DNA from: Heptranchias perlo
Taxonomy: Eukaryota
DNA: 64,000 nt
Reading direction: 5' to 3'
NCBI RefSeq assembly: GCF_035084215.1
Contig: NW_027139442.1
Location: 1,054,001 to 1,118,000 of the forward strand
The notes under the pieces: generated by a model
Databases searched by the model: none
Seen by the model: the letters and a program-made list of their open reading frames with translations, nothing else
Told to the model about the DNA's origin: nothing
Position numbers and translations under genes: made by a program
Shown: piece after piece, positions 1 through 64,000 of the stretch
How positions within the stretch are numbered: position 1 is the first letter of the stretch
Layout: the number at the start of each line of letters is the position of its first letter

Positions 1-744
1 CAATGTCTGTCACTTTACATTAAAATGCAGCTACCTGGTGTCTGCCCAATGCAGCCAAGGTGCCTGTATCATTCTTGAATTTATTTTATCATTTTCCTCA
101 CAGTTTAAAAAACCCTGCTTTTGTTTTGGAGCATATTTGGAGATTGGGCTCTGTCACCGTAAGTCCAAATCATCTCTACTTACTGGTTATAAGAGTTTCT
201 CCACAAATGAACAAAGAGCCACTGGTCTTTAAGTGTCCAATTGATTCCCCTCTCCCTCCCACAGCAAAAACAACATACTGATTTCATACCAGGACACCAC
301 AATGTCAGAACACAGGGGCTTTTTATCAATCAGCCCGAGGGAGCAGAGATTTCACAGACCGGATGGCAAGAAGTGAAACAGGACCTAGCCATAGATAATA
401 TCTAATAAAGCTTCATCCTAGTCATTAGCCCCAGAGAACAATAAAATGGATTATAATCAAAGAGATAAAAGAGAAATAACTAATAAAACGTTGTCATAAT
501 CACTGCAGCTGGTCTCATCTTTGAGACTGGCTAAAGACTGCCTCACAGTTGTACCAACGTATTTCAATGCCTCTCGATAAACGCAGTTAAGTTTTTCCAA
601 CAAAATTGATTTCCAAGAGTATTTGCCAAGTCTGTCAATTATATAAATCTCTTTCTGGTACAAGAATTTTAGCCCATAAATTACATTTGTTCCCACAGTG
701 GACAACTAATGAACACATTTCAATAAAAGTCAACAACAACTCGC

Positions 745-2580
745 ATTCACAGTCCGCCTTTAATTTAATAAACATTCCCAAGGGGCTTCACAGAGGCATG
801 AGGAACAACAGGCACAAGAAGAATAAGAAGATATCAGGAGAAGTGATGAAAACCTCGGTCAAAGAGTGGGTTTAAGGGGGCTGTAAGAAATGGAAATGGA
901 GAGACGGAGGAGATAAAGAAGGATTTCCGAGAGCAGAGTTTATTTGTCTGAAGGAATGGCCACCAATGGTGGAATGAAGAGAGTGCAGGATGGTAAAATA
1001 TAACAATAATTACTTGTATTTATATAACGCATTTAACATAGATAAATATCCAAAGGCGCTTCACAGAGGTATTAACAGACAAATATGGACCCTCGGCCAA
1101 AGAAGGGGATATTAGGAGGGAATAGAAAAGGTTGTCGCAAGAGATGGGTTTCATGGAATGTCTGAAAGAAAGAAATAACTTGGAATCACATAGCGCCTTT
1201 TCCGACCTCAGGACGTTCCAAAGCGCTTTACAGACAATGAATTATATTTGAAATGTAGCCATTGTTGTAATGTAGGTAACGTGGCAATTTACTCACAGAA
1301 AGCTCCCACCAACAGGAATGAGATAATGACAAGATAATCTGTTTCAGTGAAGTTTGTTGAGGAATGGGTATTGGCCAGGACACCAGGGAGTACTCTCCTG
1401 CTCTTCTTTAAATATTGCCCTGGGATCTTTTACATCCACCTGAGAAGGCAGAATTGTTCTCAGTTTAACATCTCATTGGAAAGACGGCATCTCCGACAGT
1501 ACAGCGCTTCCTCAGTACTGAACTGTAGTATCAGCCTGGATTATATGTTCAAGTCTGTGGAATGTGACTCAAACTCACAACCTTCCGAGTCAGAGGCGAA
1601 CTGCTACCACTGAACTGCGTCTGACAACTGAGAGGGGGAGAGGGAGATGGAGGGGCTTAGGGAGGGCATTTTGGAGCATGCATATGGCGGTCAAAAGTAG
1701 GGCCAATGGACTATAGATGCACATGCGGCCAAAGGTGGAGGAGCTGAGTGTTTGGGAAGGGCAGTAAGGCTAGAAGAGGTTACAGAGATCAGGAGGGATG
1801 AGGAGCTAAGGATTTAATTTCAAGGAAGAATAAAAAGGCTTCGGAGACTGGAAGCCGATGCAGGTCTGTAATGCAATCGTTGGCCAGGATATGGAGGTCG
1901 TGGGTCAAAGTTCATGACTTCTCAATTTGAAACTGGAGGAAATTGATGCACAACTACCACAGCATATTGCTCTGACAGCACAAAGACATTGGAAGGGTCA
2001 AGAGAGGCGGTGCTTTTGTCAGCGAACATCTGAAAGCTGGTCCATGTCTGCGGACAATGTCACCAAAGGGCAGCATGTATATGAGGAAGAGGAGGGAGCA
2101 AAGGATTGAACCTTTAGAGACAACCGATATAAAAGTGATAGGGTGGGAAGAGAAGTTTCTCCTGGCTATGATCAGATAGGTGAATGGAACCAAGTGAGGG
2201 TAGTCCCACCAAAAGAGGTCAGTGATCGATGAATGAGGAGGTCACGGATGGGTTTACTGTAAGTGTAAAGGAGAAGGCGGAGATTGAGAGTGGTCGGCCA
2301 TGGAGGGATTTAAACCACAGGAAGAACATTTTAAATATTAGGCGATGGGGAATTGGGCGTCAGTGAGTGTCAGTGAGGCCGAACAGGACCTGGTGCCGGT
2401 TGGAAGGGAGACGTTGGGTGGTAGACCAGGAGTTTATTTAAGGAATGGAGTCTGGAGGGGACAGAGGCATTGATGAGGGTTCCAATGGCAATGGGGTGAG
2501 GAAGGAATGGAGGCGAGTGAGGGAAGCACGAGGTCTTTGAGATGGAGATCAAATTGGGTCATGAGCTCAGCTCGGGGTTA
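745..2580 (-). mobile_element. Decayed L2-like LINE fragments, interrupted by a SINE
   Basis: Purine-rich decayed RT-like sequence with repeated 'caaggcgcttcacagag'-type tail motifs near 780 and 1050, resembling reverse-complemented L2 3' ends. No intact ORF; boundaries approximate. Confidence 0.5.
1177..1622 (-). mobile_element. Deu-domain tRNA-derived SINE (SacSINE1-like)
   Basis: On the minus strand a tRNA-like head (cagtggtagc...gtttgagtc) precedes the Deu-type core. Plus-strand landmarks: gggatcttttacatccacctgag, gaaagacggcatctccgacag, and tail tagcgccttt...caaagcgctttacag. Confidence 0.75.
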
Positions 2581-3064
2581 CACGCGAGCAATTTTACTGA
2601 AGCCGTCAAACAGTGTAGAATAAATGGGTAAACATCTGCAGAAAAAAACGGAGAGGTGAATGGCAATGAAGCTCGTTCAGTGTCCGACCCCTGATATCAC
2701 ACACAGTCATTTCTCGGCTGCAATCCTCAACGTGGCATTTAACTGTCCCCGTGTCAGAGACACAAAATTCATATTAAAACTGGGAAACTGCAGGAACAGT
2801 GTGAAACGGGTTTGCTTGCGTCCCTGGATTCAATGCACAATGTGGAGAAATCTGTAACATTGATAAATGAATCGGCAGGAGAGAACAAGGTCAATACAAT
2901 TATATGAAAACTGTAAATGAAGCCGCTCATTGTTGTTGGACCAGTCCTTTCTGAGCACAGCTTTTAACTTTATTCCTGAGAGAGGTCTCATTAAGACAAG
3001 GTTCTGAACTTTGAGATGTTTGTGATATATCCATGTCATTATTTACATTGGAGAAAAAGCTGCT

Positions 3065-3151
3065 GACGTAATGTGTTTGTTCAGGTGACTGTAACTAATA
3101 GCAATGATCAGGGGTCTTACCGTGTCAGTGGAGATTTATCCCCTGTATAAA
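3065..3151 (+). promoter_or_regulatory. Candidate GPCR promoter (CRE-like TGACGTAA and TATA box)
   Basis: TGACGTAA at 3065-3072 and TATAAA at 3146-3151, about 90 bp upstream of ATG 3236. Confidence 0.4.
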
Positions 3152-3235
3152 TCAGGCTTGTTGCAATGTATCGGCGCAGAGTTCCTGCCGGAGCTGCGGT
3201 TTTCAGTTCAACAGAAATTGCTGCTTCTCACAGGA

Positions 3236-3305
3236 ATGGGATATCCAGTGATGTATCAGATAGAACGCATTTACTATCCTGCTCTTGCAGTCATTGGAGT
3301 TCCGG
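3236..3305 (+). CDS. GPR139/GPR142-like class A GPCR, coding exon 1
   Basis: ATG 3236 gives MGYPVMYQIERIYYPALAVIGVP, then donor G|GTAAG at 3306 (phase 1), joining exon 2 in frame to read GVPVNLVAIVILSRGKCGL. Confidence 0.9.
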
Positions 3306-5842
3306 GTAAGCCGTTAACTCATCTGTGAATAATGTAAATCGGTGTTAACTGTGCTGCTGTACTTGGCAAATTATTTTTCTCCCACCATATTTTACGCAGC
3401 CAGCCGTTATCTTATATCAGTTGAATGATGGAATGTTTAAAGTCTCTGCTCTTTCGGTCTAGTAGGAGCTGCATTATATCGGTAATGAACTTTGTCTATC
3501 CAACCCTGGCACGGTTACTCGACTGTCCTTTGTACTGTTGAATAATGGTGTGTCCTTAACTTCAAAACGTCCAGTCTTGTAGCAGCTGCATTATATCTGT
3601 TATTATCTTTACATATCCAACACAAGCATTGTTACTGGATTGTTCTCTGCACTGAATTTATTGTGGAATAATGGTCTATCCTTCGGTCCTGCAGCAATTG
3701 CCTTATTTCTGCCGTGAACATTGTTTATCCAACCCTGGCATTGTTACGTGATTATTCACTGTACTGAATGCATTGGAATCAGGTGTGTGGGTTAAGAGCT
3801 GGCGTCAGACCAACAGGAACCGTAACAGTTTCATGTTGTGAAATATATTTCCATAAATGTGTTTTCAGTGATTGATAATGAGACAACTCACGATCTCAGT
3901 ATTGCAAAGAAGCAGCGCAATGACCTCCCTCCACAATAACATGGTTCATTTTAACTGGGATTTCAATGTACTTATTGGTTATCACTGCTATTAAATATTT
4001 CGTTATGTGTGTGACTGTTGCAGCTCCAGGTGTCTGTTTACTGAACTGAGTTTGTTGCTGATTCTTTCACATCTCATTCTCTGCTTCACCGAGGATGAAT
4101 TCACTGTAAATTACAATGTTTTGTGGTTATGTTGTCTCAGTTTGTACTTTATCTGTTGGAATCAGGAGCCCTTCCATTTATCTGTAGATTATAAGCAGCA
4201 GCGGTGATGTTGGCGTTTTGTTAATTGAACAATGCCGCCATCTAACGCTGTGCTTTGTAATTACAGGAGAAGGAATTTCAATTATTGTGAGGTGTGTTTG
4301 GAAGAGGAATTCGATTCTGTTTATTCCATGCATTGTTGATTAAGTGAACAGTGTAGGTGAACAGATGGAGACTTGGATGATCTGAAGAAGCCATTAAACT
4401 ATCACAGAGGCTTCACCATTTAACAAACTGACACTAAGAATAGGATCGTTGGAACACGGCGCTGGTGAAAAGAAAGCAGGCGCACGAAGTTAGGATTTAC
4501 TCGGATGTGAAAAGTGGCATTGAGAAAGAGAGCAGAGACAGTACGGAGAGTTGGAGAGGAGAGTTAGAGTGCGCGACTTAGATGGAAAACGAAAGGGAGG
4601 GGGAGAAGGAACGAGAGGAATAGAGAGAGACAGAGAGAGATACATAGTCAATGAGGGAGAGAGAGATCGAGCGAGACACACACACAATGGGACAAAGGGG
4701 GAGAGAGACAGAGAGACAGCGATGTGAATAATTCAACGGAATGAATTACTGAAACTTCCAGTACAATTATGAAGAGGAAATGTGATTTGAAGGTGTTATT
4801 AGGATGTTGTCAGATTGTGAGAGTTTTATTGTACTCGGGTGTGTTTATCACTATCAGGTCCTCAGTCTGTTTATGTGAATATTCCTTTTACTTGCTTACT
4901 GACTGAATAAATAAACAAAACTGAAATGTATTTGAAGAATAAAATCAGTGATTTCTTGATCGCATTGAATTATTAGGATGCTATATTCTAGAAGCCATGT
5001 GCCAGCTTCAAAGGACGAGGTTAATTTAATAATTGCATTTTAATTTAATTTTAATTGAATGTGCAAAGTAAATTTATTGGAAACATTGTGTAACTAACGA
5101 GCTGCTCTCTGACACAAAAACACAAAAATTAAAATTTGAATTCATTAATTTCATTCTGTTGCTGGGACCTATAGATTCGATTGCCTCTAACACTCTGCTG
5201 CAGTCTCTCCCGGTGAATCCCAGCCTCTCCTCCCACTTCATTGAATTCTCTGCCTCCTTATTCATTCCTTCATTACATCCGCTTTCCAAAACCATGTGAT
5301 CCTGGCTCCCCTCCAGTTCTGATGCCATTTTCCTTGTTTCCCTCCCAATCTCACTCACTGGCTCGGCCTCCAGCAGCCTCTACCAATCCGATCCGAAGCC
5401 TCAAACTCACCGTCTTGTGCCAGCCCCTGTCGGCTCTCTTCAACCAGAGCAACAAACCAGAAGCAAATCCCCCTGTCCCCTCACCTTCCCGGCTCTCGTT
5501 CACGTTACCGTCCATCTGGAGACCAAATTCGGATTTAACCTGTCGGATTCACGGTCCGTAAAATCCCTTCTCCCTTCACGACCGGCTCTGCGCCCTCTCT
5601 CGTCTCTTCCAGTGGCTCCGGTGCTCACTTTATTCACTTTCTGTATTAATTTCCGAATTCATTGTTTATAATTGTGTTTGAAAACATTTATCTGTCCGAA
5701 AGCGCTGCCCAGGTGAAGGAATCAGTTCCCACCGTTTGATGCAGCAAAAAAGCTGGAAATTTTACCCTAGACCCTGTCAAACTGATGCTTTGACTCCAGG
5801 TCTGATCAGTAATTTCTCTGCTTCCGTTTCTCTGTCTTACAG

Positions 5843-6732
5843 TTAACTTGGTGGCGATTGTGATCCTGTCCCGAGGAAAGTGCGGACTCACCAAATGTAT
5901 CACTCGCTACCTGGTGGGAATGGCGGCGGCCGATCTCCTGGTCGTTATCACTGATGTTATATTGAGGGCAATTGTTAGCATTTATTTCCCAGTTTCATTC
6001 TTGAACATTACCCCCGTGTGCCGTCTCATTGTCACCCTGACTTTTTCAGCTGCAGCGGCCTCTGTCTGGTTCACAGTGGTTTTCACCTTTGATCGATTTG
6101 TGGCCATTTCTTGTCAGAAGCTGAAAACAAAATATTGCACCGAGAAAACGGCGGCTGTTGTTATCGGCGTGGTGAGTGCGCTTAGCTGTTTACTAAACAT
6201 TCCCTGGTACTTTGTGTTTGACCCGGAATATATAATGGACAATGTGACCCGGGGTTGTGTCGTGAAGCCGACCTTATTCACTTCACCCGCTTGGGCAGCT
6301 TTTGACTTGTGTAATCTTGTGTTAATGCCTTGTCTCCCATTCATTCTGATTTTGCTGTTCAATGTTCTCACTGCCAGGCACATTTTAGCGGCCAGTAGAG
6401 TCCGCAGGGGACTCCGGGGCCGCAGCAATGGAGAGAATCACAGGGATCCAGAGATGGAGAACCGAAGGAAATCCATCATTTTACTCTTCAGTGTATCAGG
6501 CAGTTTTATATTATTATGGAGCACATTCGTTTTCTTTGTTATCTCTCTGCGTGCAACAAACGTCCAGTACGATATGGTCAGTGACATTGAGTCAGCCGCA
6601 TTCATGCTTCAGCTTCTCAGTTCCTGCACCAACACATGTATTTATGCTGTGACCCAGACTAAATTCAGAGAGGAGCTGAAGAATGGGGTGAAATACCCAT
6701 TGAATCTGATTGTTACATTAGTTAAATCGTAG
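5843..6732 (+). CDS. GPR139/GPR142-like class A GPCR, coding exon 2 (319 aa spliced)
   Basis: Polypyrimidine tract and CAG acceptor ending 5842. Hydrophobic TM segments, LVGMAAADLLV (TM2), FTFDRFVAI (DRY-like), NTCIY (NPxxY position). AATAAA at 7066. Confidence 0.92.
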
Positions 6733-7849
6733 AAACGTCTCAAGACTTTTCATCCGAAATTACATAAAAAGTCAATGAGAGTGGATTTTCCGGTTTGGCG
6801 GTGGAGTAAGTCGGCGGTAGCGGATCGGGCGCCCGTTGTTCACTGTGCCTGATTTTACTATCGATTGACATCAATGAGTTCACTAAAGTAACTGATATCA
6901 ATCCAATACTTTAAATAAATTTGGAAATACCAGGAAGGAATTATATTTTACCCGACAAATGCGGTGTTGTGAAATGATACAAGATGTGATTCTGACATGA
7001 AATGGTTTGCTATTATTAATCTGGAAATAATATGATTTCAATATTAAATGTTTAATCCTGAAATGAATAAAATCAAATCCTCCTTTTCGGTTGATGATTA
7101 TTTCCCATCACACACACTGCCCGGTGCGATGGACTGAGGGTGAGCTGTCAGGGTCAGACAGCGTCCTGTTCATTGGGACATTTGTTTTGACCAGAACAGA
7201 ATAATAATGGACCAACACCCGGACCGTTACTAACTGGTGAAATATTAATGAAATTTCAAACTCCAGTGGGGAGTTCCGGAGATCGTTTCCTCTCTGAACT
7301 GCTGTGCAGCAATGTTTACTCACTGCAGGGCTGGGCCTGGTTACACAGATCTATAAGGAAACCTCCTGATACATTTCTGAGACGATCAGGGGCCGGGAGA
7401 TTTCTCACGACAGAAGCAGGCCAAGGGAAAGCTCTCCTGCTCCTCCTTGTCCCACAAAATATGAGTTAAAAAGAAACTTCTCGGTGTTCTGGATCACTCA
7501 ATGCCCATCGAAAGGGCGGCTCCACCATCCATTTGTGCCCAACATTAAATGGTGTCCCGTGTACGTCATCATACTCATATTTACATATTACACGTGGCCT
7601 GACCGGAAACAGGTGGGTGTTGCTCTGGCCGCTCTTCTCATGACCCTACCCACGATGGTGGAGGCAGGAACGCCAGCGTTAAAGGGGCGGTAAGTCACTT
7701 GGCACCATTTACTAGCCTCATCCACCCCATTTCCGCCAGGTGGGATACTTAAAATCGGCCACACCTTTCCTGACCTACGCTCTAGAATCAATCTTCGAAG
7801 CCCAAAAGCTGGTCCATTTTCTCAAACTGCATCGGTTCATAACACGTGG

Positions 7850-7976
7850 AGGGAAATTTTCACCATCGCTGGGGAATGAACTGGAAGAGCGGATCACTCG
7901 CCCATTATAGAACCGGCCGATTTTAATTTCTACTCCGTCAGTTTACCGCCCAAGCAGTGAAGGTGAAATTATCCCC
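7850..7976. mobile_element. Short MITE-like element with imperfect terminal inverted repeats
   Basis: gggaaattttcacc at the left end versus ggtgaaattatccc at the right end. Confidence 0.45.
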
Positions 7977-8129
7977 AACGTCTCTGACCCCAAGGTTCGG
8001 CAGATGTGTTAAAGACATCAGACAGTGTTTGCCAAACACGAACATGAATGTGGGCGAATGGATCCGTGTATTCGGGTAAAAGGTGATAACCCACCTCCAC
8101 GGAGACTGGACCCCTATACCGTGGATTCA

Positions 8130-8590
8130 AAGCGGAATTCATCCCCAACAGCTCGGTAACACAGGACGCTGTGCTCTATGGGCATTTGTCCAAGATGCAC
8201 AACGAGATAGATATCAACTGCTGCTGGAAGACCATCAATTCAGTCAAGGATGCCCTTTGTTCCCCCGAAACCTGCTGGTCTTCCAGTCGAGGGAACTGTC
8301 CGCGGTTAAGTGTTGGCCACTGGCACACTCCAAGGTCCAGTATTTCATGCTGAGGTGCACACTGAAGCGAGGTGTGGCCTACACAAAGGCTTTATGGGGA
8401 AAGGCAACCGTGTAAGGCTATCCCACCTTGTATTGTACAGCATGTGTTAGAAGATATGTACTTTGTTTTGAATTCTAATAATGGAATCGTATGATGTGTA
8501 TTGTATTTGTTTTGAATTGTAATTGCAATATTTACATTGAACTGTGTGTATCCATGAATTTTATGAAATAAAGTATATTTTAAAATATTT
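8130..8590 (+). mobile_element. 3' end of a Tx1/L1-clade LINE (ORF2 C-terminus and 3' UTR)
   Basis: Frameshifted reading SVTQDAVLYG...INCCWKTINSVKDAL / RNLLVFQSRELSAVKCWPLAHSKVQ...KALWGKATV*, then an AT-rich UTR ending AATAAA. Confidence 0.65.
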
Positions 8591-9149
8591 TTTAAAAGTT
8601 CCAGTCTCACTATGTATCTTCTTATTGGACACTGAAGAGTGGAAACAGACACGAATCGTAAAGATGTGGGAATTGATACAAACATCATTTATTGCAGGCA
8701 TCAGGTGAGAAAAAGGGAGTATTTTCTTAATGGTGAGAAAATAGGGACTGTGGAGGAACGGAGGGGTTTGGGTGTCCAGGTACACCAAGCAATAAAATTA
8801 AGTGCACAAGTGTAAAAAAAGAATGAAAGATTCCAATTTCTAGGCTGTCATATCCCAAGGTAGCGCTATCAGGTGCTTAGCCAACTCTCTGGAATTTGCT
8901 GCTACAATCAGGCCCCACTGCCTCCCTCGCTGGTCCATTCCATACAGCCAGCAAACTCTGCATTAAAAAAATTACGTTCAATCATTCTGCTCATCCAGTG
9001 CCCCAGGTAAAGAAGTCTAATAGTGGCGGGAGGACCCAGACCATTCGCCTTATGTGACTTTGGACATTTCTGTTTTCAATTCAGATTATTGAATTTGCAA
9101 TTTTTTCACTTTTTTGTACATTTCTATTTTTATTTTTGAACAAATTATC

Positions 9150-9830
9150 CAAACCCTGTGCGCAGTGAGTGCTGACTCCGGGCCCTTTGACAGCTCTCAC
9201 CTCAGCCCGTCTGCGTCGTGGGCTGACTCCTCCTATCACGTGACATGCGGTACCGTCTCTCACCTTTGCGCGCTGACATCGCGATGCGAATATGCATCTC
9301 CGGCCCGAGGGACGCCGCGCTTGCACCGCACAGTCCCTGTGCCGCGTTCCCTTAGTAACAGGCGCCTGCCGGGAGGATGATTATGGCGGCCTCGGGTCGG
9401 CTGGCGAGCGGCCGCTGCTGTGGGCGGGGCGAGACCGACAGAGGGAGGGTCGTCACCTGGAAGTGGCCTGGGCCCCGGGGCCTTGGAATGGCGCAGTGAG
9501 GGCGGCCCGAGCTACAGCTCCTCCGACTTCAGGCCCGAGCAGCGTTAATGGAGTCGCAATCCAGGGGACGGAGGGACCGACACCCCGGGACGGTGGGACC
9601 GAGACCCCGGGATGGAGGGACCGCGATCCTGGGACAGCGGGGCGTCGACTCCGGGATCGAGAAACCGCGACCCCAGGGATGGAGGGACCGCGACCCGGGG
9701 ATGGTGGGACCGTGACCACGGAAGGATGGGACCGTGACCCTGGGACAGATGGACCATGACCCCAGGATGCAGGGGCCGTGACCCCGGGATGGATGGACCG
9801 CGACCCCAGGAGGGAGGTGGTCTTTGAAAC
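9150..9830 (+). promoter_or_regulatory. CpG island with E-box and a candidate first exon
   Basis: CpG-dense; TCACGTGAC at 9236-9244, ATGGCGGC (YY1-like) at 9383, candidate donor CA|GTGAGG at 9496. Confidence 0.55.
9574..9810. repeat. GC-rich minisatellite, about 21-bp unit (gggaccgcgaccccgggatgg)
   Basis: About 10 degenerate tandem copies. Confidence 0.85.
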
Positions 9831-10137
9831 CGTCCATGCTCTGTTGTGAGATCTCTGTGTGTGTCTTGTTCTGTTCCTGTTCTATTACATTAGCTCCCGC
9901 CATGGCAATGCATCGATTTTAAAATTCTCATCCTCGTGTTCAAGTCCCTCCATGGCCCTCACTCCCTCCCTATCTCTGTCACCTCTTCCAGCCCTACAAT
10001 TCTCATGTTCAAATCCCTCCATGACCCTAACCTCCTCCAACCGATTTAATCTCCACCGACAACCAAAAGTCTCGCCACCCTGTCATGGATTCGACCCCAC
10101 CCATAGACTTCCTCCTGCACCAATGTGCACCCTGCGC

Positions 10138-10352
10138 TCAGTGCTCGGACACTCAGTCCTGTAAAGCACAGTCAGTGCTGGGACATTCAATCCTGTTATA
10201 CACACCCTCAGTGCTGGGACACTCAGTCCTGTTATATACAGAGTCAGTGCTGGGACAGTCAGTCCTCTTATAGACACAGTCAGTGCTGGGACACTCAGTC
10301 CTGTTATACACACAGTCAGTGCTGGGACACTCAGTCCTGTTATATACAGTCA
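10138..10352. repeat. Minisatellite, about 36-38-bp unit (cagtcagtgctgggacactcagtcctgttatacaca)
   Basis: About 6 near-identical tandem copies. Confidence 0.9.
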
Positions 10353-10359
10353 GATAAAT

Positions 10360-11660
10360 AAATAACTGCAAAAGAAGAATGAAATCTCCAGGATCTGACG
10401 GTTTCCACCCCAGGGAATGGAAGGAAACAGGTGGGGAAATTGCAGATGCATTAGTCATAATTTCCAAAGCTCTCCAGACTCAGGAATTGTGCGTTTGAAA
10501 ATGTCACTCCGTTATTTAAGAAAGGAGGGAGGGAGAAACCAGGAAAATACAGACCTGTCATTTTAACGTCGGTTGTGGGGAACTTACTTAAATCTATCAT
10601 GAGAGACAAAATGAGCTGGTTAAAGAGAGTCAACTTGGATTTGTGAAGGGCAGATCATGTCTGACTAATTTAGTTGGATTTGTTGAGGAAACTAACAAGG
10701 TGGACATGGGAGTGTCTATGAAGGTTTTCTATATGGACTTATATAATACATTTGAAAAGGTTCAGCACAAGAGATTAATAGAATAAATAAAAGGCACAAA
10801 ATTGAAAGTGACTTTGTGACTTGGGTTGGAATTGGTTGGGAGGTCGGCGAAAAGAGTAGGGAGAAAGTGAATGTTCTTTGATTGGCGGCATATGACAAGT
10901 GGTGTCCCCAGGGATCTGTGCTGGGGCCTCAGCTTTTCACCATATTTATCAATAACTTGGATGAAACAATAGAGAGTTATAGGTCCAATTTCCAGATGAC
11001 ACTAAGTTAGGAGGCACAGTACGTCGTGTAGATAGGAGCAGGAATTTACAAGGGGAAAGTTTAAGTGAATGTGAAAACTGTGGCAGATGGAGTTCAATGT
11101 GGGGAAGTGTGAGATCATTCAATATGGATGCAAAAAGGAAACATTGGAGTATTTTCTTGAAGTGAGAGACTGGAAATGGTGGAGGAGCAAAGGGATTTGG
11201 GTGTCCATTTACACAAATCACTAAAGGCTAGTGCACAGATACAAAAAGCAATCACATACTAATGGCCTTTATCTTCGGGGCTGGAATACAAAGGGAAGGA
11301 AGTGGTGCTTCTGTTCGACAGAGCCTTGGTCAGAGCCCATCTGGAGTACTGATCCTCACCAAGGATATATTGGCCTTGGAGGGGAGACAGTGCAGATTCA
11401 CCAGAATGATACTGGGGCTTGAAGTGTTCAATTATGAGGACCGGTTGCATAAACTTGGTTTTGCATTCCCCTGAGTTTATAAGTTTGAGGGGTGATCTGA
11501 ACCAGTGATTTAAAGTAATAAAGGGATTCGATATGGTAGAAATAGAAACTACTTTCTCTAGTGGGAGAATCCAGAGCAAGAGGACATAACCTTAAATTTA
11601 GAGCTAGGGTGTCTAGGATTGAAATCATTAAGCTCTTTTTCACACAAGGATAGTGGAAAC
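10360..11660 (+). mobile_element. Decayed CR1 LINE RT region
   Basis: Colinear with ORF2 of the intact element (KSPGxDG, NVTPLFKKG, SGVPQGSVLGP, DDTK), with many stops and indels. Confidence 0.85.
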
Positions 11661-12005
11661 CTGCTCAGGCTGATTGAAGTGGACACTGTGAGATAATAGA
11701 ATTTTCTGTCCTGTCAGACTTGGACATATTGTAGATCCACCTTTTAAAAAGGTGGAGGAGCTCAGTACGAAGATGTATTCCACTCACGTCGTCATAAGTC
11801 CTCTAACTGTTTCTTTTATCGTCGAGATATGAAGGTCTATAAACACTGTGTTTAAAAGAAAGCTGATTTATTTGACACTTGTACAGAATACTAAACTCCA
11901 GCCCAGTTAAAGTGGGTCATTAACATCAGAAACAAACTCCAACTGTCAGAATGAACGTGGTTTTGTCCTGGATACAGCAATAACAGCAGAATCCATCTCC
12001 TGCAG

Positions 12006-12932
12006 TCACATGTGAACTCGCTGGTGACTCAGCAGGTGGGATGACTGAGTGAATCCCATTCCACACACGGAACAGGTGATCGGCCTCTCCTCAATGTGAA
12101 TACGTTCATGTCTCATCAGATCCCATGTTCTTTTAAAGCTCTTCTCACAGTTAGAACATTTAAAGTGTCTCTTATCAGTGTGAACAAGTCGATGTTCAAT
12201 GTGGCTGGATGAACAAGTGAATTCCTTCCCACACACAGAGCAGGTGAATGGCCTTTCCCCAGTGTGAACTCGTTAGTGTGTCAGCAGGGTGGATGACTGA
12301 GTGAAGCTCTTCCCACACACGGAGCAGATGAACGGCCTCTCCCCAGTGTGGACTCGCTGGTGTGTCAGCAGGGTGGATGACTGAGCGAATCCCTTCCCGC
12401 ACAGGGAGCAGGTGAATGGCCTCTCCACGATGTGAACTTGCTGATGTCTCAGGAGGTGGGAATATCGAGTGAATCGCTTCCCACAAACAGAGCAGGTGAA
12501 CGGCCTCTCCCCAGTGTGGACTCGCTGGTGTGTCAGTCAGCTGGATGACCGAGTGAATCCCCTCCCACACACGGGGCAGGTGAACGGCCTCTCCCAAGTG
12601 TGAGTGCGTTGGTGTGTCAGCAGATCACTTTTTGTTTTAAAGCTCTTCTCACAGACAGAACATTTAAAAAGACACTTATCAGTGTGAACAAGTTGATGTT
12701 CAATGAGGTGGGAAGATTGAGTGAATCCGCTCCCACACATGGAGCAGTTGAACGGCCTCTCCCCAGTGTGAATTCGCTGGTGTGTCAGCAGGTTGGATGA
12801 CTGAATGAATCCCTTCCCACACGCGGAGCAGGTGAACGGCCTCTCCCCAGTGTGTCTGTGTCGATGAGTTTCCAGCCGGGACGAGTAACTGAATCCCCTC
12901 CCACAGTCCCCACATTTCCACGGTTTCACCAT
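12006..12932 (-). pseudogene. C2H2 zinc-finger gene, 11 fingers, two in-frame stops
   Basis: One frame from MVKPWKCGDCG to ...HQRVHM with TGERPF-type linkers. TGA at 12537-12539 (finger 5) and TAA at 12273-12275 (finger 8). Confidence 0.88.
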
Positions 12933-13129
12933 GGTGCGGGCGTCCTCGTGTCTCTCCAGGTTGGACGTTCAGTGGAAGTCTCGTCTGCACAGAGAACATT
13001 TGTCTGGTTTCCCCCAGACTGTAAATCCCCGTCCCACACAATTGCCCTCCTCCCTCTGCTGAAACCCAAACCCATCGCACCACTTCCAACAATTTTCCTT
13101 CTATTTAATTTTTCTCTCTTGAAGATTCC

Positions 13130-13300
13130 AACTCGGAGTAGGTTCAGTTCTACACTCACTGGTCCCACACCCTCTCTTCCCCTGAAGGTGCTGACTCTGG
13201 CTGGGTTCAGTTCTAAACTCACTGGTTCCGCTCCCTCTCCTCCCCTGAAGGTGCTGACACTGGTTGGATTCAGTTCTGCACTCTCTGGTTCCCCTCTCCT
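13130..13300. repeat. Tandem repeat, about 63-bp unit, about 3 copies
   Basis: ggttcagttctacactcactggt-like motif at about 13141, 13204 and 13267. Confidence 0.8.
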
Positions 13301-13384
13301 CTCCTGAGATGCTCACTCTTGCTGTGTGTATATGGTCTGGCCCTCATTTCGACACTATGTCCCTCCCTCTTGCTGGCGACGGAA

Positions 13385-14420
13385 TCTCCCTGACCAGTCA
13401 CCATTTCTCCTTCATTTAAAGACTATCCCTGACCTATCACAATGTCTCCTTAATTTGTAGGCTTTCCCTGAACAGTCACCGTTTCACCTTCATTTACAGA
13501 CACTCCCGGACCAAACACAATTTCTCCTACATTAATAGACGCTCCCTGACCCTTCGCCATTTCTCCTTCATTTACAAACTCTCTCTGACCAGTCAGAATT
13601 TTCCTTCATTAATAGACGCTCCCTGACCCATCACTATTTCATCTTCATTTATGGACATTACCTGAACCTGTCAACATTTCTCCTGCATTCATAGACACTC
13701 CCGGACCAATCACCGTTCCTCCTTCATTTATGGACAGTCCTTGACCAGTTACCATTTCTCCTTCATTTACAGACACTCCCAGAACAAACACCATTTCTCC
13801 TTCATTTACAAACGCTGCCTGACAAGTCACCATTTCTCCATCATTTACAGACTCTGCCTGAACTGTCACCATTCATCCGTCCTTTATAGATACTCCCTAA
13901 CCCGTCACGGTTTCTCCTTCATTTTTAGACACTCCCTGACCTGTCACGATGTCCTCTCCCATTTATAGATACTCCCTTAACAGACGCCATTTCACCTGCA
14001 TTTATAAACACTCCCTGACCCGTCACTATTCCTCCTTCATTTATAGACACGCCCTGACCCTTCACCGTTTCTCCTACATAAATAGACACTCCCTCACCCG
14101 GCACCATTTATCCTTCATTTAGAGACAATCCCTGTCCAGTCACCATTTATCCTTAATTTACAGACACTCCCAAAGCAGTCAGCATTTCTCCTTCATTTAC
14201 AGACACTCCCTGACCGACCCCATTCCTCCTTCATTTATAGACACTCCCTGACCTGTCGCAATTTCTCCTTCATTTACAGACACTCCATGAGCAGTCACCA
14301 TTTATTCTTCATTTACGGACACTCCATGACCAGTCAGCATTTCTCCTTCATTTAGAGACACTTCCTGACCAATCACCATTTCTCCTTCATTTACAGACAC
14401 TCACTGGCCAGTCACCTCCT
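13385..14420. repeat. Minisatellite, about 39-bp unit (cctgaccagtcaccatttctccttcatttacagacactc)
   Basis: About 26 degenerate tandem copies upstream of the ZNF coding exon. Confidence 0.92.
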
Positions 14421-14502
14421 CTCTCCGCATATCCCTCCAGATGTCCGTTCACTTGTGAGCAAGGCCCTTGCCATCCACAATCTTATTGCGGATGGCTGCA
14501 TT

Positions 14503-14915
14503 TAGGAACATGGGAGTTGGCCATTCAGCCCCACGAGCCTGTTCCGCCATTCAATTAGATAATGGCTGATTTATATCTTAACTCTATCTACCCTCGTTGG
14601 TATCATAACCCTTAATAATCTGGCCAAACAAAAATCTATCAATCTCAATTTTCAAATGTACAATTGACCCCCAGCCTCAACAGCTTTTTGGAGTGAAGAG
14701 AGTTCCAGATTTCCATTCCCCTTTGTGTGAAGAATTGCTTCCTGACATCACCCATCAATGGCCGAGCTCTAATTTTAAGATCATTCCGCCTTGTTCTGGA
14801 CTCTCCCACCAGAGGAACTAGTTTATCTCCATCTACTCTATCAAAACATCTAATCATCTTAAACACCTCAATTAGATCAGTCCTTAATCTTGTATATTCA
14901 AGAGAATACAAGCCT
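14503..14915 (-). mobile_element. CR1 LINE 3' fragment
   Basis: Minus-strand ORF GLYSLEYTRLRTDLIEVFKMI...FFTQR, then the conserved tail (aatggcggaacaggctcgtggggctgaatggcc). Confidence 0.85.
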
Positions 14916-15399
14916 CGTCTACGCATCTGTGCTCATCATTTACATAATTCATCACCATAAGTACAGGATAGAAATTCAGTACAGACAGTTCCAGTTTCTC
15001 TGGAACATTCTTTTCTCCCTTGCCCCTCCTAAGCTGTGAATGCACCCGCTCACACTCTCCCTCCACGCCCCTATTAAGCTGTGAATTCCCCCGTCCCACA
15101 CACACCCTCCTTGACACGTCCTCGCTGTTTGAAATCCACATTCATCGCAGGATCTATTGTTCCTCCTTTTCTCTCCTGAAGGTTCTGCGTGATGTTTGGA
15201 TTCGGCCACAGTCACTGTTTGCCCTCCAGTACCCGGCCAAGTGGTAATTCTGCACCTGTGAGCCTGCACAGCGAGCTGCCGGCATTTCAAACATGGGGAG
15301 CAGCACAGTCACCGTCCCTGGCTGATTCTGTCCGGCAAAGCTGAGGCCAACGGGAGCAGATCAACAACAAACTGCATTTACAAAGAGCGGATTCTCAGC

Positions 15400-15740
15400 A
15401 ACACCGAGTGCGGGTCAGGCCCTGAATCAGTGCCGGGGGACCCGGCGGATCGGGCGGGCGTCCCGGGAGTCCATTACACCCATCATTCAGCTCCTCCCCC
15501 GTCCTACCCGCCGCTTCCCGGTTTCTTCTCCCGTTTCCACCGAGTCGGATTCGCGAACAAAGGAAAGGAGCGATGCGTTCCCAGATTGCACAGCGGGCCT
15601 GGGGAACATGCGCAGTCTGAGCGGAAAATCGCCACCTTGGAGAGATAGAGGGGTTTCTGGGGCGCGAGGGATTGTGGGGCCTCCGGCCGCCATTAGTCGC
15701 ATTGTGTCGGTCAGTGTTTCATTGCCGCCGTCGCGCACAG
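15400..15740 (-). promoter_or_regulatory. CpG island, probable promoter and first exon of the ZNF gene
   Basis: CpG-rich with an NRF1-like ACATGCGCAGT near 15606; lies upstream of the minus-strand ZNF. Confidence 0.5.
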
Positions 15741-15814
15741 AACCGTTTCTCCAAATACAGACTGAGGAATTCAGAGCCGGTTTGCTGAACAGACACTGAC
15801 CGTACAATGAGGAA

Positions 15815-16500
<686 letters not shown>

Positions 16501-16509
16501 TTCATTGAT

Positions 16510-17680
16510 GCTGTTCTCTCCACCCTAGAGGGCTGAGGATGTTCAGTCGTTGAGTGTATTCCAGATTGAGTTTGATTGATTTTTGGACAAGGAAATCAAG
16601 GGATATGGAGAGAGGGCGGTAAAGAGGAGTTGAGGTTCAAGATCAGCCATGATCTATTGAATGGCGGAGCAGGCTTGAGGGGCCGTATGGCCTACGCCTG
16701 CTCATATTTCTTATGTTCTTATCCTGCCAGAGGTGCGGTGCCCAGAACTGAACACAGTGCTCTAAATGAGGACTAACCAGAGCTCTTTATAACTGGGACA
16801 TAACTTCCACTCATTTTCATTCCACAACTCTTGAGATAATTATCAAAATTTCATTACCATATTAACTTTTTTTGCACCTTTTTGTGAATTCTGTACTTGG
16901 TCCCATAAATTTCTCTGCTCACCCACAGTTCCTAGTTTCTTGCCATTTAGAAAATGCTCTAATCTGTCTTTTTATTGTCCAAAGTGGATGACCTCACACT
17001 TCCCCAAGTTGAACTCCATCTGCCACTGTTTTGCCCACTCACTGAATCTATCAATGTCCCTTTGCAACTTTCTGCTCCCATCTATAATGCGTACTGTGCC
17101 ACATAACTAAGTGTCGTCAGCATATTTGGATATAAGGTTCTCTACATAAGAACGTAAGAAATAGGAGCAGGAGTCGGCCATACAGCCCCTCGTGCCCTCT
17201 CTGCCATTCAATCAGATCAGGGCTGATCTTCGACCTCAACTCCACTTTCCCTCCCGATCCCCATATCCCTTGATTCCCCTCGAGTCCAAAAATCTATTAA
17301 TCTCAGGTTTGAATATACTCAACAACTGAGCATCCACAGCCCTCTAGGGTGGAGAATTCAAAAGATCCACAACCATTCGTGTGAAGAAATTTTTCCTCAT
17401 GTCGATCCTAAATGGCCGACCCCTTATCTTGAGACTATGAGCTCCAGTTCTTGACTCTCCAGCCAGGAGAACCAGCCTCTCAGCATCTACCCTGTCAACC
17501 CGTCTACGAATGTTATACATTTCAATGAGATCACCTCTCATTCTTCTTTCTCCACAGAATATAGGCTAATTTTACACAATATTTTCTCATACTACAATTG
17601 CAGCAAGTCCTCCTTACTGTTATATTCCAACACCCTTATAATAAAGGCTACCATATCATTTGCCTTCCTCACTCTCATTA
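16510..17680. mobile_element. Nested CR1 fragments (plus-strand 3' end 16510-16721; minus-strand pieces 16725-17140 and 17145-17680)
   Basis: CR1 tails (gatcagccatgatctattgaatggcggagc...ttcttatgttctta) and the minus-strand peptide MRGDLIEMYNI...FFTR. Confidence 0.8.
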
Positions 17681-17873
17681 GACCCTTTGTACCTCACTAT
17701 TTCCAGCATGTTTTTCCTCTATTCCGTCGATAGGGAAAAGAAATGAACGTTGAAAACATTTTACTATAATTACACCCGTTTATGGTTTGGAAACAATATC
17801 CAACTGAACTGCATCAAATTCAATTGCAAAGTTAAGAGTTTCTGAAGGAAATAGACTAATTTGAACACTTAAG

Positions 17874-17931
17874 TGCGATGGCTGGGAATCGAAGCCGGGT
17901 GAACTGCTTAGAAAGCAGCTATGCTCACCAC
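17874..17931 (-). pseudogene. tRNA-Gly(TCC)-derived pseudogene, 3' 58 nt (anticodon now TCT)
   Basis: Reverse complement GTGGTGAGCATAGCTGCTTTCTAAGCAGTTCACCCGGCTTCGATTCCCAGCCATCGCA matches vertebrate tRNA-Gly-TCC positions 15-72. Confidence 0.88.
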
Positions 17932-18313
17932 GGTGTGCGGATATTACACAGTGTGCTGAGAGTTCGGAACGTGTGGGAGTTGAAGGGTTAATCTCTTTAA
18001 ATCTAGTGCATATTGCTTCAACTGTTTAAAGTCAATTTAAAAGTTTAAATTTCTAAGTTTCTGTCAGGCTTCAGCAGAGAGCTGCTGTAGCAAGTTAATT
18101 GGTTAGCTAGATTCAATTGGTCCCTGAAGGTGGGGCAGGACTGACTCATCTGAGTCTCAACTGCAGAAATACAGGGGCCTGTCAGTGCGGACTGCACGGT
18201 GTGCGGATATTACACAGTGTGCTGAGAGTTCGGTACGTGTGGGAGTTAGGTGAAGTGGGGGAAGGAGGTGCTGCTTTGCCTTGCTTTTCCTGCAGAGCGG
18301 TAGTGGACCTGAG

Positions 18314-18560
18314 AGCGGTGAGCGGCGGGAGAGAGCGAGACCAGAGCGGGGATAAAAACAGCGCGGAGAGAGCGAGACCAGAGCGGAGATATAAACAGCG
18401 CGGAGAGAGCGAGAGTCCAGTCGGTGAGCGGCGGGAGAGAGCGAGACCAGAGCGGAGATATAAACAGCGCGGAGAGAGCGAGAGTCCAGTCGGTGAGCGG
18501 CGGGAGAGAGCGAGACCAGAGCGGAGATATAAACAGTGTGGAGAGAGCGAGACCAGAGCT
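18314..18560 (+). repeat. 69-bp tandem repeat in the CR1 5' UTR (about 3.5 copies)
   Basis: tcggtgagcggcgggagagagcgagaccagagcggagatataaacagcg recurs at 18421 and 18490. Confidence 0.9.
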
Positions 18561-18828
18561 CACTCTGAGAGCGAGACTCGGAGACCAGCGGCAGTTCGGG
18601 GTGACGTCACCAGTCAGAAAGTGACGCGGCACAGGGGAGGCAGCTGATTGGTGAGTAGGTTCAGGTGAGTATTTCTACCATTTTACTGTAAGTAAAGTAA
18701 TAAGAAAGGGAAGATCTGCAGGTTTTATAGCAGATAGTGTTTTTTTTTAGTGAACCTAGGTCCCTAGTATAGTTAACATTTTCTAATTTCAACGTAATTT
18801 AAAAGGGGTAACTCAGCTAAGGCAAGTC

Positions 18829-19779
18829 ATGGCAGCAGACCTCGCACCCGTGATATGCTCCTCCTGCAAGATGTGGGAAGTCATGGACACTACCAGTGTC
18901 CCTGCCGACCATGTGTGCGGGAAGTGTGTCCACCTGCAGCTACTGACCGATCGTATCTCGGAGCTGGAGCTGCGGGTGGACTCACTGTGGAGCATCCGCG
19001 ATGCAGAGAAACTCGTGGATAGCACGTTTAGCGAGTTGGTCACACCGCAGGTAAAGGGTATACAGGCAGGAAGTGAATGGGTGACCACCAGGAAGAGTAA
19101 GAGATGCAGGCAGGTAGTGCAGGGGTCCCCTGTGTCCATCCCCCTCTCAAACAGATATGCCACTTTGGATGCTGTTGGGGGGGATGACTTATCAGGGGAA
19201 GGCAGCAGCAGCCAACTTCCTGGCACCACGGGTAGCTCTGCTGCACAGGCTGGGAGGAAAAAGAGTGGCAGAGCTATAGTGATAGGGGACTCAATTGTAA
19301 GGGGAATAGACAGGCGTTTCTGCGGCAGCAACCGAGACTCCAGGATGGTGTGTTGCCTCCCTGGTGCAAGGATCAAGGATGTCTCGGAGCGGCTACAGAA
19401 CATTTTGGAGGGGGAGGGCGAACAGCCAGCTGTCGTGGTGCACATAGGCACCAACGATATAAGTAAAAAAGGGGATGAGGTCCTAAAAGCAGAATATAGG
19501 GAGTTAGGAGGTAAATTAAAAAATAGGACCTCAAAGGTAGTAATCTCAGGATTGCTGCCAGTGCCACGTGCTAGTCAGAGTAGAAATAGGAGGATATTTC
19601 AAATGAATACGTGGCTAGAGGAATGGTGCAAGGGGGAGGGATTCAAATTCCTGGGACACTGGAAACGGTTCTGGGGGAGGTGGGACCAGTACAAACCGGA
19701 TGGTCTGCACCTGGGCAGGGCCGGGACCGCTGTCCTAGGAGGAGTGTTTGCTAGTGCTGTTGGGGAGGGTTTAAACTAA
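18829..19779 (+). CDS. CR1 ORF1: Cys-rich zinc finger, coiled coil and SGNH/GDSL esterase domain (316 aa)
   Basis: CSSC...CGKC, heptad repeats, and esterase blocks VIGDS, PGA, HIGTND, DGLHL. Confidence 0.93.
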   Translation: MAADLAPVICSSCKMWEVMDTTSVPADHVCGKCVHLQLLTDRISELELRVDSLWSIRDAEKLVDSTFSELVTPQVKGIQAGSEWVTTRKSKRCRQVVQGSPVSIPLSNRYATLDAVGGDDLSGEGSSSQLPGTTGSSAAQAGRKKSGRAIVIGDSIVRGIDRRFCGSNRDSRMVCCLPGARIKDVSERLQNILEGEGEQPAVVVHIGTNDISKKGDEVLKAEYRELGGKLKNRTSKVVISGLLPVPRASQSRNRRIFQMNTWLEEWCKGEGFKFLGHWKRFWGRWDQYKPDGLHLGRAGTAVLGGVFASAVGEGLN

Positions 19780-22718
19780 AGTGGCAGGGGGTTGGGAACC
19801 TGAGCAGGGAGAGAGAGGAAAGCGTAACAGGAAGTGACAGAAGGTATGGAGTAATAGGTAAAGTGTTAAAAAAGGAAAAAGCAGGAACTAAGCGTCACAA
19901 AACAGATTTGAAAGTTCTTTATCTGAATGCACGTAGCATTCGTAATAAAATGGACGAGTTAACGGCACAAATAACTACGTATGGGTATGATCTTGTGGCC
20001 ATTACAGAAACATGGCTGCAGGGTGACAACGACTGGGAATTAAATATGCCAGGGTATTTAACAATCAGGAAGGACAGGCAGGAAGGAAGGGGAGGTGGGG
20101 TGGCTATGTTAATAAAGGAAGGAATCACTGTAATACAGAGAAATGATATTGGGACAAAGCATCAAGATAATGAAACAGTTTGGGTGGAGATAAGGAATAA
20201 TAAGGGAAAAAAAACATTAGTGGGCGTAATAAATAGGCCTCCTAATAGTTGCAACTCTGCTGGAAGAAGTATTAATCAGGAGATAGTCGGGGCATGTAAT
20301 AAGGGAACAGCCATAATTATGGGGGATTTTAATTATCATATTAACTGGACAAATCAAATTGGGCAGAGCAGCCTTGAGGACGAGTTCATTGAGTGCATCA
20401 GGGATGGATTTCTTGAGCAGTATGTAACTGATCCTACAAGGGGGCAGGCAACCTTGGACCTGGTCCTGTGTAATGAGTCAGGATTAATTAATAATGTCCT
20501 AGTTAAGGATCCCCTTGGAACGAGCGACCACAACATGGTTGAATTCCATATCCAATTAGAGGGTGAGAAGGTTGATTCTCAAACAAGCGTACTGAGCTTG
20601 AATAAAGGAGACTATGATGGTATGAGAGCGGAATTGATTAAAGTGGACTGGGAAAATAGATTAAAGGGTAAGACGGTACATGAGAAGTGGTGTTCATTTA
20701 GGGAGTTATTTTACAACTTTCAAAATAAATATATTCCACTGAGGAAAAAAGGGTGTAAAAGAAATGACAGCCACCCGTGGCTAAGTAAAGAAATCAAGGA
20801 TAGTATCCGACTAAAAACAAGGACATATAAGGTAGCCAAACTTAGTGGGAGGATAGAAGATTGGGAATTCTTCAAAAGACAGCAAAAAGTAACTAAAGGA
20901 TTGATTAAGAAAGGGAAGTTAGATTATGAAAAGAAATTAGCAAAAAATATAAAAACAGATAGCAAGAGTTTCTATAGTTATATAAAAAGAAAAAGGGTGG
21001 CTAAGGCAAACATAGGTCCCTTAGAGGATGAGACCGGGAAATTAATGGTGGGAAACATGGAGATGGCAAAAATGCTGAACAAATATTTTGTTTCAGTCTT
21101 TACAGTAGAGGACACTAAGAATATCCCAACACTGGACAAACAGGGGACTCTCGGGGGGGAGGAGCTAAATACGATTAAAATCACTCAAGAGATGGTACTC
21201 AGTAAAATAATGGGACTCAAGGCGGATAAATCCCCTGGACCTGATGGCTTCCATCCTAGGGTCTTGAGGGAAGTGGCAGTAGGGATTGTGGATGCTTTGG
21301 TGATAGTTTTCCAAAATTCCCTGGACTCAGGAGAGGTCCCGGCAGATTGGAAAACTGCTAATGTAACACCGTTATTTAAAAAGGGTAGTAGGCAGAAGGC
21401 TGGAAATTATAGGCCAGTTAGCTTAACATCTGTGGTGGGTAAAATTTTGGAGTCTATTATTAAGGAGACAGTAACGGAACATTTAGATAAGCATAATTTA
21501 ATAGGACAAAGTCAGCATGGCTTTATGAAGGGGAAGTCATGTCTGACAAATTTGCTTGAGTTCTTCGAGGATATAACGTATAGGGTGGATAAAGGGGAAC
21601 CAGTGGACATAGTGTATTTAGACTTCCAGAAGGCATTCGACAAGGTGCCACATAAAAGATTATTACTTAAGATAAAAAAATCACGGGATTGGGGGGAATA
21701 TTCTGGCATGGGTGGAGGATTGGTTATCAAACAGGAAGCAGAGAGTTGGGATAAATGGTTCATTTTCGGACTGGCAACCAGTAACCAGTGGTGTTCCACA
21801 GGGGTCGGTGCTGGGTCCCCAACTCTTTACAATCTATATTAACGATTTGGAGGAGGGGACCGAGTGCAACATATCAAAATTTGCAGATGATACAAAGATG
21901 GGAGGGAAAGTAGAGAGTGAGGAGGACATAAAAAACCTGCAAGGGGATATAGACAGGCTGGGTGAGTGGGCGGAGATTTGGCAGATGCAATATAATATTG
22001 GAAAATGTGAGGTTATGCACTTTGGCAGGAAAAATCAGAGAGCAAGTTATTTTCTTAATGGCGAGAGACTGGAAAGTACTGCAGTACAAAGGGATCTGGG
22101 GGTCCTAGTGCAAGAAAATAAAAAAGTTGGTATGCAGGTGCAGCAGGTGATCAAGAAAGCCAACGGAATGTTGGCTTTTATTGCTAGGGGGATAGAATAT
22201 AAAAACAAGGAGGTATTGCTGCAGTTATATAAGGTATTGGTGAGACCGCACCTGGAATACTGCATACAGTTTTGGTCTCCATACTTAAGAAAAGACATAC
22301 TTGCTCTCGAGGCAGTACAAAGAAGGTTCACTCGGTTAATCCCGGGGATGAGGGGGCGGACATATGAGGAGAGGTTGAGTAGATTGGGACTCTACTCATT
22401 GGAGTTCAGAAGAATGAGAGGCGATCTTATTGAAACATATAAGATTGTGAAGGGTCTTGATCGGGTGGATGCAGTAAGGATGTTCCCAAAGATGGGTGAA
22501 ACTAGAACTAGGGGGCATAATCTTAGAATAAGGGGCTGCTCTTTCAAAACTGAGATGAGGAGAAACTTCTTCACTCAGAGGGTGGTAGGTCTGTGGAATT
22601 TGCTGCCCCAGGAAGCTGTGGAAGCTACATCATTAGATAAATTTAAAACAGAAATAGACAGTTTCCTAGAAGTAAAGGGAATTAGGGTTATGGGGAGCGG
22701 GCAGGAAATTGGACATGA
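19770..22718 (+). CDS. CR1 ORF2: APE endonuclease and reverse transcriptase, with two 1-nt homopolymer frameshifts
   Basis: LNARS, ITETW, GDFN, SDH (APE); YLDFQKAFD, QGSVLGP, FADD (RT). Extra A in 21674-21680 and missing G in 22685-22687; the corrected end is KGIRGYGERAGNWT* at 22718. Confidence 0.9.
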
Positions 22719-22849
22719 AGCTGAGTTCGGATCGGTCAATGCCCTGTGGGTGGCGGAGAGGGCCGAGGGGCTATGTGGCCGGGTCCTGCTCCGACTTCTT
22801 GTGTTCTTTAGATTTGTGGTTGGGATCAGATCAGCCATGATCTTATTGA

Positions 22850-23489
<640 letters not shown>

Positions 23490-23521
23490 AGCGACCAAGA
23501 CTTAATCTGATAACCCAAAGG

Positions 23522-24731
23522 ATAGGACCAACCTTATTGAAATCTTTGAAGAAGGCACAGAAAGTGAATACAAGTTTAATGCAGTAGATGCGATATATTT
23601 GGATATTATGAAAACCTTCGATAAGATACCGCATTGCAGACTCATGGCTAATTTCAGAGCATGTGGAGTCAGCGGACATGTGCCAGAATGGATATCAAGC
23701 TGGCTACAAAACATAAAACTGAGAATCGAGGTTAAGGGTCGCTACTCAGACTGGCAAAAGGTGGGAAGTGATGTTGCATTTGCTGGGACCACGGTTCTTC
23801 ACAATTTACATTAACGATGTGGAATTGGGAATCGGAAGTACGATTCAAAATTTGTGGACGATACCAAACTGGAGGATGTAGTTAATACAAAGGAAGAATG
23901 CATCAAAATGCAAGAGGACATTAATAAACTTGCAGACTGAAGAATAAGGAGATCACACACTGCTTGGATAATAAGAGTCTAAACGGGATAGAGGAGCAAA
24001 GGGATCTGGTTGGTACAGATATAAAAATTACAAGAAGTAGCGACGCAGGTCAAGAAGGTCATAAAAAGGAAACTCAAACACTATGATTCAATTCTTGAGA
24101 GCTTGAATTGAAAATCAAAGAAGTTATCGTAAACTTGTCTGGAAACTTGTTTAGACCAAACTTGGAGTATTGTGCACAATTCTGGTCTCCATATTATAGA
24201 AAGGACGGAGAGGGATTGGAGAAGGTGCAAAAACGATTCTCAAGATACGAAAAATGAGAGAATAATCTTCTTATGAATATAAGAATATTCTTATGAGGAA
24301 ATGCTGAAGAGACTGGGGGTGTTTTCTCTGGAAAAGAGAAGGCTGAGGGGTGACGTGATTGAGGTCTGACGATGGGGTTTCATAGGGTCGACATAGAGAA
24401 AATGTTTCCACTTGTGGGGAGTCCAAAAGTAGAGGTAATAAATATAAAATGGTTGCTAATAAATCCAATAGGGAATTCAGGAGAAACTGATTTACCTAAA
24501 GAGTGGTTTGAATGTGGAAAACGCTACCACAAGCAGTAGTTGAGACAAATAGCACAGATCCATTCAAGGGGAAGCTGGATTAACACACGAGGAAGAAAAG
24601 AATCGAAGGATATTCTGATAGGGTTCGATGAATTAAGGAGGGAGGAGGCTCGTGTGGAGCATAAACGCCGGAACAGACCAGTTGGGCCGAATGGCCTGTT
24701 TCGGTGCCTTCGTTTCGATGTAACTCGATGT
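23522..24731 (+). mobile_element. 5'-truncated decayed CR1 inserted in the H2A 3' UTR, with 5-bp TSD AAAGG
   Basis: RT-like remnants (DAIYLD...FDKIPH, FVDDTK) and tail gggccgaatggcc...(tcgatgtaac)n. AAAGG at 23517-23521 and 24732-24736. Confidence 0.85.
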
Positions 24732-24734
24732 AAA

Positions 24735-24750
24735 GGCTCTTTTCAGAGCC
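24735..24750 (+). terminator. Histone 3' stem-loop of the H2A pseudogene
   Basis: GGCTCTTTTCAGAGCC + ACCCA, followed by the HDE-like GAAAGGGCTG. Confidence 0.9.
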
Positions 24751-26699
24751 ACCCACTGTATGTGTGAAAGGGCTGGTTACTCTCTGAGGGAGACGCTGAT
24801 ATCATGCTACCAGTGTTGCTTTGAGCTGCTTTTGTCTCGTTGTAGGCGAGATGGGGTATTAATGGGACTGGAGCCAGGGCACCGACCACAGTCCGGTACA
24901 TTAAACGGTGGCTTATGGACCCCAGCCCACACATCACCAGATTTCTTGTATTTATTTAAACTACTTGCCATGCTGTGCTGGTAAAGCATCACCAGAATTG
25001 ATGGACTAACCTTTCTACATCTGTGGAATTCGGCGCTTCGATCCGTTTCTGTTCTATTTTGTTGGATTATTTGCATAACGCATCAAACTCACTGTGGAAT
25101 CACTGAAATGTATCTCTGTACAGAAGAAAATGACATTGAATTGCCTGGTGCCCAGGAGATCAGAAACATTACTCGCCTTTCGTCCTGTTAACAACGAAAC
25201 CGTGTTTAGAGGCCTCCAACCCGCGTTGGTTCCATATGGGGGATAAAACAGATAAAGCGGGAGGGGAGGAGTCAGAGTGACGGAAAGAGCGGAGAGCGGC
25301 CTCTGATCTTCCAGCTGCACCTCTAGCTTTCTCCACCCGCGAATTTAGAACCGAAATACAGCGCTCCGCACAAACCCTTACAGACTCGGGCTTCATATTC
25401 AAGGATTTCCAGAAACCAGGAACTTTAAAATAAGCCCCGTTACAATTAACAGTCACTAATATTCCGGCCGAAATGCAATCCCTTCTGTAACAAGTCAACC
25501 CGCCTCCTTCCATTTCAGTGGCAGAACGGATTCCATCTCCCCACATATCCCTCCCAGAATGGTTCAGCAGTTTACTCACATCTCATTCCAGCTGATTTGG
25601 AGAATCTCATGTGTTGGGGTTTGAGTTATGACGCGGAGTTTCTCCGCCAGTTTCACGGTTTCACAGAGACTCTCGCTCTGAATCTGTGAAAAGATTATGA
25701 CCATGAACTGGGACTGGAACAGAACACATCTTCGGTAACAGTGAGGCCCGGCCCGGACATCTCATTCTCTCTGCTTTATATCGGACAATATCGCACCTTC
25801 ATGTCCAGCACTAGAGAGAGAGAGACACACACTCTGTAAGTCTTACACTTCCTATCAGTGTATTCGTATCACGTTCAAAAACAGTATCCCACTTTCATAT
25901 ATAGCACCAGCGAGAGAGAGGGAGAGAGAGGGAGACAGGTACGGTGAGAGAGAGAGAGCGGAGAGACAAAGTGCCACACTCAGTTCCAGACCGACCTGTA
26001 AAGTTTCGTTTTACCCAGAAAGATCCCATTGGAGAGACAAAAGATGCAATCTCATCTCTCACTGATATTGTACCAGAGGCAGACACACAATTAATCCCAA
26101 ACTCAGTGCAGAGGGTGATAAAAACAATGCGCCACATTTAACCCTCTCTTGCCTGATGTACTATATTCTGTTTTGCAGCACAGGGACATTTGGTATTACA
26201 GTAATCGAGGGTTTCAATCTGATTAAATTAATCTGGGACCCGTGCTGTCAGATATTAATCCTACACGGTCCCAACAAACACACCGACTCACTCTTTCCTC
26301 CTATTTTTCTCCAGGATTGGTTTGAGAAATCTTCACCCCAGTTTCTTCCTCACGCGTCAGTTTTATCACCAAAGAGTCCAAGAATGAATCAAAGCCATAG
26401 GCTCATGTCACAGCCGCCCACTTTATCTCTGAAAGGCTCTTTACCATCAAAAGATACCGAGAGAAACAGCAGGGATGGAAACATCTCGTTTAATGGTTAG
26501 AGATTGTAAAGTCAGTCTGGATTCCAGCGTTAGGCACGGGTGGAATCCCATCTCTTTTCCATTCTGGTGCCTCTTCCTGCACTGCCTGTGGACCCCATTC
26601 CCTCTGACCTTTCCCCCAGCCCCACTTCCTTTGCTCAGACTCTGAAAAATTCGAATTGGGGAAGGTTTCCATCGAGTTTTGTATTGGGAAGTAAACCCG

Positions 26700-27828
26700 A
26701 TATCTGCGCATGCGTGACTCAGCCCCGCCCCCAGCCTTGGTCGTTGGTGAACGGAAGAGCGCATGTGCGCTCCCCTCCCCCAGCTCGGCCTGTGAGCGCC
26801 ATTCACTCAGTTAGCGGAAGAAGATGGTTCAAAACAGCCGGGAATGGAGAGATCACCGCCCCCGGGGGAACGGAGCAAAGAGCAGCCTCGTTACAGCAGC
26901 TCATCGCTTCGGGACCGTGTCCGCAGATGGGCTCAGAGATCGGCATTGAGTCCGGGGGAAGTTCAGGTGAGTCCGGGGTCTGTTTGTAAGAGGCGGAGTG
27001 GATCAGGAACTGGTCCCGGAACATGGAGAGCGCGGGGGGAGAGGTCATTCTCGGGCTGTGTATGTACAGGGTGTGTCCAGGGTAAGGGAGAGTGAATGGG
27101 AAGAACCTGCTCTTTAAAATCATTGCTGCTTTCTCTCCCCAAACCAGTAGTGAATGTTCCCGGTTTAGTTCCAGTCTCATCCTGTTTGTTGTTATTGGAC
27201 AGTGAAGAGTGGAAACAGAGCCGGACGGTAAGGATGTGGGGAGTTATACAAAGACCACCTATTGCAGGCATCAGGTGAGAAGTTTGAAGGACACATTTTA
27301 AACAGTGGGTGTTTGCTTTTGGTTGAACAGTTAGTCCCCTGGGAGAGCGGATTATGTACAAAGGTCCCTGCCCCATCGTGTAGTCCCATTCATGGACAAT
27401 TGTTGTTAAACAGCCCAACACACCTGGTGTGCAGAAGCTGAGTGCTGCAGTACTGAATTGGAGTCAGACACTGACACTGTTTGTATCGCTGGTTTTCATT
27501 TGTGGATATTCAAAATGATCATTAACAGCTATTAAACTGATCACTTTTGTATTTTCTACCTCACCTGTTCTTGAGTTACAAGACATACTTTTTCTTTCTA
27601 CAGGCACATCCTTGAAGGAGCCAGAAAAAATGTGATATTTCCTCTACCTGCGGCACAAGGAACAGTGCAGCCACCTCCTTCTCACACACAGTAGGTATAT
27701 TATCACTCACGAGCACAGTCACACACACAGGTCATCAGTTCCACAGTCTCAGACATTGGGAGTAGTCAGTCCCGCACTGATCCCAAGTTCCAGAGACGCA
27801 TTTTCAATCCAACAGTCAAACAGAGCAG
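26700..27828 (+). other. Unidentified spliced module, copy A (CpG promoter; exons to 26966, 27203-27274, 27604-27828)
   Basis: NRF1 TGCGCATGCG, TGACTCA, GC box, CGGAAG and AAGATGG motifs. Donors CAG|GTGAGT, CAG|GTGAGA, CAG|GTGAGG; acceptors ggacAG and tttctacAG. Confidence 0.55.
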
Positions 27829-28489
27829 GTGAGGCAGACACTGTTCCATTTCCCCCTAACTCAGTACCGCTGACAGTTAGATACAAAAATCACAGTCCAA
27901 AATCACACTCTCAGATTGAATGGCACTGTGTGAATTTCACAACAGGGCAACATTAGCTCCGAATTAAATACCAGATAGAAATCACATATGGTACCCGATT
28001 GAAAGGTACAGAATGAATCACAATAATGTACACCGAGATTCAAATTGAATACTAGCCCAGAACGCTCACACACATGAATTTAATAAATGAAATATTCATC
28101 CGAAAAGTGTACCATTTGCTACAAATTGCATACAAGTCCAAAACTCTGGTACTGTATCAGCTTGAGAAATGCTGAAAGATAGTAAGCCTGAGAAACAAAT
28201 TAGATACCAGTTCAGAACGCACTCGTCGTATGAGAGTTAAAGAAACAGTATCAATTCTTAGTGCAGCCTGAGCTACACGTTACATACCAATTCCAAAATG
28301 TCACCTCATCAGTTTGCAAGATATATTATCATCCACAATCGTACTCACAGTGATACAGATTTAATCGTAGTCCCAAAGTCACACACATTATCTGATTAAA
28401 ACCTACAGCATCAAATCCTGAAGTGTATCCATATTTACCAATTAAATAAGGAGTAAAACTGTTTAAACATTAAGATATTAAAGCAACAG

Positions 28490-30950
28490 TATTGAACACC
28501 GTAATGTAATCTGAGAGAATAATTATAGACAGATACAGAATGAATATCACATTCAGTCACAGTACAGCGACACAGACACAGAATGAATCCAACACTCAAA
28601 GATGCAAAAGGAATCCCAACCTCTCATACAGTACTAGGGGCTGACAGACACCGAGTTAATCCCAAACTCTCAGATAAAGTACCAGAGATTGAGAGATTCA
28701 GTATGAATCCCATGTTCACACAGTACCAGACACTGAGAGATGCATAAAGAATCCCACACTAACATGCAGTATGAATAACTGCATATTTGGGATGAATTCA
28801 ACACCCACATACAGTACTGGAGACTGTATATAGAGATTGAGTCCCACATTCACATAGAGTAGCAGAGACTGACAGATGCCGAAAGAATCCCACACGGTAT
28901 GAGAGATTGCATACACAGAATGAATCACAAACTCTCACACACATTGCTGACAAGATACAGAATGAATCCCAAACTCACACACAGTACCAGAGACTGACAG
29001 ATAGAGAATTCATATCACTCGCATAGAGTAGCAGAGATTCAGAGATACAGAATGAATGTCTCACTCATGTACAGCATCAGAGGCTGACAGGAACCGAAAG
29101 AATACCCCACACACACAGTTCCAGATTGACAGATACAAAATGATTCCCACACTCACATACAGTACCAGAAAGTGACAGGAACAAAGCGAATCTCACTCAC
29201 AAACAGTACCAGGGACTAACAGATACAGAATGAATCCCACTCTCAGATACCGTACCATAGACACAGAATAACTCCTACACTCACATACAGTCCCAGAAAG
29301 TGAGAGGAACAAAGCGAATCTCACTCACAAACTGTACCAGAGACTGACAGATACATTATGAATCCCTCTCTCGGATACCGTACCATAGACACAGAATGAC
29401 TCCTATATTCACATACAGTACCAGAAAGTGACAGGAACAGAGTGAATCACACTCACACAAAGTACCAGGGATTGAAAGATATAGAATGAATCCCACACTC
29501 ACACACAGTACTACAGTCAGACAGATACGAAATGAATCTCACAATCACATTACTGTAGATTGAGTTACACATTACTTACCAGTCTGAAAATCTCATAGGG
29601 TTTGTTTGAATGATACTCTAAAAATTCCATTAGTGAAGATGGAGCTACACATTACATAGCAATCCAAAAATGCCATAGTGTCAGATTGAAAGATACAGTA
29701 TCAATTCCATTAATGCAGACTGAGCTGCACATTATATACATTCCTAAGTACTCATACACTATTAAACTGAAATATACATTATCAATTCCATTGATACAGA
29801 CAGAACTATACATTAGTCCAAAAATCTCATAAATGATCAGACTGGAAGATCCAATATCAATTCCATTAGTGTAAACTGAGCCATACATTATATTGCAGTC
29901 CAACAATCTCATATATCAGACTCAAAGATACAATATCAATTCCATTAGCACAGACTGAGCTACATGTTACACGCCAGTCCAAAAACCCCAGAATGTCAGA
30001 CTGATAGATGCAATATCAATTCCTTTAGTGCAGGCTGTGCTACACATCACATTCCAGACCAAAAATCTCATACACTATCAGACTGATAGACACTTTATCG
30101 ATTCCATTAGAGCAGGCTGAGCTACACATTACATATCAATCCAAAAATCTCTTACAGCAACAGACTGATAGCGACATTATCAATTCCATTAATCCTAACC
30201 CGAACCCTAATACAGGCTGAGCTACACATTACATACCAGTCAAAAATGTCAAACAGTATCACACTGAGATACAGAATTAATTCCATTATTGCAGACTGAG
30301 CTACACATTACATACCAGTCCAATAATTTCACCGGGAACAGATTGAAAGTTACATTATCATTCACAATAGTGTTCAAAGATTAAGATGTAATATTACTCC
30401 AAAACTCACACACGTCATTTGATTAAAGAAAGTAGAAAAGTTTATCCAAATTCACAAATTAAACACTCGACAAAGAACTGTATATACTTTAAAGAATTAA
30501 AGATGCAGTTTCAAATCCGATACTGCAAACTGAAATAAGAATACGGAATGAATTCAGACTTGCTCATTGTCTCAGAGACCGAATTACAGAATGAATCCCA
30601 CACTCAGATACAGCACCAGAGACTGACAGTTACAGAATTAATTCCACACTCACACACAGTACCAGAGACTGACGGATACAGAATTAATCGCACATTCACA
30701 TACAGCACCATAGACAGGCATTTACAGAATGAATCCCTCACTCATATATAGCAGCAGAGATTAACAGATACGGAATGAATCCCACACTCACATCCAGTAC
30801 CAGAGACTGACAGTTACAGAATCAATCCCACACTCACACACATTACCAGAGACTGAGAGATACAGACTGATTCCCACATTCATTTGCAGTACCAGAGAGT
30901 GAAAGATACAGAATGAATGTCAAACTCACATACAGGACCAAAGACTGAGA
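28490..30950. repeat. Composite satellite block (46-bp and about 82-bp units), inverted relative to the later blocks
   Basis: Arrays of (cagtaccagagactgacagatacagaatgaatcccacactcaca..) flank an array of (cagactgagctacacattacataccagtccaaaaatctc..). Confidence 0.9.
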
Positions 30951-31500
30951 TTCAGAATTGCTGCTTTACTCGGTCATCATTCTTTGAATCTGATGGAGAA
31001 ATTGAAAGAAAGTCAGTGAAACTGCCCAATTTTAATGTTTGTCTCCGTAGAATTTACTGCCCAATAAAGTGAACACGGGTCCGGGGTCCATTCAATTCCC
31101 CTTTTGCTTTGCTCTCGCTCTCATTCAGATTTACACTGCCCCCGGTTTTCCCGTTAACCACCACTTTCAGGGCTAAGAATCAGAATTTAGTTACTTCCTC
31201 TTTCTCACTGTGGAGCCAATCTCTGAAATAATTAATTACTGATGTTAATATCCCGCATATTAGCAGCACGTTCCCCGCAGTGTAACAATGCAGAATGAAT
31301 GATTGGAGAAAAGAATCGGCACATTTTAAGGCTTCGTCAATGATTCCGTTTTCAGGACACACGGTTTCTGTTCAGTCCCTGCAACGGAATCAATCGATAA
31401 CGTGTAATTTGTTATTTTTACAGGTAGAAGTGAAATTTGTCCATATCAGCAATCTTTGAATGGGGTTTTATTCCGCAAGTGATAGACAATGTGTTTTTAA

Positions 31501-32083
31501 AACGGACACCGCGCAACAATCGCCAAACAGGAGGGTTCCCTCCCAGTCGGGGAACACTTCAGCAGTCATGGACATTCATCCACCGACCTTCGGGTAAGCG
31601 TACTCCAAGGCGGCCTTCGAGACACACGACAACGCAAAATCGTCGAGCAGAAATTGATAGCCAAGTTCCGCACCCATGAGGACGGCCTCAACCGGGATCT
31701 TGGGTTCATGTCACGCTACACGTTACCCCACCAGCGAACAAATGTTATCTGTTTTTAATATAATGGGTCTGCCTTCCGGATGTTTCTGCCTCTCTCTGTG
31801 TTTTTTTTTCTCTGCTTTTTTTTCCCTGTTTGTTTTTTTGTTGAATGTGTATTCGGAGGTTCTGCAGGTAACACCTCTCTGTCTGAACACGGTGATTGCC
31901 TTGGCAACGGGCAGTTGCAGGGGCAGTCTGTAAACACCATGTATTATTGTTCAATATGTATAAATGCGTAGGCTTCAAGGAGATCTTGAAACATTTGCCT
32001 GAGGAAGGAGAAAATCTCCGAAAGCTTGTGAATTTAAAATAAAATTGCTGGACTATAACTTGGTGTTGTAAAATTGTTTACAA
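31501..32083 (+). mobile_element. Penelope-like element 3' fragment (GIY-YIG C-terminus and pLTR), TSD TTTTTAAAAC
   Basis: 31501-31758 reads NGHRATIAKQEGSLPVGEHFSSHGHSSTDLRVSVLQGGLRDTRQRKIVEQKLIAKFRTHEDGLNRDLGFMSRY. Flanking direct repeats at 31494-31503 and 32084-32093. Confidence 0.9.
31993..32033 (+). ncRNA. Minimal type I hammerhead ribozyme in the pLTR
   Basis: Stem I ATTTGC/GTGAAT, core CTGAGGA, stem II GGAGA-aaa-TCTCC, GAAA, palindromic stem III AGCT. Predicted cut after CUU (32027|32028). Confidence 0.78.
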
Positions 32084-32821
32084 TTTTTAAAACAGCGCTC
32101 GGAATTTGGAACATGTAATACGGAATAACATTATTACAAAGAGATTTTAAGTCTTTGTCTAAAAGCGACATGGCCGAGTAATTCACTTATTTCATAAACT
32201 GAAATTGGCGGCTTTTTTCAAATTTAAAAAAAATCGGTCAATTGGGCCAATAATTTGCTCTGTTTTCTTATTGTCGTCTCTCCGATTCGTTAAGGAATTT
32301 GGTTTTCAAACAAAGCAACCAATGAGAAGTAGCCTCTATTTCCAGCGGGCTTTGCCAGTTGGGCCTGTGGTAATTCCAGGTCCCCAATGACGGAGTTCAA
32401 ACGGTTCAATTTCACAAACCCTCTCAGTATCAGTGTCAGAACAACCGTCAGAGGGAAAATCCATATCACAAGCTGGGCCCTTATCACAGCGGCTCAGCTG
32501 AACCTGTTCTCCCATGGAAACCCCCGGTCCCACATCACAATATCTGACTGATAAATGCAACCAAAACAGAGCGAATGGAGTGAAGGAGCATTTCACCGAG
32601 GGGGAATGCATGTCCGGGTAAACTCACTTGTAACGTTCCCTGGACAATTCAGTGCATTCAAGAAGGGAAATTTTCCTCTCAGTAACCGGTGCAGCACACC
32701 GCCGATCCCACGTCACCGTTCTGTGTGTCACAGAAAACTCCTTAATTATAAAACTATTCCGTAGCCCCACATATCCCCGCACCAGTTCCCAGGTCAGTGC
32801 TCTCTCTGTGAGGCGGTGGTT

Positions 32822-32837
32822 GGCTCTTAGAAGAGCC
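32822..32837 (-). terminator. Histone 3' stem-loop (H4)
   Basis: GGCTCTTCTAAGAGCC on the minus strand with a downstream GAGAGAGC HDE. Confidence 0.92.
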
Positions 32838-32872
32838 TTTGTTTTGTGTTCGGTTAGAAAGGGTCGAGTTGT

Positions 32873-33193
<321 letters not shown>

Positions 33194-33424
33194 TCACTCA
33201 GATCGCTGCTGAATGAAAGACTCTCGCCTTTCTTCTGTATTTCTAAAGCCCGCCCCGACCTGGTTGAGATAGGCACATTATCGGAGAGGCCGGGGAGGAG
33301 TGTCTGAATGAAAGACAGAGCATGAAGTGCGGGAGGGGAGGAGCCTGGCTCAGAATGACGGACGAGAAGACGTGCAACTTCAAGCTCCGCCTCCAGCAAT
33401 TAGTTACCGTCCTTTATAAAATTA

Positions 33425-33480
33425 GTGAATTTAAAATAAAATTGCTGGACTATAACTTGGTGTTGTAAAATTGTTTACAA
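33425..33480 (+). mobile_element. 56-nt Penelope pLTR tail insertion, TSD TTATAAAATT
   Basis: Identical to 32028-32083; direct repeats at 33414-33423 and 33481-33490. Confidence 0.9.
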
Positions 33481-33779
33481 TTATAAAATTTTCACCAGCA
33501 TCAAATAGGAAATACAAATTCAGACACAATCCTTACAGACTCCGGCATGATATTCAAGGATTTCCAGAAAAAAAGGCGGAATATATCATTTAAATTCAAT
33601 AAATGAGGCACACTACAGTTCCAATACAATCACTATCATAATAAAATCAATCAATGCCGCTACGGAACCGTTGGAAGAGGGACAGTTTTAGTTTTCAGAT
33701 TTGTCGCTGACAGGAGGCGCCCAATAGTTTAATAAACATAAATCGGTGTGGAAGGCACTCTATACCTTTCCGTACTTGG

Positions 33780-34425
33780 GTCAGTATGGGACTGGATAGA
33801 ATCAGGCACTGGGATGGATGGAGAATGATCCTGTGCGGGGACTGGATAGAATCAGGCACTGGGATGGATGGAGACTGGTCCTGTGTGGGGACTGGATAGA
33901 TTCAGGTCCTGGGATGGACAGAGACAGTTCCTGTGTGGGTACAATGTGTTTATTAGAGCTGAAGTCTTTGGGGACACGACAGATTCAGGGAACGGAATGG
34001 ACAGACCCAGGTCCTGTTTGGGGACTGGATAGATTCAGGTATTGCATGGACAGACCCAGGTCCTGTGTGGGGACTGCAGTGATTCAGGGACCGGGATGGA
34101 CAGAGACAGGTCCTGTGTGGGTAAAATGAGTTTAATTAGAGCTGAGGTCATTGAGGACTGGATAGATTCAGGGACATGGATGGATGGAGATTGGTCATGT
34201 GTGGCTATTATGAATTGAATTAGAGCTGGAGTCAGTGTGAAATTGGATCGATTCAGGTACCGGGATGGACAGACCCAGGTCCTGTGTGGGGACTGGATAG
34301 ATTCAGGGACCGGGATGGACTGACCCAGATCCTGTGTGGGGACTGGATAGATTCAGTGGTCGGGATGGACAGACCCAGGTCCTGTTTGGGGACTGGATCG
34401 ATTCAGGGACCGGGATGGACAGAGA
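33780..34425. repeat. Minisatellite, 50-bp unit (gggactggatagattcagggaccgggatggacagacccaggtcctgtgtg)
   Basis: Period 50 (34291 vs 34341), about 10 copies with short inserts. Confidence 0.9.
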
Positions 34426-34439
34426 CTTCTCCCTGGCCA

Positions 34440-34780
34440 CTGTGTGAGCCGGAATATGACCGTTCGCAACCTTTGTGTCCTATCTGACCCTGAGATGAGC
34501 ATCCGACCACATATCCGCTCCATCACCAAGACATAATTCCACCTTTGAAACATCGCGCGTCTCCGCCCCTGCCTCAGCTGATCTGGTGCTGAAACCCTCA
34601 TCCATTCCCTTGTTACCTCCAGACTTTGCTGTTCCAATGCTCTCCTGGTCAGCCTCCGATCTTCCACGCTCTGTAAACATGAACTCCTCCAAATCTCCGT
34701 TGCCCTATTCTAACTCCCTCCAACTCCCGTTCACCTGTCACCCATGTGTTCGGTGACTTACATTGGCTCCCATTCCTTTA
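34440..34780 (+). mobile_element. L2 LINE RT C-terminal relic
   Basis: Reads VRNL.V..D...S.RPHIRSITK...IARLRPCLS...AETLIH..VTSRL..SNALL, typical of L2 ORF2. Confidence 0.75.
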
Positions 34781-34882
34781 ACCGCTATAATGATGTAATA
34801 TATCAACGTAGACCGGGGACAACTGTGATCAATAGGTCAGTCTCTTCAGACAGTAACCAGCCCTTTCACAGATACCGTGGGT

Positions 34883-34898
34883 GGCTCTGAAAAGAACC
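34883..34898 (-). terminator. Histone 3' stem-loop (H2A), one G-U pair
   Basis: GGTTCTTTTCAGAGCC on the minus strand. Confidence 0.88.
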
Positions 34899-34929
34899 TT
34901 TGGGTTTATCAGATTAAATCTTGGCCGAT

Positions 34930-35379
<450 letters not shown>

Positions 35380-36292
35380 TCATACCTTCTGGTGGTATAA
35401 AGTGGGGGCACTTGTAATTGGTCAATCTGTTGTCAATCTCATTGGTTTAGCGAACAGCCCAATCAGAGAGCTGTTTTATTCGCCAATCAATAGCCGGCAA
35501 TGAGAAAAGGGCGGAAAATACCGAACTGAACCGTTTTTTTGAAATTTGAAAAGCCCGCCAAAATATTTGTAACACAAGAAGCGGATTTAGTAAATAATGT
35601 CGCCTTAAGACAAAGATTAAAAAATCTCTCTCCTTTTACTCTGTTATTGCACATTTCCCGTCACAACTTCCAGAATCTTTTACAATCCGTTTAAAATCCG
35701 GCTCCCTTCACCGTTCGCTTTCAATCCGGCGGGAATAAAGTCCCATTTTGTAACGGGGCAGATTCCAGCTCAATCTTTGTAAAAGTAACAAACCACAGAT
35801 TGTGGATTGATGCCTGTTCACTGGAGCTGCAGCGCGATCGAAACCGGAGCCGAGACTCCTGGTGTAAGAAGCCGAACAGTGACAGAGCCTTTAGACTATT
35901 CTGTACTCGGTGTGACGTCCCTTTCAGGGTTGCTGCATTTCAAAGATTGCGGTTCTGAAAGTGATATTCCAGAATAATGAACAAACAAACGTGAAAAGGA
36001 GAAAGAAATGACGTCTAATCCATCGCTTTAAGACGGCTATGAAGGGGCAGACGCGGGGGAAGGGGCGTAATATGAACGGGAATGAGAGGATCAGGGACAC
36101 GTTTTTGGTTATTGGAACTAAATAGAAAGCGACACATAGATTATACCTGGCAGTGATTATGAGAATCTTCCAGATTTCAAGAGAAATTAGAAAAGCACAA
36201 GAGTTATAGAGAGACAGTTAGTATCAAACTATCTACAGTAAAATGATTCCATACAGAGGGGTCGGTACAGCGTCTTCAGAGAGACTGTGGGT

Positions 36293-36308
36293 GGCTCTTA
36301 AAAGAGCC
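36293..36308 (-). terminator. Histone 3' stem-loop (H2B)
   Basis: GGCTCTTTTAAGAGCC on the minus strand. Confidence 0.92.
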
Positions 36309-36343
36309 TTTGTGTTTATTTTTTTTCAGTTGATTGTGGAGTT

Positions 36344-36718
36344 TTACTTGGAGCTGGTGTACTTGGTCACCGCCTTTGTCCCTTCCGACACGGCGTGTTT
36401 GGCCAGTTCTCCGGGCAGCAACAGGCGCACAGCGGTCTGGATCTCCCGGGAGCTGATGGTGTGGCGTTTATTATAATGGGCCAGGCGGGAAGCCTCACCC
36501 GCGATGCGCTCGAAAATATCGTTCACAAAGGAGTTCATGATGCTCATGGCCTTTGAGGAGATGCCGGTGTCGGGGTGAACCTGCTTCATCACTTTGTAGA
36601 CGTAGATGGAGTAACTCTCCTTCCTCGACTTTCTCCGCTTCTTGCCGCCCTTGGCTGGTGCTTTACTTAAGGTTTTCTTGGCGCCCTTCTTGGGAGCTGC
36701 TTTCTTGTCCTCAGGCAT
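36344..36718 (-). CDS. H2B: Histone H2B (124 aa)
   Basis: [12 protein letters not shown]...[10 protein letters not shown]. Upstream TATTTAA, octamer variant CTCATTAGCAT and CCAAT boxes. Confidence 0.98.
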
Positions 36719-37169
36719 CTCAAAACTCAATTTCAGACCCAGAAATGACACAAATCCAATCCGAGCTCGGATTAAATAGGCAGCCCCACAACCCGATGCT
36801 AATGAGGGATGGTGGAAGGCAATGATTGTGATTGGGTCATTGGGAGTGATAAACGTCACCTTTTCCTTTCACTCTCTGATAGGTTTCTTCAGATATCCAA
36901 TCAGATTCAGTATCTGCCACCAATCACAAACACGCTCACACTGCACATTGTCCGGTTTGAGCAATTTGTTCCGAACTGTTGCAGTTCTGCTTCCGGCCAA
37001 TAGATGTCCCCAAACCCCTGACATTGAAGTTTGCAGATGAGAGAGGGGCAGAAGATAAACTCATTCTTCACATTATATTGCACGAGTGGGATTCAGAGAA
37101 ACTGGGAATGGAGAACATTTTGTTGGAGCAAACATTTGTTGTAATGTCGTGTGAAATGCTTGTAATTAT

Positions 37170-37830
37170 TTAGTGGGTATAGCCTATACTGAGGAAGAAT
37201 CTAACAAAATTCAAGAAGACTTTAATAAACTTGCTGAAAGGCGGTGTAAATGGCCATTGAATTTCCATATTGAAATGTGTGACGTGGTGCATTTTGCTCG
37301 GGGGAATAAGGAGGCCACATCCTGCTTGGAAAACAAGAGTCTAAATGGGGTCGAAGAGCAAAGGAATTTAGGGGTACAGATTGACAAATCATTAAAGTAG
37401 CAACACAGGTTGATAATGTCATAGAAAACAAACACAGAGGTTTATTTCTAAAGGAACAGAATTGAAAAGGAGATAAGTTCTGTTGAACTGTAAATTAAAC
37501 TGTCAAACCTTCTGTCAAACTATTAAACCTTCCCTTTCTGAAATCCGTGCTGACGATTCCTTATTATATTTTCGGTTTCTAGATGTTTATCGACTGCATC
37601 ATTGAGTGAAGGATTCCATGATCATCCCCACCACCGACCTTTCGTTAACTGGTCTATAGTTCCCTGCACTTGTTCTATCTCCTGTTTTAAAATATAACAA
37701 TCCCATTAGCTGTCATCCAGTCCTTTGGCACTATTCCATTTTGTGATGATTTTGTCTATATATGTAACAGTGCCTCTGCTATCTCTTCCCTTGCTTCATT
37801 TAATATGCACGGATACAATCCATCAGGACC
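37170..37830. mobile_element. Old CR1 fragments in the spacer (duplicated at about 55750-56400; partial at 42370-42545 and 60680-60850)
   Basis: IQED.NKL.E...KW.LNF..E.C.VVHF peptide remnants. Confidence 0.7.
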
Positions 37831-38332
37831 AGTTTAACCACCCTTTCTAACTTAAATGTCTTGATATCTTTATTGACCTCTTCCTTTAATATCATGTTCA
37901 CCCTGTTAAACTCCCGGGTAAATATGAGCAAAGTAACAATTCAATATTTCTGCTATTTCGCTGACGTTACCTGTGAGTTTATCTTGTGCATCCCTCAGTG
38001 GCACTCAAACTATTCTGATTTTCATTTTGTTATTTTTGTGTCTGTCGAAAAATTTATTATTTCTTTTCATATTCCTTGATAATTTGATTTCGTGGTTCCT
38101 GTTTTCTTCCCTAATTGTTTTTGTGACTTCTTCCTAACCTCTTCCTATTTGCTTTTGTCATCCTTTTATTTAATATCTATGAATGAGAAATTCCACCAGC
38201 TTGTTGTGTCTGTTCAGGGGCTGATGTTTGGGAACTATTTATTGTCTGTGATTAAAGTACCAAAAACCCAAAGGGCGCAATTCAGTGTGAAACTCCACAG
38301 AAACACTCCACTTCTCTCTCCTCGTGAAATAA

Positions 38333-38400
38333 GGCGCTATAATGGTGAGTAAAGCTGCCTTCCAAACAGTTAATTCCAACAGGTTTGAATCCCAGCACGC
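38333..38400 (+). pseudogene. Degenerate tRNA-Gly(TCC) relic
   Basis: tataatggtgagtaaagctgccttccaaacagtt...ggtttgaatccc resembles the D arm, anticodon arm and B box of tRNA-Gly-TCC. Confidence 0.65.
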
Positions 38401-38685
38401 TGAATTCAGAAACACCAAGACTGGAACCGAATTTGATGATGTTCAGAGGGATAGTGTTTCCAAAACACAAACGGGTCTAATTTATATCATAAAAATATTT
38501 TAAATATTCATTTATTTCCCCCATAACGTTGAATTTAACTTTGTTCCTTTGTATTATTATTTCTCCTGATCTGTACAGTGGACACAGGACACAATTGCCC
38601 GGATTCAGTGAAATTAATTGATTTTCTGAAGTTTTTCCCTCTGCAGATTCCAGTTCCTTATTTAAATTATGTCGGATTAACCTTT

Positions 38686-38790
38686 CTGATCTATAGAAGG
38701 GTCATTGACCTGAACCGTTAACCCGAGCTTCCCTTCTCCACAGATGCTGCCGGACCTGCTGAGTCTTTCCAGCATTTTCGGTTTTAATTT
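38686..38790 (+). mobile_element. Terminal fragment of a second Penelope-type family with a degenerate hammerhead (copy at 57238-57340)
   Basis: ctgat[ctata]gaagggtc-att-gacctgaaccgtta...acagatgctgc.ggacctgctgagt.tttccagcattttc. Confidence 0.55.
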
Positions 38791-39149
38791 TTTCTATGTT
38801 TTATCCCTTTCACTTTTGACGGTCATTGGAACTTCCAGATTTGCGCTCAGTTTTTATTTGTGTTTCAGTTCGGTTTATTTGAATTAATATAAATCGTGTC
38901 CTGAGAAATCAGACAGAAATATTGCGCAATGTAGAGTGAAACATAATGGGGCAACTTTCGAATGAGCAAAGCAAGAACATTATTATGAATCAATTGTCTT
39001 CATTTTCACTGACAAAATATGAAAAATTACGAGAGCAGAAGTTACAGAGAGAAACTATTTCCTCCCATTGCACATTGTCCTGAATCTGTATCAACGACAG
39101 ATAATGTGAATTTGTTCCACTCTGTTACAGTTCTCCCTTACAGCCAGTC

Positions 39150-41100
39150 GATATCAGAATGTATGTGAGTTTGGGATTAATTCTCTGTCAGTTTCTGGGA
39201 CTGTATTGAGTGTGAGATTCATTCTGTGTCTGTCAGTCTCCGGTACTGTGTGTGTGTATGTGTGTGTGTGGGATTTATTCTTTATCTGTCAGTCTCTGGT
39301 GCTTTATGTGAATGTAGGATTCATTCTATTCTTGTCAGTCTCTGGTACTGCGTGTGAGTGTGGGATTCATTGTGTAACTCCGTCTCTGGGACAAAGTGCA
39401 AGTCTGGATTCGTTCTGTATTCTTATTTCATGTTACAGTATATTGCTTGAAACTGTATGTTTAATTCATTAATGTATGCACAATCTTTTGTCTAGCATTA
39501 ATTTGTAATTATGGATAAACTTTTGGATTTTGTTTTAATCAAACAACGTGTGTGAGTTTTGGTGTAGGATTACACTTTAATCTCTGAAGACTATTGTAAA
39601 TGATAATTTACATTTCATCTTTTACTGTGAAATTATTGGACTGGTATTGCTTGTGCAGCTCAGTCTGCGCTAATGGAATTGATACTGTATCTTTCAGTCT
39701 GATTCTGTGTAATATATTTAGATTAGTCTGTAAGGTGTAGCTCAGTCAGCTATAATGGAATTGATACAGTAACAGACTTAAAGATGAAGTATGAGGTTTT
39801 TGAACTGGTATGGAATGTGTAGCTCAGTCTGTACAAATCAAATTGATACTGGGGCTCAATCAGCTATAATAAGAATGATACTGTATCTTTCAGTCCGATA
39901 CCGTGTGAGGTTTTTGGACCGGTATGTAATGTGTAGCTTAGTCTGCACTAATGGAATTGATGCTGTACCTTTTATTCTGCTACTGTGTAATATATTTAGA
40001 CTGGTGTGTAAGGTGTAGCTCAGTCTGCAATAATGGGATTGATACTGTATCTTTCAGCATGGCCAAGAATGTGATTTTTGGACTGGTAGGTAATGTGTAG
40101 CTCAGTTTGCAGTAAAGGAATTGTTACTGTATCTTTCAGTGGGATACACTATGCAAATTTTGGACTATATATAATGTGTAGCTCAGCCTGCACTAATGCA
40201 ATTGATAAAGTATCTTTCAGTCTGACACTGTATGAGATTTATGGGTTGTATGTAATTTGTTGCTCATTCAGCATTGATGGAATTGATACGTTTTCTGTCA
40301 ATCTGACACTGTGATTTTTTTTTGTTCTAGTATGCAATGTGTGGTTCAGTCAACACTTATGGAATTGATGCTGTACATTTCAGCATGAGCTTGAAGTGAT
40401 TTTTGGACTGATATGTAATGTGTAGTTCAGTCTGTACGAATGGAATTGACACTCTAGCTTTCAGTCAGACACTGAGAGAGATTTTTGGACTGGTTTGTAA
40501 TGTGTGGCTTAGTCCACACTAATAGGATTCATACTGTATATTTCAGTACGACACTGCATGCGAATTTTGGACTGTATATAATGTGTAGCTCAGTCTGCAC
40601 GAATGGAATTGATACTGTATCTTTCAGTCTGATGCTGCGGAATATATTTAGACTGGTGTGTAATGTGTAACTCATTCTGCACTAATGGGATTGATACTGC
40701 ATCATTCGGCATGACCCTGAATCTGTTTTTTGAACTGGTATATAATGTGTAGCTCAGTCTGCTGTAATGGAATTCATACTGTGCCTTTCAGTTTGACCCT
40801 GAATGTGATTTTTGGACTGGTATATAATGTGTCGCTCAATCTGCACTAATGGGATGATACTGCATCTTTCAGTCTCATACTGTGAGAGATTTTTGTGCTG
40901 GTATGTAATGTGTACGTCAGTCTGTACTAATCAAATCAATACTATATCTTTCAGTTTTATACTGTATGAGAATTTTGGACTGGTATCTAACGTGTACCTC
41001 AATCTGCAGTAAAGGAATTAAAACTGTACATTTCATTCTGACACCATGAGGTTTTTGAACATATATGTGAGTCAAATATGGGTAACATCTGAATTGGTAT
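39150..41100. repeat. Composite 46/82-bp satellite block
   Basis: Tandem ggactggtatgtaatgtgtagctcagtctgcactaatggaattgatactgtatctttcagtct units preceded by 46-bp units. Confidence 0.9.
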
Positions 41101-42809
41101 CTAATTTGTATCTCAGGGTGCACTATTGGCATGAATACTGCACCTTTAAACTCAAAATGTGTGTGAATTGAGGGCTGGTATTTATTTTTAATCTTGGAGT
41201 ACACTATTGTTATTCACTCTGTATCTATCAATCAGTACCATGTGTCAGTTCTATCTGGTATTTAATTTGTAGCTCAGGCTGAAATAATGTGAGAATTGAA
41301 ACAGTGCCTTTCAATCTGAAACTGGGAGTGATTTTGGACTGGGAATTATTTATTTGCCAGTCAGCGGTACTGAGTCATTGTGAAATAGAAATTCCGTCTG
41401 TCTCTCCTGCTCTGTTTGACTGTTGGATTGGGATCAGTGTGGTATTGACCATTTCTGCTATCTGAGAATGTGGAACTGATGCCTGTCTGTGTCTCTATGC
41501 TCTGAGTGTTAATGTACATACTGTGTGTGAGAAGGAGCTGGCTGCACTGACTGCTCCTTGTGCCTCGGGTGGAGTAAACATCACACTGATTCTGGGTCCT
41601 TCAACGAATTGACTGATGGAAAAAAAACTGTCTCTTGTAACTCAAGAACAGGTGAGGTAGAAAAAACCAAAAGTGATCAATTGAATCTCTCTGTTAATAA
41701 TCATTGTAATATCCACAAAGGAAAAACAGCGATACAAACAGTGTCAGTGTCTGATTCCACTGCAGTACTGCAGCACTCAGCTTCTGCACACCAGGTGTGT
41801 TGCGCAATTTTACAATTTTGTGACATCCAGACACAACCCAACCCCTGCACTGATCCATGAATGGGTCTACCCGATTGGGCAGGGACCTTTGTACATATCA
41901 GATTTCTACTCCCCTTTCTCATGGGACTAACCGTTCAACCGAAACAAAACAGCCGCTGTTTAAAATGTGACCTTCACACTTCTCACCTGATGCCTGCAAT
42001 AGATGCTCTTTGTATAACTCCCCATATCCTTACTGTCCGGCTCTGTTTACTGTTCAATAACAAACACTAAAGGTTAATGGGCAGGTTTAAAAAATCAGAT
42101 TTAGTACCTGCCACCAATCACAAACACGCTCACACTGCACATTGTCCGGTTTCAGCAATTTGTTCCGAACTGTTGCAGTTCTGCTTTCGGCCAGTAGATG
42201 TCCCCAAACCCCGGGACATTGAAGTTTGCAGATGAGAGAGGGACAGAAGATAAACTCATTCTTCACATTATATTGCACGGGTGGGATTTAGAAAAAATGG
42301 AGACGAGCTGCAAGTACATTTTTTTGGACCAAAAACTACTTGTAATGCTGTGTTAAATTCTTGTAATCGATTTAGGGCGTATAGTCAATATTGAGGAAGA
42401 CTGGGACAAAATAAACTTGCAGAACGGCCGTGTCAATGGTCATTGAATTTCAATATAGAAAAGTGTGAGGTGGTGCATTTCGCTCGGGGGAATAAGGAGG
42501 CCACATACTGCTTGGAAAATAAGAGTCTAAATGGGGTAGAGGTGCAATGTAAATCATCCTGAGATATCAGCGAGAAATACTTCGCAATGTAAAGTGAAAT
42601 ACAATGGGGTAAATTCACAACTATCGAATGAGTGAAACAAAAACTTTATTATGAATCAATTGTCTTCATTTTTCACCGTCAAAAAGTGCAAAAATACGAG
42701 AGTAAAAGTTGCAGACCGAAACTTCCATCACATTGCACATTATCCTGTTTCTGCAACCACGACAGATAATGTGAATTTGTTCCCTCATTACAGTTCTCGC
42801 TTACGGCCA

Positions 42810-45800
42810 GTAGATGTCAGTCTCTAGCACTGTATATGAGAGTGGGGTTGATTCTGTCATTGTCAGTCTCTGGTACTGTGCGTGATTTTGGGATTCATTC
42901 AGAATCTTCAATCTCTGGTACTGAGTGTGAGCATGGGGTATGTTCAGCATCTTTCAGTCTCAGGTACTATATATAAGTGATGGATTCATTCTGTATCTGT
43001 CAGTCTCTGGTACTTTATGTGAGTGTGGGATTATTTCTGTATCTGTCATTTCCTGGTGCTGTATGTGAGTGTGGGATTCATTCTGTATCTGCCATTCTCT
43101 GCTACTTTATCTCAGTGTGGGATTCATTCTGTCATTCAGTCTCTGAGACAATGTACAAGTCTGGATTCATTCTGTATTCTTATTTCAGTTTACAGTATCG
43201 TATTTGAAACTGTATCTTTAATGCTTTAAATTATATATAGTTCTTCGTCGATTATTTACGTTGTTAACATGGATACATTTTTCGATTTTCTTTATTCAAA
43301 CAATGTGTGAGAGTTTTGGAGCAGTATTATATCTTAATCTCTGAACTGTATTGTGAATGATGATGTACGTTTCAATCTGTTCCCGGTGAAATTATTGGAC
43401 TGGTATGTAATGAGTAGCTCAGTCTGCAATAATGGGATTAATTCTGTATCTGAGTCTAACACGACATGTGATTTTTGGACACGATATGTAATATGTAGCT
43501 CATCCTGCACAAAATGAATTGATACTGTATCTATCAGTCTTATACTGTATGAAGTTTTTGGACTGGTGAGTAACATGTCGTTCAGTCTGTGCTAATGGAA
43601 TTGATATTATATCTTTGAGTCTGATAAGTTATGAGATTCTTGGATTGCTATATAATGTGTGGCTCAGTCTGCACTAATGAAATCGATACTGTACCTTTCA
43701 GTCTAACATTGTATAAGATTGTTGGACTGTTATATAATGTTTAGCTCAGGCGGTGCTAAAAGAATTTAAACTATATCTTTCAGTCTGATCATTTATGTGA
43801 TTTTTGGACTCGTATGTCATGTGTAGCTCAGTCTGCACCAATGGTATTGATAATATTTATATCTGTATAATACTGAATATTTACCAATATATCTAATATG
43901 TAGCTCAGTCTGCACTAATGGAATTTATACTTTATCTTTCAATCTGATACTATGAGATCTTTGGACTGGTCTGTAAAGTGTAACTCAGTCTGCAGTAATG
44001 TGACTGTGACATTCATTCTGTATCCGTCAGTCTCTGGTACTTTTTGAGTGAGAGATTCATTCTGTATCTGTCAGTCCCTGGTACTGTGCGTGAGTGAGAT
44101 TCATTCTGTTCCGGATACTGTATGTAAGTGTAGGATTCATTCTATATCTGTCAGTCTCTGGTACTGAGTGTGAGCATGGGGTATATTCTGCATCTCTCAG
44201 TCTCAGGGGTATTACATATAAGTGATGGATTCATTCTGTATCTGTCAGTCTCTGCTACTTTATCTCAGTGTGCGATTCATTCTGTAATTCAGTCTCTGAG
44301 ACAATGTGCAAGTCTGGATTCATTCGGTGTTCTTATTTCAGTTTACAGTATCGTTTTTGAAACTGTAGATTTAATACTTTAAATTATATACAGTTCTCCA
44401 TCGAGTATTTAATTTGTTAATATGGATACACTTTTCAATTTTCTTTAATCAAACAATGTGTGTGAGTTTTGGAGTAGTATTACATCTTAATCTATGAACT
44501 TTATTGTGAATGATAATGTACCTTTCAATCTGTTCCCGGTGAAATTATTGGACCCTTATGTAATGTTTAGTTTATTCTGCAATAATGGGATTAATTCTGT
44601 ATCTCAGTCTAAACTGTATGAGATTTTTGGACTGGTGTGTAACATGTAGCTCAGTCTGATAAGGTATGAGATTCTTGGACTGCTATATAATGTGTGGCTC
44701 AGTCTGCACTCATGAAATCGATACTACATATTTTAGTCTAATATTTTATGGGATTTCCAGTCTGGTATGTAATGTACAGCTCAGGCAGTGCCAATAGAAT
44801 TGAAACTCTATTTTCCAGTCTGATCATTTATGAGGTTTTTGGACTCGTATATAATGTGTAGTTCAGTCTGTAGCAATGGTATTGATACTGTTTATTTCAG
44901 TATAATACTCCATGAGTATTTACCAATATATCTAATATGTAGCTCAGTCTGCGCTAATAGAATTGATACTGCACCTTTAAATCTGACACTATGAGATTTT
45001 TGCACTGGTATGTAATGTGTCACTAAGACAGCATTGATGGAATTGATGAGGTATCTTTCGATCTGCGACTGTGAGATTTTTGCTCTGGTACGTAATGTGT
45101 AACTCAGCCTGCACTAATGTAGGTGACTGTGAGATTCACTTTGTATCTCTCAGTCTCTGGTACTGACTGTGAGTGTGGGATTCATGCTGTAACTGTCACT
45201 CTCTGGTACTCTATTTGACTGTGGGATTCATTCTGCATATAGATTCTCTAGTACTGTGTGTGGGTGTTGAATTATTTCCATATATGCAGTTTCTCATAAT
45301 GTATGTTGGTGTGAGATTCATACTGTATCTGTCAGTCTCTGGTACTGTGTGTGAGTGTGAGATTAATTCTGTATCTGCCAATCTCAGGTACTGCGTGTGA
45401 GTGTGGCATTCATTCTGTATCTCTCAGTCTCTGGCACTGTGTGTGAGTGTGGGATTCATTCTGTATCTGTCAGTCTCTGGTGCTGTGTGTGAGATTCATT
45501 CTGTATCTGCCAATCTCAGGTACTGTGTGTGAGTGTGGGATTCATTCTGTATCTGTCAGTCTCTGGTACTGTGTATGAGTGTGAGATTCATTCTGTATCT
45601 GTCAAACTCAGGTACTGCTTGTGAGTGTGGTCTTCATTCTGTATCTGCCAATCTCAGGTACTGTGTTTGAGTTTGGGATTTATTTTGTATCTCTCAGTCT
45701 CTAGTGCTTTATGAGAGTGTGGGATGGTTTTGCTATCTGTCAGTCCTTGGTACTGTATGTCAGTGTGGGATATATTCTGTATCTGACATCTCTCGTGCCA

Positions 45801-46250
45801 TATTTGAGTGTTGGATTCACTCTGTGTCTGGCAACCTCTAGTACTGTATGTGAGTGTGGGATTCATTTTGTGTTTGTGTGTCTCTGTACTGTATCTGAGT
45901 GTGAGATTCATTCTGTATCTGTATATAATTATTCTCTCAGATTACATTATGGTGTTCAATACTGTAGCTTTACTATCTTAATGTTTAAACAGTTTTTCCC
46001 AGTATTTAATTGGTAAACATGGATACACTTTAGGATTTGATGCTGGAGGTTTTAATCAGAAGATTTGTGTTTTTTGGACTAGTATCATATCAGTATCTCT
46101 GTGAGTACTATTGTGAATGATAATATTTCTTTCAAGCTGATATGGTGACATTTTTGAATTGGTATATAATGTGTCGATCAGCCTGCAGTAAAGGAATTGA
46201 TACTGTATCTTTAAATCTCATGCTATGAGTGTATTATAAACTGGTATCTA
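42810..46250. repeat. Composite 46/82-bp satellite block with higher-order duplication
   Basis: Alternating arrays; roughly 42900-44030 is repeated at roughly 44140-45130. Confidence 0.9.
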
Positions 46251-46557
46251 ATTTGTTTCTCAGGTTACACTGTCACAGGATTTCTCAATCTGATATTGTA
46301 CATGATTTTTGGACTTGCAATTTGTATTCGAATGGTACACTATTCGAATGGATACTGCATGTATTAAACTCACGTGTGGGTGTGAGGGTTCTTGTCTGGT
46401 ATTCAATTGGAATCTCGGGGTATCTGGTTTTTAATTCATGGCGAATGCTGCACTTCTTGGAAATTGACAATCTGATAGTGTGACTTTGGACTGGGATTTT
46501 TGTATCTACCTGTCAGCGGGACTGAGTTCGGGTGCAATGGAACAGCGTCTGCCTCAC

Positions 46558-47735
46558 CTGCTCTGTTTGACTGTTGGATTGAAGATGTGTCTGTGGAACT
46601 TGGGATCAGTGTGGAACTGACTACTTCTGCTGTCTGAGACTGTGGAACTGATGACCTGTCTGTGTCTCTGTGCTGTGAGATTGATAATATACATACTGTG
46701 TGTGAGAAGGAGTTGGCTGCACTGTTCCTTTGTCTCGGGGGGAGGAAACTTCACATTCATTCTGGATCCTTCTCGGATTTGCCTGCAGAAAGAAAATTAT
46801 CTCTTGTCACTCAATAACAGGTGAGGTCGAAAATACAAAAGTGATCAGTTTAATAGCTCTGTTAATAATTATTTTCAACATCCACAAATGAAAACCAGTG
46901 ATACAGTGTCAGTGTCTGACTCGACTGCAGTCCTGCAGCACTCAGCTTCAGCATACCAGGTGTGTTAGGCTGTTTTAGAACAATTTCGTGACATCCAGAC
47001 AAAATGCAACCCCTGCACTGATCCATGAATGGGACTACCCGATGTGGCAGGGACCTTTGTACAGGTCGGGTTTCTAATCCCCTCTCCCATGGGACTAACC
47101 GTTCAACTGAAAGCAAACAGCCGCTGTTTGAAATGTGACCTTCACACTTCTCACCTGGTGCTTTCAATCGATGCTCTTTGTATAACTCCCCACATCCTTA
47201 CTGTCCGGCTCTGGTTCCACTCTTCACTGTCCAATAACAATAAACAGGGTGAGACTGGAACTAAACCAGGAACATTCACTACTGGTTTGGGGAGAGAAAG
47301 CAGCAATGATTTTAAATAGCAGGTTCTTCCCATTCTCTCTCCCTTCCCCTGGACACACCCTGTACACACACAGCCCGAGAATGACCTCTCCCTTCCCCCG
47401 CTCACTCCATGTTCCGGGACCAGTTCCTGATCCACTCCGCCTCTTACAAACAGACCCCGGACTCCCCGGCCCTTACGCTGGACTCAATGCCGATCTCTGA
47501 GCCCATCTGCGGACACGGTCCCGAAGTGATGAGCTGCTGTAACGAGGCTGCTCTTTGCTCCCTTCCCCCGGGGGCCGTGATCTCTCCATTCCCGGCTGTT
47601 TCAAACCATCTTCTTCCGCTCACTGAGTGAATGGCGCCCACAGGCCAAGCTGGGGGAGGGGAGCGCGCATGCGCTCTTCTGCTCACCAACAATCAGCGTT
47701 GGGGGCGGGGCTGGGTCACGCATGCGCAGATATCT
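46558..47735 (-). other. Unidentified spliced module, copy B (exons 47589-47477, 47226-47155, 46782-46558)
   Basis: Same CpG promoter motifs as copy A; GT-AG sites; all junctions phase 2 and the spliced frame is open. Confidence 0.55.
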
Positions 47736-49910
47736 GGTTTAATTCCCAATACAAAAATCGATGGAAACTTTCCCCAATTGGAATTTTTCAGAGTCTGAGC
47801 AAATCCGAGAAGGATCCAGAATGAATGTGAAGTTTCCTCCCCCCGAGACAAAGGAACAGTGCAGCCAACTCCTTCTCACACACAGTATGTATATTATCAC
47901 TCTCAGAAAGGTCAGAGGGAATGGGGTCCACAGGCAGTGCAGGAACAGGCACCAGAATGGAAACAGATGGGATTCCACCAGTGCCTAACGCTGGAATCCA
48001 GACTGACTGTACAATCTCTCACTATTAAACTCGATGTTTCCATCCCTGCTGTTTCTCTCGGTATCTTTTGATGGTAAAAGGCCTTTCATGGATAAAATGG
48101 GCGGCTGTGAAATGAGCCAATTGGTTCTGTTCATTCTTGGCTCCCTGACTGATAAAGCAACGCGTGACTCCGAAACTGGAGGGAGGATTTCTCAAACCAA
48201 TCCTGGAGAAACAGCGGAGGAAAGTGGGAGTCCGTATATTTGCTGCGACCGTGTGGGATTAACATCTGACAGCAACAGTCCCAGATTATTTCAATCGGAA
48301 TGAAACTCTCGGTCACTGAGAGAAATACTGAATGGGCCTGAGCTGCAAGATTACAAAGGGTGAAACATGCAAGAGAGGGTTAAATGTGTGACACTGTCCC
48401 TGAGAATAGGATTAATAATGTGTCTGTCTCTGAAATAATTTTAGTGAGAGATGAGACTGCATCTTCTGTCACTCCACCTTGGAATAGCAATTGGAATGGA
48501 ATATTTTTTCCAATTTGTTACTGGGTGAATGCTGGACATTACAGGTCAGTTTCTCTCTCTCTCTTTTGCACAGCATATGAATGTGGGATACTGTTACTGA
48601 GCGTGAAACGGACATACTGATAGGAAGTGTGAGACTGATACATTGTCTGTGTGTGTGTCTCTGTCTGTCTGTTTATCTGTCGGTCTGTCTTTGTCTCTCT
48701 CCAGCGCTGTAAATGAAAGCGAAATACTGTTACTGAGCTTAATATCGACACCCTGGTGGAAGGTAAAGACTGATTCAGTGTTTGTGAACAGACCTCCGGT
48801 GCTGTTGGTGAGACGGTCACTGTCCCTTCTATTATGTATGAGCCGGATTGACGGTGCATTTATCAGTCTCCAGTCCAGTAAGGAAAGGTGGGGAGAAACA
48901 GCCTGGAACGGCCTGACACTGGACTGCCTGTTAGTGTTGAATTTATTCTGTAACGAGCCGTCTCTGGGTGTTGAGAATGGGACGGATAGGACACCAGTTA
49001 CTATTGTCTGTCAGTCAGTTTAGGAGGAGAGAGAAACACAGGGAGACTGGAAGAGCCCAGAGCGGATAATTTGTATTATCGTCTTAACCAAACATATTTC
49101 TGTGTACGAACAGTATAATATTTTAAAACCAGATGTGAATTATCACACCAACAGCTGTGAATGTCTCCTGCCACTGAATCTGGGGACCAGACACTGTGAG
49201 GAGCGCCGGCCTCAGAGTGTTTAACAGTTACTGAGCTGGGAAACTACAACTAACACCCGAGAATCTGCAGCACAGGCCGAGCGGGTAGGAAAGCCTGTCC
49301 CGGGAATTGTCAATCTGGCGACCAGTTTGTCCTGTGAATGTGAAGATGTGAACATTGTGTCAGAGAGAGTGTGTTAAACGGGCGGGCGGGTTAGATTAAT
49401 GTCACTGTGTTTGTGTGGCCGGTCACATCGCCGTATTTCCGGGTCGCTTTTCAGTAAAATTAAAAAAAATCCCTTTCAAAGGATCGCCCTCCTCCCCTGC
49501 CGAGCTCCGAAGTGAAAAATTAAGGTAAGGTTTGAGTTCAATTCAAGATTTCAGACGAAAAACGGAGATCCTGTCAGCGATCGGGTGAGAGAGCGCGATC
49601 AGTGCAGCAATGAAACGGGTTTAAATCGAAACTGGTGCTTTCAATTCCGGTGAAAGTTTTTCGACAGCAAACATTCCGGTGTTAGATATAGGAAGGGGCT
49701 AGTCTGGGACTCTTGAGTGCCCGCTTTTAATTGTAACCGGCGAGTTTAAGAGGAGAGAGAAAGACAAAGAGGCTGGAGGGTCCGGGAGCTGACAGCAGGG
49801 TGTCTCCGCCCCGTCCGCTCTGTGCCTTTAAGTTGCTCTGTGCCGCCGCCTCTCGTTTCATTTCTGACCCAGCTCTGACTGTCAGAGAGATTTTCTCCAG
49901 AGTCCCGGAC

Positions 49911-50531
49911 ATGACAGACACTGCAGCCGCCGAAACGGCTCCTCCTGCCGTCGCCGCCGCTCGAACCAATGCTCCGAATAAGAAGAAGGCGGTTCCCCGA
50001 CCCACCGGTCCCCCGTTGGGCGAACAGATCCTCAAGATTGTGGCGGATTGCAAGGATCGCAAGGGGATATCTCTGGCCGCGATAAAGAAGGTTCTGGCTG
50101 CCAAAGGCCTGGATGTGGAGAAGCACCGGTCCCAGATTAAATTAAGTATCAAGAGAAATGTGGAAAAAGGCTCCCTGGTGCAGATCAAGGGCACGGGCGC
50201 CTCGGGCTCCTTCAGAGTCGCTAAGAAGGAAACTCAGGCAAAAGTGGGAAAGAAGGTGAAGAAACAAGTGACCAAGAAATCTCCCGGAAAGAAACCAGCG
50301 AACAAAAAAACAGCCGTCAAGAAATTAACGGCCAAGAAACCGGCCGCCAAGAAATCAGCGGTCAAGAAATCGATCACGAAAAAGGCGGCGAAATCACCAA
50401 TTAAGAAGAAAGCGGCGGCTAAGAAGCCCAAAACCCCGAAGCCGGTGAAGGCGAAGAAGGTAGAAAAAGCGAGGGCCAAGCCCAAGCCGAAGTCAGCAAA
50501 GCCCAAGAAAGCAGCGGGCAAAAAGAAGTAA
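49911..50531 (+). CDS. H1: Histone H1 (206 aa)
   Basis: MTDTAAAETAP..., globular domain (DRKGISLAAIKKVL...LVQIKGTGASGSF), K/A/P-rich tail; stem-loop GGCTCTTCTCAGAGCC at 50568-50583. Confidence 0.97.
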   Translation: MTDTAAAETAPPAVAAARTNAPNKKKAVPRPTGPPLGEQILKIVADCKDRKGISLAAIKKVLAAKGLDVEKHRSQIKLSIKRNVEKGSLVQIKGTGASGSFRVAKKETQAKVGKKVKKQVTKKSPGKKPANKKTAVKKLTAKKPAAKKSAVKKSITKKAAKSPIKKKAAAKKPKTPKPVKAKKVEKARAKPKPKSAKPKKAAGKKK

Positions 50532-50752
50532 AAAATCAAGTGCAACTTGTGAACATCTGAACCCAACGGCTCTTCTCAGAGCCACCCACGTCTCTCAGAA
50601 AAGAGCTGACCCCGGAATCAGATGATTCCTGTCCCGGGGCCGGGCTCAGATTTCAGATGGAAATCATTGAAAATAAATCCAGGGTCCTGGTGACTCACTA
50701 CCCACGCCCCACCCCCACTGTCTGAAATAAAATAGAGAGAACACAAAACAAA

Positions 50753-50768
50753 GGCTCTTCCAAGAGCC
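50753..50768 (+). terminator. Orphan H4-type stem-loop
   Basis: GGCTCTTCCAAGAGCC in H4 3' UTR context (gaacacaaaacaaa...acccaccgcctcacaga) with no H4 CDS upstream. Confidence 0.85.
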
Positions 50769-51500
50769 ACCCACCGCCTCACAGACCTGGGAACGATCTC
50801 GGGCTGGGGAAGCAGTTTCCGATATGTCCGGGCCGGGCCTCACTCGAACTGGCGTGTGTTCGGCTCCAGTCCCAGTTCATTTTTCTCACAGATTCAGGGC
50901 GAGAGTCCGTGACAGGGTAAAACTGGCGGAGATCCGCCGCTATCACAATTCAAACCCCAACACATGAGATTCTCCAAATCAGCTGGAATAAGTGTTTGTA
51001 AACTGCTGAACCGGTCTGGGAGGGGATGTGTGGGGAGATAGAATCGGGTCTGCCACTGAAGTGGAAGGAGACGGGTAGATATGTTATAGAAGGGACTGTA
51101 TTTGGGCAGGAATATTACTGACTCTTAATTGTAATGGGGCTTATTTAAAAGCTCCGAGTTTCTGGAAATCCTTGAATATGAAGCCCGAGTCTATAAGGGT
51201 ATGTGCGGAGCGCTGTGTTTCGGTTCAGTTATCGATAAACGGTTTGAAATTGGCGGGTGGAGAAAGCTGGAGGTGGAGCTGGAAGATCAGAGGCCGCTCT
51301 CTGCTCTGTCCGTTACTCTGACTCTCTCCTCCCCTCTCTGTTTAATATCTCACTCTGTCTCCTCCCCTCTTTGTTCAATGTCTCACTTTGTCTCCTCCCC
51401 TCCCTCTATCATCCTGTGAATGTTTCAGTCAGGTCGGGACAGGCTGCATAAAAAGGGAACCAGCATAAGTTCGCTGTTCATTCAGCAGCGATCTGAGTGA

Positions 51501-51821
<321 letters not shown>

Positions 51822-52432
51822 ACGAGTCGACCCTTTCTAACCGAACACAAAACAAAGGCTCTTCTAAGAGCCACCCACCGCCTCACAGAGAGAGCACTGA
51901 CCTGGGAACGGGGAGAGGAAAGATTTCGGAGTGGGGAAGCAGTTTCCGATATTTAATTAAGATGGGGAGATTCCCCAACATTCAGTAAAGGGAGATCAGC
52001 CATCCCGAGAGAAAGCGGAATTCCCGGTTTCACGGTATAAATGAACAGGTGGTGATACAGAGTCTTTCCGCAGACATTACATTCTCCGTTCAGAGTAAAA
52101 TCCCGCCTCACAACCTCTCCCGCTGTCTCCTCTCTGCTCGGTGTTTCATTCAATTATCAGGTCGATGTGAAGTTTCTGTTTGAGGAGCGGTTCACCGGGC
52201 TGGAACTAGCGGGATTTTTGAAATTGAAGCTGGAATTTGTCCGGTTCAGGAAAACAATGACCGGGGCTTAATTCCCGCCCGTTTACAGACAGATCAGAGA
52301 ATGAACCGGAATGTGAAACAGCTTGAGATGTGAGCTGAGGAGTTGGAAATAATGGAGATTATAAAGAGTGGGATTCTTAAATTGCTTGAGGGAAATGAGA
52401 TTTTCTTGAAACTGTTATTTGATGACCTGAAA

Positions 52433-52449
52433 TTGGCGGGCATTTTGAA
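52433..52449 (+). promoter_or_regulatory. E2F/CDE-CHR element upstream of H3
   Basis: TTGGCGG-gcat-TTTGAA, with the canonical 4-nt spacer. Confidence 0.65.
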
Positions 52450-52566
52450 ATTCATGTTAAATTTCAGCTCAGCCAATTGGGGCACAATACTTCCCGCCGT
52501 TTCGGTCTGACTGACAGAGCTCGGTTCAAATGTGCCAATCACAGTCCCGGGGCGGTCCCTCCCTGA

Positions 52567-53106
<540 letters not shown>

Positions 53107-53753
53107 ACCCGACCCGGCTTCAGCACCAAGTGCAACAAAGGCTCTTTTCAGAGCCACCAAATCGGCGATGGAAAGAGCTGTGATCGCCTGGGTTGAAATC
53201 GCATGGCCTTGAGAAACTTGTTTGAATGGGAAATGCATAAAAGGGAGGGAGCAGATGTGGGACGGACAGGTACAGAATAATTCCCTCACTCACATCCAAA
53301 AAAAAATTTCACTCACATTCTTAATTCAGCAATCGCTGACACAATAATCAGCATATCAGTCAGCATCTGTTCAAATCTGGGCAAAATAACTCAGACTGAG
53401 CCAGTGTTGTCCGAGAATGAGACAGAAAATAATCATATGCGTCCCTGGTATTTCTGTCTCCCACCCGCCCAATTGACAATTCTGACGATTTTGTTATTTT
53501 TTGTCTCATTCACCAAACAATCTGCAATGATCAATCTATGGGAGATTGGCGACATCTGCTGTCCGGAAGCGAGTACTGCAACAGACCGATCTGGATCATA
53601 TGTATTGAACAAGTTATTGTTAGTTTCTCGGATCGGAATCAAGTCCCTATGAAATTGATTCATGACTCGCTTCGACAGTAACCAGCCCTTTCACCGACAC
53701 AGTGGGTGACTCTGAAAAGAGCCTTTGGGTTATCAGATCAAATCGTGTCCGCT

Positions 53754-54196
<443 letters not shown>

Positions 54197-54931
54197 TTAT
54201 ACCTTCTGGAGGACTGCAGTGGGGGCACTTGTGGTTGGTCCATGTGTTCTCAATCTCATTGAGCTGTTCGTTAAACCAATCAGAGGGTTGTTTCATTCAC
54301 CACTCAATAGCCAGCAATGAGAAAAGGGCGGAAAATACCGACCAGAACCGTTTTTTTGAAATTTGAAAAGCCCGCCAATATATTTGTAACACAAGAAGCG
54401 GATTTAGTAAATAATGTCGCGTAAAAACAAATATTTAAACATCTCATCTTTTACTCTGTTATTCCACATTTGTCGTCACAACTTCCAGAATCTGTTACAA
54501 ACCGCTTCATTCTCCGTTCCCTTTCAATCGGGCGGGAATAAAGCCTCGTTTTGTCCCGAATAATTAACAAACAAACGTGAGAAGGAGAAAGAAATGACCG
54601 AACTCGAATCCACCGCCTTGAAACAGCGCTGAAGTGTCAGACGCGGGGGAAGGGGCGGAAAATGAACTGAAATGAGAGGTTCAGGGACACGTTTTTGTTT
54701 ATTGGCTGTAAATTGAACATCGACACACAGATTATACCCAGCAGTGATTATGAGAATCTGTCCGATATCAAGAGAAATCACAAAAGGACAAGTTATAGAG
54801 AGACAGTTAGTGTCAAACTATCTACCGTAAAATGATTCCATCCAGAGGTGTCGGTACAGCGTCTTCAGAGAGACTGTGGGTGGCTCTTAAAAGAGCCTTT
54901 GTGTTCATTTTTTTCAGTACATTGTGGAGTT

Positions 54932-55306
54932 TTACTTGGAGCTGGTGTATTTGGTCACCGCCTTTGTCCCTTCCGACACGGCGTGCTTGGCCAGTTCCCC
55001 GGGCAGCAGCAGGCGAACGGCGGTCTGGATCTCCCGAGAGCTGATGGTGCGGCGTTTATTATAATGGGCCAGGCGGGAAGCCTCACCCGCGATGCGCTCG
55101 AAAATATCGTTCACAAAGGAGTTCATGATGCTCATGGCCTTTGAGGAGATGCCGGTGTCGGGGTGAACCTGCTTCATCACTTTGTAGACGTAGATGGAGT
55201 AACTCTCCTTCCTCGCCTTTCTCCGCTTCTTGCCGCCCTTGGCTGGTACTTTACTCAAGGTTTTCTTGGCGCCCTTCTTGGGAGCTGCTTTCTTGTCCTC
55301 AGGCAT
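54932..55306 (-). CDS. H2B: Histone H2B (124 aa)
   Basis: Intact [12 protein letters not shown]...YTSSK; stem-loop at 54882-54897. Confidence 0.98.
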
Positions 55307-56898
55307 TTTCAAACTCAATTTCAAACTCAGAAATGACCGAAATCCGCTCCGAGCTCGGATTAAATAGGCAACCACACAGCCCTATGCTAATGAGGGATGG
55401 GAAATATAATGATTGTGATTGGGACTGATGTCACAACATTTTTCCTTTATCGATCTGATTGGATATCTGAAGAAACCAATCAGATTTAATACCTGCCACC
55501 AATCACAAACACGCTCACACTGCACATTGTCCGGTTTGAGCAATTTGTTCCGAACTGTTGCAGTTCTGCTTCCGGCCAGTAGATGTCCCCAAACCCCGGG
55601 TCATTGAAGTTTGCAGATGAGAGAGGGACAGAAGATAAACTCATTCTTCACATTATATTGCACGAGTGGGATTTAGAAAAACTGGGAATGGAGAACATTG
55701 TATTATACAAAGCATTAGTTGTAATGCTGTATTAAATGTTTGTAATTAATTTAGGGGGTATAGCCTACACTGAGGAAAAATGCAAAAAATAAAAAAAAGA
55801 GTTTAATAAGCTTGCTGAAAGTCCGTGTCAATGGCCATTGAATTTCCATATAGAAAGGTGTGAGGTGGTGCATTTTGCTGGGGGAATAACGAGGCCACAT
55901 ACTGATTGGAAAATACGAGTCTAAATGAGGTCGAAGAGCAAAGGGATTTAGGGGTACAGTTTGACAAATCATTGAAAGTAGCAACACAGGTTGTTCAGAC
56001 CATAAAAAAGCAAACACAGCACATTCCAGAGGAATAGAATTTAAAAGCAGATAAGTTATTTTGAACTGTGATTTAAACTGTCAAACCTTCTGCCAAACTA
56101 TTAAACCATCCCTTTCTGAAATCCGTGATAACTATTCTTTATTATATTTTCGGTCTCTGGATTTTTTCTGTTGCATCAGTGATTAAATGATTCCATGATC
56201 ATTCCTACCACCGATGTTTGGTGAACTGGATTTGTTCTATCTCCTGTTTCAAAATAGAAGAATCACATTAACTGTAATCCAGTCCTCTGGCACTATTCCT
56301 TTATGTAATGATTTTTCCGATATATGTAACGGTGCCTCTGCTATCTCTTCCCTTGCTTCACTTACTATGTGCGGATGCAATCCATCTGGACCAGGAGTTC
56401 TACCACCATTTTAACATAAATGTCTTGATATCTCTATTGACCTCTTCCTTTAATATCATGTTCACCCTGTTAATCTCCCGCGTAAATACTGAGGGAAAGT
56501 AATAATTCAATATTTCTGCCATTTCGCTGACGTTACCTGTGAGTTTATCTTGTGAATCCCTGAGTGGCACTCAAGATATTCTGATTTTCCTTTTGTTATT
56601 TTTGTGTCTGTGGAATAATTTACTATTACTTTTTATATTCCTTGATAATTTGATTTCGTGGTTCCTGTTTGCTTCCCTAATTGTTTTTGTGACTTCTTCC
56701 TAACCTCTTCCTATTCGCTTTTGCCATCCCTTTATTTAATATCTATGAATGAGAAATTCCACCAGCTTGTTGTGTCTGTTCAGGGGATGATTTTTTGTAA
56801 CGATTTATTGTCTGTGATTAAACTGCCAGAAACCCAAAGGGAACAATTCAGTCCGAAATTCCACAGAAACTCTCTATTTCTCCATCCAAGTGAAATAA

Positions 56899-56966
56899 GG
56901 TGCTATAATGGTGAGTATAGCTGCCTTCCCAGCAGTTAATTCCAACAGGTTTGAATCCCAGCACGC
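56899..56966 (+). pseudogene. Degenerate tRNA-Gly relic (paralogue of 38333-38400)
   Basis: tataatggtgagtatagctgccttcccagcagtt...ggtttgaatccc. Confidence 0.65.
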
Positions 56967-57709
56967 TGAATTCAGAAACACCAAGACTGGAACCGAATTT
57001 GATGATGTTCAGAGCGATAATGTTTCCAAACGGGTCCAATTTATATAAAAAATATTTTAAAATTCATTTCTTCCACCATAACGTTGAATTTAACTGTTCC
57101 TTTGTATTATTATTTGCCCTGATCTGTACGGTGGATAAAGGACACAATTGCACGGATCTGTGAAATTAATTGATTGTCTGAAGTTTTTCCCTCTGCTGAT
57201 TCCCGTTCCTTATTTAAATTATGTCGGATTAACCTTTCTGATCTATCGAAGGATCATTGACCTGAATCGTTAACCCGAGCTTCCCTTCTCCACAGATGCT
57301 GCCGGACCTGCTGAGTCTTTCCAGCATTTTCGGTTTTAATTTTTTCTATATTTTATCCCTTTCACTTTTGACGGTCGCCGTTGAAACTTCCAGATTTGCG
57401 CTCAGTTTTTATTTGTGTTGCAGTTCGGTATATTTGAATTAATATAAATCGTGTCATAAGAAATCAGACCGAAATTTTGCGCAATGTAGAGGGAAATATA
57501 ATGTGGCAACTTTCGAACGATCAAAACAAAACTTTATTATGAATCAATTGTTTAATTTTTCACTGACAAAATATGAAAAAATACGAGAGTAGAAGTTACG
57601 GGGAGAAACTATTTCCTCACATTGCACATTGTGCTGAATCTGTAACAACGACAGATGATGTGAATTTATTCCACTCTGTTACAGTTCTTATTGATGTCCA
57701 ATAGATGTC

Positions 57710-59400
57710 AGACTGTATGAGAGTGTGGGATTAATTCTCTGTCTGTCAGTCAGTATGTGAGTGTGAGATTCATTCTGTATCCGTCAGTCTCCAGTACAGT
57801 CTGTGAGTGTGGGATTCATTCTGTATCTGTCAGTCTCCAGTACAGTCTGTGAGTGTGGGATTCATTCTGTATCTGTCATTCTCTGGTACCGTGTGTGAGT
57901 TTGGGATTCATTCTGTATCTGTCAGTCTCTGGCACTGAATGTGAGTGTGGGATTCATTCTGTATCTGTCAGTCTCTGGTACTGTCTGTGAATGTGGGATT
58001 CATTCTGTATCTGTCAATCTCTGGTACTATATGTGAGTGTGGGATTCATTCTGTATCTGTCAGTCTCTGGTTCTGTGTGTGAGTGTGGGATTCATTCTGT
58101 CTCTGTCAGTCTCTGATACTGTCTGTGAATGTGGGATTCATTCTGTATCTGTCAATCTCTGGTTCTATCTGTGAGTGTGGGTTTCATTCTGTGACTGTCA
58201 GTCTCTGGTATTTTATCTCAGTGGGGGATTCATCCTGTAACTCAGTCTATGGGAAAAGTGCAAGTCTGGATTCGTTCTGCATTCTTATTTCAGGTTGCAG
58301 TATAGTTCTTGAAACTGTTTCTTAAATTCATTAATATGTACAAATCTTTTGTCTGGCATTAATTTGTAAATATGGATACACTATTGGATTTTGTTTTCAT
58401 CTAACAACGTGTGTGAGTTTTGTTGTAGGATTATATCTTAATCTCTGAAGATAATGTACATGTCAATCTTTTGCTGTGAATTTTTTGGACTCGTATTTAA
58501 TGCGTAGCTCAGTCTGGACTAATGGAATTGATATTGTATCTTTCAGGCTGACACTGTATGAGATTTTTGACCTGGTATGTCATCTGTTGTTCTGTCTGTA
58601 CAAATGGAATTGACACTCTAACTTTCAGTCAGACACTGCAAGAGATTTTTGGACTGGTTTGTAATGTGTAGCTCAGTCTGCACTGATGGAATTCATACTG
58701 AACCTTCCAGTCTGATACTGTGTCATATATTTAGGCTGGTTTGTAAGGTGTCGTTCACTCTGCACCAATGGAATTGATACTGTATCTTTCAGTTTGACAC
58801 TTTTGGACTGGTATCTAATGTGAACCTCAGTCTGCACTAATGGGTTTGATACTGTATCTTCCAGTCTGATACCGTGTGAGGTTTTTCTACTGGTATGTTA
58901 CGTGTAGATCAGTCTGTACTAATCAAATCGATACTATATATTCCATTATGATACTGTACTTGATTTTTGGACAGGTATCTAATGTGAATCTCTGTCTGCA
59001 GTAAAGGAATTGATACTGTGCCTTTCAGTTTGACACAATGTGATTTTTGGACAGGTAACTAATGTGTACCTCAGCCTGCACTAATGGGATTGATACTGTA
59101 TCTTCCAGTACGAGACTCTATGTGAATTTTGGACTTGTATATAATGTGTAGCTCAATCCGCACTGATGGAATTGATTCTGTATCTTTCAACCTGACACTG
59201 AGATTTTTGGACTTGTATGTGACGTGTAGCTCAGTCTGCACCAATGGGATTGATACTGTATCTTTCAGTCTCATACTTTAAGATAATTTTGGACTGGTAT
59301 CTAATGTGTACCTCAGTCTGCAGTAAAGGAATTGAAATGGACATTGCATTCTGACACTATGAGGTTTTTGGACAAATATGTGAGTCAAATTTGGGTAACA
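57710..59400. repeat. Composite 46/82-bp satellite block
   Basis: Period 46 (57783 vs 57829), followed by 78-82-bp units. Confidence 0.9.
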
Positions 59401-61119
59401 TCTGAACTGGTATCTAATGTGTATCTCAGTGTACAATGTGGTCATGAATACTGCATCTTTAAACTCATAATGTGTGAGAGTTGTGGGCTGGTACTTAATT
59501 TGAATCTCGGGTACACTATTGTGATTCATTCTGTACCTATCAATCGGTCCCATGTGTCAGTTCTATCTGGGATTTAATTTGTAGCTAAGGCTGAACTAAC
59601 GTGAGATTGACACAGTGCCTTTCAATCTGATACTGGGTGTGATTTTGGACTGGGAATTATTTATCTGCCGGTCAGCGGTACTGAGTCATTGTGAAATGGA
59701 AATTCCGTCTGTCTCTCCTGCTCTGTTTGACTGTTGGATTGGGATCAGTATGCGACTGGCTATTTCTGCTGTCTGAGATTGTGGGACTGGTGACCTATCC
59801 TTGTCTCTGTGCTCTGTGAGTGTTAATGTACCTACTGTGTGTGAGAAGCAGCTGGCTGCATTGACTGCTCCACGTGCCTCGGGTGGAGTCAACATCACAT
59901 TGATTGTGGGTCCTTCAAGGATCTGCCTGCAGGAAGAAAAAATATCGCTTGTAACTTAACAACAGGTGAAGTAGAAAATACAAACGTGATCAATTGAATC
60001 TCTCTGTTAATAATCATTGTAATATCTACAAATAGAAAACCAGTGATACAAACAGTGTCAGTGTCTGACTCCACTGCAGTACTGCAGCACTCAGCTTCTG
60101 CACACCAGGTGTGTTGGGCTGTTTTACAAAAAATTAGTGACATCCAGATACAACCCAACCCCTGCACTGATCCATGGGGCGGGAACCTTTGTACAGGTCA
60201 GGTTTCTAATCCCCTCTCCCATGGGACTAACCATAAAACCGAAACAAAACAGCCACTGTTTAAAATTTGTCCTTCAAACAGCTCACCTGATGCCTGCAAT
60301 AGATGGTCTTTTTATAACTCCCCATATCCTTACTGTACGGCTCTGTTCACTGTTCAATAACAAACACTAAAGGTTAATGGGCAGATATGAAAAATCAGAT
60401 TTAATTCCTGCCACCAATCACAAACACGTTCACACTGCACATTATCCGGTTTCACCAATTTGTACCGAATTGTTGCGGTTCTGCTTCCGGCCAGTTGATG
60501 TCCCCAAACCCCGGGACATTGAAGTTTGCAGATGAGAGAGGGACAGAAGATAAACTCATTCTTCACATTATATTGCACGAGTGAGATTTAGAAAAACTAG
60601 GAATGGAGACGTGCTGCAAGTACATTTTGTTAGACCAAACACTATTTGTAATGCTGTGTTAAATTCTTCTAATCAATTTAGGGGGTATTATCTATTCTGA
60701 GGAAGACTGTGAAGCTAGGAGAACGGCCGTGTAAATGCCCATTGAATTTCAATATAGAAAGGTGCGAGGTGGTGCGTTTCACTTGGGGGAATAAGGAGGC
60801 CACATACTGCTTGGAAAAGAAGAGTCTAAATTGGGTGGAGGAGCAATGTAAATCGTGTCCTGAGAAACCAGAGAGAAATACTGTGCAATGTACAGTGAAA
60901 TATAATGCGGTAAATTCACAACTATCGAATGAGTAAAACAAAAACCTTATTATAAATCAATTGTCTTCATTTTTCACTATCATAATGTGCAAAAATGCGA
61001 GAATAATTGTTACAGACAGAGACTTTCCTCACATTGCAGATTGTCCTGTTTCTGTCACCATGACAGATGATGTGAATTTGTTCCACTCTTTTACAGTTCT
61101 CGCTTACGTCCAGTAGAGG

Positions 61120-63100
61120 TCAGTCTCTGGTACTGTGTATGAGAGTGGGGTTTCTTCTGTGTCTGTCTGTCTCTGGGACTGTGTGTGAGAATGGGGTTTA
61201 TTCTCTACCTGTCTGTCTCTGGTACTGTGCGCGAGTTTGGGATTCATTCTGTATCTATCAGTCTCCACTACTGAGTGTGAGCGTAGGGTATATTCTGCAT
61301 CTGTCAGTCGAAGGTACTACATATAAGTGATGGATTCATTCTGTATCTGTCTATCTCTAGTACCTGTCAGTCTCTGGTACTGTCTGTGAGTGTTGGATAC
61401 ATTCTGTATCTGCCATTTTCTGCTATTTTATCTCAGTGTGGGATTCATTCTGTAATTCAGTCTCTGAGACAATGTGCAAGTCTGGATTCATTCTGTATTC
61501 TTATTTCAGATTACAGTATCGGATTTGAAACTATATTTTTAATACTTTAAAATATATACAGTTCTTCGAGTATTTAATTTGTTAATATGGATACAATTAT
61601 CGGTTTTCTTTAATCAAACAACGTGTGTGAGTTTTGGAGTAATATTACATCTTAATCTCTGAACTTTATTATGAATGATAATGTACTTTTCAGTCCGTTT
61701 ATGTTGAAATTACTGGACTGGTATGTAATGTGTAGCTCAGTCTGCAATAATGGGATTAAGTCTATATCTGAGTCTAACACTGACGTTTTTGGACTGGTAT
61801 GTAATATGTAGCTCATCTTGCACTAAAGGAATTGATACTGTATCTTTAAGTCTGATATTGTATGAGATTTTTGGACTGGAATGTGATGTGCAGCTCAGTC
61901 TTCAATAATGGAAGTGATATTGAATCATTCAATCTGTTACTCTATGAGATTTTTGGACTGGTGAGTAACATATAGTTCAGTCTGTGCTGATGAATTTGAT
62001 GTTGTATATTTGAGTCTGTTACATTATGAGATTCTTGGACTGCTATATAATGTGTGGCTCAGTCTGCACTCATGGAATCGATAATCTCTCTTTCAGTCTA
62101 ATATTTTATGGGTTTTTCAGTCTGGGATGCAATGTGCAGGTCAGACAGTGCTAATAGAATTGAAGCTGTATCTTCCAGTCTGAACATTTATGAGGTTTTT
62201 GGACTAGTATGTAATGTGTAGCTCAGTCTGTACCAAAGGTATTGATAATGTATATTTCAGTATAATACTCTATGAGTATTTACCAATATATCTAATATGT
62301 AACTCAGTCTGAACTAATGGAATTGATACAGTATCTTTCAATCTGACACTATGAGATCTTTGGACAGGTATGCAATGTATAACTCAGTCTTCAGTAATGT
62401 GACTGTGACATTCATTCTGTATCTGTCAGTTTGTGGTACTGTGTGAGTGAGATTCATTCTGTTCCTGGTAATCTATGTGAGTATGGGATTCATTCTGTAT
62501 CTGTCAATTTCTTGTACTGTGTGTGAGTATGAGATTCGTTCTGTATCTGCCATCTCTGGTACTGTGTGTGAATGTGGGATTCATTCTTTATCTGTGTGTC
62601 TCTGTACTGTATCTGAGTGTGAGATTCATTCTGTATCTGTATCTAATTATTTTCTCCGATTACATTATGGTATTCAATACTGTACTTTAATATCATAATG
62701 TTTAAATAATTTTTCTCATTATTTAATTGGTAAATTTGGATAAACTTCAGGATTTGATGCTGGAGGTTTTAATCAGATAATTTGTGTGCTTTTGGACTAC
62801 TATTAAATCTATATCTCTTTGAGTAATATTGTGAATGTTAATATATCTTTCAAACTGACATGGTGACATTTTTGAATTGCTATATAATGTGTAGATCAGT
62901 CTGCACGAAATGAATTGATACTGCATTATTACATTTTATTTTATAACATTTTTGGACTGGTATGTAATGTGTATCTCAGTCTGTGCTAATAGAATTGATA
63001 CTGTATTTTTAAATCTCATACTATGAGTATATTATAAACTGGTATCTAATATGTTACTTAGGTTACACTGTCACAGCATTTCTCAATCTGATACTGTACA
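61120..63100. repeat. Composite 46/82-bp satellite block
   Basis: Paralogous to 42810-46250. Confidence 0.9.
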
Positions 63101-64000
63101 TGAGTTTTGGACTGGCAATTTGTATTCGAATGGTACACTATTCGAATGGATACTGCATGATTAAACTCACGTGTGTGTGAGTTCTGGGCTAGTATTCAAT
63201 TTGAATCTCGGGGTATCTGGTACTTAATTCATGGCTAATGTTGCCCTTTTGTGAAATTGACAATCTGAAAGCGAGACTTTGGACTGGGATTTTTGTATCT
63301 ACCTGTCAGTGGGACTGAGTTCGGGAGAAATGGAACAGTGTCTGCCTCACCTGCTCTGTTTGACTGTTGGATTGAAAATGTGTCTCTGGAAATTTGGGAT
63401 CAGTGTGGGACTGACTACTTCTGCTGACTGAGACTGTGGAACTGATGAGCTGTCTGTGTCTCCGTGCTCTGTGAGTGCTAATATACATACTGTGTGTGAG
63501 AAGGAGTTGGCAGCACTGTTCCTTTGCCTCGGGTGGACGAAATTACACATTTAATCTGGCTCCTTCAAGGGTTTGCCTGTAAAAAGAAACGTATCTCTTG
63601 TAACTCAAGAACAGGTGAGGTGGAAAATACAAAAGTGATCAGTTTAATATCTGTTAATAATTATTTTGAATATCCACAATTGAAAATCAGCGATACAAAC
63701 AGTATCAGTATCTGACTCCACTGCAATACTGCAGCACTCAGCTTCTGCAGAGCAGGTGTGTTGGGCTGTTTTATAACAATTTAGAGGCATTCAGACACAA
63801 CCCAACCACTGCACTGGTCCATGAATGGGACTACCCGATGTTCGGGTCAGGTTTCTAAACCCCTCACCCAGGGGACTAACCGTTCAACTGAAAGCAAACA
63901 GCCGTTGTTTAAAATGTGTCCTTCAACTTCTCACCTGGTGCCTGCTCTTTGAATAACTCCCCACATCCTTACTGTCCGGCTCTGTTTCCACTCTTCAATG

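What the first reader, a model, noticed from the sequence alone, without database searches (positions are those of the whole stretch)
19752..19830. Candidate -1 programmed ribosomal frameshift joining CR1 ORF1 and ORF2
Seen: ORF1 ends GGT TTA AAC TAA, so U-UUA-AAC (19770-19776) is in the correct phase just before the stop. The -1 frame (TTT AAA CTA AAG TGG CAG...) is ORF2. It opens only at 19755 and has no AUG until 19950, which lies after the first endonuclease motif (LNARS). A G-rich tract with a small hairpin (GGTT-ggg-AACC) starts about 6 nt downstream. Known: UUUAAAC is the classic X-XXY-YYZ slippery site of coronaviruses, whereas L1 ORF2 is generally made by reinitiation. Inference: ORF2 may be made as an esterase-ORF1/EN/RT fusion, like Gag-Pol.
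Basis: partly seen in the sequence, partly recalled or inferred. Interest (0 to 1): 0.75.

Follow-up and report, generated by a model that had tools for sequence, protein, structure and literature searches.

The report
Conserved frameshift signal in CR1 LINEs
This jumping gene (a CR1 LINE) and its distant relatives end their first gene with the same seven-letter slippery sequence and a stop, with the second gene continuing one base back and often lacking a usable start codon, so ribosomes likely slip back one base to make a fused protein, as retroviruses do.

Summary
Confirmed. U_UUA_AAC (19770-19776) sits in phase before the ORF1 stop. ORF2 is open in the -1 frame, and its first AUG (19950) lies after the first endonuclease strand. 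The site is conserved as nucleotides, not just as Leu-Asn. In 19 junctions sharing 12-90% amino-acid identity, the codons are TTA 19/19 and AAC 19/19, and the codon before ends in T in 18/19. Other conserved columns show 31-83% codon agreement. A second young family has no AUG until codon 146 in most copies. Distant ORF1s ending Gly-Asn or Lys-Asn fit the other strong shift sites, G_GGA_AAC and A_AAA_AAC (inferred from protein). Instead an unstructured GGGGG lies a fixed 10 nt downstream. Best reading: -1 programmed frameshifting gives a roughly 1,300-aa ORF1-ORF2 fusion (0.8; untested). Against it: no stimulator structure, and some relatives have an AUG beside the stop. Ten literature searches found no such report for CR1, but the 1997-2003 CR1 papers were not readable. 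A -1 shift is stated for Dictyostelium TRE LINEs. This scan noted the site before in two other genomes.

The parts
18195..18828 (+). 5' UTR of the CR1 element (5' limit approximate), with a 69-nt tandem repeat at 18365-18552
   Evidence: sister copies align from about 18195-18212; Tandem Repeats Finder
18829..19779 (+). ORF1, 316 aa, with an SGNH/GDSL esterase domain, ending Gly-Leu-Asn-stop
   Evidence: (Lipase_GDSL_2, E 1.4e-12)
19770..19776 (+). slippery heptamer U_UUA_AAC in X_XXY_YYZ phase
19777..19779 (+). ORF1 stop TAA directly after the heptamer; TA[AG] in relatives, read as CTA (Leu) in the -1 frame
19787..19791 (+). GGGGG at +11 to +15 after the heptamer; candidate 3' stimulator, unstructured
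   Evidence: G in 18-19 of 19 junctions at each position; GGG codon fixed in 12 of 14
19776..19919 (+). purine-rich linker, open in the -1 frame (48 codons), with 6 and 4 stops in the other two frames
19920..19937 (+). first endonuclease motif YLNARS, aligned to L1 endonuclease residues 11-16 (LTLNIN)
19950..19952 (+). first in-frame AUG of ORF2, downstream of the first endonuclease motif and not conserved
19755..22718 (+). ORF2 (APE endonuclease plus reverse transcriptase). This copy is broken by two 1-nt indels near 21674 and 22685; 5 of 6 sister copies read 982 codons open from the heptamer
22719..22924 (+). 3' UTR and (TTCTTATG)3.5 tail

Best explanation
CR1 ORF1 ends in U_UUA_AAC plus a stop, ORF2 continues in the -1 frame without a conserved start codon, and a minority of ribosomes likely slip back one base on the heptamer to make an ORF1-linker-endonuclease-RT fusion, predicted at about 1,296 aa in this family. 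Shown here: the sequence anatomy, nucleotide-level conservation, the open -1 frame and the missing conserved AUG. Inferred: tandem slippage of tRNA-Leu and tRNA-Asn (UUA to UUU, AAC to AAA), with most ribosomes stopping at UAA to give free ORF1p, which sets a Gag-to-Gag-Pol-like ratio. More weakly inferred (about 0.4 given frameshifting): the stimulator is not a local stem-loop or pseudoknot but the linear GGGGG 10 nt downstream, acting through a bound protein or a long-range partner not found here, perhaps helped by slow termination at the abutting stop.
For: (1) Codon-level fixation. In 19 junctions with 12-90% pairwise amino-acid identity, Leu is TTA 19/19 (TTA is 14.7% of Leu codons in these ORF1 ends) and Asn is AAC 19/19. 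The preceding codon ends in T in 18/19, through seven different codons. The 18 other conserved columns have a top codon share of 0.31-0.83. The one exception, L072, is G_UUA_AAC; G_UU(A) is listed as the XXX variant of equine arteritis virus (PMC5009743 passage). (2) Tallies of TTTAAAC within 40 nt of the ORF1 end: family A 30/30, B 18/20, C 18/20, metagenome loci 15/17. Endonuclease in the -1 frame: A 30/30, B 16/19, metagenome 11/15. (3) In the 15 junctions with an open -1 linker and a correctly called endonuclease motif, linkers run 37-69 codons and differ in sequence, while the other frames nearly always carry stops. (4) No conserved AUG. In family B (99.2% mean identity), 34 of 37 rows with the endonuclease in frame have no Met before it and 27 of 37 have the first Met at codon 146; 3 of 4 long B rows read 975 codons open from the heptamer. 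The window's ATG at 19950 is ATA in 84%, 78% and 54% of contig depth in three runs from other organisms. Starting at 19950 would drop the strand aligned to L1 endonuclease residues 11-16. (5) Depth peaks at 19768-19779 in those three runs and collapses after about 19816. No variant of 8% or more is listed at 19770-19780, while 19769 and 19781 vary (11 rows not shown). (6) Protein ends. Of 197 ORF1 relatives that reach the C-terminus, 133 end LN, 11 GN and 3 KN. The residue before LN allows a codon ending in T in 131/133 (80 and 79 of 133 at the next two positions). 9 of 11 GN ends follow Gln, which cannot end in T but can end in G; none of the 133 LN ends do. These three ends match U_UUA_AAC, G_GGA_AAC and A_AAA_AAC, named among the most shifty heptamers (PMC5009743). 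(7) The LN end lies 22-39 residues from the DGxHL motif, so it is not tied to one structural position. (8) G is fixed at +11 to +15 (18-19 of 19), and CTA and GGG are the only codon-fixed degenerate columns in up to 520 ORF2 codons. (9) The motif appears by eye at ORF1-end-like positions in 17 of 20 hits in published CR1-group consensus sequences from sharks, rays, chimaera, coelacanth, frog, crocodilians and ray-finned fish (PMC13343379 supplement; presence only).
Against: No translation data of any kind. No conserved downstream structure: 1 of 37 folds has z below -2, Rfam finds nothing, and no conserved pairing partner for the G run appears in ORF2 or the 3' UTR. Classical -1 sites have such a structure (established knowledge). 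8 of the 15 junctions with an open linker have an in-frame AUG before the endonuclease; three of them (L080, L081, L088) have it 2 nt after the stop, which suits reinitiation. In the old family C (90% mean identity) the endonuclease frame is split 7/7/6 across -1/0/+1, although the modal linker length (204 nt, 5 of 18) is in the -1 frame. 41 of 102 more distant ORF1 representatives do not end in a slip-compatible dipeptide. The GN and KN heptamers were not seen as DNA. The search profile included the LN columns, which favours LN ends. The 19 junctions are related by descent and were chosen by me from 87 usable loci.
Confidence: 0.8

Rival explanations
1. Termination-reinitiation: ribosomes finish ORF1 and restart at a nearby AUG or near-cognate codon, as described for SART1 and L1. 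The conserved heptamer-stop-G5 block would then be a reinitiation or pausing signal, and ORF2p would be a separate protein.
For: This is the mechanism reported for SART1 and L1 (passages of PMC2881922; PMC3708506). L080, L081 and L088 have TAG-NN-ATG in the ORF2 frame and L097 has TAA overlapping ATG. The window has in-frame CTG, GTG, TTG and ATA codons in the linker. No frameshift stimulator structure was found.
Against: The codon that is ATG in those three elements is TGG, TCG, GTG or GCA in others. Families A and B have no AUG before the endonuclease. Reinitiation does not need an in-phase X_XXY_YYZ heptamer, a fixed third base upstream of Leu, or an open frame reaching back to the heptamer. 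A review judges reinitiation improbable after a long ORF1 (PMC3894237 passage).
Confidence: 0.1
2. Mixed use: frameshifting is the ancestral route, but lineages with an AUG just after the stop make part or all of ORF2p by reinitiation, so the fusion is not the main ORF2 product everywhere.
For: AUG at codon 4-5 after the heptamer in 4 metagenome elements.
Against: Those same elements keep the full heptamer, the TAR stop and the G run. The AUG is not fixed even among their close relatives L084, L089 and L078.
Confidence: 0.05
3. The frame is corrected in the RNA, not on the ribosome: polymerase slippage on TTTAAA or the flanking G runs, or splicing into an acceptor near the G run, yields an in-frame ORF1-ORF2 message.
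For: G-run length varies in genomic copies. Family B copies with one or four extra Gs before the heptamer read ORF1 and ORF2 as one 1266-1290-aa frame (L126, L127, L129). An AG precedes the G run in many families (A at +10 in 13 of 19).
Against: An RNA that made ORF2p would be expected to be the one copied back (cis preference, established for L1, assumed here), yet 30 of 30 family A loci keep the unshifted junction. Most families have no G run upstream of the heptamer. There is no pyrimidine tract, and several elements lack the AG (L097; crocodilian consensus sequences). The fused copies were picked for their long frames.
Confidence: 0.03
4. The conservation reflects a protein need for a C-terminal Leu-Asn plus shared descent, and ORF2 is translated by an unrelated route such as internal initiation.
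For: Asn316 is invariant and Leu315 nearly so in the protein alignment. All elements share an ancestor.
Against: Equally conserved Leu, Asn and Gly columns elsewhere in ORF1 use mixed codons. The third base of the preceding, variable codon is also fixed. The LN end floats 22-39 residues from DGxHL.
Confidence: 0.02

Closest known systems
Dictyostelium TRE5-A and TRE3-A (APE-type non-LTR retrotransposons)
   Same: Two-ORF LINEs for which a review states that ORF2 translation requires a -1 frameshift (PMC5911963 figure legend passage).
   Different: Different clade and ORF1 type. I did not see the shift-site sequence or the experimental basis, and did not compare junctions.
Retroviral and LTR-retrotransposon gag-pol -1 frameshifting; coronavirus IBV U_UUA_AAC site
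   Same: X_XXY_YYZ heptamer at the end of the structural ORF, enzyme ORF in the -1 frame, predicted fusion. 28 of 51 animal LTR elements have pol in -1, and IBV uses U_UUA_AAC (PMC5009743 passages).
   Different: No LTRs or protease here. No downstream pseudoknot or stem-loop is detected; a linear G run is conserved instead.
Arterivirus (PRRSV) protein-stimulated frameshift site
   Same: A short linear motif at a fixed distance 3' of the shift site: CCCANCUCC 11 nt downstream, bound by nsp1beta and poly(C)-binding protein (PMC5009743 passage). Here the G run follows a 10-nt spacer.
   Different: G-rich rather than C-rich. No binding protein is known. The resemblance is in geometry only.
SART1 and L1 ORF2 translation (termination-reinitiation)
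   Same: Bicistronic LINE RNA in which ORF2 expression depends on ORF1 translation (PMC2881922, PMC3708506 passages).
   Different: SART1 has an overlapping UAAUG. Families A and B here have no AUG near the stop, and their ORFs overlap with a slippery heptamer.
Vertebrate CR1 LINEs with esterase-type ORF1
   Same: Esterase ORF1, APE plus RT ORF2, short tandem 3' tail (PMC13343379 passage).
   Different: The CR1 papers I could search describe two separate proteins and never use the word frameshift for the junction.

Membership tests
-1 programmed ribosomal frameshift site (X_XXY_YYZ) | Heptamer X_XXY_YYZ in the zero-frame phase | tested here: met
   T-TTA-AAC at 19770-19776
-1 programmed ribosomal frameshift site (X_XXY_YYZ) | Downstream ORF open in the -1 frame from the heptamer | tested here: met
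   A 30/30, B 15/19, metagenome 10/15 open linkers; decayed family C 5/20
-1 programmed ribosomal frameshift site (X_XXY_YYZ) | Conservation at synonymous sites beyond protein need | tested here: met
   TTA 19/19, AAC 19/19, NNT 18/19 against 0.31-0.83 at control columns
-1 programmed ribosomal frameshift site (X_XXY_YYZ) | Local stem-loop or pseudoknot 5-9 nt downstream (classical, structure-stimulated type) | tested here: not met
   z near zero in the window and in 36 of 37 folds of relatives; no Rfam match. The folding used does not model pseudoknots.
-1 programmed ribosomal frameshift site (X_XXY_YYZ) | Some conserved 3' element at a fixed spacing (any stimulator type) | tested here: inconclusive
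   GGGGG at +11 to +15 is conserved, but its function and partner are unknown
-1 programmed ribosomal frameshift site (X_XXY_YYZ) | Measured -1 product above background | not testable with these tools
   needs a reporter assay, ribosome profiling or mass spectrometry
Termination-reinitiation (SART1 type) | AUG overlapping or adjacent to the ORF1 stop in the ORF2 frame | tested here: not met
   absent in families A and B; present in 4 metagenome elements only
CR1-group LINE | Esterase ORF1, APE plus RT ORF2, short tandem 3' tail | tested here: met
CR1-group LINE | RT phylogeny placing it in the CR1 clade | not tested
   no tree built; the assignment rests on architecture and on near-identical junctions in published shark CR1 consensus sequences

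The most novel reading that the evidence does not exclude
The whole esterase-ORF1 CR1 lineage, the dominant retrotransposon group of most vertebrates plus more distant relatives, makes its reverse transcriptase only as a Gag-Pol-like ORF1-ORF2 fusion. The -1 shift is driven by an undescribed stimulator: an unstructured GGGGG held 10 nt past the slippery site and read by a protein (possibly ORF1p itself, giving feedback control), with heptamer swaps to G_GGA_AAC, A_AAA_AAC and G_UUA_AAC in distant branches.
Probability: 0.3. Interest if true: 0.88.

Novelty: new variant of a known kind. Interest (0 to 1): 0.72.

Why it matters
How LINEs translate ORF2 is called an open question in reviews (PMC3894237, PMC3708506 passages). 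The tested cases (L1, SART1) point to reinitiation. CR1-group elements dominate most vertebrate genomes (PMC13343379 abstract start). A conserved -1 site gives a short, directly testable answer for this group. It predicts that CR1 ORF2p is mis-annotated at its N-terminus and is really tethered to a self-associating, membrane-binding esterase (properties shown for ZfL2-1 ORF1p, PMC3905857 passages), a close functional parallel to Gag-Pol. It also means constructs that start CR1 ORF2 at the first AUG would lack part of the endonuclease. The unstructured G run may be a new kind of frameshift stimulator.

Tried and rejected
Long-range pairing of the G run with the 3' UTR: among the top duplexes in the window and some family C copies, but absent in family B, whose 3' end differs, and G-rich seeds pair with many sites; not supported. 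G-quadruplex: many relatives have only one or two G runs; not modelled further. Rfam: no match. Sequencing runs: no RNA holder listed. Four runs guessed to be RNA were laid as contigs; 14 joints were listed and none had GT..AG ends joining ORF1 to ORF2; contigs cannot exclude splicing, so this is not used as evidence. DNA for the GN-ending elements: a viral-contig scan with P0107 found nothing, so G_GGA_AAC and A_AAA_AAC remain inferred from protein. Scans of viral contigs with A1 and of genome contigs with P0098 and A3 found no relatives. Own-genome searches with P0108 and P0005 returned family B again, and a 66-nt DNA search found nothing. A single-sequence PDB search found nothing; the profile search worked. 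A look in PMC4889948 for the role of L1 Asn14 found no passage, so its catalytic role is recalled only. The EN-frame column failed from a script error and was redone.
Full report
What it is. Window 18195-22924 is a full-length LINE of CR1 type. It has a 316-aa esterase ORF1 (18829-19779), an APE endonuclease plus reverse transcriptase ORF2, and a (TTCTTATG)n tail. The closest named ORF1 relatives are from sharks and rays (76% identity to a Pristiophorus protein). The family is young: 842 candidates in a 3.25-Gb genome, with the 30 fetched loci 98.5-100% identical to the window. This copy's ORF2 has two private 1-nt indels; 5 of 6 sisters read 982 codons open from the heptamer.

The observation. 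TTTAAAC lies at 19770-19776 in the phase T-TTA-AAC, directly before TAA. The -1 frame opens at 19755, and its first ATG is at 19950, ten codons after YLNARS. That motif aligns with L1 endonuclease residues 11-16 (E 3e-6). That L1 Asn14 is an active-site residue is recalled; I found no passage for it. Any X_XXY_YYZ heptamer occurs at 3.5e-3 per base in the window.

Conservation in DNA. I gathered three families from the own genome: A, the window's; B, 74% ORF1 identity to the window; and C, 50-53% identity over the ORF1 C-terminal part. I also obtained 43 metagenome loci at mostly 26-50% identity. Of those 43, 26 could not be tested because the ORF1 end was not matched or the contig ended. TTTAAAC lies within 40 nt of the ORF1 end in A 30/30, B 18/20, C 18/20 and metagenome 15/17. 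The endonuclease is in the -1 frame in A 30/30, B 16/19, metagenome 11/15 and C 7/20. Family C is decayed (90% mean identity, many G-run indels); its modal linker length is in the -1 frame in 5 of 18 copies. It is therefore uninformative on frame, and I count it as such. The hosts of the metagenome loci are unassigned.

Codon test. I aligned the ORF1 ends of 19 of the 87 usable loci: one A, one B, three C and 14 metagenome. I dropped L077 (no heptamer), L098 (heptamer out of frame) and L101 (heptamer followed by AAG) because the stop found was not the terminal one. The terminal Leu is TTA in 19/19 and Asn is AAC in 19/19. The codon before them ends in T in 18/19, through GGT, GCT, TAT, TGT, CAT, TCT and TTT. 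The other 18 conserved columns have a top codon share of 0.31-0.83, and TTA is 14.7% of Leu codons. These rows share ancestry, but the control columns show that synonymous sites have turned over. The exception, L072, is G_UUA_AAC, whose G_UU(A) start is listed for equine arteritis virus. Contigs of three runs from other organisms (9,162, 11,940 and 9,550 laid) show peak depth over the junction, no listed variant at 19770-19780 (11 rows not shown), and ATG to ATA at 19950 in 84%, 78% and 54% of depth. Laying favours similar sequence, so this supports rather than proves. In the supplement of PMC13343379 (only the first 400 characters of each cell are held), 17 of 20 hits of the motif plus TAA or TAG lie by eye at ORF1-end-like places in CR1-group consensus sequences of sharks, rays, chimaera, coelacanth, frog, crocodilians and ray-finned fish (species read from the name codes, recalled); three lie elsewhere.

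Protein ends. 85 of 120 homologs end in LN. With the representatives search, 197 of 252 proteins reach the profile's C-terminus; 55 were dropped. Of the 197, 133 end LN, 11 GN and 3 KN, against a 4.9% background for slip-compatible dipeptides. At 60% clustering this is 20, 7 and 1 of 61 clusters. The residue before LN allows a T-ending codon in 131/133; the next two positions give 80 and 79, but positions -6 and -7 give 123 and 127, so this control is moderate. 9 of 11 GN ends follow Gln and no LN end does. That is what X_XXA_AAC predicts if the heptamer swapped to G_GGA_AAC, and KN fits A_AAA_AAC. These were not seen as DNA. Of the 102 more distant representatives kept, 41 do not end in a compatible dipeptide, so the arrangement is not universal among esterase ORF1s. 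The profile contained the LN columns.

No conserved start. In family B, 44 rows were examined (two are repeats of the same loci, one was not parsed, six had the endonuclease out of frame). 34 of the remaining 37 have no Met before the endonuclease, and 27 have the first Met at codon 146. Across 15 diverse junctions with an open linker, 7 have no upstream AUG and 8 have one, at codons 5, 5, 5, 23, 29, 43, 55 and 59. The three at codon 5 follow the stop by 2 nt, which is the best evidence for the reinitiation rival. The same codon is TGG, TCG or GTG in close relatives.

Downstream element. In 19 junctions chosen for carrying the heptamer, positions +4 to +10 vary (top base 0.37-0.74), while +11 to +15 are G in 19, 18, 18, 18 and 18 of 19. 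In a 14-row alignment of up to 520 ORF2 codons, only CTA (14/14) and this GGG (12/14) are codon-fixed among degenerate residues. Folding gives no signal (1 of 37 folds below z -2), and no conserved partner was found in ORF2 or the 3' UTR. The spacing resembles the protein-bound PRRSV motif 11 nt past its shift site. That is an analogy, not a test.

Mechanism. Shown: anatomy, nucleotide constraint, open -1 frame, no conserved AUG. Inferred: tandem -1 slippage in a minority of ribosomes, giving 316 aa of ORF1 followed by 980 aa in the -1 frame, with the rest terminating. Confidence 0.8. Reinitiation 0.1, mixed use 0.05, RNA-level correction 0.03, protein constraint only 0.02.

Literature. Ten searches found no report of frameshifting at the CR1 junction; 'CR1 + retrotransposon + slippery + ORF2' returned zero papers. 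I saw keyword passages only of PMC2881922, PMC11835228 and PMC5009743 (first 300,000 characters of the last two), PMC13343379 (plus its truncated supplement), PMC3708506, PMC3905857, PMC4316615, PMC2734521, PMC3894237, PMC5911963, PMC5006619, PMC4889948 and PMC5405496. PMC5911963 states a -1 frameshift for Dictyostelium TRE5-A and TRE3-A. PMC5405496 suggests +1 frameshifting or reinitiation for Paramecium LINEs. In the passages of the 2016 frameshifting review that I saw, the only non-LTR frameshift cited is HeT-A. Kapitonov and Jurka 2003 was not held, and I did not see Haas 1997 and 2001 or Kajikawa 1997; any of them may already propose this. Two earlier notes of this scan reached the same reading on other genomes. 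They are not independent evidence; one supplied the TRE lead, which I checked.

Verdict. A real, deeply conserved feature. It works like a gag-pol -1 frameshift site, fails the classical structured-stimulator criterion, and is untested at the bench. New variant of a known kind; interest 0.72.

Noticed in passing
G000:C4:58529000-58533800 (L126), C4:58702300-58707100 (L127), C12:13523000-13527800 (L129); also L048, L128: Family B copies with one or four extra Gs in the G8 run before the heptamer. L126, L127 and L129 read ORF1 and ORF2 as one 1266-1290-aa frame. These may be homopolymer mutations or assembly errors; L126 and L127 lie 173 kb apart and may be one duplication.
   Followed up: partly
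window 21674 and 22685: This copy's ORF2 is broken by two 1-nt indels that all 6 sister copies checked lack.
   Followed up: yes
window 23105-23490 (+): Histone H2A-like gene, frameshifted near its C-terminus, probably a pseudogene, just downstream of the element. A decayed RT fragment follows at 23506-23811.
   Followed up: partly
L080, L081, L088, L097: An AUG 2 nt after, or overlapping, the ORF1 stop and in the ORF2 frame coexists with a full heptamer; dual use of frameshifting and reinitiation is possible.
   Followed up: partly
L051-L070 (family C): The G run after the stop is strongly length-variable in old copies, up to about 20 Gs (L070); it is an indel hotspot.
   Followed up: partly
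P0186, P0188, P0202, P0206, P0246, P0249, P0250; P0151, P0181, P0205, P0223: Distant ORF1 relatives carry Lys-Asn, Phe-Phe or Gly-Phe a few residues before their stop, which could be slippery sites not abutting the stop. No DNA was available.
   Followed up: no
P0006, P0024, P0084, P0085, P0117: CR1 ORF1 sequence appears under a Pseudomonas aeruginosa label (probably contamination) and inside annotated ray isoforms of RPS24, TMEM204 and ABHD14A-like genes (exonisation or annotation error).
   Followed up: no
window 18328-18559: Compound 37+32-nt (69-nt) tandem repeat in the 5' UTR, 2.7 copies at 98% identity.
   Followed up: no

Follow-up and report, generated by a model that had tools for sequence, protein, structure and literature searches.

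Short copies of a Penelope-like element end upstream of the predicted hammerhead cut, at an inferred transcription start

Short copies of a young Penelope-like element family in Heptranchias perlo share a 5′ end that lies 39-46 nt upstream of the predicted cut of the hammerhead in the pLTR, and they keep the whole ribozyme. From the position of this peak relative to promoter-like motifs we infer that the RNA starts there and that the short copies were made from RNA with an uncut ribozyme. A preliminary description had interpreted a 56-nt copy, located upstream of a histone H4 gene and beginning with the base right after the predicted cut, as a member of a strong-stop-like class of run-off micro-insertions terminated by the ribozyme cut. 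Such a class does exist, but its 5′ ends sit at −39 and −46/−45 rather than at the cut. The 56-nt copy itself is outside the promoter run-off class and, taken alone, is ordinary. In the one active in vitro system of Penelope-like elements, cleavage was not needed (Frangieh et al. 2024, PMC11167929). The young copies of the present family serve as a record of the RNA templates and point to exact bases, with transcription likely starting 4-11 nt ahead of the ribozyme, two priming sites used in pairs, and long copies that ignore the start. It is the family-wide pattern of 5′ ends, not the single copy, that should interest specialists.

The window, i.e. the whole stretch of 64,000 nt that was analysed (contig NW_027139442.1, positions 1,054,001 to 1,118,000), is a histone gene cluster in a 3.25-Gb assembly. 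Element positions are counted from window base 32028 as +1, the base just 3′ of the predicted cut, and from −1, the base before it. Copies were located by exact and degenerate patterns. Subfamily A is the variant present in the window, and subfamily C is one in which TATA box and ribozyme are further apart.

The element family, its hammerhead motif and its priming sites

Natural intact copies are built of a 3.08-kb unit (3,081 bp in tandems) with a single ORF of 902 aa (L061, L117), and the family numbers tens of thousands of young copies. The ORF matches the Pfam reverse transcriptase profile RVT_1 with 40.8 bits against a cut-off of 29.6. A GIY-YIG-like pair of motifs (VVY..YIG) is visible by eye in the translation, and the C-terminal 189 aa gave no Pfam match at E values up to 10. 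A Cx4CxxC motif in the translation precedes the putative endonuclease region and, by the definition of Craig et al. (PMC8557442), points to the Neptune or Nematis clade. The pLTRs are arranged in partial tandems of the 3,081-bp units and in adjacent inverted copies. Among 190 such head-to-head pairs the apparent duplication length is 12-13 bp in 134. A separate tandem array (G000:C2:21272918-21276299, L468-L476) consists of nine 404-bp units. Each unit spans element positions −184 to +220, a stretch that includes the promoter, the ribozyme and the two priming sites. The array looks retrozyme-type, and similar spacings were listed on C9 (441 bp) and C3 (407 bp).

The minimal type I hammerhead motif occupies window positions 31993-32033 on the plus strand. 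Stem I is formed by 31993-31998 with 32028-32033; CUGAGGA (31999-32005), one unpaired A, stem II (32007-32019) and GAAA-GC-UU make up the remainder. Standard hammerhead numbering places the predicted cut between CUU and GUGAAU, i.e. between 32027 and 32028, and all parts were found where the preliminary description had put them. With its core boxes, the unpaired base at 9/10.1, the palindromic 15.2-16.2 and stems I and II, the predicted motif conforms to the minimal type as published (PMC4209133), cut position included. Natural variants carry paired changes in stem II, with A-U versus G-C at the inner pair. An Rfam search returned no hammerhead match at E values up to 10, and minimum-energy folding of two copies did not give the catalytic dimer, a calculation that is no test of the dimer.

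The 3′ ends of the family cluster in two places. The fetched loci contain 586 distinct copies, of which 286 have their 3′ end at +53..+61 and 266 have it at +90..+103. These clusters (+56 and about +94) correspond to the two internal priming sites, and to the 'tail', that were demonstrated in vitro with the lizard element (PMC11167929). The element's start codon, at +93, lies at the second site. Thus, the part of the earlier proposal that invoked target-primed reverse transcription from a fixed start 56 nt into the RNA agrees with the 3′-end clusters, and this fixed start is an already known feature; the other part, run-off at the ribozyme cut, lacks the corresponding peak. Use of the two sites is paired. 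In 170 of 179 head-to-head pairs the arms divide the sites between them, one stopping at the first and its partner at the second, where half would be expected under free choice (p = 6e-40); 11 further pairs with other ends stand outside the 179. This suggests that one complex primes both DNA strands, one per site, in line with the two-strand extension and the predicted dimer described for the lizard element (PMC11167929). The one-sided tail as such is already known (PMC3846280, PMC8557442).

The upstream peak of 5′ ends

The distribution of 5′ ends was read from 87 copies unselected for this end, namely the first 30 loci of 35-nt matches and off-centre copies elsewhere, with both arms of pairs counted. 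Thirty-six end at −51..−28, none at −27..+1 and nine at +2..+17; the rest end at −299..−52 (8 copies) or beyond 300 nt (34 copies). In subfamily A, 1,460 matches end at −45..−35, and −39 alone accounts for 59 of the first 100 in a hand tally. For subfamily C there are 1,883 ends at −51..−39; in its first 100, also tallied by hand, 17 fall at −46, 34 at −45, 13 at −44 and none beyond −48. Solo copies flanked by target-site duplications (TSD solos) behave alike, with 10 of 14 at −40/−39 in subfamily A (eight of the 14 at −39 itself) and 15 of 16 at −46..−44 in subfamily C. They derive from 46 (A) and 52 (C) loci, of which 16 and 22 had been chosen as not inverted. The single position −39 in one subfamily collects about 16 times the ends found at +1 across all subfamilies that share that stretch.

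The peak keeps a constant distance from a promoter-like motif. A TATAAAT box, kept in most subfamilies, lies at 31959-31965 on the plus strand of the window and starts at −69, and the main 5′ end of short subfamily A copies, the inferred transcription start, is plus-strand base 31989 (−39). In subfamily C the box starts at −75. The 5′ peaks (−39 in A, −46/−45 in C) follow the box by 29-30 nt in both subfamilies, and that of subfamily C sits on an initiator-like TCATTTC motif with its A at −46. This spacing and the names TATA box and initiator follow textbook usage. In some variants only 27 nt separate the TATA box and the initiator A, or the box is replaced by TTCAAAT; the TTCAAAT subfamily (L490, L491, L495, L506, L507) keeps the initiator-like motif. 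In a third subfamily a few truncated rows end at this motif by hand reading; as the filter had also passed untruncated copies of another variant, the total of 3,430 was set aside. A cap-derived added G, sought in the TSD solos, showed no pattern (in subfamily A a G follows in any case). Neither peak is preceded by AG, which rules out a splice acceptor.

Ends of cDNA could also gather at this place if the polymerase stopped, or ends were preferentially joined, through RNA structure or microhomology at the 5′ edge of the ribozyme. Between the peak and the 5′ strand of stem I there are indeed only 4-11 nt, and in head-to-head copies the peak falls on AAA or TTT runs, which favour joining, much of their −39 peak being on an AAA microhomology. 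Nevertheless, we judge this explanation quite improbable. The peak moves with the TATA box and the initiator, not with the ribozyme, and the TSD solos show it too. Moreover, long cDNAs cross the same sequence without stopping. Stops in −51..−28 were seen in 0/26 long copies, defined as those reaching at least 1.4 kb into the ORF and passing the cut upstream, against 36/75 others (p = 2e-6; 8e-6 for the 22 independent long copies). A looser definition including copies that end soon after the start codon gave 3/31 (p = 1e-4), with nine loci of one 404-bp array left out.

The strong-stop class of the family would accordingly be explained by initiation of transcription rather than by a barrier: uncut RNA starting 29-30 nt after the TATA box would be primed at +56 or about +94 and copied through the intact ribozyme and off the RNA 5′ end; the resulting copies would be about 95-140 nt long. 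With the lizard element, uncut RNA predominated as the substrate in vitro, and among the RNA-seq reads none had its end at the cut (PMC11167929). The promoter of the D. virilis element, in contrast, is TATA-less (PMC2377424). A search of the open-licence literature found no report of a promoter run-off peak.

The 56-nt insertion and the predicted cut

The 56-nt copy is a 5′-truncated Penelope-like insertion at 33425-33480 (plus strand), comprising pLTR positions +1..+56. It agrees in 56/56 bases with 32028-32083, on the same strand and 1.4 kb apart; beyond these 56 nt the match extends by no base leftward and by two bases rightward (TT, common to the duplication). A 10-bp target-site duplication, TTATAAAATT, flanks it at 33414-33423 and 33481-33490 on the plus strand, and an extra A, a filler at the 5′ junction, occupies 33424. 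As the initial TT of the right copy also equals element positions +57/+58, the 3′ edge of the insert is +56..+58. The 5′ edge can be read as +1 plus one added A or as −2/−1 plus one changed base. The right flank has 17 exact matches in the genome, of which 12 were fetched, all paralogous H4 promoters. Ten have an empty site with a single TTATAAAATT and two, the window and L448, contain the insert. Empty sites and duplication together establish a true insertion, and the identity, the duplication and the extra A reported in the preliminary description are all borne out. The same holds for its distance of about 240 bp from the start codon of the H4 gene (32873-33184, minus strand), whose ATG at 33184 is 241 bp away.

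Several features of the surroundings may be added. The opposite strand of the empty target site at 33481-33500 resembles element positions −4..+15, which may be chance in A/T-rich sequence. The regions 32782-33217 and 51477-51912 hold two H4 gene copies that are 99% alike, the second inverted, H2A and H2B genes lie at 34930-35379 and 36344-36868, and large 46-bp and 82-bp repeat arrays in both orientations fill 28600-31000, 39200-46400 and 57600-63200 between the histone genes.

The matching sequence 1.4 kb away belongs to a longer 5′-truncated copy of the family (31501-32083, plus strand) that comprises the ORF end, the 3′ UTR and the pLTR to +56. It has its own 10-bp duplication (31494-31503 and 32084-32093) and is 95.8% identical to a natural full unit; its ORF part, the putative endonuclease end (31501-31749, plus strand), agrees in 83/83 residues with residues 818-900 of an intact 902-aa copy. 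Perfect identity over so short a distance and on the same strand would suit a local DNA-level copy of the end of this neighbour. However, a 35-nt part of the 56-mer alone has 45,341 exact matches in the genome. The 56/56 identity is therefore uninformative on the donor and is family identity only, common to tens of thousands of copies. Furthermore, the 56-nt piece is flanked by a duplication of its own and has its end at the priming site of the family, and L448 carries it next to an empty site at the position of the long copy. The neighbour is thus not the donor, and a local copy, contradicted unless the long copy was lost from L448 without trace, is barely credible. The long copy is a separate insertion and most likely the later arrival.

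The preliminary description had seen in the 56-nt copy in vivo evidence of ribozyme cleavage and had looked to a sharp genome-wide peak of 5′ ends at +1 (GTGAAT). A single copy is insufficient for such a conclusion, and no sharp peak is present at this base, the outcome that the description itself had named as speaking against its model: the profile around the cut is flat, with at most about a twofold excess at +1. Patterns demanding three upstream mismatches, and thereby selecting copies with a 5′ end near the cut, found 1,166 copies ending in −7..+6 genome-wide. Among 99 of them (the first 100 minus one identical duplicate; rows examined were the first in contig order, not a random draw), 16 end at −7..−3, 10 at −2, 5 at −1, 11 at +1, 7 at +2, 10 at +3, 21 at +4, 5 at +5 and 14 at +6, mostly as junctions of head-to-head insertions. 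Genome-wide, 178 ends fall on the three positions −2..+1, 210 on the four positions −7..−4 and 222 on the two positions +2..+3, about a fifth of the last being a one-base insertion variant. The first 100 rows of these groups contain 18, 24 and 14 TSD solos. These counts rest on 30 returned loci per search and on 40, 32 and 28 of the remaining 70 rows that by eye were not element-derived, unfetched rows being taken as not solo. Scaled to the genome they amount to about 10.7, 12.6 and 15.5 solos per position, a rate ratio of 0.79 for cut versus flanks (95% interval 0.42-1.42). A solo insert with its start at +3 was met four times between the same flanks (L033, L046 and two other rows); it was therefore likely carried inside another repeat and slightly inflates the +2..+3 solo count.

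The 56-nt copy might still come from a small minority of insertions made by run-off of ribozyme-cut RNA, as first proposed. At exactly +1, 11/99 ends were observed where a microhomology-aware null expects 5.5 (p = 0.023). However, the counts at +3 and +4 are likewise roughly twice the expectation, and taken together −2..+1 shows no excess (26 versus 22 expected, p = 0.2). Ends left of the cut number 16/99 against 39 under a uniform null, i.e. there is a step or slope at the cut. Exactly +1 accounts for 9/18 solos at −2..+1 (25% expected, p = 0.019) and for 31/100 rows ending there (25% expected, p = 0.10). All these tests of the +1 excess, that on the 99 ends included, are post hoc and use overlapping samples. 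Filler bases occur in 15/18 of these solos versus 14/38 flanking solos (p = 0.002, post hoc). Two full-length, TSD-flanked copies with an open ORF start at or beside the cut, L439 (G000:C2:56171000-56179999, minus strand) at +1/+2 and L440 (G000:C3:77358000-77366999) at −2 or +1, and none of the 120 fetched loci of the flanking classes runs into the ORF. In addition, the lizard ribozyme cuts when protein is present (PMC11167929). On the other hand, none of 30 copies continuing past the start codon begins at +1, and the solo rate ratio shows no enrichment at the cut. Overall, an origin from cut RNA seems unlikely for the 56-nt copy, and we estimate any such class at 1-2% of the promoter run-off class at most.

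Most probably, a young Penelope-like element left the 56-nt copy by target-primed insertion, with priming likely at +56 and an early stop that likely coincides with the predicted cut by chance. The endonuclease would have nicked an A/T-rich site in the H4 upstream region, as the target duplication implies, and priming would have taken place at the first fixed start site of the family, seen as the fixed 3′ end at +56. The reverse transcriptase would then have copied 56 nt before an early stop, and repair would have joined the end with one filler A, leaving the 10-bp duplication seen at the junction. Later, the histone unit may have been duplicated together with the insert (L448) before the long copy arrived in the unit of the window.

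Template forms and comparison with known systems

Where long copies continue into upstream partial units, the ends of these units are scattered. Together with the lack of stops among the 26 long copies, this indicates a long-copy template without an end at the promoter start. Since a circle has no 5′ end, long cDNAs made from it would cross the pLTR without stopping. A circle formed by cuts at both ribozymes and rejoining fits the long copies; a circular RNA template was tentatively proposed for tandem copies by Cervera and de la Pena (PMC4209133), who had no in vivo evidence for it. The long copies are equally compatible with transcripts reading through tandem arrays or with highly efficient template jumps. 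Tentatively, and with more doubt than confidence, one may envisage two classes of template: uncut promoter-started RNA giving short run-off copies, and RNA cut at both hammerheads and circularised giving long and tandem copies, with rare cut but unclosed RNA behind the +1 excess, the 56-nt copy, L439 and L440. If true, the two classes would be in vivo fossil evidence of a ribozyme-driven rolling-circle cycle in a vertebrate Penelope-like element.

The minus-strand strong-stop cDNA of LTR retroelements is likewise primed near the RNA 5′ end and runs off at the transcription start. There the primer is a tRNA, whereas in the present family it would be nicked target DNA, with the short product integrated directly. 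In its accessible part, a retrozyme preprint (10.64898/2026.07.22.740005) contains nothing on 5′ ends.

The Poseidon-type element PAc of Anolis carolinensis (PMC11167929) resembles the family in its two internal priming sites defining a 'tail', its A/T-rich targets, its priming on both DNA strands and its pLTR hammerhead, which is dispensable for insertion in vitro. In contrast, the PAc start codon lies inside the ribozyme and not at the second priming site, and the two sites showed no strand preference in vitro, whereas the two arms of an insertion here use different sites in nearly all pairs. Genomic 5′ ends are not charted in the accessible text of that study. Cervera and de la Pena (2014, PMC4209133) described minimal type I hammerheads in metazoan Penelope-like elements; the present motif has in common with them the CUGANGA and GAAA boxes, a single unpaired base ahead of stem II, the G10.1-C11.1 pair, the palindromic 15.2-16.2 and a monomer without helix III, and its activity is predicted from sequence.

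Neptune- and Nematis-type elements (Craig et al. 2021, PMC8557442; Arkhipova et al. 2013, PMC3846280) likewise have an inverted pLTR, a one-sided tail of 30-40 bp, heavy 5′ truncation, partial tandems with an adjacent inverted copy, and CX2-5CxxC ahead of a GIY-YIG region. One rotifer pLTR described there also has a putative TATA box and initiator, and the accessible portions of the two papers do not report short copies piling up at the promoter start or long copies that ignore it. In the model of Arkhipova et al. the element primes itself on an antisense template, whereas the data presented here fit two-strand priming on sense RNA.
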